The notes under the pieces: model-generated
The model's database searches: none
Seen by the model: only the letters and a program-made list of their open reading frames with translations
What the model was told of the DNA's origin: nothing
Shown: piece after piece, positions 1 through 46,230 of the stretch
Layout: every line of letters begins with the position of its first letter
How positions within the stretch are numbered: the first letter of the stretch is position 1
Program-made: the position numbers and the translations under genes
Sequence record: SRR31156797_6322
Reading direction: 5' to 3' (one strand)
DNA length: 46,230 nucleotides

Positions 1-50
1 ACGTCTTCGAACCTTTTTGGACACCCTCTTCCGCGCTTAAGAATCTTTTT

Positions 51-1328
51 TTATCTCCAAAAAATATTCTCAGGCTTCCATTTATCTTTTGGCAAATCCT
101 CTCCTGTTGGATAACCAATTGGAATTACATTGAGGGGAATATGATTCTCAGGCAAATTAAGTGTTTGGGTAACTGCTTTTGTTCTGTCATCATAAGGATA
201 TGAAGCTGTCCAGACAGCTCCTAAACCTATACTTTCAGCTGCAAGCAATATATTTTCAGTAGCTGCCGAGCAATCTTGCACCCAGTAACCTTTGTCTGCC
301 AAATTACCTGCCTTTTCCATGTCGCCACATACAACAATTGCTGTTTGTGCCTGAAAAAGCATTTTTGCATAGGGTAATTGCTCAGCCAAGGAATCCAGCT
401 TTTCACGCTGAGTAACCACATAGAATACCCATGGTTGCCTATTGGCTGCTGTAGGTGCTGCCATTCCGGCTTTTAATAAAGTTTCAATCTGTTCTTTCGA
501 GACAGGTTGATCCGTAAAGTGGCGTACACTTTTTCTATTATGTATCACACGCAAAGCATCATTAGCATAAACTTTACTATAATCCGTAACAAACGGTTGG
601 CCATCTATTTCATCTATCGATTCTCCCACTTTGGCCAAAAACCTTCCTGTTTCATAATAATTTCCGCCACCATATACTACTGGTTTTAGCAAGTTTACAT
701 CAATACGATCATCAGCTTTTAAAATGGCCTCATCGACTTTTACATCTATCACCTTACCTATAAACTGTCTATGTGAACCAAGGTCATGATATTCTGTTAG
801 TTCACATTCAATTACAATAGGGAATTCTTTTACGTATGGGGCATTTACAAGATTACTTTTAATGGGTGTAAGTCCGGTTTCTTTAAATTTATCCACATCT
901 TTCCCCGACAATCGCCCTGCATAATCCACATATTTAATTAATTCAGAGGAAGGAATATTCACCGTAAATGCTTTTGAGTGGGTTACATTACCATATGAGT
1001 ACGTTGCCGGACGCATGGAAACGGCTATGCTAAGTGGATCTGAATTGCAAACACCTGTCCATGCAGCAGTCATAATGTTAGGTTTACCTTCCTTATCATA
1101 AGAACCTATAACTAACGCTGGTTTTGGGTAAATGGCACTTCTAATTCCTAATGATTTCTTTTTGAATGGAACTAAGGCAGAATCTTGTTTTATATCAATA
1201 GAAGCATTTGTTGATGCGACTTCTTTTGTTTTCTTTTTGGGGCTATCATCATTATTTTGCATTAATTGAATTACCAATGCCAAAACAGCAATTGCCAGAA
1301 CGATATTTAAAAATTTAGATTTATTCAT
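51..1328 (-). CDS. Membrane-anchored flavin reductase-like (flavoredoxin) + nitroreductase fusion protein
   Basis: N-terminal hydrophobic helix (FLNIVLAIAVLALVIQLM). Flavin reductase-like domain (YPKPALVIGSYD..PNIMTAAW, FTVNIP, ECEL..LGSHRQFIG). Nitroreductase domain (IHNRKSVRHF, AAPTAANRQPW, QDCSAATENILLAAESIGLGAVW, IPIGYP). Confidence 0.85.
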   Translation of the reverse strand: MNKSKFLNIVLAIAVLALVIQLMQNNDDSPKKKTKEVASTNASIDIKQDSALVPFKKKSLGIRSAIYPKPALVIGSYDKEGKPNIMTAAWTGVCNSDPLSIAVSMRPATYSYGNVTHSKAFTVNIPSSELIKYVDYAGRLSGKDVDKFKETGLTPIKSNLVNAPYVKEFPIVIECELTEYHDLGSHRQFIGKVIDVKVDEAILKADDRIDVNLLKPVVYGGGNYYETGRFLAKVGESIDEIDGQPFVTDYSKVYANDALRVIHNRKSVRHFTDQPVSKEQIETLLKAGMAAPTAANRQPWVFYVVTQREKLDSLAEQLPYAKMLFQAQTAIVVCGDMEKAGNLADKGYWVQDCSAATENILLAAESIGLGAVWTASYPYDDRTKAVTQTLNLPENHIPLNVIPIGYPTGEDLPKDKWKPENIFWR

Positions 1329-1348
1329 TGTCCTAATAAATTAAGATT

Positions 1349-2494
1349 CTAATTCTTAGATTTTTGATATGATATGGTATCTAGTAAACAACCTGTCGGG
1401 CACACTGAACACCATGGTTTTGTGAAAAATAAAGACAGAAGTATCACAATAATCCCAAATATAATAAATGCAATACCTACAACTCTAGATGAGAAAAACA
1501 TAAACGGTTCAGCATAAGACAACTCTGGAGAAAATCCCAATAGCAATGCTCCAGCAATAAGTATTAGGTATACTTCCCTCAAACTTAATCCTTTAAATTT
1601 GACTGGAAGAGGTCTTTTTTTAAAGGGCGTAAAACGATTAACCAATTCTTGCAATGCGCCCATCGGGCAGAGATAGTTACAATAAAACTTCCGTTTACCA
1701 ATAAATGAAACAAATAGTGCTAGAATGAAAATTACTATACTTTGCCAATTAACCCGCCAATTAAATCCGTCTTTTAGCCAACCACTTAACAAGTGAACTG
1801 ATAATGCATTATTTAGGATTAATCCCATTATTATGAGTACTAAAAGCATATAAATAGAGCGGAATCTGGTCAGTCCTTTCTTAAAGGCCAAAACCAAAGA
1901 CAAAAGTAATAAGACTAAAAAAGAAATATCTTTTGAAATGGACCAAAAATTCGTATTTGCAGCTATTGAAATATCTGATTTCATTATTGTAGCAGCAGTA
2001 TGCCTAATACCCGCTATAACAGCTTGACTTGTATGGGTAGCACCAGAAATTGCATCTACTTTAAGCTGCATGGCTTCTTCTAATTTAACCCCGGACCATT
2101 GTCCAATAAATTTCTCCTCATAAACAGCTCTCACATAATCAATAGTCTCATTATTAGGTAGTAACGAGACTTTATTTATAACTAAATCATCAGTAATTCC
2201 AATTAATACCGGTACTAAGCCACCATATCCAAATTGCTTAGAATAATTTGTGGAAAGTAGAGCCGAACCTATTTTATTACCCCTATTATTAAAAATATCA
2301 TATACGCCATTCCCATTTATGTCAAAGTTAAAAGCTTCAGGATAAATCAACCTAATATCTTCTAGCGTAACAGAGATATTAACCTCATCTTTTTGAAACA
2401 AGAAATCCCTACCTCCTCTGTAAGCAATAGCTGCTAAAATGAGGATAATTAAAGTATATTGATAAAGTGTGGTTTGAATTTGCTGTTTATGCAT
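1349..2494 (-). CDS. FMN-binding (flavinylation) domain + 4Fe-4S-binding membrane protein (NosR/PceC/NapH-like)
   Basis: N-terminal TM helix; FMN_bind domain (GYGGLVPVLIGI, NETIDY, DAISGATHTS flavinylation motif); several TM helices; CNYLCPMGALQE and WCSVCPTG cysteine motifs. Confidence 0.85.
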   Translation of the reverse strand: MHKQQIQTTLYQYTLIILILAAIAYRGGRDFLFQKDEVNISVTLEDIRLIYPEAFNFDINGNGVYDIFNNRGNKIGSALLSTNYSKQFGYGGLVPVLIGITDDLVINKVSLLPNNETIDYVRAVYEEKFIGQWSGVKLEEAMQLKVDAISGATHTSQAVIAGIRHTAATIMKSDISIAANTNFWSISKDISFLVLLLLSLVLAFKKGLTRFRSIYMLLVLIIMGLILNNALSVHLLSGWLKDGFNWRVNWQSIVIFILALFVSFIGKRKFYCNYLCPMGALQELVNRFTPFKKRPLPVKFKGLSLREVYLILIAGALLLGFSPELSYAEPFMFFSSRVVGIAFIIFGIIVILLSLFFTKPWCSVCPTGCLLDTISYQKSKN

Positions 2495-2546
2495 TAATGG
2501 TATTCTATTTTTCGAAGCAAAGCTTACTTAATAATAATTGTAAACT

Positions 2547-2583
2547 AACACTAAAGGCAGGATTTTCTCCTGCCTTTAGTGTT
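2547..2583 (-). terminator. Intrinsic terminator-like hairpin after the 84-aa gene
   Basis: Perfect 16-bp stem AACACTAAAGGCAGGA / TCCTGCCTTTAGTGTT with a 5-nt loop, just past the stop of 2608..2862(-). Confidence 0.75.
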
Positions 2584-2607
2584 TCTTTTAATTAGATAAT
2601 ACAATAC

Positions 2608-2862
2608 TTAAGACTTAGATTCTTCAATAATTTCGTAAGCTAAATCTAGAATAGTAGTATCATCAAGTAAAACGACTCCTCCATCAGGCCCGGGCCCCAT
2701 GTGTAAACCAACAGATTCTCCCTCTTCCCATTTGGTTCCACCAAAATAATTTCTTACGGTGTCCGGTTTAATATCCAACTTCTCAGCAATTACTGACATT
2801 GTCCCATCAGGCAAAGCATCTTTAACTCTCCTGAGTTCGTTAAATGTGATCGTTTTTTGCAT
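2608..2862 (-). CDS. Small conserved Bacteroidota putative DNA-binding (HTH-like) protein
   Basis: TITFNELRRVKDALP..IAEKLDIKPDTVRNYFGG..GPDGG pattern recognised as a conserved Bacteroidota small protein; IAEKL-x4-TVRNY resembles an HTH. Confidence 0.7.
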   Translation of the reverse strand: MQKTITFNELRRVKDALPDGTMSVIAEKLDIKPDTVRNYFGGTKWEEGESVGLHMGPGPDGGVVLLDDTTILDLAYEIIEESKS

Positions 2863-2954
2863 ATCTCTTACTTTTTAAGATTGAATTTTAGAGAACGATA
2901 AATATACAAAATTCGTACAAAAAAAAACGTTATTTCTGGTAGACTAATTTTAGA

Positions 2955-5348
2955 TTATTCAATGATAATTTTCTTCTGAACTGATAATTGATTACTTGAT
3001 AAGAAATATACGCCCGGAGATAAATTAACTTGAATTTGCTGAGTCGAACCAGACTCCAAATTAAGCATGAATTGATCCACAACCTTTCCTGAAATGTCGG
3101 TCAAGTTAACAATGCCGTCCATTTGCAATCTACTGCTGTTTTGAATATAAAATTCATCTTTAATTGGATTAGGATAAATCTCAACTGCATTTTGATTTGA
3201 TGCAATTTCTGGATCACCCACCATCATTTCATCTTCCAGTAATTTTTTAAGCAGAGCTTTTGATTCATCTGCCTTAAAATAATAAAGCGGAACACCGCAT
3301 ACGATCATTGATGAATTTGCACTTTCATTTTCGTATTTTATGGCAATTGGTTCATTATCAAAATCGTTATCAGGGCTTTCGTCTGCCAAGCTTTGGAATG
3401 TTGCAATAACAGAAGCATTTTCGTTTTCAACAATAGCGTCCACTTCTGGCAATGACCCATAAAAGAAAGGGAATAACTTATCCGGATCTAAATCTGCTGT
3501 TAGTCCTGAAGTGTGCATTATCTGCTTTAATCGGGCGCCATCATTCACCATTAAGGACTGCATACCTAAATTATATCCCCATGTATCTACATCAAAATCA
3601 GTTTCAGTACTATTGACTGCACCTAAATGTATATTTGGCTTATTGGCAAACAACAGTACCTTACCTCCATTTTCAATATAGCTTTGTACTAAATCTTTAT
3701 GCTGATAGAAAAGCGAATTATCATCTGCAAATGTATTCCAAACTACAACTTCCACGTTTTGCAAAATCGGAATATATACTTCCTCAGACTCTACTTCAAA
3801 TAGATGATATTCTTTCAATGGTAAAATGCCCTCATAAAAGCTCAAGACATCTTGATGATCTGGATTCATGTATCCACCCAAACCGCCAGATACGACCATA
3901 ATATCATCTTTAACTTCTGTTGAATAAACTGCAATAAAAGTAGGATCTGACACTAAACCATCAGTGTCTTTCAATTTCAACTGATAATCCCAAATGCCAG
4001 CTTCATGATTTATTATTTCAATACTACCATCAGTCACATCTACTTCATCATAAGCCACGAAATCAATATCTTCTTTTCGCTTTCTTTCAACTACTATACT
4101 TGTGGCATCAAGAGGTAAAATATCACTCCATTGTATCGTGATATCTTTCAAATTCATATTTGAATATGCAACCAGCGGAGCAGGTGTTTCATTAAGCTGT
4201 AAACATTGGTTTGTCTTTTGACCTGTAATCCCTGCGGCATCTTTACAAAACAAATACACACAAACCTCCTCATTAGCAGACAGATTATTAACGTATAAAC
4301 TATCTTCTGTTGTTTCAATTGTTTGTACTAGTGCATTATTTTGATATACATCGACTACATAACTATCAGCATCAGGATTTTCCGACCACTTTAGTATAAA
4401 GTCATCTCCAGCACCGGCATTTACTAAGTATTCTATTTCTGGCGCAGGCATAATATTTGCTTCATGATACATCGCTACAGCAATACCTTTTACAACTTCT
4501 GTCATAAAATCCATTTCCATGTACTCAAGACGATCGTCATCGCTATGGTAGTATTGCGTAAAATTATATTCTCGAAAATAAAATATAGGAACGCTTGCAT
4601 AAAGAAAATTATAGTGATCTGAACCACCTGTTACGTTTGAATAAACCGGTTCTATATTTGCATAGAGCTCTGCTGTTTCTGCAAGATATCCTTTTTGCCC
4701 GGTATACTCGTAAACAATTTTACTGTTATCCTCATTACTATTCCCAATCATATCCAGGTTAAAATAAAAAGTAGGCAGACTATTTAAATCAGTATGCTTC
4801 ACCACATAATACTCACTCCCAAAAAGTCCAAATTCCTCTGCAGCCCATGTGGCATAATGGATTGGCACTTTATTATCCTGCCCGTAGAGCTTCATAAGAC
4901 GAGCTGTTTCTAAGACTCCCGCAACTCCCGATGCATTATCATCAGCCCCTGGAGTTGAATCCATTGGCGTAGTATAAGTTATGGCATCATGATGCGCTCC
5001 TATCAATAAGTAATCGTCTGTTTCGTAAGCACTGTCGCTTCTGCATATTACATTGTACTGAATGTAATCATTTCCACCATAGTGCATGATAAATGAATCA
5101 AGAATAACATCCTGGTAGCCAAATGATTCAAACTTATGCTTTATCCAAAGTGCCACATCTTTTCTATTATCGGCTAAAGCATAACGAGTACCCAAATTCT
5201 GGAGATCCAAAACATAGCTGGTAAGGCTATCCTGGTTTACCTCATCGGCAATATCCGTAAAGATATTTTTAGGATTTTCTTGTGCATTGAGGCTTTGCAC
5301 AGAACAAAATAAAAAGCTTGTGAGTAACAAAAATAAAATAGTCTTCAT
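2955..5348 (-). CDS. M28 family metallopeptidase with T9SS C-terminal sorting domain (paralog A)
   Basis: Signal peptide; M28 Zn motifs GAHHD, PGADDNASG, AEE, NLDM, SDH, YHS; Fn3-like middle region; CTD (IYPNP..GVYF..KKIIIE). Confidence 0.88.
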   Translation of the reverse strand: MKTILFLLLTSFLFCSVQSLNAQENPKNIFTDIADEVNQDSLTSYVLDLQNLGTRYALADNRKDVALWIKHKFESFGYQDVILDSFIMHYGGNDYIQYNVICRSDSAYETDDYLLIGAHHDAITYTTPMDSTPGADDNASGVAGVLETARLMKLYGQDNKVPIHYATWAAEEFGLFGSEYYVVKHTDLNSLPTFYFNLDMIGNSNEDNSKIVYEYTGQKGYLAETAELYANIEPVYSNVTGGSDHYNFLYASVPIFYFREYNFTQYYHSDDDRLEYMEMDFMTEVVKGIAVAMYHEANIMPAPEIEYLVNAGAGDDFILKWSENPDADSYVVDVYQNNALVQTIETTEDSLYVNNLSANEEVCVYLFCKDAAGITGQKTNQCLQLNETPAPLVAYSNMNLKDITIQWSDILPLDATSIVVERKRKEDIDFVAYDEVDVTDGSIEIINHEAGIWDYQLKLKDTDGLVSDPTFIAVYSTEVKDDIMVVSGGLGGYMNPDHQDVLSFYEGILPLKEYHLFEVESEEVYIPILQNVEVVVWNTFADDNSLFYQHKDLVQSYIENGGKVLLFANKPNIHLGAVNSTETDFDVDTWGYNLGMQSLMVNDGARLKQIMHTSGLTADLDPDKLFPFFYGSLPEVDAIVENENASVIATFQSLADESPDNDFDNEPIAIKYENESANSSMIVCGVPLYYFKADESKALLKKLLEDEMMVGDPEIASNQNAVEIYPNPIKDEFYIQNSSRLQMDGIVNLTDISGKVVDQFMLNLESGSTQQIQVNLSPGVYFLSSNQLSVQKKIIIE

Positions 5349-5601
5349 AGTAGGTAGTTTAAGTAAAAAAATAGCTGTAAGAAGTATAAAACTAATTAAA
5401 AATATTGTGAAAGGTAGTATTTTATTTTTTTCAAAAGAAAAGTGTACGCTTTCAAAGAAGTATAATTAGATTTTCATCTACTTTTGACCCTCACCCCAAA
5501 GGAGGCGACCACCTAAATTCCTGACTACTAGCACACTAGCAGACGCGGCCATTAATTTGATTTTCAATTTGAACTAATAATTAGAATTGAAATTGCAAAA
5601 T

Positions 5602-7986
5602 CTACTCAACAATAAGCTTCTTTTTTATAGTGTTTTGAGTGTTTGAGAGAAAATATACACCAGGTAATAAATCAACATTTATCTCACTCACATCGCCTGA
5701 TTCAATATCTAATTGAAATTGATTAACTACGCGTCCTGATATATCAGTAATCAAGAACAACCCACTTAACCTATCTCTCATTTGATTTTTGATATGAATA
5801 GTATTTTCTATTGGATTCGGATAAACTTCAATTTGATTATCTACCAAGGTTGGATTTACGTTACCAACCATCATTTCATCTTCCATCAGTTTTTTAAGTA
5901 ATACCTTCGCCTCATCTTCTTTAAAATAGTATAATGGAACACCACAAATTAAAAAGCTGGAATTTTCATCTTCATATTTAATCGCAATGGTTTCATCATC
6001 AAAATTATTGATAGGACTATCATTTGAAAGACTTTGATAAGTTAGTACAACAGATGCATTTTCATTCTCTATTAATGCATCAATATTTGGCAATGAGCCA
6101 TTAAAACTAGCGGATAACTTATCCGGGTCTACATCTGCACTGATACCTGAACTATGTAAAATTTGTTTTAATCGAGCTCCATCATTCAACAATATATCAC
6201 CAATTCCATAACTATAAACAAGGGATTGACTATTAAATGGAATACCTTCCGGATGGTTTGGTTCTATATGTAACTGTGGGTTTTTACCAAAAAATATTAC
6301 TTTACCACCATTACTTAAATAAGCCTTTATTATATCAAAATTTTCATAAAATTCTGAGTAGTTTGAAGAAAATGCATTCCAAATAAGTACTTCCATGTTA
6401 TTCATTATTGGCAAGTAGTTCTTATCTATTGTTGCCGAGAAAAGATAATAATCCTTTAAAGGCATAATATCTTCATAAAAACCTAAAACATCGCTGTGCG
6501 TTGGGTTTCCATAACCACCCAATTGTCCTGAAACAATCATAACATCATCTTTTACTTCAGAAGAGAAAACAACTGTTTGTGAAGGATCTGAAACTAATCC
6601 ATCATTATCTTTCAATGATAATTGATATTCCCAAATGCCTGTTTCGTGGTTCGGGATTTCAATTTTTCCTTCATCCGCATCAACCTCATTATAAAAGCTA
6701 AACTCCGACTCATCTCTTTGTTTTCTTTCAATGGTAACAGTTGATGCATCAAGTGGTAACACATCTTCCCAATCAATCTCAATATAGTTCAATTCCATAG
6801 TTGAGCTTACTGCTAAAGGATCCGGAGTTTCAGATAAATCAATGCACCGGCGCATTCTAAACCCACCTAATCCATTTTCATCCATGCTATATAGCTCATA
6901 GCAAACATTCTCATTGGCCGGCAAACCACTGATATAAAGGCTATCACCCGCTGTTTCCTGTGTTAGGATCAATTCATCATTATGGAAAATATCAACAAAA
7001 TAAGAAACTGCTCCTTCTTGGAGCTCCCATGTTATTAATAAGTCATCACCATTACCTCCATTAATAGCTTGTCTAATTTCAACCAAAGGATTTGCATTGG
7101 CCCCAAAATAGTATGCTGCAGCAGTACCTTTCACAACCTCCAAAGCATAATCCATTTCAAGATATTCAAGTCTGTCATTCACGCTATGATAATGTTCAGA
7201 AAAATCACTTTCAATAAAGAACAAGATAGGAACCCCCTCTGCATTAAATGGCATATGATCAGACCCACCACTAATAGGATCATTTATTGGGACAAGTTCC
7301 GAATACGCTGTAGCAATATCCAATACATAATTAATTCCTCCGGTCACAGTTGCATTAACTTCTCTGTTTCCGTTGGTACTATTAGCAATCATATCCAAAT
7401 TAAAATAAAACAATGGCAAATCATCAGTTTGAATATATTTATCAACATAGAATTCACTTCCCAGCAAACCTAGTTCTTCAGCAGCCCAGGTGGCATAATG
7501 AAAAGGTATTTTTGTGTTTTGTCCATGCAGTTTCATCACCCTGGCAATTTCCAATACTCCAGCGACCCCAGATGCATTGTCATCGGCGCCCGGAGTTGAA
7601 TCCATGGGTGAACTGGAAATAGCATCATGATGCGCTCCCAGCAAAACATAATCATCATGGTCGTAAATACTATCACTTCTACAAATAACATTGTATTGCA
7701 TTACGGAACTTCCATATTGATTCAACAAAAAAGAATCCAACACAACATCCTGGTATCCAAACGATTCAAACTTCTGTTTAATCCAAAGTGCTACCTCCTT
7801 AGTATTATCAGCTAAAGCATAGCGCGTTCCCATATTTTGCATGGATAAAATGTAGCTTGATAAGCTATCCTGATTTAGTTCCGCTGTTATATCTTCAAGA
7901 ATTTCGACAGTTTTTTGCTGTGCATTGGAAAAATGTGAAAATCCCAACAGCGTTAGCATAACGAGTAGTGGGTATAAAAATTTCAT
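5602..7986 (-). CDS. M28 family metallopeptidase with T9SS C-terminal sorting domain (paralog B)
   Basis: Same motifs and architecture as 2955..5348. Start moved from 8106 to ATG 7986 (MKFLYPLLVMLTLLGFSHFSNAQ, a signal peptide), because the longer ORF overlaps the promoter of the divergent PNP gene. Confidence 0.88.
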   Translation of the reverse strand: MKFLYPLLVMLTLLGFSHFSNAQQKTVEILEDITAELNQDSLSSYILSMQNMGTRYALADNTKEVALWIKQKFESFGYQDVVLDSFLLNQYGSSVMQYNVICRSDSIYDHDDYVLLGAHHDAISSSPMDSTPGADDNASGVAGVLEIARVMKLHGQNTKIPFHYATWAAEELGLLGSEFYVDKYIQTDDLPLFYFNLDMIANSTNGNREVNATVTGGINYVLDIATAYSELVPINDPISGGSDHMPFNAEGVPILFFIESDFSEHYHSVNDRLEYLEMDYALEVVKGTAAAYYFGANANPLVEIRQAINGGNGDDLLITWELQEGAVSYFVDIFHNDELILTQETAGDSLYISGLPANENVCYELYSMDENGLGGFRMRRCIDLSETPDPLAVSSTMELNYIEIDWEDVLPLDASTVTIERKQRDESEFSFYNEVDADEGKIEIPNHETGIWEYQLSLKDNDGLVSDPSQTVVFSSEVKDDVMIVSGQLGGYGNPTHSDVLGFYEDIMPLKDYYLFSATIDKNYLPIMNNMEVLIWNAFSSNYSEFYENFDIIKAYLSNGGKVIFFGKNPQLHIEPNHPEGIPFNSQSLVYSYGIGDILLNDGARLKQILHSSGISADVDPDKLSASFNGSLPNIDALIENENASVVLTYQSLSNDSPINNFDDETIAIKYEDENSSFLICGVPLYYFKEDEAKVLLKKLMEDEMMVGNVNPTLVDNQIEVYPNPIENTIHIKNQMRDRLSGLFLITDISGRVVNQFQLDIESGDVSEINVDLLPGVYFLSNTQNTIKKKLIVE

Positions 7987-8093
7987 AAGTCTAATATTTG
8001 AGTAACGGGTTAAATATACAAGTATTCCTAATTCTAACGCCTTATTTAGGAAAAAGTTATTTATCAAGGAGTTAAAAAATATCAGAAAACTGA

Positions 8094-8101
8094 TATATTT
8101 G
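8094..8101 (+). promoter_or_regulatory. Bacteroidota sigma-A -7 element (TAnnTTTG)
   Basis: TATATTTG ending 22 nt upstream of the ATG at 8124. Confidence 0.6.
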
Positions 8102-8123
8102 CACAAACTAAAAACAACTAGAT

Positions 8124-8939
8124 ATGATAGAGAAGATTAATCGTGCAGCAGATTACATTAAAAGCCAGATCAATGGAACACCTGAAGTTGGAATTATATT
8201 AGGTAGTGGCCTTGGAAATTTTGGTAACAGAATTGAAAATAGCATAAAAATCCCATACGAAAACATACCTGATTTTCCCGTATCAACTGTTGAAGGTCAT
8301 TCAGGACAATTTATATTTGGAGATTTAGCAGGCAAAAAAGTAATTGCTATGCAAGGTCGTTTCCACTATTACGAAGGATACGAGATGGATCAGGTTACTT
8401 TGCCTGTGCGTGTATTAAAAATGATTGGTGCGCACACTTTATTTGTATCCAATGCAGCAGGTGGTCTAAATCCATCTTTCAACGCAGGAGATATGATGAT
8501 TATTCGTGACCACATCAACTTCTTCCCTCAAAATGCATTAAGAGGTAAAAACTTAGACGATCTTGGACCTCGCTTTCCTGATATGAGTGAGCCATACAGC
8601 CAAAAACTAATCATAGAAGCTGAAAAAATTGCCCAGGCAGAAGGAATTGAAGTGAAAAAAGGTGTGTATGTAGGTAGCAGCGGCCCAACTTTGGAAACTG
8701 CAGCAGAATACAAAATGTTCCGTATTCTTGGAGCTGACGCAACTGGAATGTCAACGGTACCTGAAGTTATCGTAGCTGTACATATGGGAATGAAAGTTTT
8801 TGGAATGTCCGTAATTACTAACGTTTCAGAACCAGCTGATCCCGAAAAAGGAACCACCCACGATGAAGTTCAGGATGTAGCCGGTACGGTTGAACCAAAA
8901 ATGACAAAGATTTTCACTAAAATTATAGAGACTTTATAA
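8124..8939 (+). CDS. punA: Purine-nucleoside phosphorylase (trimeric PNP/XapA type), copy 1
   Basis: GIILGSGLG, STVEGHSG, MQGRFHYYEG, SNAAGG, GPTLET, GMSTVPE, ITN motifs. Confidence 0.93.
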   Translation: MIEKINRAADYIKSQINGTPEVGIILGSGLGNFGNRIENSIKIPYENIPDFPVSTVEGHSGQFIFGDLAGKKVIAMQGRFHYYEGYEMDQVTLPVRVLKMIGAHTLFVSNAAGGLNPSFNAGDMMIIRDHINFFPQNALRGKNLDDLGPRFPDMSEPYSQKLIIEAEKIAQAEGIEVKKGVYVGSSGPTLETAAEYKMFRILGADATGMSTVPEVIVAVHMGMKVFGMSVITNVSEPADPEKGTTHDEVQDVAGTVEPKMTKIFTKIIETL

Positions 8940-8963
8940 AACTTAAATAAAGATTAAGAATTG

Positions 8964-8992
8964 AAATACCATGCATATTTTGCATGGTATTT
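8964..8992 (+). terminator. Terminator-like hairpin after PNP
   Basis: 12-bp perfect stem AAATACCATGCA / TGCATGGTATTT with a 5-nt loop. Confidence 0.6.
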
Positions 8993-9070
8993 GTACTTTC
9001 AGCAGGTGGTGAAAAAACCAAACTCACCAGAAATAAATAGCTGATTAATAACTCATAACAAAATAACAGA

Positions 9071-10591
9071 ATGGATAGAAAAGTGATGTTAATGATCCTC
9101 GACGGATGGGGAATAGGAAAAAAAGATAAATCAGACGTAATCTATAACGCCAACACACCTAACATGGACAAATTAATGCAGGATTTTCCAAATGCTCAAC
9201 TACAAGCATCAGGAAGAAATGTTGGTTTGCCAGATGGTCAGATGGGTAACTCAGAAGTTGGACACTTAAATATTGGTGCAGGGCGAGTGGTTTACCAGGA
9301 TTTAGTAAAAATTAATAAAGCTGTTGAAGACAATTCCATTTCTGAAAACGAAGAAATTGTAAAAGCGTGGAACTACGCAAAAGAAAATAATAAAGCAGTT
9401 CATCTTATAGGTTTAGTGTCAGATGGTGGTGTGCACTCTTCAAATAAACACCTGTACAAACTTTGCCATATGGCCCATGAAGCCGGACTGGAGAAAGTCT
9501 ACATTCATGCCCAAACAGATGGTAGAGATACCGACCCTAAAAGTGGATTAGGGTTTATCAAAGAATTGCAAGAGGCAATTAAAGAAACTAACGTGAAAAT
9601 TGCATCAGTGGTTGGACGCTATTATGGTATGGATCGAGATAAACGCTGGGAACGTATCAAATTAGCATATGACCTTTATGTGCATGGAAAAGGTGAAGCA
9701 TTCAAAAACGCTGCTGAGTCAGTAAAAGCATCATATGAAGCTGACGTGACTGATGAATTCATTAAACCTGTTGTAATTGAAAATGAAAATGGCCAACCTA
9801 CAGGAACCATTAAAGAAGGTGATGTCGTTTTTTGTTTCAACTTCAGAACTGATCGTTTACGTGAAATAACCATGGTGTTGTCACAACAAGATATGCCTGA
9901 GCATGAGATGAAAACCATGCCGTTATATTACCTTACAATGACACGTTACGACGATAGCTTCAAAAATGTGCATATCCCATTCGACAAAGAGAATCTTACT
10001 TATACAATGGGTGAAATTTTAGCTGCTAAAGGAAAAAAACAAATTCGAATTGCTGAAACTGAAAAATACGCCCACGTAACATTCTTTTTTAGTGGCGGTA
10101 GAGAAAATGAATTTGAAAATGAAAAACGCATTTTAATACCTTCTCCTAAAGTTGCTACTTACGATCTTCAGCCTGAGATGAGTGCTTACGAAGTAAAAGA
10201 TGCTATTGTAGCAGAATTACATAAAGCAGAAACCGATTTCATTTGCCTTAATTTTGCCAATGGCGATATGGTAGGACATACCGGAATCTACGAAGCCATC
10301 ACTAAAGCTGTTGAAGCGGTTGACGATTGTGTTGGACAAGTTGTTGAAGCTGCTCGCGCTAATGATTATGAGTTAATTATAATTGCAGATCATGGTAATG
10401 CGGATAACGCAGTAAACGCCGATGATTCGCCCAATACAGCGCACTCTTTAAATGCAGTTCCAATTATTGCAGTAACTGATAGATATACAAAAGTAAATAA
10501 CGGAATCCTAGCTGATGTAGCTCCAACTATCTTAAAAATGATGGGCATTGAAGCTCCTGAAGCTATGACAGGAAAAGCACTTGTTGAATGA
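9071..10591 (+). CDS. gpmI: 2,3-bisphosphoglycerate-independent phosphoglycerate mutase
   Basis: [72 protein letters not shown]. Confidence 0.97.
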
Positions 10592-10608
10592 CCGCCAGAC
10601 CAATTACC

Positions 10609-11193
10609 ATGATTGAAATACAAAAAACGCTGGTAAGTCTGGATCTCATTGAAAAAGTATTCCATTGCGATTTACCAAAATGTAACGGTGCATGCTGTGT
10701 GGTTGGTCGATCAGGTGCTCCCCTCGAGGAAAATGAAAAAGAACCTATCGAACAGGCCTATCCTGTTGCCAGGCAGTATATGACAGAAGAAGGTATTCGT
10801 ACTATCGAAGAGCAAGGCTGGTATGTCGTTGACGATGAAGGGGATACTGTAACACCTCTAGTAAACAATGGTGCTTGTGCTTATGTTTATTATCAAAAAG
10901 GAATTGCCTTTTGTGCCATTGAAAAAGCCTGGTCTGAGGGACTGGTAGATTTCAGAAAACCCGTTTCATGTCATCTATATCCAGTTCGTATTACCAAATA
11001 TGAATCATATGATGCTGTGAATTACGAAAAAAATCGAATCTGTAAAGCAGCCATCAAAAAAGGGAAAAAAGATGGTGTCCCGATATATAAATTCCTGAAA
11101 GATTCACTTATCAGAAAATATGGAAGTAAATGGTACAGTGAATTGGAGTTAAATGCAGAAATGTGGCGGCAACAATCAGAAGAAAATAAATAA
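10609..11193 (+). CDS. DUF3109 family Cys-rich protein
   Basis: FHCDLPKCNGACCVVG..GAPL, CAYV, CAIEKA, KPVSCHLYPVR. Start is either 10609 (MIEIQKTLVS) or 10588 (ATGA overlap with gpmI). Confidence 0.8.
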   Translation: MIEIQKTLVSLDLIEKVFHCDLPKCNGACCVVGRSGAPLEENEKEPIEQAYPVARQYMTEEGIRTIEEQGWYVVDDEGDTVTPLVNNGACAYVYYQKGIAFCAIEKAWSEGLVDFRKPVSCHLYPVRITKYESYDAVNYEKNRICKAAIKKGKKDGVPIYKFLKDSLIRKYGSKWYSELELNAEMWRQQSEENK

Positions 11194-11228
11194 TAAAGCG
11201 CTTAATTAGTCGTTTTCATAGACTAACA

Positions 11229-11852
11229 ATGAAACAAATGCTATTGAAAAGATTTATACTACTATTTTTCGCAATCGTTACCACCCAATTTATATGGGCT
11301 CAGGAAATGGTTAACCCTAAAGAAGATTTCTTGTATGATGGGAAATACTTCAATGCCTATCCGCCATATATTACCGTAGGTCTTGGATATGGAGGAAATC
11401 TTAAAACCTCTGATGGAGAACAAAACATTGCCATAGATTTTCATATGACCATCAAGAAAACTGATTTTGCATGGAATGTTGGTTATTTCTCATCTACACC
11501 TCGATTTTTAGAGGGTAACGGGGGGCTCAATCAGCATTTTAGCAAGCAAAAGGTCCATGATTTTCATGCAGGTGCAGGATACCGTTTTGAGAGATTAAAA
11601 AATAATTTCGGAGTTTATGGTGGTTTCTCATTTGTGGCCGGCCGTACACCAACCGATACACTAATAGATGCTGATGCTTTTATTTTACGTCGAACTCCCG
11701 GTTTATATTTCCAAGCTAATTTTTCACGCAAACCACATTATGACGTAGGTTACGGATTAACCTTATATGCGGTTTACAGCCGCTACTTTAAAATTATTGG
11801 GCTTCAAGCACATATTTTCTTATCTTCAGCCTTCAAAGCATATAACCGTTAA
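11229..11852 (+). CDS. Hypothetical exported protein, possibly a small outer-membrane beta-barrel
   Basis: Signal peptide (..TTQFIWAQ); alternating Gly/aromatic beta-strand pattern (GAGYRF, GVYGGFSF, GYGLTLY). Confidence 0.55.
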   Translation: MKQMLLKRFILLFFAIVTTQFIWAQEMVNPKEDFLYDGKYFNAYPPYITVGLGYGGNLKTSDGEQNIAIDFHMTIKKTDFAWNVGYFSSTPRFLEGNGGLNQHFSKQKVHDFHAGAGYRFERLKNNFGVYGGFSFVAGRTPTDTLIDADAFILRRTPGLYFQANFSRKPHYDVGYGLTLYAVYSRYFKIIGLQAHIFLSSAFKAYNR

Positions 11853-11864
11853 ATTAATATACTT

Positions 11865-13235
11865 ATGGAAAACTTAAAACAGTATGTGGAAGAGCACAAA
11901 CAGCGTTTTTTAGACGAACTATTTGAACTCATTCGCATTCCCAGTATTAGCTCATTATCAGAGCATAAAGATGACATGTACAAAGTTGCAGAACTTTGGA
12001 AAAAATATTTAGAAGAAGCTGGTGTTGACAAGGCACAGATTTATGATACAGCCGGTCACCCAATTCTTTATGCTGAAAAAATAATTGACCCTGCTAAACC
12101 AACCGTATTAGTTTATGGCCACATGGACGTAATGCCGGTTGATCCAATTGAACTTTGGGACTCAAAACCTTTTGAGCCGGAAATTCGCGATGGCAAAATT
12201 TATGCCCGTGGTGCAGACGATGATAAAGGTCAAGCTTTCATGCACACCAAAGCATTTGAGTTTATGGTAAAAACCAACCAGCTTCCTGTGAACGTGAAGT
12301 TTATGATTGAAGGTGAAGAAGAAATTGGTTCACCTAACCTTACTACATGGTGCGCTGAGTATAAAGATATGTTGAAAGCAGACGTTATTCTTGTGAGCGA
12401 TACAGGAATGATTGCACCAGACATACCATCTATTACAACAGGATTGCGTGGATTAACATACTTACAGGTTGAAGTTACCGGACCAAACCGCGACCTTCAT
12501 TCAGGACTATTTGGTGGTGCAGTTGCTAACCCTATTAATGAATTAGCAAAAATCATTGCTAAACTAACAGATGAGAATAACAAAATTACAATTCCTGGTT
12601 TCTACGATGACGTTTTAGAGTCAACAGACGATGAACGTAAAAAATTGAACGAAGCTCCTTTTAGTACTGAAGAGTACAAAAAAGCTATCGACGTTGAAGA
12701 GCTTTCAGGTGAAGCAGGATATACAACTATTGAGCGTACAGGTATTCGTCCATCATTCGACGTATGCGGTATATGGGGTGGTTATACCGGAGAAGGAGCT
12801 AAAACAGTTCTTCCTTCAAAAGCATATGCTAAACTATCAAGTCGTTTAGTACCAGATCAAGACAATGAAGCAATTGCTGAATTGATGAAAAAGCACATTG
12901 AAAAAATGGCTCCTAAATCAGTAAAAGTTGAGGTAACTCCATTACACGGAGGTCAGGCATACGTTTGCCCAATTGACATTCCTGAGTACAAAGCTGCTGA
13001 AAAAGCATTTGAAGAAGCATTTGGAAGAATGCCTGTTCCTGTACGTAGTGGTGGTAGTATTCCAATCATCTCTACTTTCGAAGAAGTATTGGGAATTAAA
13101 TCTGTATTGATGGGATTTGGTTTAGAAAGTGATGCTATTCACTCACCAAACGAAAACTACCCATTGTACAACTTCTACAAAGGAATTGAAACTATTCCAT
13201 TGTTCTACAAATATTACGCTGAGATTACAAAATAA
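11865..13235 (+). CDS. M20 family dipeptidase (CNDP2/Dug1-like)
   Basis: YGHMDVMP, ARGADDDKGQ, EGEEEIGS, DLHSG, GGSIP, HSPNE. Confidence 0.92.
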   Translation: MENLKQYVEEHKQRFLDELFELIRIPSISSLSEHKDDMYKVAELWKKYLEEAGVDKAQIYDTAGHPILYAEKIIDPAKPTVLVYGHMDVMPVDPIELWDSKPFEPEIRDGKIYARGADDDKGQAFMHTKAFEFMVKTNQLPVNVKFMIEGEEEIGSPNLTTWCAEYKDMLKADVILVSDTGMIAPDIPSITTGLRGLTYLQVEVTGPNRDLHSGLFGGAVANPINELAKIIAKLTDENNKITIPGFYDDVLESTDDERKKLNEAPFSTEEYKKAIDVEELSGEAGYTTIERTGIRPSFDVCGIWGGYTGEGAKTVLPSKAYAKLSSRLVPDQDNEAIAELMKKHIEKMAPKSVKVEVTPLHGGQAYVCPIDIPEYKAAEKAFEEAFGRMPVPVRSGGSIPIISTFEEVLGIKSVLMGFGLESDAIHSPNENYPLYNFYKGIETIPLFYKYYAEITK

Positions 13236-13252
13236 TCAAAGTTCAAAATAGC

Positions 13253-13289
13253 AAAACACCCTGTTAGATTTTGGCAGGGTGTTTTTTTT
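13253..13289 (+). terminator. Intrinsic terminator after dipeptidase
   Basis: AAAACACCCTG...CAGGGTGTTTT stem running into a T-tract. Confidence 0.8.
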
Positions 13290-13305
13290 ATTTTCAATAT
13301 CTACT

Positions 13306-13328
13306 AGCGCGAGCGTTACGCTCGTGCT
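13306..13328. repeat. GC-rich REP-like palindrome
   Basis: AGCGCGAGCG-TTA-CGCTCGTGCT, a 10-bp stem with one G-T pair, in AT-rich intergenic DNA next to the hicB stop. Confidence 0.5.
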
Positions 13329-13340
13329 TTAAAATTACAA

Positions 13341-13700
13341 TTAATAACTTTCAACCTCCCCTTTGCTCTCCCTGGCAACTCTATCTCTGATAGATTCAGC
13401 TACAAAGCTATTTAATGATGTTCTGGATTTCATAGCCAGAATTGCAGCTCTACGGTGTAATTCTGTGGATATTCTTACGTTAAAACTACCCTTAAAAGGT
13501 TTTTCCGGCTCCATACCTTGTACTTTACAGTCAGCTAAATATTCATCAATTGCATTGCGAAAGTCAATCTCTAAATCCTTACCAGATTGGCCTTCATAGG
13601 ATATTAATCCCTTAATGCCAAGCACCTTACCATACAGTAAATTATCCTCTTTACTGTACTCAATAGTTCCGGTGTAACCTTTATATTCTAAATGATTCAT
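13341..13700 (-). CDS. hicB: Type II TA antitoxin HicB (C-terminal RHH)
   Basis: LEYKGYTGTIEYS..LYGKVLGI..ISYEG..F..AIDEYL; KPFKGSFNVRISTELHRRA ribbon-helix-helix; ATGA overlap with hicA. Confidence 0.9.
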   Translation of the reverse strand: MNHLEYKGYTGTIEYSKEDNLLYGKVLGIKGLISYEGQSGKDLEIDFRNAIDEYLADCKVQGMEPEKPFKGSFNVRISTELHRRAAILAMKSRTSLNSFVAESIRDRVARESKGEVESY

Positions 13701-13939
13701 AATTCTAATAAGTCTTTAATCTGTTTTAACTGATAACGTTTTAATATCCCTGTTGGATGAGGCTTATGCATCATTATTGGAATATTTTGATCATTCATAA
13801 ATTTAACTCGTGACCCTGATGTATTACCTTTCTTCACTTCCTTAAATCCAAAATAACCCAATAGTTTTATCATCTCATCATAATGAAAATCAACCGGCAT
13901 ACTCTTAAACCGTAATATAAGCTTTTCCTTTTTTGACAT
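13697..13939 (-). CDS. hicA: Type II TA toxin HicA
   Basis: 80 aa basic protein, MSKKEKLI.RF..DF.YDE..KLL..FGF..GSRVKF..HKPHP, directly upstream of hicB. Confidence 0.88.
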   Translation of the reverse strand: MSKKEKLILRFKSMPVDFHYDEMIKLLGYFGFKEVKKGNTSGSRVKFMNDQNIPIMMHKPHPTGILKRYQLKQIKDLLEL

Positions 13940-13947
13940 ATACGACC

Positions 13948-13973
13948 TGCAACTGTATTTAGTTGCAAATATA
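13948..13973 (-). promoter_or_regulatory. hicAB promoter -7 box with overlapping inverted-repeat operator
   Basis: TATATTTG (13973-13966, minus strand) overlaps TGCAACT-N6-AGTTGCA (13948-13967), which ends 8 nt before the hicA ATG. Confidence 0.65.
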
Positions 13974-14053
13974 GTTATAATATTTTAAATAAATTCTTTG
14001 TTTCTTAATACTACTATAGTTATCCCGTCACCTTACGCTTTTCGACTAAAACA

Positions 14054-15025
14054 CTATTCTTCAACAACAAATTTTCCTCTTGCATTTTTACCAGAGTTAT
14101 TTGTTAATACAAACATATATAACCCTTCACGCAGATTAAGCTTGCCCAAAGGAACTTTGTTAGTGCAATATTTATTATGTACAATTAACTTACCACTTGG
14201 CTCATATATTTGAAGGCTAACTTCTCCATTAAAATCATTTTTTAGGTCAATTATGGTCTGTTGATTTACTGGATTGGGATATAACTCAATATCTAAATTT
14301 CCCTCAATATCCCCAATTCCAAGATCTTCACACCAATATGCAGCTTCAGTTTCATATTTAGTTATACCAAGTCCGGGAGTAGGGGACTTAGAAAGATTAA
14401 TCAGCCGAATATGTTGGTGAATAGCATTTATGGCCCCAACACCTGCAAATGTGTATTCCGCTTCAAGATCAATTCTTAAATCTCTAATAGTATCGTTAGT
14501 AGAAAAAACTTTTTCCCCATTTACCAGGGTATTACAATATTGACCCCATGAGTTTAAATGTGGAATATGATAGTAGTCCCAATCAATAATTGCTTCAGTA
14601 TCTTGATAGAATGCAATTCTTTCAGCACTATCCGCATAATTATACCAATTAACACTATCTATTGAAAGAAAATATTGAACCCCAATGCTATCCTCATGTC
14701 CAATTAAGATGTAGTTAAAGTCTATTGCTGGACTGTGAATGCAATTATGATAAGAAAAACCAGCATAATCGCGACTTAAACTAAAATGAAAATCGTGTAC
14801 TCCCGGTTCTCTTAACGAATCTGTCAATGTTTGTGTAATTATTGGGAACCCATTGAAATCAGGGAGTTCAGAATATCCATCTTCCCAAGAACCTTCAAAT
14901 AAATAACGAACACCATCTGAAAAGGTTAAAGTGTCAGGATTTGGAAAGAATGCACCCCCTCCGTATTGACTAAATGACAATATTGAGGAATTAATTAAAA
15001 TGATAAATAAGACTAGTTTTTTCAT
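14054..15025 (-). CDS. T9SS-secreted protein of unknown function
   Basis: Signal peptide (MKKLVLFII..SFSQ); CTD (LYPNP..GLYMFVL..GKFVVEE); N-terminal ~230 aa not recognised. Confidence 0.75.
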   Translation of the reverse strand: MKKLVLFIILINSSILSFSQYGGGAFFPNPDTLTFSDGVRYLFEGSWEDGYSELPDFNGFPIITQTLTDSLREPGVHDFHFSLSRDYAGFSYHNCIHSPAIDFNYILIGHEDSIGVQYFLSIDSVNWYNYADSAERIAFYQDTEAIIDWDYYHIPHLNSWGQYCNTLVNGEKVFSTNDTIRDLRIDLEAEYTFAGVGAINAIHQHIRLINLSKSPTPGLGITKYETEAAYWCEDLGIGDIEGNLDIELYPNPVNQQTIIDLKNDFNGEVSLQIYEPSGKLIVHNKYCTNKVPLGKLNLREGLYMFVLTNNSGKNARGKFVVEE

Positions 15026-15124
15026 TTGAATAGTTTTTTGAAATAAAAGTAAAGAATATGATTTACATTGTTATTGGGTTATACAGAATATTTTAGAATA
15101 TTCAAGTCAAAAGTTCAGGTTTAC

Positions 15125-15132
15125 TATCTTTG
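15125..15132 (+). promoter_or_regulatory. Bacteroidota -7 element
   Basis: TATCTTTG ending 16 nt upstream of the ATG at 15149. Confidence 0.6.
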
Positions 15133-15148
15133 TACAAAATTTCAATAA

Positions 15149-16219
15149 ATGACCACAGATACCAGAACACCCATCATTATTGCAGGGCCTTGCAGCGCAG
15201 AAAGTTATGAGCAGGTAATGGCCACGGCCAAAGCATTAAGTGAATGTGAGAAAATTACAGCCTTCAGAAGTGGTGTCTGGAAACCCCGCTCCCGTCCGGG
15301 AACATTTGAAGGAGCAGGTGATGAAGCTCTTCAGTGGTTAAAAGAAGTTAAAGCAAAATATCATTTCCCTATTGCCATTGAAGTGGCCACACCTGAGCAT
15401 GTTGAAATCGCAATAAAGGAAGAAATTGATTATTTGTGGATTGGAGCACGCACTACATCAAATCCATTTAGTGTCCAGGAGCTAGCCTCAGCTCTTAAGG
15501 GTACTAACTGTAAGGTAATGGTCAAAAACCCTGTTAATCCAGATTTAGAATTATGGATTGGTGCCATTGAAAGGGTAATTAAAGCCGGATGCACTGATGT
15601 AACAGCTGTACATAGGGGATTTTATCCATATGAGCAAACTCCATACAGAAATATTCCAAAATGGGAAATACCTATCGAGTTAAAAACGCGCTTTCCTGAA
15701 ACACCCATTATTTGCGATCCGAGCCATATTGCAGGCGAAAGATCTCTGGTTGCTGAAGTGTCACAATATGCCTTAAACCTCAACTTTGACGGGTTGATGA
15801 TTGAATCACACATAAATCCGGATGAAGCCCTCAGCGATGCCAGACAGCAACTAACACCAAAAGATCTAATTACTTTACTGCGCAGTTTACAATTCAGAAC
15901 AGATCAAGAAGATACGACTATCTCCCAGCTAGAAACCCTTCGACATCAAATAGATTCAATTGATTCCCAAATTCTGGAATTGTTATCTCAGCGAATGAAA
16001 ACCACTATGAAAATAGGTAAATACAAAAGCAAACACAACATTGCTGCCTTTCAATTGCAACGGTGGAAAAATATTATTCGCTCCAGAATAGAAACAGGCT
16101 CAACGCTTGGTTTAGATGCTGATTTCGTTAAAAAAATGCTACAGAGTGTGCATAAAGAGTCTATAAGAGTACAGAATGAGGTAATGAAAAAAAGTAATGT
16201 TTCACGCAAAGAGCGCTAA
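15149..16219 (+). CDS. Bifunctional DAHP synthase (type I-beta) / C-terminal AroQ chorismate mutase
   Basis: IAGPCSAES, WKPRSRP, WIGAR, HRGF, CDPSH, GLMIESH, ALSDARQQ; C-terminal LETLRHQIDSIDSQILELLSQRM..IGKYK..Q.QRW..ESIRVQ. Confidence 0.92.
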   Translation: MTTDTRTPIIIAGPCSAESYEQVMATAKALSECEKITAFRSGVWKPRSRPGTFEGAGDEALQWLKEVKAKYHFPIAIEVATPEHVEIAIKEEIDYLWIGARTTSNPFSVQELASALKGTNCKVMVKNPVNPDLELWIGAIERVIKAGCTDVTAVHRGFYPYEQTPYRNIPKWEIPIELKTRFPETPIICDPSHIAGERSLVAEVSQYALNLNFDGLMIESHINPDEALSDARQQLTPKDLITLLRSLQFRTDQEDTTISQLETLRHQIDSIDSQILELLSQRMKTTMKIGKYKSKHNIAAFQLQRWKNIIRSRIETGSTLGLDADFVKKMLQSVHKESIRVQNEVMKKSNVSRKER

Positions 16220-16312
16220 GGATTCGCAAAGCACACAGATATAAATCTAGTACTTTATAAAGCTATATACTTCTTTGCGTTCTCTGCGCTTCTTATTCAC
16301 CTTTGCGTGAAA
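16200..16312. repeat. 113-bp inverted-repeat (REPIN-like) unit of two ~39-bp arms built from CGCAAAG/CGCAGAG subunits
   Basis: TTTCACGCAAAG (16200-16211) and CTTTGCGTGAAA (16301-16312) are perfect 12-bp inverted repeats. Each arm continues as 9-11-nt subunits around an AT-rich spacer. Confidence 0.8.
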
Positions 16313-16315
16313 AAT

Positions 16316-16693
16316 TTAAAGTCTATTTACTATTCTGTGAATCCCTTCTTTCAATAATCTAGTATTAAAATTAATCAAAAGACCCAATCGTTTTTCTGAA
16401 AGTTTTAAATAAGTCAATGTTTGAGAAAAATGAACAGGTGCTAGAGTTTCAACAGATTTGATTTCTATTATTACCTTATTTTCTACCATTAAATCTACCC
16501 TATATCCAACATCTTGCTTTATTTCTTTGTAAATAAACGGCATTGAGAGCTGCCGTTGAACTAATAATCCTTGCTCTTCTAATTCAAAAGCTAAAGCCGC
16601 TTCGTATGCAGATTCTAACAAACCGGGACCTACAGATTTATGAATATCCATAGCAGCCCCTATAATTAAATAGGATAATTCGTTTTCCGTCAT
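16316..16693 (-). CDS. GxxExxY protein (PD-(D/E)XK nuclease superfamily)
   Basis: GPGLLESAYE (GxxExxY), RVDLMVENKVIIEIKS (D..ExK), QTLTY (QxxxY), GLLINF. Start set at MTENELSY (16693). Confidence 0.92.
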   Translation of the reverse strand: MTENELSYLIIGAAMDIHKSVGPGLLESAYEAALAFELEEQGLLVQRQLSMPFIYKEIKQDVGYRVDLMVENKVIIEIKSVETLAPVHFSQTLTYLKLSEKRLGLLINFNTRLLKEGIHRIVNRL

Positions 16694-16740
16694 TGTTTTT
16701 AAAGTAAAAAGCGCACATCTCTGCACGCTCATTTTATTTT

Positions 16741-16779
16741 CTCTGCGCCTTCTGCGCTTCTTTGTGTTCTTTGCGTGAA
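16741..16779. repeat. Third copy of the 39-bp repeat (direct repeat of 16273-16311)
   Basis: CTCTGCGCCTTCTGCGCTTCTTTGTGTTCTTTGCGTGAA vs CTTTGCGTTCTCTGCGCTTCTTATTCACCTTTGCGTGAA: 30/39 identical without gaps (hand count). Confidence 0.8.
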
Positions 16780-16786
16780 CTAAAAC

Positions 16787-17038
16787 CTACATTGGCTTCA
16801 ATTCAAATTCGTAGCTTTCCATTACGGGGTTTGATAATATTTTTTGACAAGCTTCATCCACTTTTGTGTTGGCATGAGCCTCATCATCTGCTTCAATTTC
16901 CAATGTAATATGCTTACCAATACGCACATTTTGTACAGATTTGTAACCAATATTGTGCATGCTATTAGTAACTGCTTTTCCTTGTGGATCCAAAAGTGCC
17001 TTAAGTGGCATTACGTTAATTTCAGCTATGAACTTCAT
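16787..17038 (-). CDS. purS: Phosphoribosylformylglycinamidine synthase subunit PurS
   Basis: LLDPQGKAV, VRIGKHI, C.KILSNPVMESY; 83 aa. Confidence 0.95.
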   Translation of the reverse strand: MKFIAEINVMPLKALLDPQGKAVTNSMHNIGYKSVQNVRIGKHITLEIEADDEAHANTKVDEACQKILSNPVMESYEFELKPM

Positions 17039-17741
17039 CTTTTGTGCCTTTATTATTTAACAAACTATTTATTACAGAAAGAATTATATAAACCGGAATG
17101 ATAAATACTCCGGCTGTAAATTTAAACAAAATTCCCGCAGTAACCGACCAAATAACAAGAATTAAAATCAATATTCGCGTCGCCCCTTTCCATTGCTTAA
17201 AACTTAGCAAATCTATACGAGATACCAATAATACACTAAATACAATTACAGTAGGAACCACAATCAACCAATTGGCATATTGAATATTTTGTATAAGCAA
17301 TAGCGCAAATGAAACCTGAAATAAAGCATTGGCTGGAGTTGGTAAACCCTTAAAAGAATAGGCTTGCGACTCATCCACATTGAAAATGGCTAATCTAAGT
17401 GCTGAAAAAACACCTAATAAAAGTGGTGATAAAACTACTATAAGTTCCCAACTATACTCATCCAGATTTACCTTCCAAATAAAAGCTAGTATATTCATTA
17501 ACAAGAATGCAGGAGCCATTCCAAATGTAACTAAATCCGCTAATGAATCGAGCTGCTTACCTATTTCTGATGATGCTGAAAGTAACCGGGCTGCAAATCC
17601 ATCGAAAAAATCAAATAATGCTCCCAATAAAATTAATAGTGCTGCTATTTCATACTTTCCATAAAAACTTGCAACAATAGCTAAGGCACCTGAAAGCAGG
17701 TTCAATAAAGTAATCGTGTTTGGAATAGTTGAACGAATCAT
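17022..17741 (-). CDS. pssA: CDP-diacylglycerol--serine O-phosphatidyltransferase (CDP-alcohol phosphatidyltransferase)
   Basis: IPNTITLLNL, DFFDGFAAR..GKQLDSLADLVTFGMAP, LRLAIFN, FKGLPTPA; overlaps purS by 17 bp. Confidence 0.88.
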   Translation of the reverse strand: MIRSTIPNTITLLNLLSGALAIVASFYGKYEIAALLILLGALFDFFDGFAARLLSASSEIGKQLDSLADLVTFGMAPAFLLMNILAFIWKVNLDEYSWELIVVLSPLLLGVFSALRLAIFNVDESQAYSFKGLPTPANALFQVSFALLLIQNIQYANWLIVVPTVIVFSVLLVSRIDLLSFKQWKGATRILILILVIWSVTAGILFKFTAGVFIIPVYIILSVINSLLNNKGTKDEVHS

Positions 17742-17784
17742 CAAATTCAGGTGTTTTTTTTATATTTACTGCAATATTTAGGTG

Positions 17785-17792
17785 CAAATTTA
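17785..17792 (-). promoter_or_regulatory. Bacteroidota -7 element for pssA-purS
   Basis: TAAATTTG on the minus strand upstream of pssA. Confidence 0.5.
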
Positions 17793-17857
17793 AGTTAAAA
17801 AATACAGTTGCATAATTTTTGGGGTGTTAATCCCATATAAAAGAAAGAAACCTGTTT

Positions 17858-18928
17858 ATGTTTAAAAGATTCGCAATAATTTCCTTATCCATTTTAAGTA
17901 CCATTGGGTTATTTGCACAATCAGCACCCAAGTACAGTAATGAATTTTTGGCCATTGGTGTTGGAGCAAGAGCTTTAGGGATGGGTAATTCGGTTGTATC
18001 TTCAACCAATGATATTTATGCTACATATTGGAATCCATCAGGTTTATTGAATGCCAAAAATGATGTGCAAATTGGTTATATGCACTCTGAGTATTTTGCG
18101 GGTATCGCCAAATATGACTATGGTGCAGCTTCATACAGAATCGATGACAGGCAGGTAGTAGGGTTATCACTCATCCGGTTTGGGGTAGATAATATTCCTA
18201 ACACTCTGGAACTGGTTGATGCCGAAGGAAACTTAAGGTACGACAGAATTAAAAGCTTTTCAGTAGCTGACTACGCCTTTCTGGTTTCTTATGCCCGAGA
18301 TTTAGGCATAGAAGGCTTAAACGTGGGTGGAAATGTAAAGGTAGTACGCCGAATAGCTGGCGAATTTGCCAACGCATGGGGATTTGGACTCGACGTTGCA
18401 GCAACATATAACTATAAAGGATGGCAATTTGGAGCACTAGCGCGCGATGTCACTTCAACTTTCAATGCCTGGAGCTTTGAACAAAGTGAGTTGGAAGAAG
18501 CTTTTGAGCTTACAGGAAATGAATTACCTGAAAACTCCCTGGAAATTACACTACCGAAATTTATTTTAGCGGCTTCTAAATCATTTACTTTCAAGGAAAA
18601 ATTTACCATAATGGCTGAAGCCAACATTGATTTAACAACTGATGGTAAAAGAAATGTTTTGGTAAAAACCGATTTCATAAGTATGGATCCGCACTTCGGA
18701 ATCGAAATGGATTATTCCAAAATGTTCTACTTGCGTGGTGGTTTCCTTAACCTGCAAAAAGAACTCAAAGATGATAATGATAAAGAAAAATATACACTTC
18801 AACCAACGATCGGGGCCGGATTAAAAATTAAACGCCTGGCAATTGATTATGCTTATACCAACCTGGGTGGTGTTTCGCAAGTTCCATACTCGCATTATGT
18901 ATCCTTGAGTTATGGGTTTGATATGTAA
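17858..18928 (+). CDS. PorV/PorQ (FadL-like) outer-membrane barrel, T9SS-associated
   Basis: Signal peptide; KYSNEFLAIGVGARALGMG..YWNPSGL; C-terminal IDYAY..SHYVSLSYGF. Confidence 0.82.
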   Translation: MFKRFAIISLSILSTIGLFAQSAPKYSNEFLAIGVGARALGMGNSVVSSTNDIYATYWNPSGLLNAKNDVQIGYMHSEYFAGIAKYDYGAASYRIDDRQVVGLSLIRFGVDNIPNTLELVDAEGNLRYDRIKSFSVADYAFLVSYARDLGIEGLNVGGNVKVVRRIAGEFANAWGFGLDVAATYNYKGWQFGALARDVTSTFNAWSFEQSELEEAFELTGNELPENSLEITLPKFILAASKSFTFKEKFTIMAEANIDLTTDGKRNVLVKTDFISMDPHFGIEMDYSKMFYLRGGFLNLQKELKDDNDKEKYTLQPTIGAGLKIKRLAIDYAYTNLGGVSQVPYSHYVSLSYGFDM

Positions 18929-19007
18929 TTCCAAATAAGACAAAAAGGTCTGATTCTTATTAACAAAATCACGCGATAGCTGTTTCTCTCATACAAATAT
19001 TTTTGTT

Positions 19008-19898
19008 ATGAGTAATACAGATACCCGTAGATCGGGATATATTTTACAGATTAAATTTCTATTATTTAGTGCTTCCATTGTACCGGCATTACTGGTTGGA
19101 GTGCTAAACTATGGAACAAATTTTTCGCCATTAGATTGGTTGCTTGTGATCGTAGGTTTATTCCTCGGACAAGCCGGTGGCGACTACCTTTACTATTATT
19201 TCACCAATAACCATACAGATCAGCGTGACGCGCACACTAAAATATTTGCAGGATGGAAACCATTCTTTGCACAATATTTTAAAACGCAGAATACAGCCCT
19301 AATTGTTGGATTGATAGTATTAGCATCAAACCTATTCATCCTCTACTATTTCTATTTATCAATTGGATGGAAAATCCTTGCTTTTGCAGCAGCCGGAGGA
19401 CTTATTGCACTGTCATTTACCTACCTCATGCTCAAAGGATTTAAGGAACTAACCGTTTTCATCACATTTGGACCTTTAAGTATTGCCGGCGGCTATCTGG
19501 CTTTAACCGGTAAGATTGCACTGGAACCCATTTTAATTGCGATTCCTGTAGGACTCTTAATAACACTTGTTGCCTACTTAAAAGGAGCTAAAATTCAGGT
19601 AAGTGAGGATGGCCAAAATGTAGTTAGCATAAAAAACTGGTTAATTGATTCCTTGATTTACGGAGCATTTGGATCAATAGTTATTTTGATCGCCGGGAAA
19701 ATTTTACCGATACACAGTGTACTAGGACTGCTGGGATTAATTCCTGCAATGATGTTAAAGAAAAAAGTATCCAATGCCAGTGCTTCAATGGCGCAATACT
19801 TAAGTGCCACAGTTCAATCAATATTAATAATGATTGTTACGACTTTAGGAATAATGGCTGGTTGGATATTACAATACTACTACCATTTTAATTTATAA
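19008..19898 (+). CDS. UbiA/MenA-like prenyltransferase homolog with degenerate Asp-rich motifs
   Basis: TM layout parallels the downstream MenA-like gene (ASIVPALLVG, LKGFKELTVFITFGPL, EPILIAIPVG). Motif 1 reads GDYLYYYFTN and motif 2 is absent. Confidence 0.65.
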   Translation: MSNTDTRRSGYILQIKFLLFSASIVPALLVGVLNYGTNFSPLDWLLVIVGLFLGQAGGDYLYYYFTNNHTDQRDAHTKIFAGWKPFFAQYFKTQNTALIVGLIVLASNLFILYYFYLSIGWKILAFAAAGGLIALSFTYLMLKGFKELTVFITFGPLSIAGGYLALTGKIALEPILIAIPVGLLITLVAYLKGAKIQVSEDGQNVVSIKNWLIDSLIYGAFGSIVILIAGKILPIHSVLGLLGLIPAMMLKKKVSNASASMAQYLSATVQSILIMIVTTLGIMAGWILQYYYHFNL

Positions 19899-19914
19899 CC
19901 TTAAAACTTTAAAA

Positions 19915-20823
19915 ATGAAACTATTATATTGGACAAAAATATGGTTCAAAGCAGCAAGAGCACCATTTCTGGTGGTTAGCCTAATCCCTGCCATTTTAGG
20001 TGGAGTAATAGCATGGAAAGACGGAGCTTTTGACTGGACAATTTTTTTATTAACTACAATCGCAATTGTATTGGCGCATTCCGCAGCTGATTTCATAGAT
20101 GACTATTTTGACTATAAAAATGGTAACCTGGGCAATAAAGAAAAGCAATTTCATGATAGTCCATTGATTAGTGGTGAAATCACTCCTAAACAAGTAATTT
20201 GGGCAACCATTATTTGTTTGGTTCCTGCGGTAGCTATTGGCGCATATCTGTTTTATCTTATTGGATGGCCGGTACTTTTAATGGCTGGAATCGGAACATT
20301 TATCGTTTTCTTTTATACCTCGCCCCCATTCAGATTGAATTATCGTGGAGTGGGTGAAAGCTCACTATTTCTGGCTTTCGGACCAATGATTGTATTCGGT
20401 GTGTATTTTGTACTTACGCAACAATTCAGCTGGGAACCAATTCTTTTATCAGTTCCACTTGGAGTATTTACCATGAATGTAGGATTGGTGAGTAATACTT
20501 TTGACCACGATGATGATGTTAAATCAGCAAAAAAGACTTTCCCGGTTCGATTTGGGCAAGCTAATGCAGTAAAACTGTTAAACTTTGGAACCTTATTAGC
20601 TTTTGGAGTCATTATAGTTGCTGCCATATTCCAGGAAATATCATTATTGTCGCTAATTATAGTTTTATTAGCATTTCTTGCCTATAAAGTATCAGCAGAT
20701 ACTACAAAATATGAAGACTTAAATAAATATACTAAAGCAATGGGATCAGCCATTGCATTAACTTCACTTTCAGGTATTGTTCTAACTCTTGCCTATATTG
20801 GTGAAGTCTTGTTTATGAATTAA
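19915..20823 (+). CDS. MenA/UBIAD1-like prenyltransferase (UbiA superfamily)
   Basis: KAARAPFL, DFIDDYFD, YTSPPFRLNYRGVGE, FLAFGP, SNTFDHDDDVKSAKKTFPVRFG. Confidence 0.85.
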   Translation: MKLLYWTKIWFKAARAPFLVVSLIPAILGGVIAWKDGAFDWTIFLLTTIAIVLAHSAADFIDDYFDYKNGNLGNKEKQFHDSPLISGEITPKQVIWATIICLVPAVAIGAYLFYLIGWPVLLMAGIGTFIVFFYTSPPFRLNYRGVGESSLFLAFGPMIVFGVYFVLTQQFSWEPILLSVPLGVFTMNVGLVSNTFDHDDDVKSAKKTFPVRFGQANAVKLLNFGTLLAFGVIIVAAIFQEISLLSLIIVLLAFLAYKVSADTTKYEDLNKYTKAMGSAIALTSLSGIVLTLAYIGEVLFMN

Positions 20824-20848
20824 ATTAAATATTTATAAATAATAACTT

Positions 20849-20873
20849 AAGGGGCTCAAATGTGCCCCTTTTT
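20849..20873 (+). terminator. Intrinsic terminator after the prenyltransferase pair
   Basis: AAGGGGC-N8-GCCCCTT followed by a T-tract. Confidence 0.7.
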
Positions 20874-21052
20874 ATTTTCCAATCAATCTTCTTATTTGCA
20901 GACCATTAGATAATTAATAATACTATTCGTCACCTGTTCCTTTTGAAAATTGAATATTTTTTGATACTTTGATTTATGAATTAACACAAAATTCAGGTAA
21001 GTTTTGGTTACGAAAACTATATTTGATTTTTGGAAATTCAATATTCAATACA

Positions 21053-22513
21053 TTGAAAAAACTACCTTCATATCATGTACGAAAGGCCAGAAGAACACTG
21101 GTTATTGCCGTATTTGTTGCAGTCTCATTTGTGTTCATGGTAGGGAAAAATCAAAATGCCAAAAAGGATATTGAAAAAATTAATGTGCTGGAACGCATCA
21201 TAGAACGTGATACATTAATTGCACTTACAAATTATAACTCCATTAGTTATTTCAGCTATCGTGGCCGACCAATGGGTTTTCAATATGATATGCTCACTCT
21301 TTTTGCTAATTTTCTAGGTGTAGAGCTTCGTATTATAATCAATAACGATTTGGAAACTGCATTTGAAAAACTCAACAATCATGAGTGTGATGTATTGGCC
21401 ATCAACTTAGCCGTGACTAAAGACAGGGCTGAAAAAGTAAGTTTTGCTGCAGCATATGGCCAAACCAGACAGGTGCTCATTCAAAAAAAACCTTTAGGCT
21501 GGGAGAAAATGTCGAGAAAAGAAATAAACTCCTATTTAATTCGTAACCAATTGGATCTTGCAAATCGCAAGGTTCATGTGCAAAGTAAATCGGCATTTGC
21601 CAAAAGGCTGAATAATCTTAGTGACGAGATTGGAGCCAATATCGATATCATTGAAGTTGAGAACCATGATGTGGAACAACTCATCCGCCTGGTTGCTAAA
21701 GGAGAAATAAGCTATACTGTAGCAGATGAAAATGTTGCACGTTTAAATCAAACTTACTATCCGGAAATAGATATTGCCACACCAGTAAGTTTTCCTCAAC
21801 GCATGGCTTGGGCTGTAGCTAAAGATGCAGATCAATTTTTGTCGAAACTTAATTCATGGGTTTATACCTTTAAAAATGGACCTATGTATGCTCTACTTTA
21901 CAATAGATATTTCAAAAGTAAGAAGGCATCTGACCGCATTAAAAGTCAATACATGTCAATTAGTGGTGGTAAAATTTCACCATTTGATGAAACCATAAAG
22001 AAATACAGCAAAATTTCCGGATATGACTGGCGTTTAATTGCCTCAATGATATACCAGGAATCACGATTCAATCCACGTGTGGTAAGCTGGGCTGGGGCAT
22101 TTGGAATTATGCAACTCATGCCGGCCACAGCAAATTACTTTGGAGTAAATCGGGCATCCTCGCCTGAAATGCAAATTAGAGCAGGTTGCCGTTTTATTGA
22201 TTATCTGGATAGATTATTAGATGATGAAATTACTGATTCACTGGAACGAAGAAAATTTGTTTTAGCATCATACAATGTTGGTATTGGGCATGTAAGAGAT
22301 GCCCGTAGATTGGCCGAAAAGTATGGAAAGAATCCTAACATCTGGGACACACAAGTTGATAGTATGTTACTATGGAAATCAGACCCAAAATATTATTTAG
22401 ACCCTGTTGTAAAATACGGCTATTGCCGTGGTCAGGAGCCATTCGATTATGTTAAAGAGATTTTCAACCGGTACGAACATTATAAAAACGTTATTCAGGA
22501 AGATAACCTCTGA
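21053..22513 (+). CDS. mltF: Membrane-bound lytic murein transglycosylase F-like (SBP family 3 + SLT domain)
   Basis: YFSYRGRPMGFQYDM SBP domain; DWRLIASMIYQESRF, GAFGIMQLMP, LASYNVGIGHV. Probable start is TTG 21053, after a TATATTTG box at 21018-21025 (ORF track start 20969). Confidence 0.88.
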   Translation: MKKLPSYHVRKARRTLVIAVFVAVSFVFMVGKNQNAKKDIEKINVLERIIERDTLIALTNYNSISYFSYRGRPMGFQYDMLTLFANFLGVELRIIINNDLETAFEKLNNHECDVLAINLAVTKDRAEKVSFAAAYGQTRQVLIQKKPLGWEKMSRKEINSYLIRNQLDLANRKVHVQSKSAFAKRLNNLSDEIGANIDIIEVENHDVEQLIRLVAKGEISYTVADENVARLNQTYYPEIDIATPVSFPQRMAWAVAKDADQFLSKLNSWVYTFKNGPMYALLYNRYFKSKKASDRIKSQYMSISGGKISPFDETIKKYSKISGYDWRLIASMIYQESRFNPRVVSWAGAFGIMQLMPATANYFGVNRASSPEMQIRAGCRFIDYLDRLLDDEITDSLERRKFVLASYNVGIGHVRDARRLAEKYGKNPNIWDTQVDSMLLWKSDPKYYLDPVVKYGYCRGQEPFDYVKEIFNRYEHYKNVIQEDNL

Positions 22514-22525
22514 TCTCCCCCACAA

Positions 22526-23170
22526 ATGACAAGTCCAAAGGAAAAAGCACAAGAAATACTTCGATACCTTTTTATAAATGCCCACGGCGATTCAGCTGAT
22601 GCGATTAAAAAATATCAGGGATCAGAATTACCTGGATTTGGTATTATGTACCCTCAATTAAAAGAATTAGCCGAAAAATATAACCCTTCAAATGAAATAG
22701 CTCTTGAACTTATTACCAAAAATACACGAGAAGTCAGAATGATTAGTATGTTATTGACTATACCTAAATCAATGAGTGAAGAGCAACTTCAATTATTCAT
22801 AGATAACGCCTCCACTGAAGAGCTTAAAAACCTACTTGCGAGACATATTCTAGCTCCAATAATTCAAACAAAAGGTTATCGAAATATTGAAGATACTATA
22901 TGCACAGAACTAAAAATAAAAGCAACTACCCAGTATTTCAGAACCCAAAATGAACTACCTGAATTTTCGATCTGTATTCAATTAATCAATCATTGGTCAA
23001 AGCTAGAAGATCAAAATTTAAATGATGGGAAACACTTTGCAGAAGCTATTTACAGGTACCACCATGCCAAACGAAATGAATTGATTAATGCCCTCAAACA
23101 AATAAAAGCATCCAATCAGAAATTATCTAATGAAATTACAATTTGGATTGAAGATTTTCAATATTTATAA
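22526..23170 (+). CDS. Divergent DNA alkylation repair (AlkD-like HEAT repeat) protein
   Basis: FGIMYPQLKELAEKY..IALEL...TREVRMISMLL resembles the family N-terminus; the C-terminal half is helical but not recognisable. Confidence 0.55.
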   Translation: MTSPKEKAQEILRYLFINAHGDSADAIKKYQGSELPGFGIMYPQLKELAEKYNPSNEIALELITKNTREVRMISMLLTIPKSMSEEQLQLFIDNASTEELKNLLARHILAPIIQTKGYRNIEDTICTELKIKATTQYFRTQNELPEFSICIQLINHWSKLEDQNLNDGKHFAEAIYRYHHAKRNELINALKQIKASNQKLSNEITIWIEDFQYL

Positions 23171-23995
23171 CTTTTCAAAAATCCCTTTCATCAACTTTAC
23201 CAAATCAGCTTCAGCAACTCCTGCAATCGCTATAATCTCCTCTAATGTAACTGGAACCAAATTATCCGGATCACATTCATCAGTTAACACACTAATAGCA
23301 GCACTAGGCAAACCCATATGATTGGCAACTATTACCTCCGGAACAGTACTCATTCCTACAGCATCAGTTCCTAATACTCCAAGCATTCGATATTCGGCCC
23401 TTGTTTCCAGTGTTGGCCCTTGCATTGCAGTATATACACCTTCATGCAGTTTAACATTCAATTCTTTGGCAGTAATTCTAAATAAATTACATAAACCCTC
23501 ATCATAAGGCGCACTCATATCTGGAAATCTTGGGCCCCATTCGTCTACATTTGGCCCGATTAACGGATTGTCCATCAGTAAATTAATATGATCTGTAATA
23601 AGCATTAACGATCCTTTCTTAAAACTCAAGTTAACTGCTCCTGCAGCATTAGAAACAAATAATCTTGTAACTCCTAATTGCTGCATTACCCTTACAGGAA
23701 AAGTTATTTGCTGCAAAGTATAACCCTCGTAATAATGAAACCGACCCTGCATAGCAACCACAGCATGACCAAATAAATCACCAAAAATTAGTCTGCCCGC
23801 ATGACTTTCTACAGTAGACACAGGAAAATTTGGGATATCTTCATATGAAAGAGAAAACTTAACATCAATTTTATCAGCTAGCTTGCTTAGACCTGTGCCA
23901 AGAATTATGGCTGTATCAGCCTGAAAACCTTCTATGTGGCTATGTATATATGTATACGTCTCTTTAACTTGCTCTTTTAGAAAACTGTTTGCCAT
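23165..23995 (-). CDS. punA: Purine-nucleoside phosphorylase (trimeric type), copy 2
   Basis: AIILGTGL, STVESHAG, MQGRFHYYEG, SNAAG, GPTLETRAEY, GMSTVPE, VLTD. Confidence 0.92.
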   Translation of the reverse strand: MANSFLKEQVKETYTYIHSHIEGFQADTAIILGTGLSKLADKIDVKFSLSYEDIPNFPVSTVESHAGRLIFGDLFGHAVVAMQGRFHYYEGYTLQQITFPVRVMQQLGVTRLFVSNAAGAVNLSFKKGSLMLITDHINLLMDNPLIGPNVDEWGPRFPDMSAPYDEGLCNLFRITAKELNVKLHEGVYTAMQGPTLETRAEYRMLGVLGTDAVGMSTVPEVIVANHMGLPSAAISVLTDECDPDNLVPVTLEEIIAIAGVAEADLVKLMKGIFEKL

Positions 23996-24215
23996 ATTTT
24001 ATTTATTTTGAATGTGATACATCGAAATCAATTCTGAAATTATATTTTCACAAATATTAATAAAATGTGAAACTTGTGATAAACACTTTTTTATTTCAAA
24101 AAAAAAATAATTTTTGTATATGAAAATATAGAATTCGAGTAAATATACCTGAATTTTCAAATACATAGAATAATAATTTTAACCTTTAACTAAATTAATC
24201 CAAAATCAAAAGCAT

Positions 24216-24728
24216 ATGAAAAAGGGGACAACTGTTCTTTTTTTGTTCTTACTATTTTTAATAGTAGGTTCAGTAAAAGGGCAAAACGAAAAGTTTAAAG
24301 CACTTTTCTTATACAATTTCACAAAGTATATAGAATGGCCAGCCAACATGCAAGGTGGCGACTTTGTAATTGGCGTATTGGGAAATTCCGCCATTAAAAA
24401 AGAATTAGATGTTATTGCTTCAAAAAAGAGAATAAACGATCAACCAATTAAAGTTAAAATTTTCAGTTCAATAAACGACATTGGCTCATGCCATGTATTA
24501 TTCATTCCTCCCGGCAAAAGCTCCTCATTGCCTGAGGTTAATAAAAAAGTAAACGGGAAAGGCATTCTGGTTATAACTGACAAGCCAGGATTAGCGAAAA
24601 AAGGAGCTGGAATTAACTACGTGCTTAAAGGTGGGCATCAGGACTTTGAGATAAATAAATCTGTAATGAAACAACAGAAACTCAAAGTAAATTCTTCTTT
24701 GTATGCATTAGGACAAGTTATTAACTAA
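24216..24728 (+). CDS. yfiR: YfiR/HmsC (DUF4154) family periplasmic protein
   Basis: Signal peptide; KALFLYNFTKYIEWP, FVIGVLG, CHVLFI, LVITD, FEIN..LKVNSSL. Confidence 0.85.
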   Translation: MKKGTTVLFLFLLFLIVGSVKGQNEKFKALFLYNFTKYIEWPANMQGGDFVIGVLGNSAIKKELDVIASKKRINDQPIKVKIFSSINDIGSCHVLFIPPGKSSSLPEVNKKVNGKGILVITDKPGLAKKGAGINYVLKGGHQDFEINKSVMKQQKLKVNSSLYALGQVIN

Positions 24729-24755
24729 ACCAATTAAAATCTTAATTGAACTAAA

Positions 24756-27161
24756 ATGAAAAAATATATAAACCTTTTAATAATAACACTACTTCTTTCC
24801 GGATTTGCTGCGCAAGCACAGGAAAAAAAGTATGATTTTGAATCTATGACACGGAAGGAAATCTTGCAAATAAGCTATGATGAAATGCTTGAAATGCCTT
24901 TCGAAGATTTGAAAAAAATGGCTGAAGCTGTAGGTGTTTCAACCGATGAATTATTAAAAATGGCGCTTAACCGTGAAGTGAGTTCCGCATCTAAAAAAGG
25001 TGAAAGTGTATTTGAATCACCGCTCTCGACAACAGTTATAACCAAAGAAGAAATACAACTCACCGGGGCAACAACCTATGAAGAGCTGTTTCGTCTTGTG
25101 CCTGGTATGATTGTCCGTCAGGAATCCAATGGTAACTTTGACGTACACATTCGTGGAAATGACAACTTACCACCGGGAAACTTTTCACATTTTTCTGAAA
25201 ACATGATGACATTGGTAATGGTGGATGGTCGTATTGTATACAACTACATCAATGGAGGAACCATATGGGAATCACTTCCGGTAGCTATGTCAGACATTGA
25301 AAGAATTGAAATTATCCGTGGAGCTTCAAGCGCCCTTTATGGTCCCAATGCTGTTTCAGGTGTAATCAATATTATTACCCGTACACCAGATAAAGAGGGT
25401 GTGCATGTGCATGGTGATTTACAAGCCGGAACCAACAATACTTATTTAGGCAACTTTAGCTTCTTAAACAATGTAAACGATAAAATTGGATTTAAGTTAA
25501 GTGGTTCCTATGATTTCAGAGATCGCTTTCAAGATGATTTTTATGAGTATGCTTCCGGAGAATATGTTCCTGCTGATTCATTAACAAGTATGTTTGGTAA
25601 TCCTCTTGCAGCATCATCACCTGACCCAAAAATGAGTAAAAAAGCTTTTAGTGGAAATGCCGGAATCTTCTATGACCTAAACAAGGACGTATCTATGTCT
25701 CTAAATGGAGGATGGCAGTCATCAGAATCACAAAGTACATTTTTTGAAAATCTCGCCACTCCATTTGGAATCAGAACTTCGGAAACAGCCTATTTTGATT
25801 ATGTAGCCAATGCATATGGATTAAAGGCACAAGTTAATTACTTATTCGGAAGTCAAAACCTTCACGAAAAAATGATTAAACCGGTTATTGAGTACGATAT
25901 GAACTTCTTAAGTGCCAATGTAGAATACGACCTTGTATTAAACGATCTTGGAATTGGTGAATTAACAATCTTGCCTGGATTTAACTATCAATTGGCAACT
26001 TACACCGATAAAAAATATGTAGAGGAGATTGATACTGTTGGAGATCTGGATCAAGGTTTATTAAATGGAGAAAAAAAGTTAGAGACCATTTCAGGTAGCG
26101 TACGAATTGATTATAAGCCAATTAGTAGTCTGAGATTAATTGCTGCCTTAAGAGCGGACCAATACAACTACCCTAATGAAATGTATTTCTCATGGCAATT
26201 TGTAGCAGCTTATAATTTAAACAGTAAACATTTTATACGTGGTACATATTCCAGAGCAAACCGTGGATCTTTTATGGGTAATACTTATTCGAATTTTAGA
26301 AATGTTTTAAATGAAAATACCCTTATTGGCCAACAGGAAGTAGCTCCGGGAGTATTTCTACCAGTAATGTTAAATTATAACCAATATTATATAGGCAGCG
26401 ATGAACTTAATCTTCTGACTCAAGACTTGTTCGAAATTGGATATCGCGGAATTATTACTGATTTTTTACAAGTTGACATTGAAGGATTTTATAGTATCTC
26501 TAAAGATTTTGATGCTTTATTACCTAAAAACTACACTTTGACTGGACCAGCGGTTAACGGTAATATGACCGCTGTAGAAATAAACATTGAGGACGAATGG
26601 CATTATCAAAATATTGATATGGAAAGTCAGCAAATGGGTATTACTGCAACAGTTTCTGTTCAGCCCATGGAAAACCTTTTATTCAAAGTATTTGGAACTT
26701 TCCAAACAACAGAATTATCAAATGTTTTAATAGATATCTCATCACTTTACATGGCTGATCCAATGGGTGCATTACCAATACCTGTTGCTGGAATTGCTTA
26801 TGAAGATTTACCAGACGAAGCATTTGAAGATACTAAAAATGAGTGGACACCTTCATTCTATGGAGGTTTTATGGTTAATTACTCTCCAATTAAGAAGTTA
26901 AATTTCAATTTATCAGGCTACTTTTATGGAGAACAAGTTTATTCACGATACTTATATAATAATGCAACATTACAGCACACTACAATGTCAACTAATCTTG
27001 ATCCTAATATCATCCTAAATAGTAAAGTGACTTATCGTGTTACAGATAATTTCTCTGTTTTTGTGAATGCCAGAAACTTATTAAGTCATGGTAAAACAGA
27101 AATGGCTTATAATGATAAAATTAATGGATTGTATTTGGGAGGAATTAGTTTTAACTTTTAA
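24756..27161 (+). CDS. TonB-dependent receptor (plug + barrel), YfiR-associated type
   Basis: Signal peptide; VSSASKK..ESPLSTTVITKEEI, LVMVDGR, IERIEIIRGASSALYGPNAVSGVINIIT; C-terminal GISFNF. Confidence 0.9.
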   Translation: MKKYINLLIITLLLSGFAAQAQEKKYDFESMTRKEILQISYDEMLEMPFEDLKKMAEAVGVSTDELLKMALNREVSSASKKGESVFESPLSTTVITKEEIQLTGATTYEELFRLVPGMIVRQESNGNFDVHIRGNDNLPPGNFSHFSENMMTLVMVDGRIVYNYINGGTIWESLPVAMSDIERIEIIRGASSALYGPNAVSGVINIITRTPDKEGVHVHGDLQAGTNNTYLGNFSFLNNVNDKIGFKLSGSYDFRDRFQDDFYEYASGEYVPADSLTSMFGNPLAASSPDPKMSKKAFSGNAGIFYDLNKDVSMSLNGGWQSSESQSTFFENLATPFGIRTSETAYFDYVANAYGLKAQVNYLFGSQNLHEKMIKPVIEYDMNFLSANVEYDLVLNDLGIGELTILPGFNYQLATYTDKKYVEEIDTVGDLDQGLLNGEKKLETISGSVRIDYKPISSLRLIAALRADQYNYPNEMYFSWQFVAAYNLNSKHFIRGTYSRANRGSFMGNTYSNFRNVLNENTLIGQQEVAPGVFLPVMLNYNQYYIGSDELNLLTQDLFEIGYRGIITDFLQVDIEGFYSISKDFDALLPKNYTLTGPAVNGNMTAVEINIEDEWHYQNIDMESQQMGITATVSVQPMENLLFKVFGTFQTTELSNVLIDISSLYMADPMGALPIPVAGIAYEDLPDEAFEDTKNEWTPSFYGGFMVNYSPIKKLNFNLSGYFYGEQVYSRYLYNNATLQHTTMSTNLDPNIILNSKVTYRVTDNFSVFVNARNLLSHGKTEMAYNDKINGLYLGGISFNF

Positions 27162-27188
27162 AAAACTCCGCAACTCTAAAACTAAATA

Positions 27189-27230
27189 GAGGCCGTCTCA
27201 ATAGTATAACTTTGAGACGGCTTTTTTATT
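27189..27230 (+). terminator. Intrinsic terminator after the TonB receptor
   Basis: GAGGCCGTCTCAA-N10-TTGAGACGGCTTT followed by Ts. Confidence 0.75.
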
Positions 27231-27310
27231 CATAGTTAAATATTCAATAATTGTTAAATCAATCTGCTTAATTATCTTTATTAAAAGTTTAAGATGATAA
27301 ATTCCTTGAA

Positions 27311-29554
27311 ATGAATTCAAAAATTATTAACTCTGGAATAATTCTTTTAGTTATTGCTGCACTAATTATGTTGCTACAAAGCAACTCCTTTTCCCAGAAT
27401 CTTCATGTTAAGGATAGTTTATTGCAAGAGCTTTCTGTAGCAAATAGCAGTAAAAAAAAGGTTGAAATCATGATTGAAATAAGCAGAGGTTATAATCGAT
27501 CGCATCAGGAAGAAAAATATAAATATCTTGAGAAGGCTTTAGCTTTATCTAAAAAAACTAATTATGATTTAGGAGTTGGGAAATCATATTTCTCAATTGG
27601 ATTTATATTTTTTAATAGAGGAGAATTCGATATTGCAAAAAAATACTTTGATACAGCCTCTTTATTTTTAATGAACTCAAATGACTATAAGGCTATAGGT
27701 AAACTTTATAATATTTACGGGAGAATATATACAGAGGACTTTAAGTTTGATTCTGCACGTATGGTTTTTGAGATAGCTTTAAGTTATTCGGATAGTGCGA
27801 ATCTTGAGCTTATAAGATTAGATACATATGTTAATCTGGGAACTTTAAATTTCTATGAGAATAAATATGAAGAAGCTGAGAAATACTATCGTAAAGGATT
27901 GAAAATTGCTGAACAAATAGATAATAAGAAAGATATAGCTATGTTTTTGTCGAATATTGGAAATGTGTTGGCAATTAAGGGAGATTTGGTAAGCGCTCTT
28001 GATAATTATATTAAAGCATCAGAATACTTTACTAAGGTTGAAGACAAAAGTGGCTTGGCAGATTGCCTGAATAATATTGGGCTAGTTAATCTTTTTTTGG
28101 AGAGATTTGAGAAATCAATTCTTTATTTCAATGAGTCAAAGGAATTATACCTATCATTAGGTGCTAAACGTAAATATGTAAACAGCTTTAGCAACATCGG
28201 GAAAGCCTATGTGGGACTTCAAGAATACAAAAAAGCTGAAAAGAATTTGTCAATGGCTTTAAGAATCTCAAAACAAATCAATGATAAGTATCAAATTGTC
28301 AATTCATTTGTTCAACTAGGTAATTTGTATTCGTCTGTCGGCGATTACAAAAAAGCCAAAGAAAACTACTTGAATGCATTAGAAATCAACACAGAATATG
28401 ATGATGAATTAATTCAATTAGATTGTTATGAAAATATGGCAAAAATTGAAAGTAAATATGGAAATCTGTCAGAAGCAACAACCTATGCATTGAAAGCTTT
28501 AAGCTTAGCAAAAAAACTAAATTATAAACTAAACATTCGGGATTCATATGAAATTCTTTCAAAAGTATATGAAAGAACAGGTCAACATAAAATGGCACTA
28601 AAATATTATAAGTTATATAAAATAACCTTTGATAGTATTTTCAACGCTGAAAACAGGAATCAAATAAATGAATTAGAAACTAAATATCAAACTCAAAGAA
28701 AGCAACAGCAAATAGAACTGCAAGAATCAATTTTAGCAAAACAAAATGCTGAACTAGAGCAAAGTAAATTGCTTCGAAAAACATTAGTTGGGGGATTAAT
28801 TGCCTTATTTTTAATAGTTTCTATAGTCAGTTATGCGTATATTATCAAACGTAAATCTAATATCAAAATCAACAAGCAAAAAGAAAAAATTGAATCGCAA
28901 ACAGAGATTTTAAAAGAAGCAAATATTGTATTGCAACAGCAAGCTCTTAGTGCTCAGATGAACCCTCATTTTATGTTTAATTCATTAAACTCTGTGCAAA
29001 GCTATATACTCAAAAATGACAGAATAAAATCTAGTGAATATTTGTCAAAGTTTAGTCGTTTAATGCGAAAAGTATTAGATAACTCACAAGAATCATTTAT
29101 TACCTTAAACGATGAGTTTGAAGCCCTAAACTTATACATTGAAATGGAGCTAATTCGATTTAAGGATAGTTTTAGCTATAATTTGATTATTCCGGCAGAT
29201 ATAAATCTTAGTAAATACGAAATCCCTCCACTAATTATACAGCCTTTTGCTGAGAATGCTATTCATCATGGATTGAGGAATAAAAAAGGTGATAAGAATT
29301 TAAAAATTGAAGTATTTGAAAATGCCAACTTTATTAATATAATTATTGAGGATAATGGGATTGGTAGAGCTGAAGCACAAAAACTAAAAAAGAGCAAAAT
29401 AAACGCATACAAATCCTATGGAACCTTAATTACGGCCAAAAGAATAGACCTTTTTAAAGAATCTTATAATCATAAAATTGATCTTAAAGTTATAGACTTA
29501 ATTTCAGATAATGGAGAACCTACTGGCACTAGAATTGAAATAGAACTGCGTTGA
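27311..29554 (+). CDS. Periplasmic-TPR sensor histidine kinase (LytS/YehU type)
   Basis: Signal/TM, many TPRs (N.G..Y...Y..AL), ELETKYQT coiled coil, TM helix, AQMNPHFMFNSLN H-box, QPFAENAIHHG, IEDNGIG. Confidence 0.9.
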   Translation: MNSKIINSGIILLVIAALIMLLQSNSFSQNLHVKDSLLQELSVANSSKKKVEIMIEISRGYNRSHQEEKYKYLEKALALSKKTNYDLGVGKSYFSIGFIFFNRGEFDIAKKYFDTASLFLMNSNDYKAIGKLYNIYGRIYTEDFKFDSARMVFEIALSYSDSANLELIRLDTYVNLGTLNFYENKYEEAEKYYRKGLKIAEQIDNKKDIAMFLSNIGNVLAIKGDLVSALDNYIKASEYFTKVEDKSGLADCLNNIGLVNLFLERFEKSILYFNESKELYLSLGAKRKYVNSFSNIGKAYVGLQEYKKAEKNLSMALRISKQINDKYQIVNSFVQLGNLYSSVGDYKKAKENYLNALEINTEYDDELIQLDCYENMAKIESKYGNLSEATTYALKALSLAKKLNYKLNIRDSYEILSKVYERTGQHKMALKYYKLYKITFDSIFNAENRNQINELETKYQTQRKQQQIELQESILAKQNAELEQSKLLRKTLVGGLIALFLIVSIVSYAYIIKRKSNIKINKQKEKIESQTEILKEANIVLQQQALSAQMNPHFMFNSLNSVQSYILKNDRIKSSEYLSKFSRLMRKVLDNSQESFITLNDEFEALNLYIEMELIRFKDSFSYNLIIPADINLSKYEIPPLIIQPFAENAIHHGLRNKKGDKNLKIEVFENANFINIIIEDNGIGRAEAQKLKKSKINAYKSYGTLITAKRIDLFKESYNHKIDLKVIDLISDNGEPTGTRIEIELR

Positions 29555-29585
29555 CAGAAAACACATATCATTCTCTTTTAACGAA

Positions 29586-29615
29586 AAAACCATCGAAGCT
29601 AGCCTCGATGGTTTT
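29586..29615. terminator. Bidirectional terminator between the kinase and lpxA
   Basis: AAAACCATCGA-N8-TCGATGGTTTT between convergent genes. Confidence 0.75.
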
Positions 29616-29672
29616 AACTTTTTATATATGAAAACTTGTTAATCTATTTTGGAAAGAGTCATAGTAATAAAA

Positions 29673-30455
29673 TTATTCTGCAGTATAACCTTTCATCAAA
29701 CCTCGTTGAGAGCTTTTTACGAACATCACAACTTCATCTCTTTCAGGACTGGCTGGTAATTCAGTCTCAATCAATTTTACAGCTTCACTGTTATTTAATC
29801 CTTGCTGAAAAACAATTCTATAAATATTTTGAATTTCCTGAATTTTCTCATTAGAGAATTGACGACGACGTAATCCAATTGAGTTCACGCCTGCATATGA
29901 GATAGGATGACGCGCTGCTTTTACATATGGAGGAATATCTTTTCCAATCAATGAACCTCCTGAAATCATCACATGCTTTCCTACGCGACAAAACTGGTGA
30001 ATTGCACTCATTCCACCAACAATAGCAAAATCATCTATTTCAACCTCACCTGCTAATTGTGTAGCGTTTGCAATAATAATATTGTTTCCTAAAATACAAT
30101 CGTGAGCAAGGTGACTATAGGCCATAATAAGATTGTTGTTTCCCATTACAGTTTTTTGCTTGGCAGCAGTACCCCTATTAATGGTTACACACTCACGAAT
30201 AGTATTGTTATCGCCAATCTCAACAGTTGTTTTTTCACCCTGGAATTTCAAGTCTTGTGGAATAGCACTAATAACAGCACCAGGGAATATTTTATTATTT
30301 TTCCCTATTCTGGCACCATTCATAATGGTTACATTTGGTCCAATCCAGGTTCCATCGCCAACTACCACATCTTCTTCAATAGTTGTAAAAGGTGATACAA
30401 CTACATCTTTACCTATTTTTGCGTTGGGATGAATATTAGTCATGTTATTGCTCAT
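29673..30455 (-). CDS. lpxA: Acyl-ACP--UDP-N-acetylglucosamine O-acyltransferase
   Basis: Hexapeptide repeats, PQDLKF, IRECVTINRGT, MAYSHLAHDC, HQF, GVNSIGLRRR. Confidence 0.96.
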   Translation of the reverse strand: MSNNMTNIHPNAKIGKDVVVSPFTTIEEDVVVGDGTWIGPNVTIMNGARIGKNNKIFPGAVISAIPQDLKFQGEKTTVEIGDNNTIRECVTINRGTAAKQKTVMGNNNLIMAYSHLAHDCILGNNIIIANATQLAGEVEIDDFAIVGGMSAIHQFCRVGKHVMISGGSLIGKDIPPYVKAARHPISYAGVNSIGLRRRQFSNEKIQEIQNIYRIVFQQGLNNSEAVKLIETELPASPERDEVVMFVKSSQRGLMKGYTAE

Positions 30456-30466
30456 GATATCTAAGG

Positions 30467-31864
30467 TTAGTTATTTTTAACTTTCGTGATTTGTGCCATT
30501 AGTTCAGCTTCCATTACCATAGTCTCACCCACGTAAGCTTTTCCTTTCATGTGAGCTAAACCTCGGCGTATTGGTTCCATTAATTCAAGATCGAATATAA
30601 GTGTATCTCCAGGTACCACCATTTTCTTGAATTTCACGCCATCAATCTTTAAGAAATATGTCAGATAATTCTCTGGATCTTCGACAGTATTTAACACCAA
30701 AATGCCTCCAACCTGCGCCATGGCTTCAACTTGCAAAACTCCTGGCATTACCGGGGACCCAGGAAAATGACCCACGAAAAATGGCTCATTCATTGTCACG
30801 TTTTTAACTCCTGTTACACGCTCTTGATCAAGGTGAATAATGCGATCAACCAATAAAAATGGTGAACGGTGTGGAAGTACCTCCTGAATGCCTACCACAT
30901 CATAAACCGGAGCTTTATTTGGGTCATACTCAGGTATATTTAGTTTCTTGCGATTCTTTTTGATGTTTTGACGAATCTTTTTAGCTACTTCTGTATTGGC
31001 GAAGTGACCAGGACGTTTTGCCACAACTTTACCTTTGATGGGTTTGCCGATTAGGTAAAAGTCACCCACAAGATCTAATAGTTTGTGACGTGCAGGTTCG
31101 TTTGGATAATGCAATTCAAGATTATTTAGATAACCAGCTTCAACTTTAATTGAAGGTTTATTGAAAAGTCCAGCTAAACGGTCAACATCTTTTTGTGGTA
31201 CTTCGTGCTCAACAACCACAATAGCGTTATCAAGGCTACCACCTTTGATTAAATTGTTATTGAAAAGGAATTCCAACTCATGCCAAAAAGCAAAAGTTCT
31301 GGCTTTTGACATGTTATCTGCAAAATCATCAATCGAAGTCAAGCTTGCATATTGGTGACCAAGTACTTTAGAATTATAATCAATCATAACATCTACACTG
31401 AAATGATCATCAGGGTAAATGCTGATTTCAATTCCTTTCTCAGGTACCGAAAATTCAATTTTTTCTTTTATTTCATAATATTGACGTTCCTCTTTTTGCT
31501 CTTCATTTCCAATTTCTTTGAATTTTTGAACAAAATAAGTTGAGCTTCCATCCATAATTGGAATTTCATCAGCGTCAATCTCTATCAATGCATTGTCTAT
31601 TCTTAAACCGTGCAAAGCAGCCATTAAATGCTCAATGGTGTGAATCGTTACATCATCTTTGCGAATAGTTGTACCGCGTGAAGTATCAACCACATAATCT
31701 GCTAATGCAGGAACTCTGTTGTCATTATCTATATCGGTGCGGTTAAAAACGATACCATGATTTTCAGGTGCCGGCTTAACCACCATTGTAACTTCGTGTC
31801 CGGTGTGAATGCCTAATCCTTTGAATGTTGCGCTTTCTTTAAGCGTGTGTTGCATTTCCTTCAT
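30467..31864 (-). CDS. lpxC: Bifunctional LpxC deacetylase / FabZ dehydratase
   Basis: GLGIHTG, TIEHLMAAL, PIMDGS, ARTF, RHKLLDLVGD, GH; FabZ part LPHRSPFLLVD, GHFPGSPVMPGVLQVEAMAQ. Start moved to 31864 (MKEMQHTL); a TATTTTTG box lies at 31894-31887. Confidence 0.96.
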   Translation of the reverse strand: MKEMQHTLKESATFKGLGIHTGHEVTMVVKPAPENHGIVFNRTDIDNDNRVPALADYVVDTSRGTTIRKDDVTIHTIEHLMAALHGLRIDNALIEIDADEIPIMDGSSTYFVQKFKEIGNEEQKEERQYYEIKEKIEFSVPEKGIEISIYPDDHFSVDVMIDYNSKVLGHQYASLTSIDDFADNMSKARTFAFWHELEFLFNNNLIKGGSLDNAIVVVEHEVPQKDVDRLAGLFNKPSIKVEAGYLNNLELHYPNEPARHKLLDLVGDFYLIGKPIKGKVVAKRPGHFANTEVAKKIRQNIKKNRKKLNIPEYDPNKAPVYDVVGIQEVLPHRSPFLLVDRIIHLDQERVTGVKNVTMNEPFFVGHFPGSPVMPGVLQVEAMAQVGGILVLNTVEDPENYLTYFLKIDGVKFKKMVVPGDTLIFDLELMEPIRRGLAHMKGKAYVGETMVMEAELMAQITKVKNN

Positions 31865-32106
31865 AACCTCAAATTTCAAAATTGCACAAAAATAAAGATT
31901 ATCCTGAAAATTCATCCATATGTGGAGATAATTTTAGGTTAATCTTAAATAAAGCCGTAAAAATAACGCTTTTAATCGGGAACTGTTTAATTTTTAGAAT
32001 TTTATTTGCTAAAATGCACCTAATATTACGTAAAGAGTAGAAAGCCAAGTTCCTTATTAAACAGAAATTAATTGTTGCTCAAACATTAAATGGAAATATT
32101 GTATTT

Positions 32107-32114
32107 TATCTTTG
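32107..32114 (+). promoter_or_regulatory. Bacteroidota -7 element
   Basis: TATCTTTG ending 18 nt upstream of the ATG at 32133. Confidence 0.6.
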
Positions 32115-32132
32115 TTGGCAAAATTGATTTGA

Positions 32133-35100
32133 ATGCAAAAAATCCAAATATTCGGGGCGAAAGAAAATAACCTTAAAAATATTGACATTGATATACCACA
32201 TCATCAATTGACTATTATCACGGGACTTTCAGGTAGTGGAAAAAGTAGTCTGGTTAGGGATATTTTGCAGCGCGAAGGTCAACGAATGTACCTTGAAACA
32301 CTTTCAGCCTATAGTCGGTCGAGGTTAGGAAAAATCAGACCTGCAAAAGTTACAGATATTCAAGGATTGCTTCCGGTAATTAGCATCGGCCAGACGCATG
32401 TGCAAGCTAACCGAAGGTCAACAGCAGGAACCTTTAGCGATATTTCTCCGTTATTCAGACAGTTATTCTCTCGGTTTAATGACCAAAAGGAAAAAGTGCT
32501 TCGAAATTCCTTTTCTTTTAATTCCGAAAAAGGATGGTGTCCGCATTGCAAAGGATTAGGCATTGAAGAATATATTGATATTAGAAAGCTAATTGCAGAC
32601 CCTAACAAATCGCTCAGAAAAGGAGCTTTGGTGATAACCTTACCCAATGGCTACACCATATACTCACAGGTTACTATAGGTGAATTGCAAAAAGTATGTA
32701 GCCATCATGGGTTTTCAGTAGATATACCATGGAAGTCGTTATCAAAAGAGCAGCAGAATATTATTTTAAATGGGAGCACTAATGTAAAAGTCTTATATGG
32801 CAAACATTCTTTTGAATCACGTATGAAGTGGACCGGAATGACTGCCAAACCACGTGAAGAGGGATTTTACAAGGGTATTATTCCTGTGATGGAAGACATT
32901 CTGCGAAGAGACCGAAATGACAATATCTTAAAATTTGTATCGGCAAAAACTTGCTCAGCCTGCCAGGGTGAAAAAATCAATGAACAATCAAGAAAATTGA
33001 CCTGGAAAGGACTAAGGTATCCTGAGCTCGAGCAAATGTCTTTCAACCAAATTTTAGAGCAGTTTGAAAAAACAAAAACAGACTCTAAAGCGGAATATTT
33101 GCTAGTAAACTCCATTAAAAAGCAAATTGAAAAGCTTTGCACCTTAAGTGTTGGCCATATTTCACCTAATCGCTTAAGCGAAACATTGTCTCAGGGTGAA
33201 CTGCGCCGAATGCGTTTGGCACAACTAAACCATAGCGGGTTAACAGGAATTTTATATTTATTTGACGAGCCTTCAATAGGTTTACATATACGTGATGTGA
33301 ATTCACTCATCAAAACCTTTTACAACCTTGTAAATAAAGGAAATACAGTCATTGTAGTTGAACATAATGATCAAATAATACGGGCAGCCCAGCATCTTGT
33401 TGAGCTTGGGCCCGGAGCCGGTAAATATGGAGGAGAAATTATTCTAAATAATTCATTGTCAAACATCAAAAAGCAGCTATCAAAAAAAAGTCTGCTAAAA
33501 GAAATTCTTTTCCCTAAGAAAAATATTCTTAATAATAAAACGCCAGCTGAAACAACACAAGATACTTTTGATATCAATATTAAGAACGCGAATAATATTA
33601 AAAACCAAGTTTTTCAATTCGCAAGAAATCAAATCAATGTCATCACAGGTGTCTCAGGAGCCGGAAAAAGCACATTAATTACACACGGATTATTAGAAAC
33701 GAAAGTATTTGAAGAAGTTATTTACATTGATCAAAAACCTATTGGACGAACAAGCCGAAGTAACCCGGCCACTTATACCGGACTTTTCGATGAGTTGAGA
33801 AAACTATTTGCCCAAACCTCTGAAGCAAAACTAAATAAACTTAAAGCAGGCCATTTCTCATTTAATAATAAACAAGGCCAGTGCGAAGCATGTCTGGGTA
33901 CAGGAATCATTAAGACCGGAATGCACATTTTTGAAGATCTCTTGCAAGAATGCCCTGTATGTAATGGAAAAAGATACAAACCGGAAATCTTAAATATTCA
34001 TTTCGAAAACCAAAATATTGCTAACATGCTGGAAATGAGCATTAATGAAGCGGCAGACTTTTTTAAAAACAACACAAAAATTTATGCTTATCTAGAGATT
34101 TTACAAAAACTTGGTTTAGGTTATTTACACCTTGGCCAATCCTCCACTACCCTTTCCGGAGGCGAAGCTCAAAGAATAAAACTGGCATCAGAACTATATA
34201 AAAAAACTAAGAAAGAATCATTGTATATCTTAGATGAACCCACAACAGGATTGCACAATGCAAATATCAGCATGCTTCTAGATGCTTTGCAAGAATTAAA
34301 AGAATTAGGACACACAATAGTTTTGGTTGAACATGATGAGCAGATTATAGCGAATGCCGACTGGATTGTCGATATTGGTCCTGAGGGGGGTGAAAACGGA
34401 GGAAAAATGATGTTTTGCGGGCCTTACAATAGCTTCATCTCACAACATAAAAGTCCAACCACAAAAGCTCTGCTTTCTGTTGATTCAAGTCATAAATTCA
34501 ACAATCTGACTGTGGAACCATCTATCCACCTAGAGGGCATCAGTACAAATAATCTAAAAGGTATTAATATTCACATTCCGGCTCAACAATTCGTTGTGTT
34601 TACAGGAGTTTCGGGTAGTGGCAAAACAAGCCTGCTGATTGATACTATACATGCTGAAGGTCAACGATTGTTTACCGAAAATATGAGCTCTTACCGAAGG
34701 CTTCATCTCAAAATGAGATCATCTGCAAGCTTAAAATACACACACAGCATTATGCCAACCATTGCCATTACAGCTGATGAACAAAAACCCGATATTCGGA
34801 GCACAGCATCTTCGCTGAGTGGTTTGTATGATTTAATGCGCTTGTTGTATGCTCGATTTGCTACGAAACCAGATAGCAAAACGGTGACAGCGGCTGATTT
34901 TTCACTAAATAATGAATACGCTGTTTGCCAAAATTGTGAGGGAACAGGTTTTGAAAAACGTTGTTTAACCAAACAAATCATCATCGATCCGGATCAATCA
35001 GTGCTTGAAGGCGCACTAATTGATCATAAAACTACCAACTACTTTATTTCGCCTCAAAATAAATATCGGTGGATACTTGTCGCAATGGCTAAAAGTCAAA

Positions 35101-36716
35101 ATATTGATTTGAATGTGCCCTGGAAGCAATTACACGAATCAGATAAAGAAATAATACTGAACGGAACAGATAATCAGTCCTACAATGCCACCTGGCCATT
35201 CGAGCGGAAAAACAATAAAGGTGAACATCAATTTACTGATATCTGGAAAGGCTTATGCAACCTGATCGAAGAAGAATACAAACTGCATTATCCATCCAGC
35301 AGAGGAAAAAATGCACTGGAACTATTAAGCGATGTGCCCTGTAATACCTGCAAGGGTGACCGGTTAAATCCCAAAATGCTACTTTATACTTTTGAAGGAA
35401 TTCATATTGGTGAAGCCTTAAAAATGACTTTCGTTAAATGGTATCAACTCATGCAAAAGTCATCCATTGAGATAACGACAGCACTTAAGAACCAATTAAC
35501 AGACAAGCTCAAATTCCTGATAGATGCAGGGTTAGGAGAAATACCTTTGGGACATCCGGCACGTTGGCTCTCCACAGGTGAATTGAAATGGATCAAATTG
35601 AGTAGCATTTTATCCTCATCGCTAAGCGGTATGTGCATTATTTTAGATGAACCATCCGCTGGAATGGACGAAAAGGCCAGAGCTCATCTGGTTAAGGCAT
35701 TAAAAAACACAAAAAGTAGAGGCAACACCATTTTAATAAGCGACCATCATAAATCATTAATTGAGGCAGCAGATCAAATCATTGAAATTGGACCAGGAGC
35801 TGGAAAGGAAGGTGGAGAAATTGTTTCAAACATCACACCCGAAGAACTGTTAAAATCTAAAGCTCAAGTAGCTAAAGCAATTACTGCCACTGATTACAAA
35901 AACTACAGGCAAACCATGACCCTTAATTCGAATGGCTTTGAGTTCAATAGACATAAATTTCATGAAAACAGATTAAATTTAATTTGTGGGAAAACAGGTA
36001 GTGGAAAAACTACCCTGTTAAATTCAATCCATGACAACCTATCAACAGAAAGGCCAGTCATAAACATAAAAAGCAAATCTATACAGGGAAATACAAGTAG
36101 CACAGTGGCTACACGTACCTCATTGCTTAATGATTTAAAAAAATACTTCGCAAAACTTGAAGAAGCTCAGAATGACAGTCTAAAACCCACAGATTTTGGG
36201 TTCAACAATAAAAAATCGCAGTGCACAAAATGCAAAGGAAATGGATATGTAAAGGTCTCAATGGACTTTTTACCTGACATCATTGAAGTTTGTGATGAAT
36301 GTGATGGTAAAAGATACAAACAAGAATTACTTCAATATCAATTCAATGAAAAGAATATCGCTCAATGGCTGACGCTAAGTATTGATCAACTTTTAAAACA
36401 TGACTGCTGGTCTGAGAAAACAGTACAAGAGCTACATACTTTGCAACATGTCGGATTATCATATTTACCTGCTGATAGGGAAATATCAACACTCTCAGAT
36501 GGTGAGCAAAGACGATTTGCTTTGGCTGAAGACCTAATCAAGATCAAAAACAAAAAAGCTGTTATCTTATTAGACAACCCTAGTCAAGGACTAGACCCAA
36601 TTAGCATGAAATCATTGATTGAATTATTCAATCGGTTAATTGAGCAGGGACATACCATTATTATGGCAGATGAAGAGCGACTTAAAACTGTTGCGGATTC
36701 AGTTATTCAACTGTAA
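32133..36716 (+). CDS. Internally duplicated UvrA-like ABC ATPase (two UvrA2-type units, four NBDs)
   Basis: GAKENNLKNI; four Walker A motifs (GLSGSGKS, GVSGAGKS, GVSGSGKT, GKTGSGKT); IDQKPIGRTSRSNPATYTG; FSFN..CxxC zinc modules; LSGGEAQRIKLA. The second unit starts near 34518. Confidence 0.88.
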   Translation: MQKIQIFGAKENNLKNIDIDIPHHQLTIITGLSGSGKSSLVRDILQREGQRMYLETLSAYSRSRLGKIRPAKVTDIQGLLPVISIGQTHVQANRRSTAGTFSDISPLFRQLFSRFNDQKEKVLRNSFSFNSEKGWCPHCKGLGIEEYIDIRKLIADPNKSLRKGALVITLPNGYTIYSQVTIGELQKVCSHHGFSVDIPWKSLSKEQQNIILNGSTNVKVLYGKHSFESRMKWTGMTAKPREEGFYKGIIPVMEDILRRDRNDNILKFVSAKTCSACQGEKINEQSRKLTWKGLRYPELEQMSFNQILEQFEKTKTDSKAEYLLVNSIKKQIEKLCTLSVGHISPNRLSETLSQGELRRMRLAQLNHSGLTGILYLFDEPSIGLHIRDVNSLIKTFYNLVNKGNTVIVVEHNDQIIRAAQHLVELGPGAGKYGGEIILNNSLSNIKKQLSKKSLLKEILFPKKNILNNKTPAETTQDTFDINIKNANNIKNQVFQFARNQINVITGVSGAGKSTLITHGLLETKVFEEVIYIDQKPIGRTSRSNPATYTGLFDELRKLFAQTSEAKLNKLKAGHFSFNNKQGQCEACLGTGIIKTGMHIFEDLLQECPVCNGKRYKPEILNIHFENQNIANMLEMSINEAADFFKNNTKIYAYLEILQKLGLGYLHLGQSSTTLSGGEAQRIKLASELYKKTKKESLYILDEPTTGLHNANISMLLDALQELKELGHTIVLVEHDEQIIANADWIVDIGPEGGENGGKMMFCGPYNSFISQHKSPTTKALLSVDSSHKFNNLTVEPSIHLEGISTNNLKGINIHIPAQQFVVFTGVSGSGKTSLLIDTIHAEGQRLFTENMSSYRRLHLKMRSSASLKYTHSIMPTIAITADEQKPDIRSTASSLSGLYDLMRLLYARFATKPDSKTVTAADFSLNNEYAVCQNCEGTGFEKRCLTKQIIIDPDQSVLEGALIDHKTTNYFISPQNKYRWILVAMAKSQNIDLNVPWKQLHESDKEIILNGTDNQSYNATWPFERKNNKGEHQFTDIWKGLCNLIEEEYKLHYPSSRGKNALELLSDVPCNTCKGDRLNPKMLLYTFEGIHIGEALKMTFVKWYQLMQKSSIEITTALKNQLTDKLKFLIDAGLGEIPLGHPARWLSTGELKWIKLSSILSSSLSGMCIILDEPSAGMDEKARAHLVKALKNTKSRGNTILISDHHKSLIEAADQIIEIGPGAGKEGGEIVSNITPEELLKSKAQVAKAITATDYKNYRQTMTLNSNGFEFNRHKFHENRLNLICGKTGSGKTTLLNSIHDNLSTERPVINIKSKSIQGNTSSTVATRTSLLNDLKKYFAKLEEAQNDSLKPTDFGFNNKKSQCTKCKGNGYVKVSMDFLPDIIEVCDECDGKRYKQELLQYQFNEKNIAQWLTLSIDQLLKHDCWSEKTVQELHTLQHVGLSYLPADREISTLSDGEQRRFALAEDLIKIKNKKAVILLDNPSQGLDPISMKSLIELFNRLIEQGHTIIMADEERLKTVADSVIQL

Positions 36717-37275
36717 TTTTATATTTGCTTAATAAACCTAATACAGCGGGAGTTGAAAACTTAGCCCCGTTAATTCTATTTATTTCCGGATCAAAGCTAT
36801 AGCTAAATGCGGTTCGAAAATCTGCATTTTCAAGATTCGTATGTTCAAAAAGCGCATTTTTCAAATCGCAATTATTGAACTGAGTACCTTTAATCTGGGC
36901 ATCAGAAAAATCCACGCCAATCATTTTACAATGATCAAAGTGTAAACTCATCGGTTTTAGTTGATAAAATGAAGAATGATCTAACTGGGAATTCTGAAAA
37001 CGAATACTTAAACTCACCGAATTGCATTCTTCAAATTTAATTCCAACTAATTTGCAACCTAAAAAAGATGCATCATTAAAAGTGGTTTCAAAAAAATTAG
37101 CATTACTAAAATTACAATCCTCAAAACTACACTCCAGAAAGAGAAAACCAGTTAAATCTGAATTTTCAAAGTTGCAGTTTATGAATGTACAATTTTCATA
37201 TTCCTTATAATCAAAAGGTTGCTGTGTAAAATCAATTGATTTATACTCTTTTTCGTAAGCATATGATTGTGACAT
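36703..37275 (-). CDS. Pentapeptide repeat protein
   Basis: Regular (S/C/A)-(D/N/x)-(F/L)-x-x repeats (CTFIN CNFEN SDLTG..VDFSD..CDLKN ALFEH TNLEN ADFRT); overlaps the UvrA-like gene tail-to-tail by 14 bp. Confidence 0.88.
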   Translation of the reverse strand: MSQSYAYEKEYKSIDFTQQPFDYKEYENCTFINCNFENSDLTGFLFLECSFEDCNFSNANFFETTFNDASFLGCKLVGIKFEECNSVSLSIRFQNSQLDHSSFYQLKPMSLHFDHCKMIGVDFSDAQIKGTQFNNCDLKNALFEHTNLENADFRTAFSYSFDPEINRINGAKFSTPAVLGLLSKYKITVE

Positions 37276-37285
37276 ATTTGTAAAA

Positions 37286-39004
37286 TTAGCTTTTAGGAAT
37301 TGTAAAGCTAAAAATACTTCCTTTTTCCGGACTACTCTTCACATTTATTTTCCCGCCGTGCTTTTCAACAAATTCCTTACAAAGCAACAAACCTAATCCG
37401 GTTCCTTGCTCTTTGTTTGTACCCGGAATACTAACTTTCTCTTCAATTTTAAACAATTTATCAATAATCTCGCTTGAAATCCCAATACCTTTATCAATAA
37501 CCTCAAAAGTTGTACTGGCGTTTTCTTGATATACTTTAATAAATACTTCGCCTCCCTGATAGGAATATTTAATGGCATTATTCAATAGATTCCTAAGAAT
37601 TACTACAAGCATATTTTCATCAGCTCTAAGTTCTATATTTTCAGGTATTTCAGTCTTTACTAAAATATTTTTTGAAGATGCAGTGCTTTCCACCTGGTCA
37701 AAAACAGTTTGGAAAATATCTTTCAATATAAGCTCTCTTGGATTAAATGACATCAGACCCGTTTGAGATCTGGACCAATCCAACAGATTCATTAATAATT
37801 TATACGTATTTGATGTGGAACTTTCAATTCGATCAAGGAACTGATAAATTTTCTCTTTATCATAACTCTCGATGTTTTCCTTTAATAGATTCGCATATCC
37901 AAGAATTGATAAAAAAGGATTTTTAAGGTCATGTGCAATAATTTTAAAAAATTTATCTTTTGTAGCATTAGCTTCTCTGAGCTGGTCATTAGTTTCATTT
38001 AATCTTTCATTCGCAACATTAACCTCTTCATACGCCCCGGTGAGCTGATCATTAATTAGCTGAATTTTATCTTCTGCAGCTTTACGCTCGGTAATATCAT
38101 GTATTACAGAAAAAAGTTTAGTTTGATCATTGATCTTAATAGGTGTACTATAAACTTCCACATCACGTATAGCACTATTGGCAAGTTTATGCTTAAAGTT
38201 AAAGTATTTCTTCTTTAGACTCTTTGCCAATTCAATTTCATGCTTTATCTCTTCTTCAGAAAATTGATTTAGATCAGATATTTTCATTTGCTTTAATTGC
38301 CGAATACTATATCTGTAAAAATCAGCAGCCGCTTTATTGGCATTTTCAATTTGTTTAGAATCCGGATCAATTATAAGCATGGCAACTCCACCTTTTTCGA
38401 ATATCTCACGAATTCTATTTTCTGTTTCATTAAGCTCTTTTTGTAGTTTAAGCTCTCTTTGGTATTGCTTTGTTTTGGTCTTATCAACTACAGTACAGCG
38501 CACTAAGTCCTCTTTTAGACTATCGTCAAAATAAGTTTCTGCAACCAGGCTACCAAAGATTAAGTCCTCATTAGCATCTTTAAAAGTAATTTCTCCAAAC
38601 TCACTTTTATCAGATCCAAATACAGCCTTGAAAAAACGTGAAAACTCTACCTTTGAATCATCACACAAATAGGGAAATATAGACGTATATTTAAACTTCT
38701 GAATTGGAATCTTTAGCATGTCTGCAGCAGCATGATTTAATTCAATGATATTGCCTGTTTTATTTAATGTAAAATATGCAACAGGAGCATTCATAAATAA
38801 ATCTTTATAACGCCTGCGTTCATCAACTGTCTTTTGATTGGCCTGAATCAACTCTTTGTTCTGCATCTCAAGTTCAATTTGATGGATGCTGAGCTCTTCA
38901 ATTAATTTCTCTGTATCTTCTACAAAAGAACCGAGATTGCTTCCTTTTTCTTTAAGAAGCTTTTCTGCTCTATCTCTTATTTCTTCTGGTTTATTGCTGC
39001 CCAT
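37286..39004 (-). CDS. Cytoplasmic PAS-PAS sensor histidine kinase
   Basis: ELSIHQIELEMQN coil, two PAS domains (NHAAADML; ANKAAADFY..HDITERK), IIAHDLKNPF, NLLNNAIKYS, DKGIG, GTGLGL; no TM segment. Confidence 0.9.
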   Translation of the reverse strand: MGSNKPEEIRDRAEKLLKEKGSNLGSFVEDTEKLIEELSIHQIELEMQNKELIQANQKTVDERRRYKDLFMNAPVAYFTLNKTGNIIELNHAAADMLKIPIQKFKYTSIFPYLCDDSKVEFSRFFKAVFGSDKSEFGEITFKDANEDLIFGSLVAETYFDDSLKEDLVRCTVVDKTKTKQYQRELKLQKELNETENRIREIFEKGGVAMLIIDPDSKQIENANKAAADFYRYSIRQLKQMKISDLNQFSEEEIKHEIELAKSLKKKYFNFKHKLANSAIRDVEVYSTPIKINDQTKLFSVIHDITERKAAEDKIQLINDQLTGAYEEVNVANERLNETNDQLREANATKDKFFKIIAHDLKNPFLSILGYANLLKENIESYDKEKIYQFLDRIESSTSNTYKLLMNLLDWSRSQTGLMSFNPRELILKDIFQTVFDQVESTASSKNILVKTEIPENIELRADENMLVVILRNLLNNAIKYSYQGGEVFIKVYQENASTTFEVIDKGIGISSEIIDKLFKIEEKVSIPGTNKEQGTGLGLLLCKEFVEKHGGKINVKSSPEKGSIFSFTIPKS

Positions 39005-39174
39005 ATTGTAATAATTTCATATAAACGGATTATAATATGCAAATATCTTATAAAATAACGATTATTATATATAAACTTTTATGCTTAAATCTGAATATCA
39101 AAAAAAATATTGCAAAAATGTACTTATAATCAAGCTGTTTTAATATCAAATATCAAATTTAGTTATATAACAAA

Positions 39175-39205
39175 AAAGCCATTGCCTGGTTTAGGCAATG
39201 GCTTT
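39175..39205 (-). terminator. Intrinsic terminator after the DUF2723 gene
   Basis: 13-bp stem AAAGCCATTGCCT / AGGCAATGGCTTT; the A-run at 39172-39177 gives a U-tract on the minus strand. Confidence 0.8.
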
Positions 39206-39226
39206 AATTATTTCAATAATTGAATT

Positions 39227-42200
39227 CTACAATCTCATCATGCTACGTATTTCTGTAAACTCCTCAATCATCCTCTGATGTTCTTCAGGAAAATCATTAC
39301 GCGTTTTATTGAGTAGTTCCTGCATCAAATATAACTTACGGTAAATCTCCATTTGAGCACTTTCACGTTTTTTTGGAGATAAATTTCTGAACATTTCAAA
39401 CCAATTGTAAATATCTCCTGTTAAATTATCCATCAATGCTTTGGCTTTCTCTTTATCACCTGCATTTAGATAAGCACTGAAAAGATTATGGCCGTCATAA
39501 CTCCATGGAATTTTTTGAGGATTGATAATTTCAATTGTTTTATCTAGTAAAGCAATAGCTTTTTCATTCTCTCCAACTTTTACCAAATCTTTAGCCACTT
39601 CAGCGATCATTGGTCTGTAACCGAAAGAATAGAACATACGCACATTGGTCCAATCCAAGTATATATCATCCATCATACCATTCCATTCGAAATGATTCAT
39701 AACGAGATCATAATTATGGCGGGCATTAGAGAATGATTTATCATTTGTTTTATACGGTAATAACCTATAGAGCATACCTTCTCTATGCACATAAGGCTCT
39801 AAACCAAGGCTGCGTACCATGCTTTTATTCAAGAAATATATTGGACGGCGCCACTCATTATGGGCAATAATATCAAGAATTACTAACTCATCTGCACTAA
39901 TAGCACTTGAGCGTAACGTAAATTCAATTTGTTCAGGTAAAGTATCCCGGTTAAAATCATAACCATCAGCAGTAGCCAGGAAGTTTTCTCTATCAACCGG
40001 CAAGAATAGGTTCTTAACAGGAATATAGTTTCTCATTGAACCATCGCGCATTGGAACCTGTGTATTATCCTTATCACTTTTTACAAACTTCACAACCTGT
40101 AAAGCTGATGCAGGCTTTTTACGCTTTTCAATTACGGGAACCGACATATTTTTACCCATTAGGAAATCATCTCCTCGCATAGTAGTTTCCAAGGCTCCAC
40201 GTTGAGCAAAATTGGTTTCTAACTGACGAATATACCAGTTAGTTGGTAAGAAAGTTTTTAGGATAGGTAGCACATCTAACCTATATTGTTCTACCTCTTG
40301 CATATACCAAATTGGATAAGAATCGTTATCCGCTGCAGTAAACATTACTGCATTTTCTTTACATGAGTTCAACATATTCACCGCATGAGCTCTTGCCAAA
40401 GACCTGCCTGAACGATCATGATCATCATAGTTTTGATATAGAAGATTTACCGGAACTAGTATTCCAATTACAACAAATGATGCAATGGCAAAAACTTTAG
40501 CATTAGCATTGTTTCTTAGCAGCGTAATCAGTTTCAGTGCTCCAAGACCAATCCAAATGGCAAATACATAGAACGATCCCACAAAAGCATAATCCCTTTC
40601 ACGTGGTGTGCGAGGTATTTCATTCAAATAGAACACAATGGCCGCACCTGTAAGTAAGAAAAACAGTGCCACCACGAGAACATTTCGCTTATCGGCTTTC
40701 CATTGTGCAAATATCCCAATCAAACCTATAATTAATGGTAAGAAATAATACTTATTGGATGCAGGATTATCTTTTAAGCTATTTGGCAATTCTTCTTCAG
40801 GAACTAACCTTGCATTGTCGATAAATGGAATACCACTTTGCCAATTCCCATTTAAATTATTTCCTTCTCCCTGAATATTATTTTGTCTTCCCACAAAATT
40901 CCACATAAAATAACGCCCGTACATATAACCCAACTGATAACGGAAGAAAAACTTCAGGTTATCTCCAAATGTCGGAACTGTAATAGTCGTCATTTGCCCA
41001 TCAGCACCGGGTGCTCTCACCTTTCGACCTTTAATATCAACCCATTCTTTGTACAGCTCAGCATGTCCGGGATCGAGACTGGCCATCCTTGGAAAAAATG
41101 TTTTTGTGTTCTCAGCAAATATGTAGTTCGGAACTAATAAATCCTTTTCATACTTACCTTCATATAATTTATATGTATAACGTTGTTCAATATCTACTAT
41201 TGATGAGTTATAGTTATTTCCATAAAATAGTGGACGCTTTGGATACTGTTCACGGTTTAGGTAATCCACCAATCCATAAATATTTTCCACATTATTAATA
41301 TCGATATATGGTTGTGCATTTGACCTGATAATCAATGAAGTAAAAGAACTATACCCAGCAAGCCACAATCCAAAAGCAAGTATCATGAAATGTAAAAGGC
41401 TTTTTGCTTTTTTACGATAATGGTAAACACCATAAATAACTCCACCCAATAAAAGTGTTACAAAAGTAATAGCTCCCGTATACACAGGTAAACCAAAATC
41501 GTTTACAAATAAGCGATCAGTATGTGCAGTTAAGGCTACTACTCCTGGGATAAACCCAAAAATAATAACCACCATCAATAACAATGATATTCCTAAAGAA
41601 ACAATTATACCTGTTGTGTTAGCCTGGTATCTCTTGAAATAAAATACCAACGCCACAGCAGGTAATGCCAGTAGGTTAAGTAAGTGAACACCAACAGACA
41701 ATCCAAGTACAAAGAAAATCAGTAACAACCATCTGTCAGCATATTCTGATTTATCTTCTTCCCATTTTAAAATACTCCAAAATACAGCTGCAGTAAATAA
41801 AGAAGATGTAGCATATACCTCACCTTCTACAGCAGAGAACCAAAATGTATCAGTAAACGCAAAACTTATTGCACCAATAAAAGATGCTAACGTCAATACT
41901 AACTGAAGATAATCTTTTGGAGTATCGGGATTGGTCTTCTGCATTATCTTGTTTCCAAACCAATAAATGGTATGATAAAGGAAAAATATGGTAAATGCAC
42001 TGGCCATTACAGAAAGTAAATTAACCATAAAAGCTATTTCTGTAACCGAAGGGGCAAAAAGTGCAAAGAAACGTCCAAGCAGCATAAATAATGGTGCTCC
42101 CGGAGCGTGACCAACTTCCAAACCAGCTGCTACTGCAATAAATTCACTACAGTCCCACATACTGGTGGTAGGCTCTACGGTTAACAAATAAACTACGAAT

Positions 42201-42241
42201 GAAATAACTAGTGCTAAAAATCCTCCTACTTTGCGCGTCAT
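39227..42241 (-). CDS. DUF2723 (TMEM260-like, GT-C fold) membrane glycosyltransferase
   Basis: YLLTVEPTTSMWDCSEFI..EVGHAPGAPLF, FWFSAVEGEVY, GVHLLNLL, YLNREQY, RYFMWNF, RERDY, DDHDRS, DNDSYP; many TM helices. Confidence 0.85.
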   Translation of the reverse strand: MTRKVGGFLALVISFVVYLLTVEPTTSMWDCSEFIAVAAGLEVGHAPGAPLFMLLGRFFALFAPSVTEIAFMVNLLSVMASAFTIFFLYHTIYWFGNKIMQKTNPDTPKDYLQLVLTLASFIGAISFAFTDTFWFSAVEGEVYATSSLFTAAVFWSILKWEEDKSEYADRWLLLIFFVLGLSVGVHLLNLLALPAVALVFYFKRYQANTTGIIVSLGISLLLMVVIIFGFIPGVVALTAHTDRLFVNDFGLPVYTGAITFVTLLLGGVIYGVYHYRKKAKSLLHFMILAFGLWLAGYSSFTSLIIRSNAQPYIDINNVENIYGLVDYLNREQYPKRPLFYGNNYNSSIVDIEQRYTYKLYEGKYEKDLLVPNYIFAENTKTFFPRMASLDPGHAELYKEWVDIKGRKVRAPGADGQMTTITVPTFGDNLKFFFRYQLGYMYGRYFMWNFVGRQNNIQGEGNNLNGNWQSGIPFIDNARLVPEEELPNSLKDNPASNKYYFLPLIIGLIGIFAQWKADKRNVLVVALFFLLTGAAIVFYLNEIPRTPRERDYAFVGSFYVFAIWIGLGALKLITLLRNNANAKVFAIASFVVIGILVPVNLLYQNYDDHDRSGRSLARAHAVNMLNSCKENAVMFTAADNDSYPIWYMQEVEQYRLDVLPILKTFLPTNWYIRQLETNFAQRGALETTMRGDDFLMGKNMSVPVIEKRKKPASALQVVKFVKSDKDNTQVPMRDGSMRNYIPVKNLFLPVDRENFLATADGYDFNRDTLPEQIEFTLRSSAISADELVILDIIAHNEWRRPIYFLNKSMVRSLGLEPYVHREGMLYRLLPYKTNDKSFSNARHNYDLVMNHFEWNGMMDDIYLDWTNVRMFYSFGYRPMIAEVAKDLVKVGENEKAIALLDKTIEIINPQKIPWSYDGHNLFSAYLNAGDKEKAKALMDNLTGDIYNWFEMFRNLSPKKRESAQMEIYRKLYLMQELLNKTRNDFPEEHQRMIEEFTEIRSMMRL

Positions 42242-42265
42242 AATCCTGAATTTGAATATTTACTG

Positions 42266-42273
42266 CAAAAATA
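42266..42273 (-). promoter_or_regulatory. Bacteroidota -7 element
   Basis: TATTTTTG on the minus strand, 24 nt upstream of the ATG at 42241. Confidence 0.55.
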
Positions 42274-42398
42274 AAAGGTATATTGGAAGTTAAGGTAAAA
42301 GAAGCATTGTTTTTTAACTAAGATTTAACCTAACCACTACTACAATTTACATAAAATCAATTACCAGTAAGGGTTAACGCTTCTTTTACATAATGTCT

Positions 42399-45158
42399 CT
42401 AGGCTTTACCAATAAAGATTCCACTTTTCTTGGCTACTTTGTTTAAGCGATATTTCAATGTTAGCATGAAAAAGCGGCCTACCGTATTAGATTGGGTTTG
42501 TTGAATATAGTTATAAGACGATGAGCGTTCAACTCCCTTATTTTTATCCAGCAAATCAAAGCATCGCAACGTAATAGTAGCTCTGTTGTGTTTCAAAAAA
42601 TGATGCTGAATGCCTATTTCAATAATAGGTACAAAAATCTCATCATCGAAACCTGATGCCCGATAATTTGTTACGTCAGAGACAAAACTAAAATGCCATC
42701 TTTCTGTTGGTGAATAGCTAAAATCAAAGAATCCGGCATACTCCAAATATTCCTGATTTAAATCTTCTTGTACAGAATAACCTACATCAGTGTGTTCAAT
42801 TTTACCACCAATACGAATATCAAATATGTCTTTTTTCCGGTTCTCAAAACTTAACTTTCCAAAGTGACTAACTTGTGTATTTATATTCTTATGATCGTTC
42901 ACGTAGCTAATTCCTTCATTAAATGAATTTTTATAATTAGTTGAAACCTTAATTTTCAGAGGTTTAATGTGAGTTGAAAAATCGACCTGACTCCTTAACA
43001 TGTAGTCCTCAGGAACATTAATTAAAGAAATAACTTGAGACAAATCATCCATAATTTGAATATCACGATTGATCTTGTTTTTAGTATATGTCCCACTTAA
43101 CCTAACAAATAATGACGTAAACGTAAACTGGTCAAAAAGCATCCATGAGGCATGCATTGATTGATTGATTTCAGGCTCAAGGTAACGATTCCCGAAATAT
43201 AAAAACAAAGGATTGGTATTACTTATAATTGGTTGTAATTCATATGATGATGGCTGTCGCAAGCGGGAATCAAAACTTACCGCAATTCTGTGCCCGGTTC
43301 TGTATTCATATTCCCAGCGGGCAAAAGGTAGTATTTCATTTACTTGCTGTTGTATAGAAACTGTATCAATTGGTTTGTTACTATTCTCTCCTATTTCCCA
43401 ATAAGCTCCGGCAAAAAGTCTTTGGTTCCCAATGTGTTTTTTCAATTCCAGGCGCGGTTTAATATATTGATAGTTTACATCAAATCTTTCAGGTATGCTG
43501 GCATCCTGAATATCGATATCGGAAAAAATCTGGGTTCTTTCGCGCATCTCATTTTTTATTCCTGAGAAAACAGCCGACTCCATATAAAACTTTTTACCTA
43601 GCCGTGTCACAATTTTCAAATATGCACTGGATTTAAAAACACTATTGTCATTTTGTTGAAAGGGTAATTGCGTCAATGTATCGAGATCGCCATCGTAATG
43701 TGTGGAAATTTGCTCATCTATCTCGCGCAATGACTGATTGACACCCAAATCAGCTCCAATTTTAAACAGTTTTACGGGTCCTTTCAATTTACGCAACCAA
43801 CTACCCCTTGCAGATATGTCAATTTTTTCTGAAAGGCTTTTGCTTCTTTGATCAAGCATACTTACATATTGGTTATTCTGTGTGCTTAGATAATTCTCAT
43901 AAGCATTATTTCGGGCATTATAAATAGATGCTACGCCATTGAGCATAAAATACTGCTTTTTACTGGAGCGGTTTCGCCAGCCAAAATTGATAAGGTGATT
44001 CAAATCTGTTTTTTTATTTCTCAGCATACCAGCTTGTTCGAACATATCTTCAAGCGTATAATTTCGCGTATTATAATCTTGATTTAAATCCCGAATACTA
44101 CCATTTCCCATGTAACTGATATTAAATCTATTTTCTCGTTTAAGTTCATAGGAATAGTTCACGCCGCCAGCACCAGTTGTTAAATCACCCTGTATAGATT
44201 GTCCAAAATCAATAGGAATTGGTCCGTCAGAATCAAAAGTCAATTCAATATTTCCATCCCCACTCATCAAGCTACTCAAACCGCCATTGAAATCCATATA
44301 ATCCTGCAATGAAAATCCGGGCTTGCTAATATTGTTGCTCATAGCCAAAGCCGCAAACTGATGCTTATCAGTAAAACGATAAAGCTTCGTATTTCCAAGA
44401 AAGTATTTATCATATCCGCCACCACCTTCCACATGACCAAAAATCATGTTTTTCATTCCATCTTTAAGCTTCAGGTTAATAGTTTTTTGATAGTCGCTAT
44501 CATCAATTCCAAGCATCTCTGACTCATCACTTTTATCATTATATACCTGTACCTTATCCACACTTTCAGCCGGAAGGTTTTTGGTGGCTACTTTGGGGTC
44601 GTTACTGAAAAATTCTTTTCCATCAACCAAAACTTTATTTACTTTCTCTCCCATTGCTTTAATGTTTCCAGCACGGTCCACCTCCACACCCGGAAGCTGC
44701 TTTAAAATATCTTCAGCAACCGAACCTGGCTTTGTTTTAAAAGCATCGGTATTGTATTCAAGTGTGTCACGTTTTACTAGAATTGGAACCAGATCATCAG
44801 TAACTGCAACCTCACCAAGAACCTGAGCTTGTTGTTCGATTAAATATTTCCGGTTTTGCTTCTCTTTTGGAATAGGTAAACTAACATTCTCATAATGAGT
44901 TTTATATCCCATAAATGCAATCTGCAATAGATATTCTCCGGTTTTTGCATTTGCCATTTTAAAACCACCCTGATTGTCAGTAATCGTGAAATAAGCAAAT
45001 GAGGAATCTGCAGGGTTTAACAGTGTAACTGTAGCATATGGCATTGGTTCGTTTTGAGTATTGTAAACTACTCCCCCAATTCCTGATTTTTGTGCCTGGG
45101 TTAATAACGGTGCAATAAGAAATAGAAAAATTATACAGGTATTTTTAATCATGGTCAT
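42399..45158 (-). CDS. Outer-membrane beta-barrel / TonB-receptor-like protein with N-terminal CarboxypepD_reg-like domain
   Basis: Signal peptide; PMPYATVTL..TDNQGGF..FMGY; KRDTLEYN..EDILKQLPGVEVD..VLVDGKEFF..KNLPA; C-terminal GRFFMLTLKYRL. Confidence 0.85.
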   Translation of the reverse strand: MTMIKNTCIIFLFLIAPLLTQAQKSGIGGVVYNTQNEPMPYATVTLLNPADSSFAYFTITDNQGGFKMANAKTGEYLLQIAFMGYKTHYENVSLPIPKEKQNRKYLIEQQAQVLGEVAVTDDLVPILVKRDTLEYNTDAFKTKPGSVAEDILKQLPGVEVDRAGNIKAMGEKVNKVLVDGKEFFSNDPKVATKNLPAESVDKVQVYNDKSDESEMLGIDDSDYQKTINLKLKDGMKNMIFGHVEGGGGYDKYFLGNTKLYRFTDKHQFAALAMSNNISKPGFSLQDYMDFNGGLSSLMSGDGNIELTFDSDGPIPIDFGQSIQGDLTTGAGGVNYSYELKRENRFNISYMGNGSIRDLNQDYNTRNYTLEDMFEQAGMLRNKKTDLNHLINFGWRNRSSKKQYFMLNGVASIYNARNNAYENYLSTQNNQYVSMLDQRSKSLSEKIDISARGSWLRKLKGPVKLFKIGADLGVNQSLREIDEQISTHYDGDLDTLTQLPFQQNDNSVFKSSAYLKIVTRLGKKFYMESAVFSGIKNEMRERTQIFSDIDIQDASIPERFDVNYQYIKPRLELKKHIGNQRLFAGAYWEIGENSNKPIDTVSIQQQVNEILPFARWEYEYRTGHRIAVSFDSRLRQPSSYELQPIISNTNPLFLYFGNRYLEPEINQSMHASWMLFDQFTFTSLFVRLSGTYTKNKINRDIQIMDDLSQVISLINVPEDYMLRSQVDFSTHIKPLKIKVSTNYKNSFNEGISYVNDHKNINTQVSHFGKLSFENRKKDIFDIRIGGKIEHTDVGYSVQEDLNQEYLEYAGFFDFSYSPTERWHFSFVSDVTNYRASGFDDEIFVPIIEIGIQHHFLKHNRATITLRCFDLLDKNKGVERSSSYNYIQQTQSNTVGRFFMLTLKYRLNKVAKKSGIFIGKA

Positions 45159-45186
45159 AGTCTTTATTGGTATTTTATAGAGAGGC

Positions 45187-45966
45187 TTAATCTTCCACTT
45201 TTATTATCATCATCTGACCTCCAGTAGCTTCCTCCATCTCTTTCATTTTCTCAGCACGAATTTTAGCAAACTCTATATTGGAAACTTTTTTTCCTTTTTT
45301 CGGTTTCTTAATGTCTTTTGGATTTACATTACCCATTTCAATTTGAGTAGCTTCAATAACTAAATCTTTTGCTTCTGTTTCTAAAGCCAGGATTAACCCT
45401 GGTAGGCCAGTATAGGTTTCAGGTCCGGTCGATATAGAAATTTCAGGAGTAAACCAAGCTGTTATTCCTTCATCAGATCCAACGAGTTTTGCTTCAATAC
45501 ATTTATGATCTAATATTTCTCTTTGGCTTCCTGTAATTTGCCATTTTGTAGTATCTGTTGGGGTGGTAATTAAAAACCTTCTCGACATAAACTCCGTTTC
45601 TTCAACTATCTCCATTTTATCATAATCAAAGTAAATGAAACTCTCTGGATCTTTAATTTGAATATTTATCTCATTTCCACCACCTAAATCCTGCGATACA
45701 TTAATATCATTATCTTCATTTTTTGCATTTTGAAAAAGAGAAGCCTCTGAACTAAATAATAGCTCATGGTTTGATTTTCTCTCGGAAGGCATCATGTTTT
45801 GCATTTCCTCAGGCATATCTTCCATACCTTTAAGTTCAAATTTTACACGCTTTTGATATTTTACTGTCCCAGTTAAAATATCCTGAGCCAAAGTATTAAT
45901 TCCTGTCATTGACAGTATTAGCAGTATTAACCCTGCAAAACCAATTTTTTTAATTGTGTGTGTCAT
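45187..45966 (-). CDS. GLPGLI family protein
   Basis: Signal peptide; WQIT..ILDHKCIEA..AWFTPEI..GPETYTGLPGLILAL. Confidence 0.92.
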   Translation of the reverse strand: MTHTIKKIGFAGLILLILSMTGINTLAQDILTGTVKYQKRVKFELKGMEDMPEEMQNMMPSERKSNHELLFSSEASLFQNAKNEDNDINVSQDLGGGNEINIQIKDPESFIYFDYDKMEIVEETEFMSRRFLITTPTDTTKWQITGSQREILDHKCIEAKLVGSDEGITAWFTPEISISTGPETYTGLPGLILALETEAKDLVIEATQIEMGNVNPKDIKKPKKGKKVSNIEFAKIRAEKMKEMEEATGGQMMIIKVED

Positions 45967-45995
45967 CGTTTTGTGTTTTTAAAAATAATTTAGAA

Positions 45996-46061
45996 CAAAG
46001 GTAGATTGACAAAAAGCTGCTTTGGGTTAAGGAATGGCCAATTAAGGTTAATTAACGTTAA
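45996..46061 (-). promoter_or_regulatory. Promoter of the GLPGLI-barrel operon: -7 box plus phased TTAAC repeats
   Basis: TACCTTTG (46003-45996); GTTAA on the + strand at 46026, 46047 and 46057 (spacings 21 and 10 bp). Confidence 0.45.
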
Positions 46062-46230
46062 TGAATTGCGATAGCCTTTATCTAATTCTATATCTTTACA
46101 TTGGATTTAATTAGTCTCTGCAAGAAAACTCCATTTTTTTTGTTATTCTTGCATTTTAATCAGTCAATTACAATAGTAAACTCCTGATTTTCAATGCCTC
46201 GAATGCCTCAAAAATGAAGCTTTCTTTATC

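Follow-up and report, generated by a model that had tools for sequence, protein, structure and literature searches.

A predicted GxxExxY nuclease gene bounded by inverted heptamer arrays: a candidate selfish nuclease-and-repeat system of Bacteroidota

The closest described counterpart of the locus reported here is the REPIN-RAYT system, in which an HUH Y1 (IS200-like) transposase, typically encoded once per genome, is accompanied by short dispersed repeats. In the definition given by PMC3733652, the REPIN-RAYT repeat consists of one short palindrome that bears a conserved tetranucleotide tag, a form that the repeats described below do not take. GxxExxY/PDDEXK_3 proteins constitute a large multi-copy family without known function, and no paper linking them to flanking repeats was found among open-access papers and preprints. 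A widespread nuclease-repeat family of Bacteroidota has apparently gone undescribed; the supplements of a MITE census that includes this phylum (PMC11602168) may list its hairpins as MITEs.

The window element and its predicted nuclease

The window, i.e., the whole stretch of 46,230 bases that was analysed, contains only one array site (Table 1). Exact matches to TTCACGCAAAG occur at three positions, 16201-16211 (+), 16301-16311 (-) and 16769-16779 (-), and a fourth site, at 11723, matches with one mismatch; at this tolerance, shuffled sequences give 0.88 expected matches, and four or more in 2 of 100 shuffles. Eight of the ten CGCA[AG]AG heptamers of the window fall inside 16200-16779, where the termini read TTTCA-CGCAAAG and the heptamer cores are CGCAAAG or CGCAGAG. 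The initial annotation had described three arrays of about 39 nt bounding a GxxExxY gene, two as a flanking direct pair and the third inverted, and the repeat search of the window agrees: 16271-16311 and 16739-16779 form a 41-nt direct repeat with 78% identity, while the inverted partners 16201-16220/16760-16779 and 16196-16211/16301-16316 are 85% and 94% identical, respectively. The same annotation viewed the whole as a 580-bp unit with 11-bp terminal inverted repeats. The inverted ends stand, but the description of a simple element fits the locus less well than that of a hairpin (16200-16311) joined by the gene and a third array. This gene-less hairpin of 112 bp consists of arrays A3 and A2, and 16195-16316 is predicted to fold into interrupted helices at -39.8 kcal/mol on the - strand (z -4.7) and -33.9 kcal/mol on the + strand (z -4.65). 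Counted by hand, 21 of the first 25 nt of A3 agree with the left arm of a hairpin at metagenome locus L260, which carries no gene and has the same termini as A3. The earlier remark that no target-site duplication is visible holds by eye for the window element, and equally for the repeat copies at L284/L285 and the hairpins of genome G095 considered below.

Table 1. Features of the DAHP-CM/purS interval and its flanking genes, in window coordinates.
Feature	Position	Strand	Basis and remarks
DAHP synthase/chorismate mutase, bifunctional (DAHP-CM)	15149..16219	+	Profile matches; stop inside left array
Array A3, outer terminal array	16200..16239	+	Four heptamer units, head TTTCACGCAAAG; reverse-complement arm relative to gene
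A/T-rich loop between A3 and A2, 33 nt	16240..16272	.	Sequence
Array A2, direct copy of A1	16273..16311	-	30/39 identical; ends 4 nt past GxxExxY gene stop
GxxExxY gene	16316..16693	-	125 aa + stop; PF13366/TIGR04256 profile matches
Leader, array A1 to start codon	16694..16740	-	Sequence; 16706-16779 still matched in X3 contig
Array A1, upstream, forward relative to gene	16741..16779	-	Outer end TTCACGCAAAG
purS	16787..17038	-	Profile matches; upstream of nuclease gene
Window array family			Element ends written TTTCACGC...GCGTGAAA

Profile matches and coordinates also uphold the placement between the housekeeping genes DAHP-CM and purS, with the outer end of A1 lying 7 nt after the purS stop. 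Since purS and the GxxExxY gene are both on the - strand, the nuclease gene is directly downstream of purS, which corrects the initial annotation, and the cassette rides as a passenger behind purS, at the 3′ end of that transcription unit. On the other side, A3 contributes the last six codons and the stop of DAHP-CM, whose C-terminus, on comparison with locus L001, has been remodelled by the insertion. The window hairpin probably doubles as a terminator between the convergent genes. Run X4 covers 16739-16940 only. In RNA run X8, matches are confined to the array, where the surrounding sequence is unrelated, and to part of purS. Neither run is evidence that the cassette is expressed. A HicB gene at 13341-13700 was considered as a second such cassette and rejected, as it has no heptamer arrays.

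An empty site at this junction, proposed earlier as a comparison to make, was indeed found in more distant relatives, and a shorter junction in a closer one. The DAHP-CM and purS stop codons overlap in L001/L181, and a contig of run X2 likewise has an empty junction. In run X3, a contig that is about 91% identical has a junction shortened by about 320 nt, which leaves too little space for the gene; this contig matches 16706-16779, i.e., part of the leader and A1, but not the gene, and lacks 19 nt at 16739. Other occupants of the same junction are a PIN-like/antitoxin-like pair with a heptamer hairpin (L187) and an ordinary terminator hairpin (L189 and L190). A metagenome scan with DAHP-CM returned no relative closer than 70% amino acid identity.

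The ORF at 16316..16732 (-) matches PF13366 (8e-40; 136.2 bits against a cut-off of 22) and TIGR04256 (3e-42; 143.5 bits against a curated cut-off of 35, over model positions 1-116 of 116). Because the domain begins at residue 18, translation probably starts from the ATG at 16693, and the longer ORF is probably not used. This protein is the only ORF of the element, for which Pfam returns PDDEXK_3 alone. In a set of 68 sequences, G22, G24, E27, Y30, D67, E77, K79, N108 and F109 are invariant, and Q91 and Y95 are at least 90% conserved, so that the GxxExxY, D..ExK and QxxxY motifs recognised at the outset are kept. The AF2 model (pLDDT 96.4) has the alpha-beta-beta-beta-alpha-beta core of the RecB/Cas4-like branch of PD-(D/E)XK enzymes. 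Foldseek places Cas4 SSO0001, lambda exonuclease, Cas4 Pcal_0546 and LHK-Exo at the top of its ranking; E-values against 4ic1, 4r5q, 6m9k and 3syy are 3e-4 to 3e-3, and the query-normalised TM-scores are only 0.48-0.58. Together with the invariant D-ExK residues, these results support the PD-(D/E)XK fold initially assigned, and on the strength of the model, the protein is a minimal predicted nuclease of the Cas4/RecB/lambda-exonuclease type, which would be catalytically active. Many Cas4 proteins carry an Fe-S cluster; by eye, the cysteine quartet is absent from the GxxExxY sequence, which argues against such a cluster here. A PDB sequence search gave only a chance-level match, PADLOC returned no family, and PHROGs returned a single match (E 0.01).

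Arrays, GxxExxY genes and dispersed hairpins in Bacteroidota

GxxExxY/PDDEXK_3 genes were found in 91 of 151 Bacteroidales genomes and in 65 of the 121 genomes of a broader Bacteroidota sample, with up to 13 genes of different lineages per genome. Their arrays follow a common design, in which each arm contains 2-4 heptamers with the consensus CRCNRAK, spaced 8-11 nt apart, and the arms form inverted pairs. A strict array lies within 300 nt of 43 of the 73 Bacteroidales genes, compared with 2 of 73 for a reversed control pattern; in the Bacteroidota sample, the figures are 19 of 30 and 1 of 30. The repeats are no peculiarity of the one locus. For 47 of 73 genes, the inverted repeat between upstream and downstream flanks exceeds the 99th percentile of shuffled flanks. 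Inverted array copies flank the gene at L109, L284 and L287, among others, while at L109, L102 and L099 the gene is located between two complete hairpins and not in a loop.

Repeat and nuclease are paired. Heptamer type co-varies with protein clade, a comparison suggested by the initial annotation: over 55 labelled tips, heptamer position 2 changes five times and position 7 six times. Such congruence is expected for any co-inherited unit and thus does not prove recognition. Genome G095 alone harbours nine GxxExxY genes in about seven heptamer families. Because the unit spacing differs between lineages, a simple helical-phase binding model cannot be general and was dropped. Across the 151 genomes, array count follows GxxExxY count (Spearman 0.63; Fisher odds ratio 13), a correlation inflated by phylogenetic non-independence and by many incomplete MAGs. 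The partial correlation of arrays with GxxExxY count given TIGR02436 count is 0.46 (p 3e-9), and that with TIGR02436 count given GxxExxY count is 0.15 (p 0.06). Seven of 60 genomes with no detected GxxExxY gene have at least five arrays, three of these having 31-40, and eight genomes with two GxxExxY genes have 0 or 1 array under the strict pattern.

Arm pairs also occur without a gene; these hairpins measure about 95-110 bp and are scattered over the genome at gene ends. In G095, the array pattern gives 139 matches against one for the control; by hand count, there are at least 43 array sites among the first 100 matches listed, only two of which adjoin a GxxExxY gene, and these doublets outnumber the gene in G095 and its relatives. 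Of 17 loci scanned, 12 or more contain complete hairpins (four reverse units, loop, four forward units) that lie between large ORFs and begin directly after stop codons. In eight G095 hairpins, the heptamer cores are 96% complementary between arms, whereas the spacers are 21% complementary: the heptamers matter, the continuous stem does not.

These repeats are mobile. At one orthologous junction, G158 and G159 have no insert, and G095, G153 and G157 have three different array elements. L284 and L285, two loci of one genome, share a 484-bp block of gene and arrays that is 100% identical within unrelated flanks, the identity stopping exactly at the outer array ends, and at L084 filled and empty copies, nearly identical in their arms, adjoin each other. 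None of the five Y1_Tnp loci examined has heptamer arrays beside the gene, and the Y1-transposase copies in G095 and G154 carry other, GC-rich palindromes; the arrays are not RAYT-driven.

A similar arrangement surrounds genes of the four-helix-bundle family TIGR02436. By eye, most of 30 such loci show the gene flanked by inverted arrays of tandem 7-8-nt repeats, in the order forward array, gene, reverse array, and the protein is devoid of a nuclease fold. The layout, therefore, does not need a PD-(D/E)XK enzyme, and this shared architecture is the main caveat to any nuclease-driven reading. It also qualifies the initial proposal that the repeats may be cis sites of this protein; the companion proposal, a selfish or insertable cassette, is supported by the empty junction and the dispersed arrays.

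Possible mechanisms and alternative explanations

Altogether, these findings lead to a model, to which we give slightly better than an even chance, in which a selfish nuclease-and-repeat system, present across Bacteroidota, has inserted at 16200-16779, the nuclease mobilising its own heptamer arrays. Such a system would have two components, namely arms made of 2-4 copies of a 7-nt core and paired in inverted orientation, and the gene for the 125-aa predicted nuclease, between or beside them. The gene-less hairpins would be its abundant non-autonomous form, inserting at the very ends of genes, and each nuclease lineage would be tied to one heptamer family. The nuclease would recognise and bind the heptamers of its own family and cut at or near the array ends, after which host repair or replication would complete the move; gene-less hairpins would thus be mobilised in trans and the nuclease's own cassette in cis, with no target duplication. 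Its workings would resemble those of RAYT with REPINs or of a transposase with MITEs, though with another enzyme fold. Counting against this, a hydrolytic nuclease of 125 aa cannot itself join DNA. No circle junction was seen.

A rather unlikely alternative is that the hairpins are moved by a host or other enzyme, or by homologous recombination or gene conversion between copies, and that small selfish genes (GxxExxY, four-helix-bundle or toxin-antitoxin) merely lodge in them. The arms may also have a role in RNA: by base pairing, they would bring the 5′ and 3′ ends of the transcript together and thereby insulate, stabilise or process it, in the way of rRNA intervening sequences. The layout of the TIGR02436 genes fits this explanation, as do the PIN-like/antitoxin-like pair with its heptamer hairpin at the same junction in L187 and the genomes that have arrays and no detected GxxExxY gene. 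A transcript role would also suit a promoter-like motif outside the arrays in G095, which would place both arms in the transcripts, the position of the window gene on the purS strand just downstream of purS, and a hairpin that folds well on either strand. However, array counts track GxxExxY and not TIGR02436 genes when each is conditioned on the other, and within a nuclease clade the heptamer type stays the same from genome to genome. With spacers so poorly complementary, the long uninterrupted stem that RNase III requires of its sites is missing. Rfam gave nothing near the gathering score in 15900-17100 and no match in seven hairpin-bearing loci. Compatible mismatches show no sense-strand wobble excess (227 sense versus 234 antisense), a test made uninformative by the 561 transversions also held in the loose local alignments.

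It is improbable that the system works by homing, with the nuclease cutting gene-less hairpins of its own family, repair copying the gene from a filled copy through arm homology, and the hairpins multiplying by other means. PD-(D/E)XK homing endonucleases exist, and the paired filled and empty copies at L084, the X3 relative that has A1 and leader sequence without the gene, and the abrupt ends of identity at L284/L285 are what homing would leave behind. Yet in many cases the gene has a complete hairpin on either side instead of sitting in a loop, arms of about 40 bp offer only short homology, and homing explains neither the spread of the hairpins themselves nor the four-helix-bundle cassettes. 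It is very improbable that the repeats form a terminator or regulatory structure of local importance beside a fixed chromosomal gene: a terminator is expected between convergent genes, and L189/L190 have an ordinary one at this junction, but the junction is empty in relatives, and the arrays are dispersed, multi-copy, turning over at orthologous sites and paired with nuclease clades.

Beyond the window, nuclease-driven mobilisation raises the possible, if doubtful, generalisation that GxxExxY proteins are the enzymes of an unrecognised class of prokaryotic mobile DNA, reading lineage-specific 7-nt words and moving hairpins to the ends of genes with no target duplication. The REPIN-RAYT way of life would then have been invented twice, independently, the second time with a code of DNA words read by protein that is simple and able to evolve. 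The cassettes of the four-helix-bundle genes, with their tandem heptamer or octamer arrays, might represent a sister system that relies on a binding protein, and the same approach may apply to that family of '23S rRNA IVS proteins'. Linking the GxxExxY/PDDEXK_3 family to a lineage-specific DNA word and to mobile hairpins gives it a testable function; if true, it would add a new enzyme class to the few systems that maintain intragenomic repeat populations. Through the pairing of clades with heptamers, natural versions of a very small nuclease that differ in specificity are at hand for work on the evolution of recognition and, possibly, as compact sequence-directed DNA tools. The finding also accounts for many odd repeat-rich intergenic regions, remodelled gene C-termini and contig breaks in Bacteroidota assemblies.

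Comparison with known systems

An integron gene cassette was rejected: no integrase is present among the 29 window ORFs scanned, and the arm termini vary between families, with no single shared core. The intervening sequences of 23S rRNA that carry TIGR02436 ORFs resemble the present element in having a small ORF between inverted flanks, and TIGR02436 genes also have inverted tandem arrays; the window element, however, is not in rRNA, has no Rfam match and, judging from its G095 relatives, has arms without a continuous stem. A stem for RNase III, as in rRNA intervening sequences, was discarded on the contrast between core and spacer complementarity. With Cas4, RecB and lambda exonuclease, the predicted protein shares the modelled fold, D..ExK and QxxxY, but it has only 125 aa and no cysteine quartet by eye, and no CRISPR context was seen in the window. 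MITEs and TIR transposons likewise have terminal inverted repeats with sharp boundaries (as at L284/L285), gene-less derivatives, and presence or absence at orthologous sites. Unlike such transposons with multiple subterminal sites, the present system has no DDE transposase and no target-site duplication, and its gene is often outside the hairpin, between two of them.

REPIN-RAYT is the remaining comparison, and the differences lie in the parts. The enzyme here is, by its model, a Cas4/RecB-like PD-(D/E)XK hydrolase instead of a Y1 transposase; the arms consist of 2-4 spaced heptamers that are not individually palindromic, in place of a single palindrome of 20-40 nt; and a genome may hold up to 13 genes of varied lineages rather than typically one. 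The true RAYT-like genes of G095 and G154, with their own palindromes, are separate from it. In both systems, an enzyme gene is flanked by inverted short repeats, gene-less doublets occur at gene ends (outnumbering the gene, for the present system, in G095 and its relatives), one repeat family belongs to each enzyme lineage, target duplication is absent, and the elements persist for long periods with turnover. The analogy drawn in the initial annotation thus holds at the level of genome anatomy, given the family-wide arrays, their co-variation with protein clades, the dispersed gene-less hairpins, the tracking of counts and the empty junction.

An insertion at the DAHP-CM/purS junction

In the window, which has a G+C content of 35%, exact copies of TTCACGCAAAG occur only three times in 46 kb, heading three arrays of about 39 nt, and 8 of the 10 CGCA[AG]AG heptamers fall within the cassette. 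The initial annotation had described three such repeats, two direct and one inverted, around a GxxExxY gene, and its coordinates and repeat heads agree with those found here (see table).

Features of the cassette and its flanking genes in the window
Feature	Position	Strand	Remarks
DAHP synthase/chorismate mutase (DAHP-CM)	15149-16219	+	Flanks the cassette
Array A3	16200-16239	+	TTCACGCAAAG head at 16201; inverted partner of A1 and A2
Array A2	16271-16311	-	TTCACGCAAAG head at 16301; direct repeat with A1
GxxExxY ORF	16316..16732	-	PF13366 8e-40, TIGR04256 3e-42; between the direct repeats
Array A1	16739-16779	-	TTCACGCAAAG head at 16769; direct repeat with A2
purS	16787-17038	-	Flanks the cassette

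A2 and A1 are 78% identical over 41 nt. In the direction of the GxxExxY gene, purS is followed by A1, a leader of 47 nt and the gene itself, then by A2, a loop of 33 nt and the inverted A3; the A2-loop-A3 segment (16200-16311) is a self-standing hairpin with a minus-strand folding energy of -39.8 kcal/mol (z -4.7). Because the PF13366/TIGR04256 match begins at ORF residue 18, translation most likely starts at the ATG at 16693, for a protein of 125 aa. The left array contains the DAHP-CM stop codon, the six final codons of this gene being array-derived, and 7 nt separate the right array from the purS stop.

Comparison with relatives, in which the initial annotation had suggested looking for an empty site, shows that the window segment is an insertion. 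In the closest genome by DAHP-CM (Salinivirga MAG L001, 70% amino acid identity), the DAHP-CM and purS stop codons overlap with zero intergenic DNA, and the genome has no GxxExxY match; the junction is equally empty in the metagenome contig L181. The comparison also drew on public contigs aligned to the window. In a contig of a more distant relative (run X2), position 15999 is joined to 16817, 256 letters replacing 817, and the junction is essentially empty. In another, about 91% identical (run X3), 227 letters stand for the 547 between 16158 and 16706; this contig retains the leader and A1 (minus 19 nt) and has no space for the 378-nt gene. Two further relatives (L189 and L190) carry an ordinary terminator hairpin at this junction. 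In another relative, L187 (3571-4440), the junction is occupied by a 140-aa PIN-like ORF, an 89-aa antitoxin-like ORF and, adjoining purS, a hairpin of CACCAAA-type heptamers, a type other than the window's. In the unrelated metagenome contig L260 (3640-3760), a gene-less hairpin with the termini of the window family (TTTCACGC...GCGTGAAA) lies downstream of DAHP-CM, after an ordinary terminator.

Elsewhere in the window, a HicB-family antitoxin gene (13341-13940; PF05534, 3.9e-19) leaves space upstream for a small HicA-like ORF, is neighboured by a peptidase M20 gene and a gene for a T9SS-sorted protein, and has no heptamer arrays around it. A 1527-aa ORF (32133-36716), which matches the ABC_tran and UvrA DNA-binding domains, resembles a long UvrA-like paralogue.

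A phylum-wide family of nuclease genes and heptamer arrays

The window cassette is a member of a phylum-wide family in which a nuclease-fold gene is accompanied by heptamer arrays. TIGR04256 is present in 91 of 151 Bacteroidales genomes, in up to 13 copies. Flanks were read at 30 GxxExxY loci and then at 40 others, and nearly every gene read is surrounded by arrays of 2-4 units whose 7-nt core fits CRCNRAK (CACAGAG, CACAAAG, CGCAGAG, CGCAAAG, CACAGAT, CACGGAG, CACGAAT and CGCTAAG, for example), with units 8-11 nt apart and in both array orientations. Under a strict definition (at least three perfect units, within 300 nt of the gene), arrays accompany 43 of 73 GxxExxY genes and the reversed control pattern 2 of the 73, so that the enrichment which the initial annotation had proposed to check is found for arrays of the same design. 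By a loose alignment test, the inverted repeat between upstream and downstream flanks exceeds the 99th percentile of shuffled flanks at 47 of the 73. A Bacteroidota-wide sample gave a GxxExxY gene in 65 of 121 genomes and arrays at 19 of 30 loci (control, 1 of 30). Layouts vary from forward array-gene-reverse array to a gene between two complete hairpins or tandem runs of up to seven hairpins. The longest run (L087, 1-830) consists of seven forward-array/reverse-array units, repeated about every 113 nt, and lies on the upstream side of a GxxExxY gene; similar runs occur at L103 and L100, and such arrays are often contig break points.

Nine residues (G22, G24, E27, Y30, D67, E77, K79, N108 and F109) are invariant in all 68 aligned proteins, five of the 73 genes having been skipped for their start, stop or length; Q91 and Y95 are nearly invariant. 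The AlphaFold model of the window protein is confident (pLDDT 96.4). Among solved folds, it comes closest to Cas4 (4ic1, 4r5q), lambda exonuclease and LHK-Exo, with the AddAB/AdnAB nuclease domains and Hjc ranking next. Sequence search detected no solved relative; there were zero matches to defence systems and one marginal match to phage families (E 0.01).

A protein tree was built from 71 sequences (2 of 73 left out for length or an internal stop), and a heptamer consensus could be assigned to 55 of them, leaving 16 without. The co-phylogeny which the initial annotation had proposed to test is apparent: each clade has a common heptamer type. The window protein groups with those of L159 and L169 (96% SH-aLRT), both with CGCAAAG-type heptamers, and the remaining clades are uniformly CGCTAAG, CACAAAG, CACAGAG or CACAGAT, or part of a deep clade ending in -AT. 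Across the tree, heptamer position 2 shows only 5 changes and position 7 only 6. This pairing is not a host effect, since the nine GxxExxY genes of a single genome, G095, span about seven heptamer families and types are also mixed within other genomes. Congruence is, however, expected of any co-inherited unit, and the pairing therefore indicates linkage, not recognition. An orthologous GxxExxY insertion common to three genomes (L322, L314 and L309) has minimal two-heptamer arms; between L314 and L322, the inner heptamer is altered in both arms, a single case of possible compensatory change.

Mobile, mostly gene-less hairpins

The arrays of the window are representatives of a class of hairpins that are mobile, mostly gene-less and paired with nuclease lineages. 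In G095, a three-heptamer pattern has 139 matches versus 1 for the control, and a hand count among the matches listed gives at least 43 separate array sites, two of which adjoin a GxxExxY gene. Twenty such sites were retrieved and 17 scanned, and a complete element was present in at least 12 of these 17; it runs to about 95 bp, with four CTTCGTG-type units separated from four CACGAAG-type units by an A/T-rich loop. These elements occupy gaps between large ORFs, beginning a few bases at most from a stop codon. At L109, the GxxExxY gene of this hairpin family has one such hairpin on each side. Turnover is directly visible at one junction that carries a CACGAAG hairpin in G095: in G158 and G159 the site is empty, with overlapping stop and start codons; at the orthologous position, G153 has a CACAGAT hairpin and G157 a lone CACAGAT arm. 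In G095, the insertion cost the upstream gene its last four codons. The family is multi-copy in relatives, with 15 matches in G154, 14 in G158 and 11 in G152. Units that carry a gene also move, or are converted, as whole blocks: two loci 9 kb apart (L284 and L285) share 484 bp at 100% identity, with TTTCACGCAAAG as one boundary and its complement as the other; the outer flanks are unrelated, and the block termini are those of the window.

Over the 151 genomes, the array pattern has 2269 matches in all, the control giving 0-6 per genome except in G126 (31) and G134 (29). Array and GxxExxY counts are correlated (Spearman 0.63), also given the count of the four-helix-bundle family TIGR02436 (partial correlation 0.46, p 3e-9), versus 0.15 (p 0.06) for arrays and TIGR02436 given the GxxExxY count. 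The exceptions are seven genomes with at least five arrays in which a GxxExxY gene was undetected, and eight with two GxxExxY genes but 0 or 1 strict array.

Proposed recognition of the arrays and likeness to REPIN-RAYT

Arm-to-arm complementarity in eight complete G095 hairpins is 96% for the heptamer cores (215/224 positions) and only 21% for the 3-4-nt spacers (16/76), so what is conserved is the word and not an uninterrupted stem. This speaks for recognition of repeated words, which would take place either on a DNA duplex or on a bubbled single-strand hairpin. Spacer complementarity this low counts against an RNase III-type RNA duplex, and, since unit spacing ranges from 8 to 11 nt between lineages, a strict helical-phase model is not generally valid.

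It is somewhat probable that the nuclease itself would recognise and cut the arrays, thereby driving their spread. The strongest caveat to this nuclease-driven reading comes from TIGR02436, the "23S rRNA IVS protein" family, found in 120 of the 151 genomes in up to 28 copies. At loci L111-L140 (Bacteroidales genomes), these genes have uninterrupted tandem 7-8-nt repeats upstream and a reverse-complement array downstream, and the cassette layout is therefore common to a non-nuclease. No two of these loci have the same repeat unit, and the upstream and downstream arrays often differ in their number of units. A reading of the gene as cargo, or of the arms as acting at the RNA level, appears rather unlikely, and a homing variant seems more doubtful still. 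A conserved promoter-like motif some 35 nt long (GGGTATA..., about 10 nt, CCGGATTAA) stands upstream of eight of the nine G095 GxxExxY genes, of different lineages, and of a RAYT-like gene, and is host-specific (L281-L288 and L300 in G095; L299 in G154). In G095 forward-gene-reverse loci, it lies outside the arrays, which fits promoter-less cassettes and arm-containing transcripts.

Y1 (RAYT/IS200-like) genes occur in these genomes, and no heptamer arrays adjoin them at the five loci examined; the G095 and G154 copies have their own GC-rich palindromes. The 37 Y1_Tnp matches of G116 (L297, L302), many equal in score and several with internal stops, look like an IS200-like expansion unrelated to heptamer arrays. 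We found no description of a GxxExxY-plus-heptamer-array system in the searchable literature. The REP/REPIN-like character proposed in the initial annotation stands in part: the window system differs from REPIN-RAYT in enzyme class and repeat type, on which the latter is defined, but works like it by anatomy.
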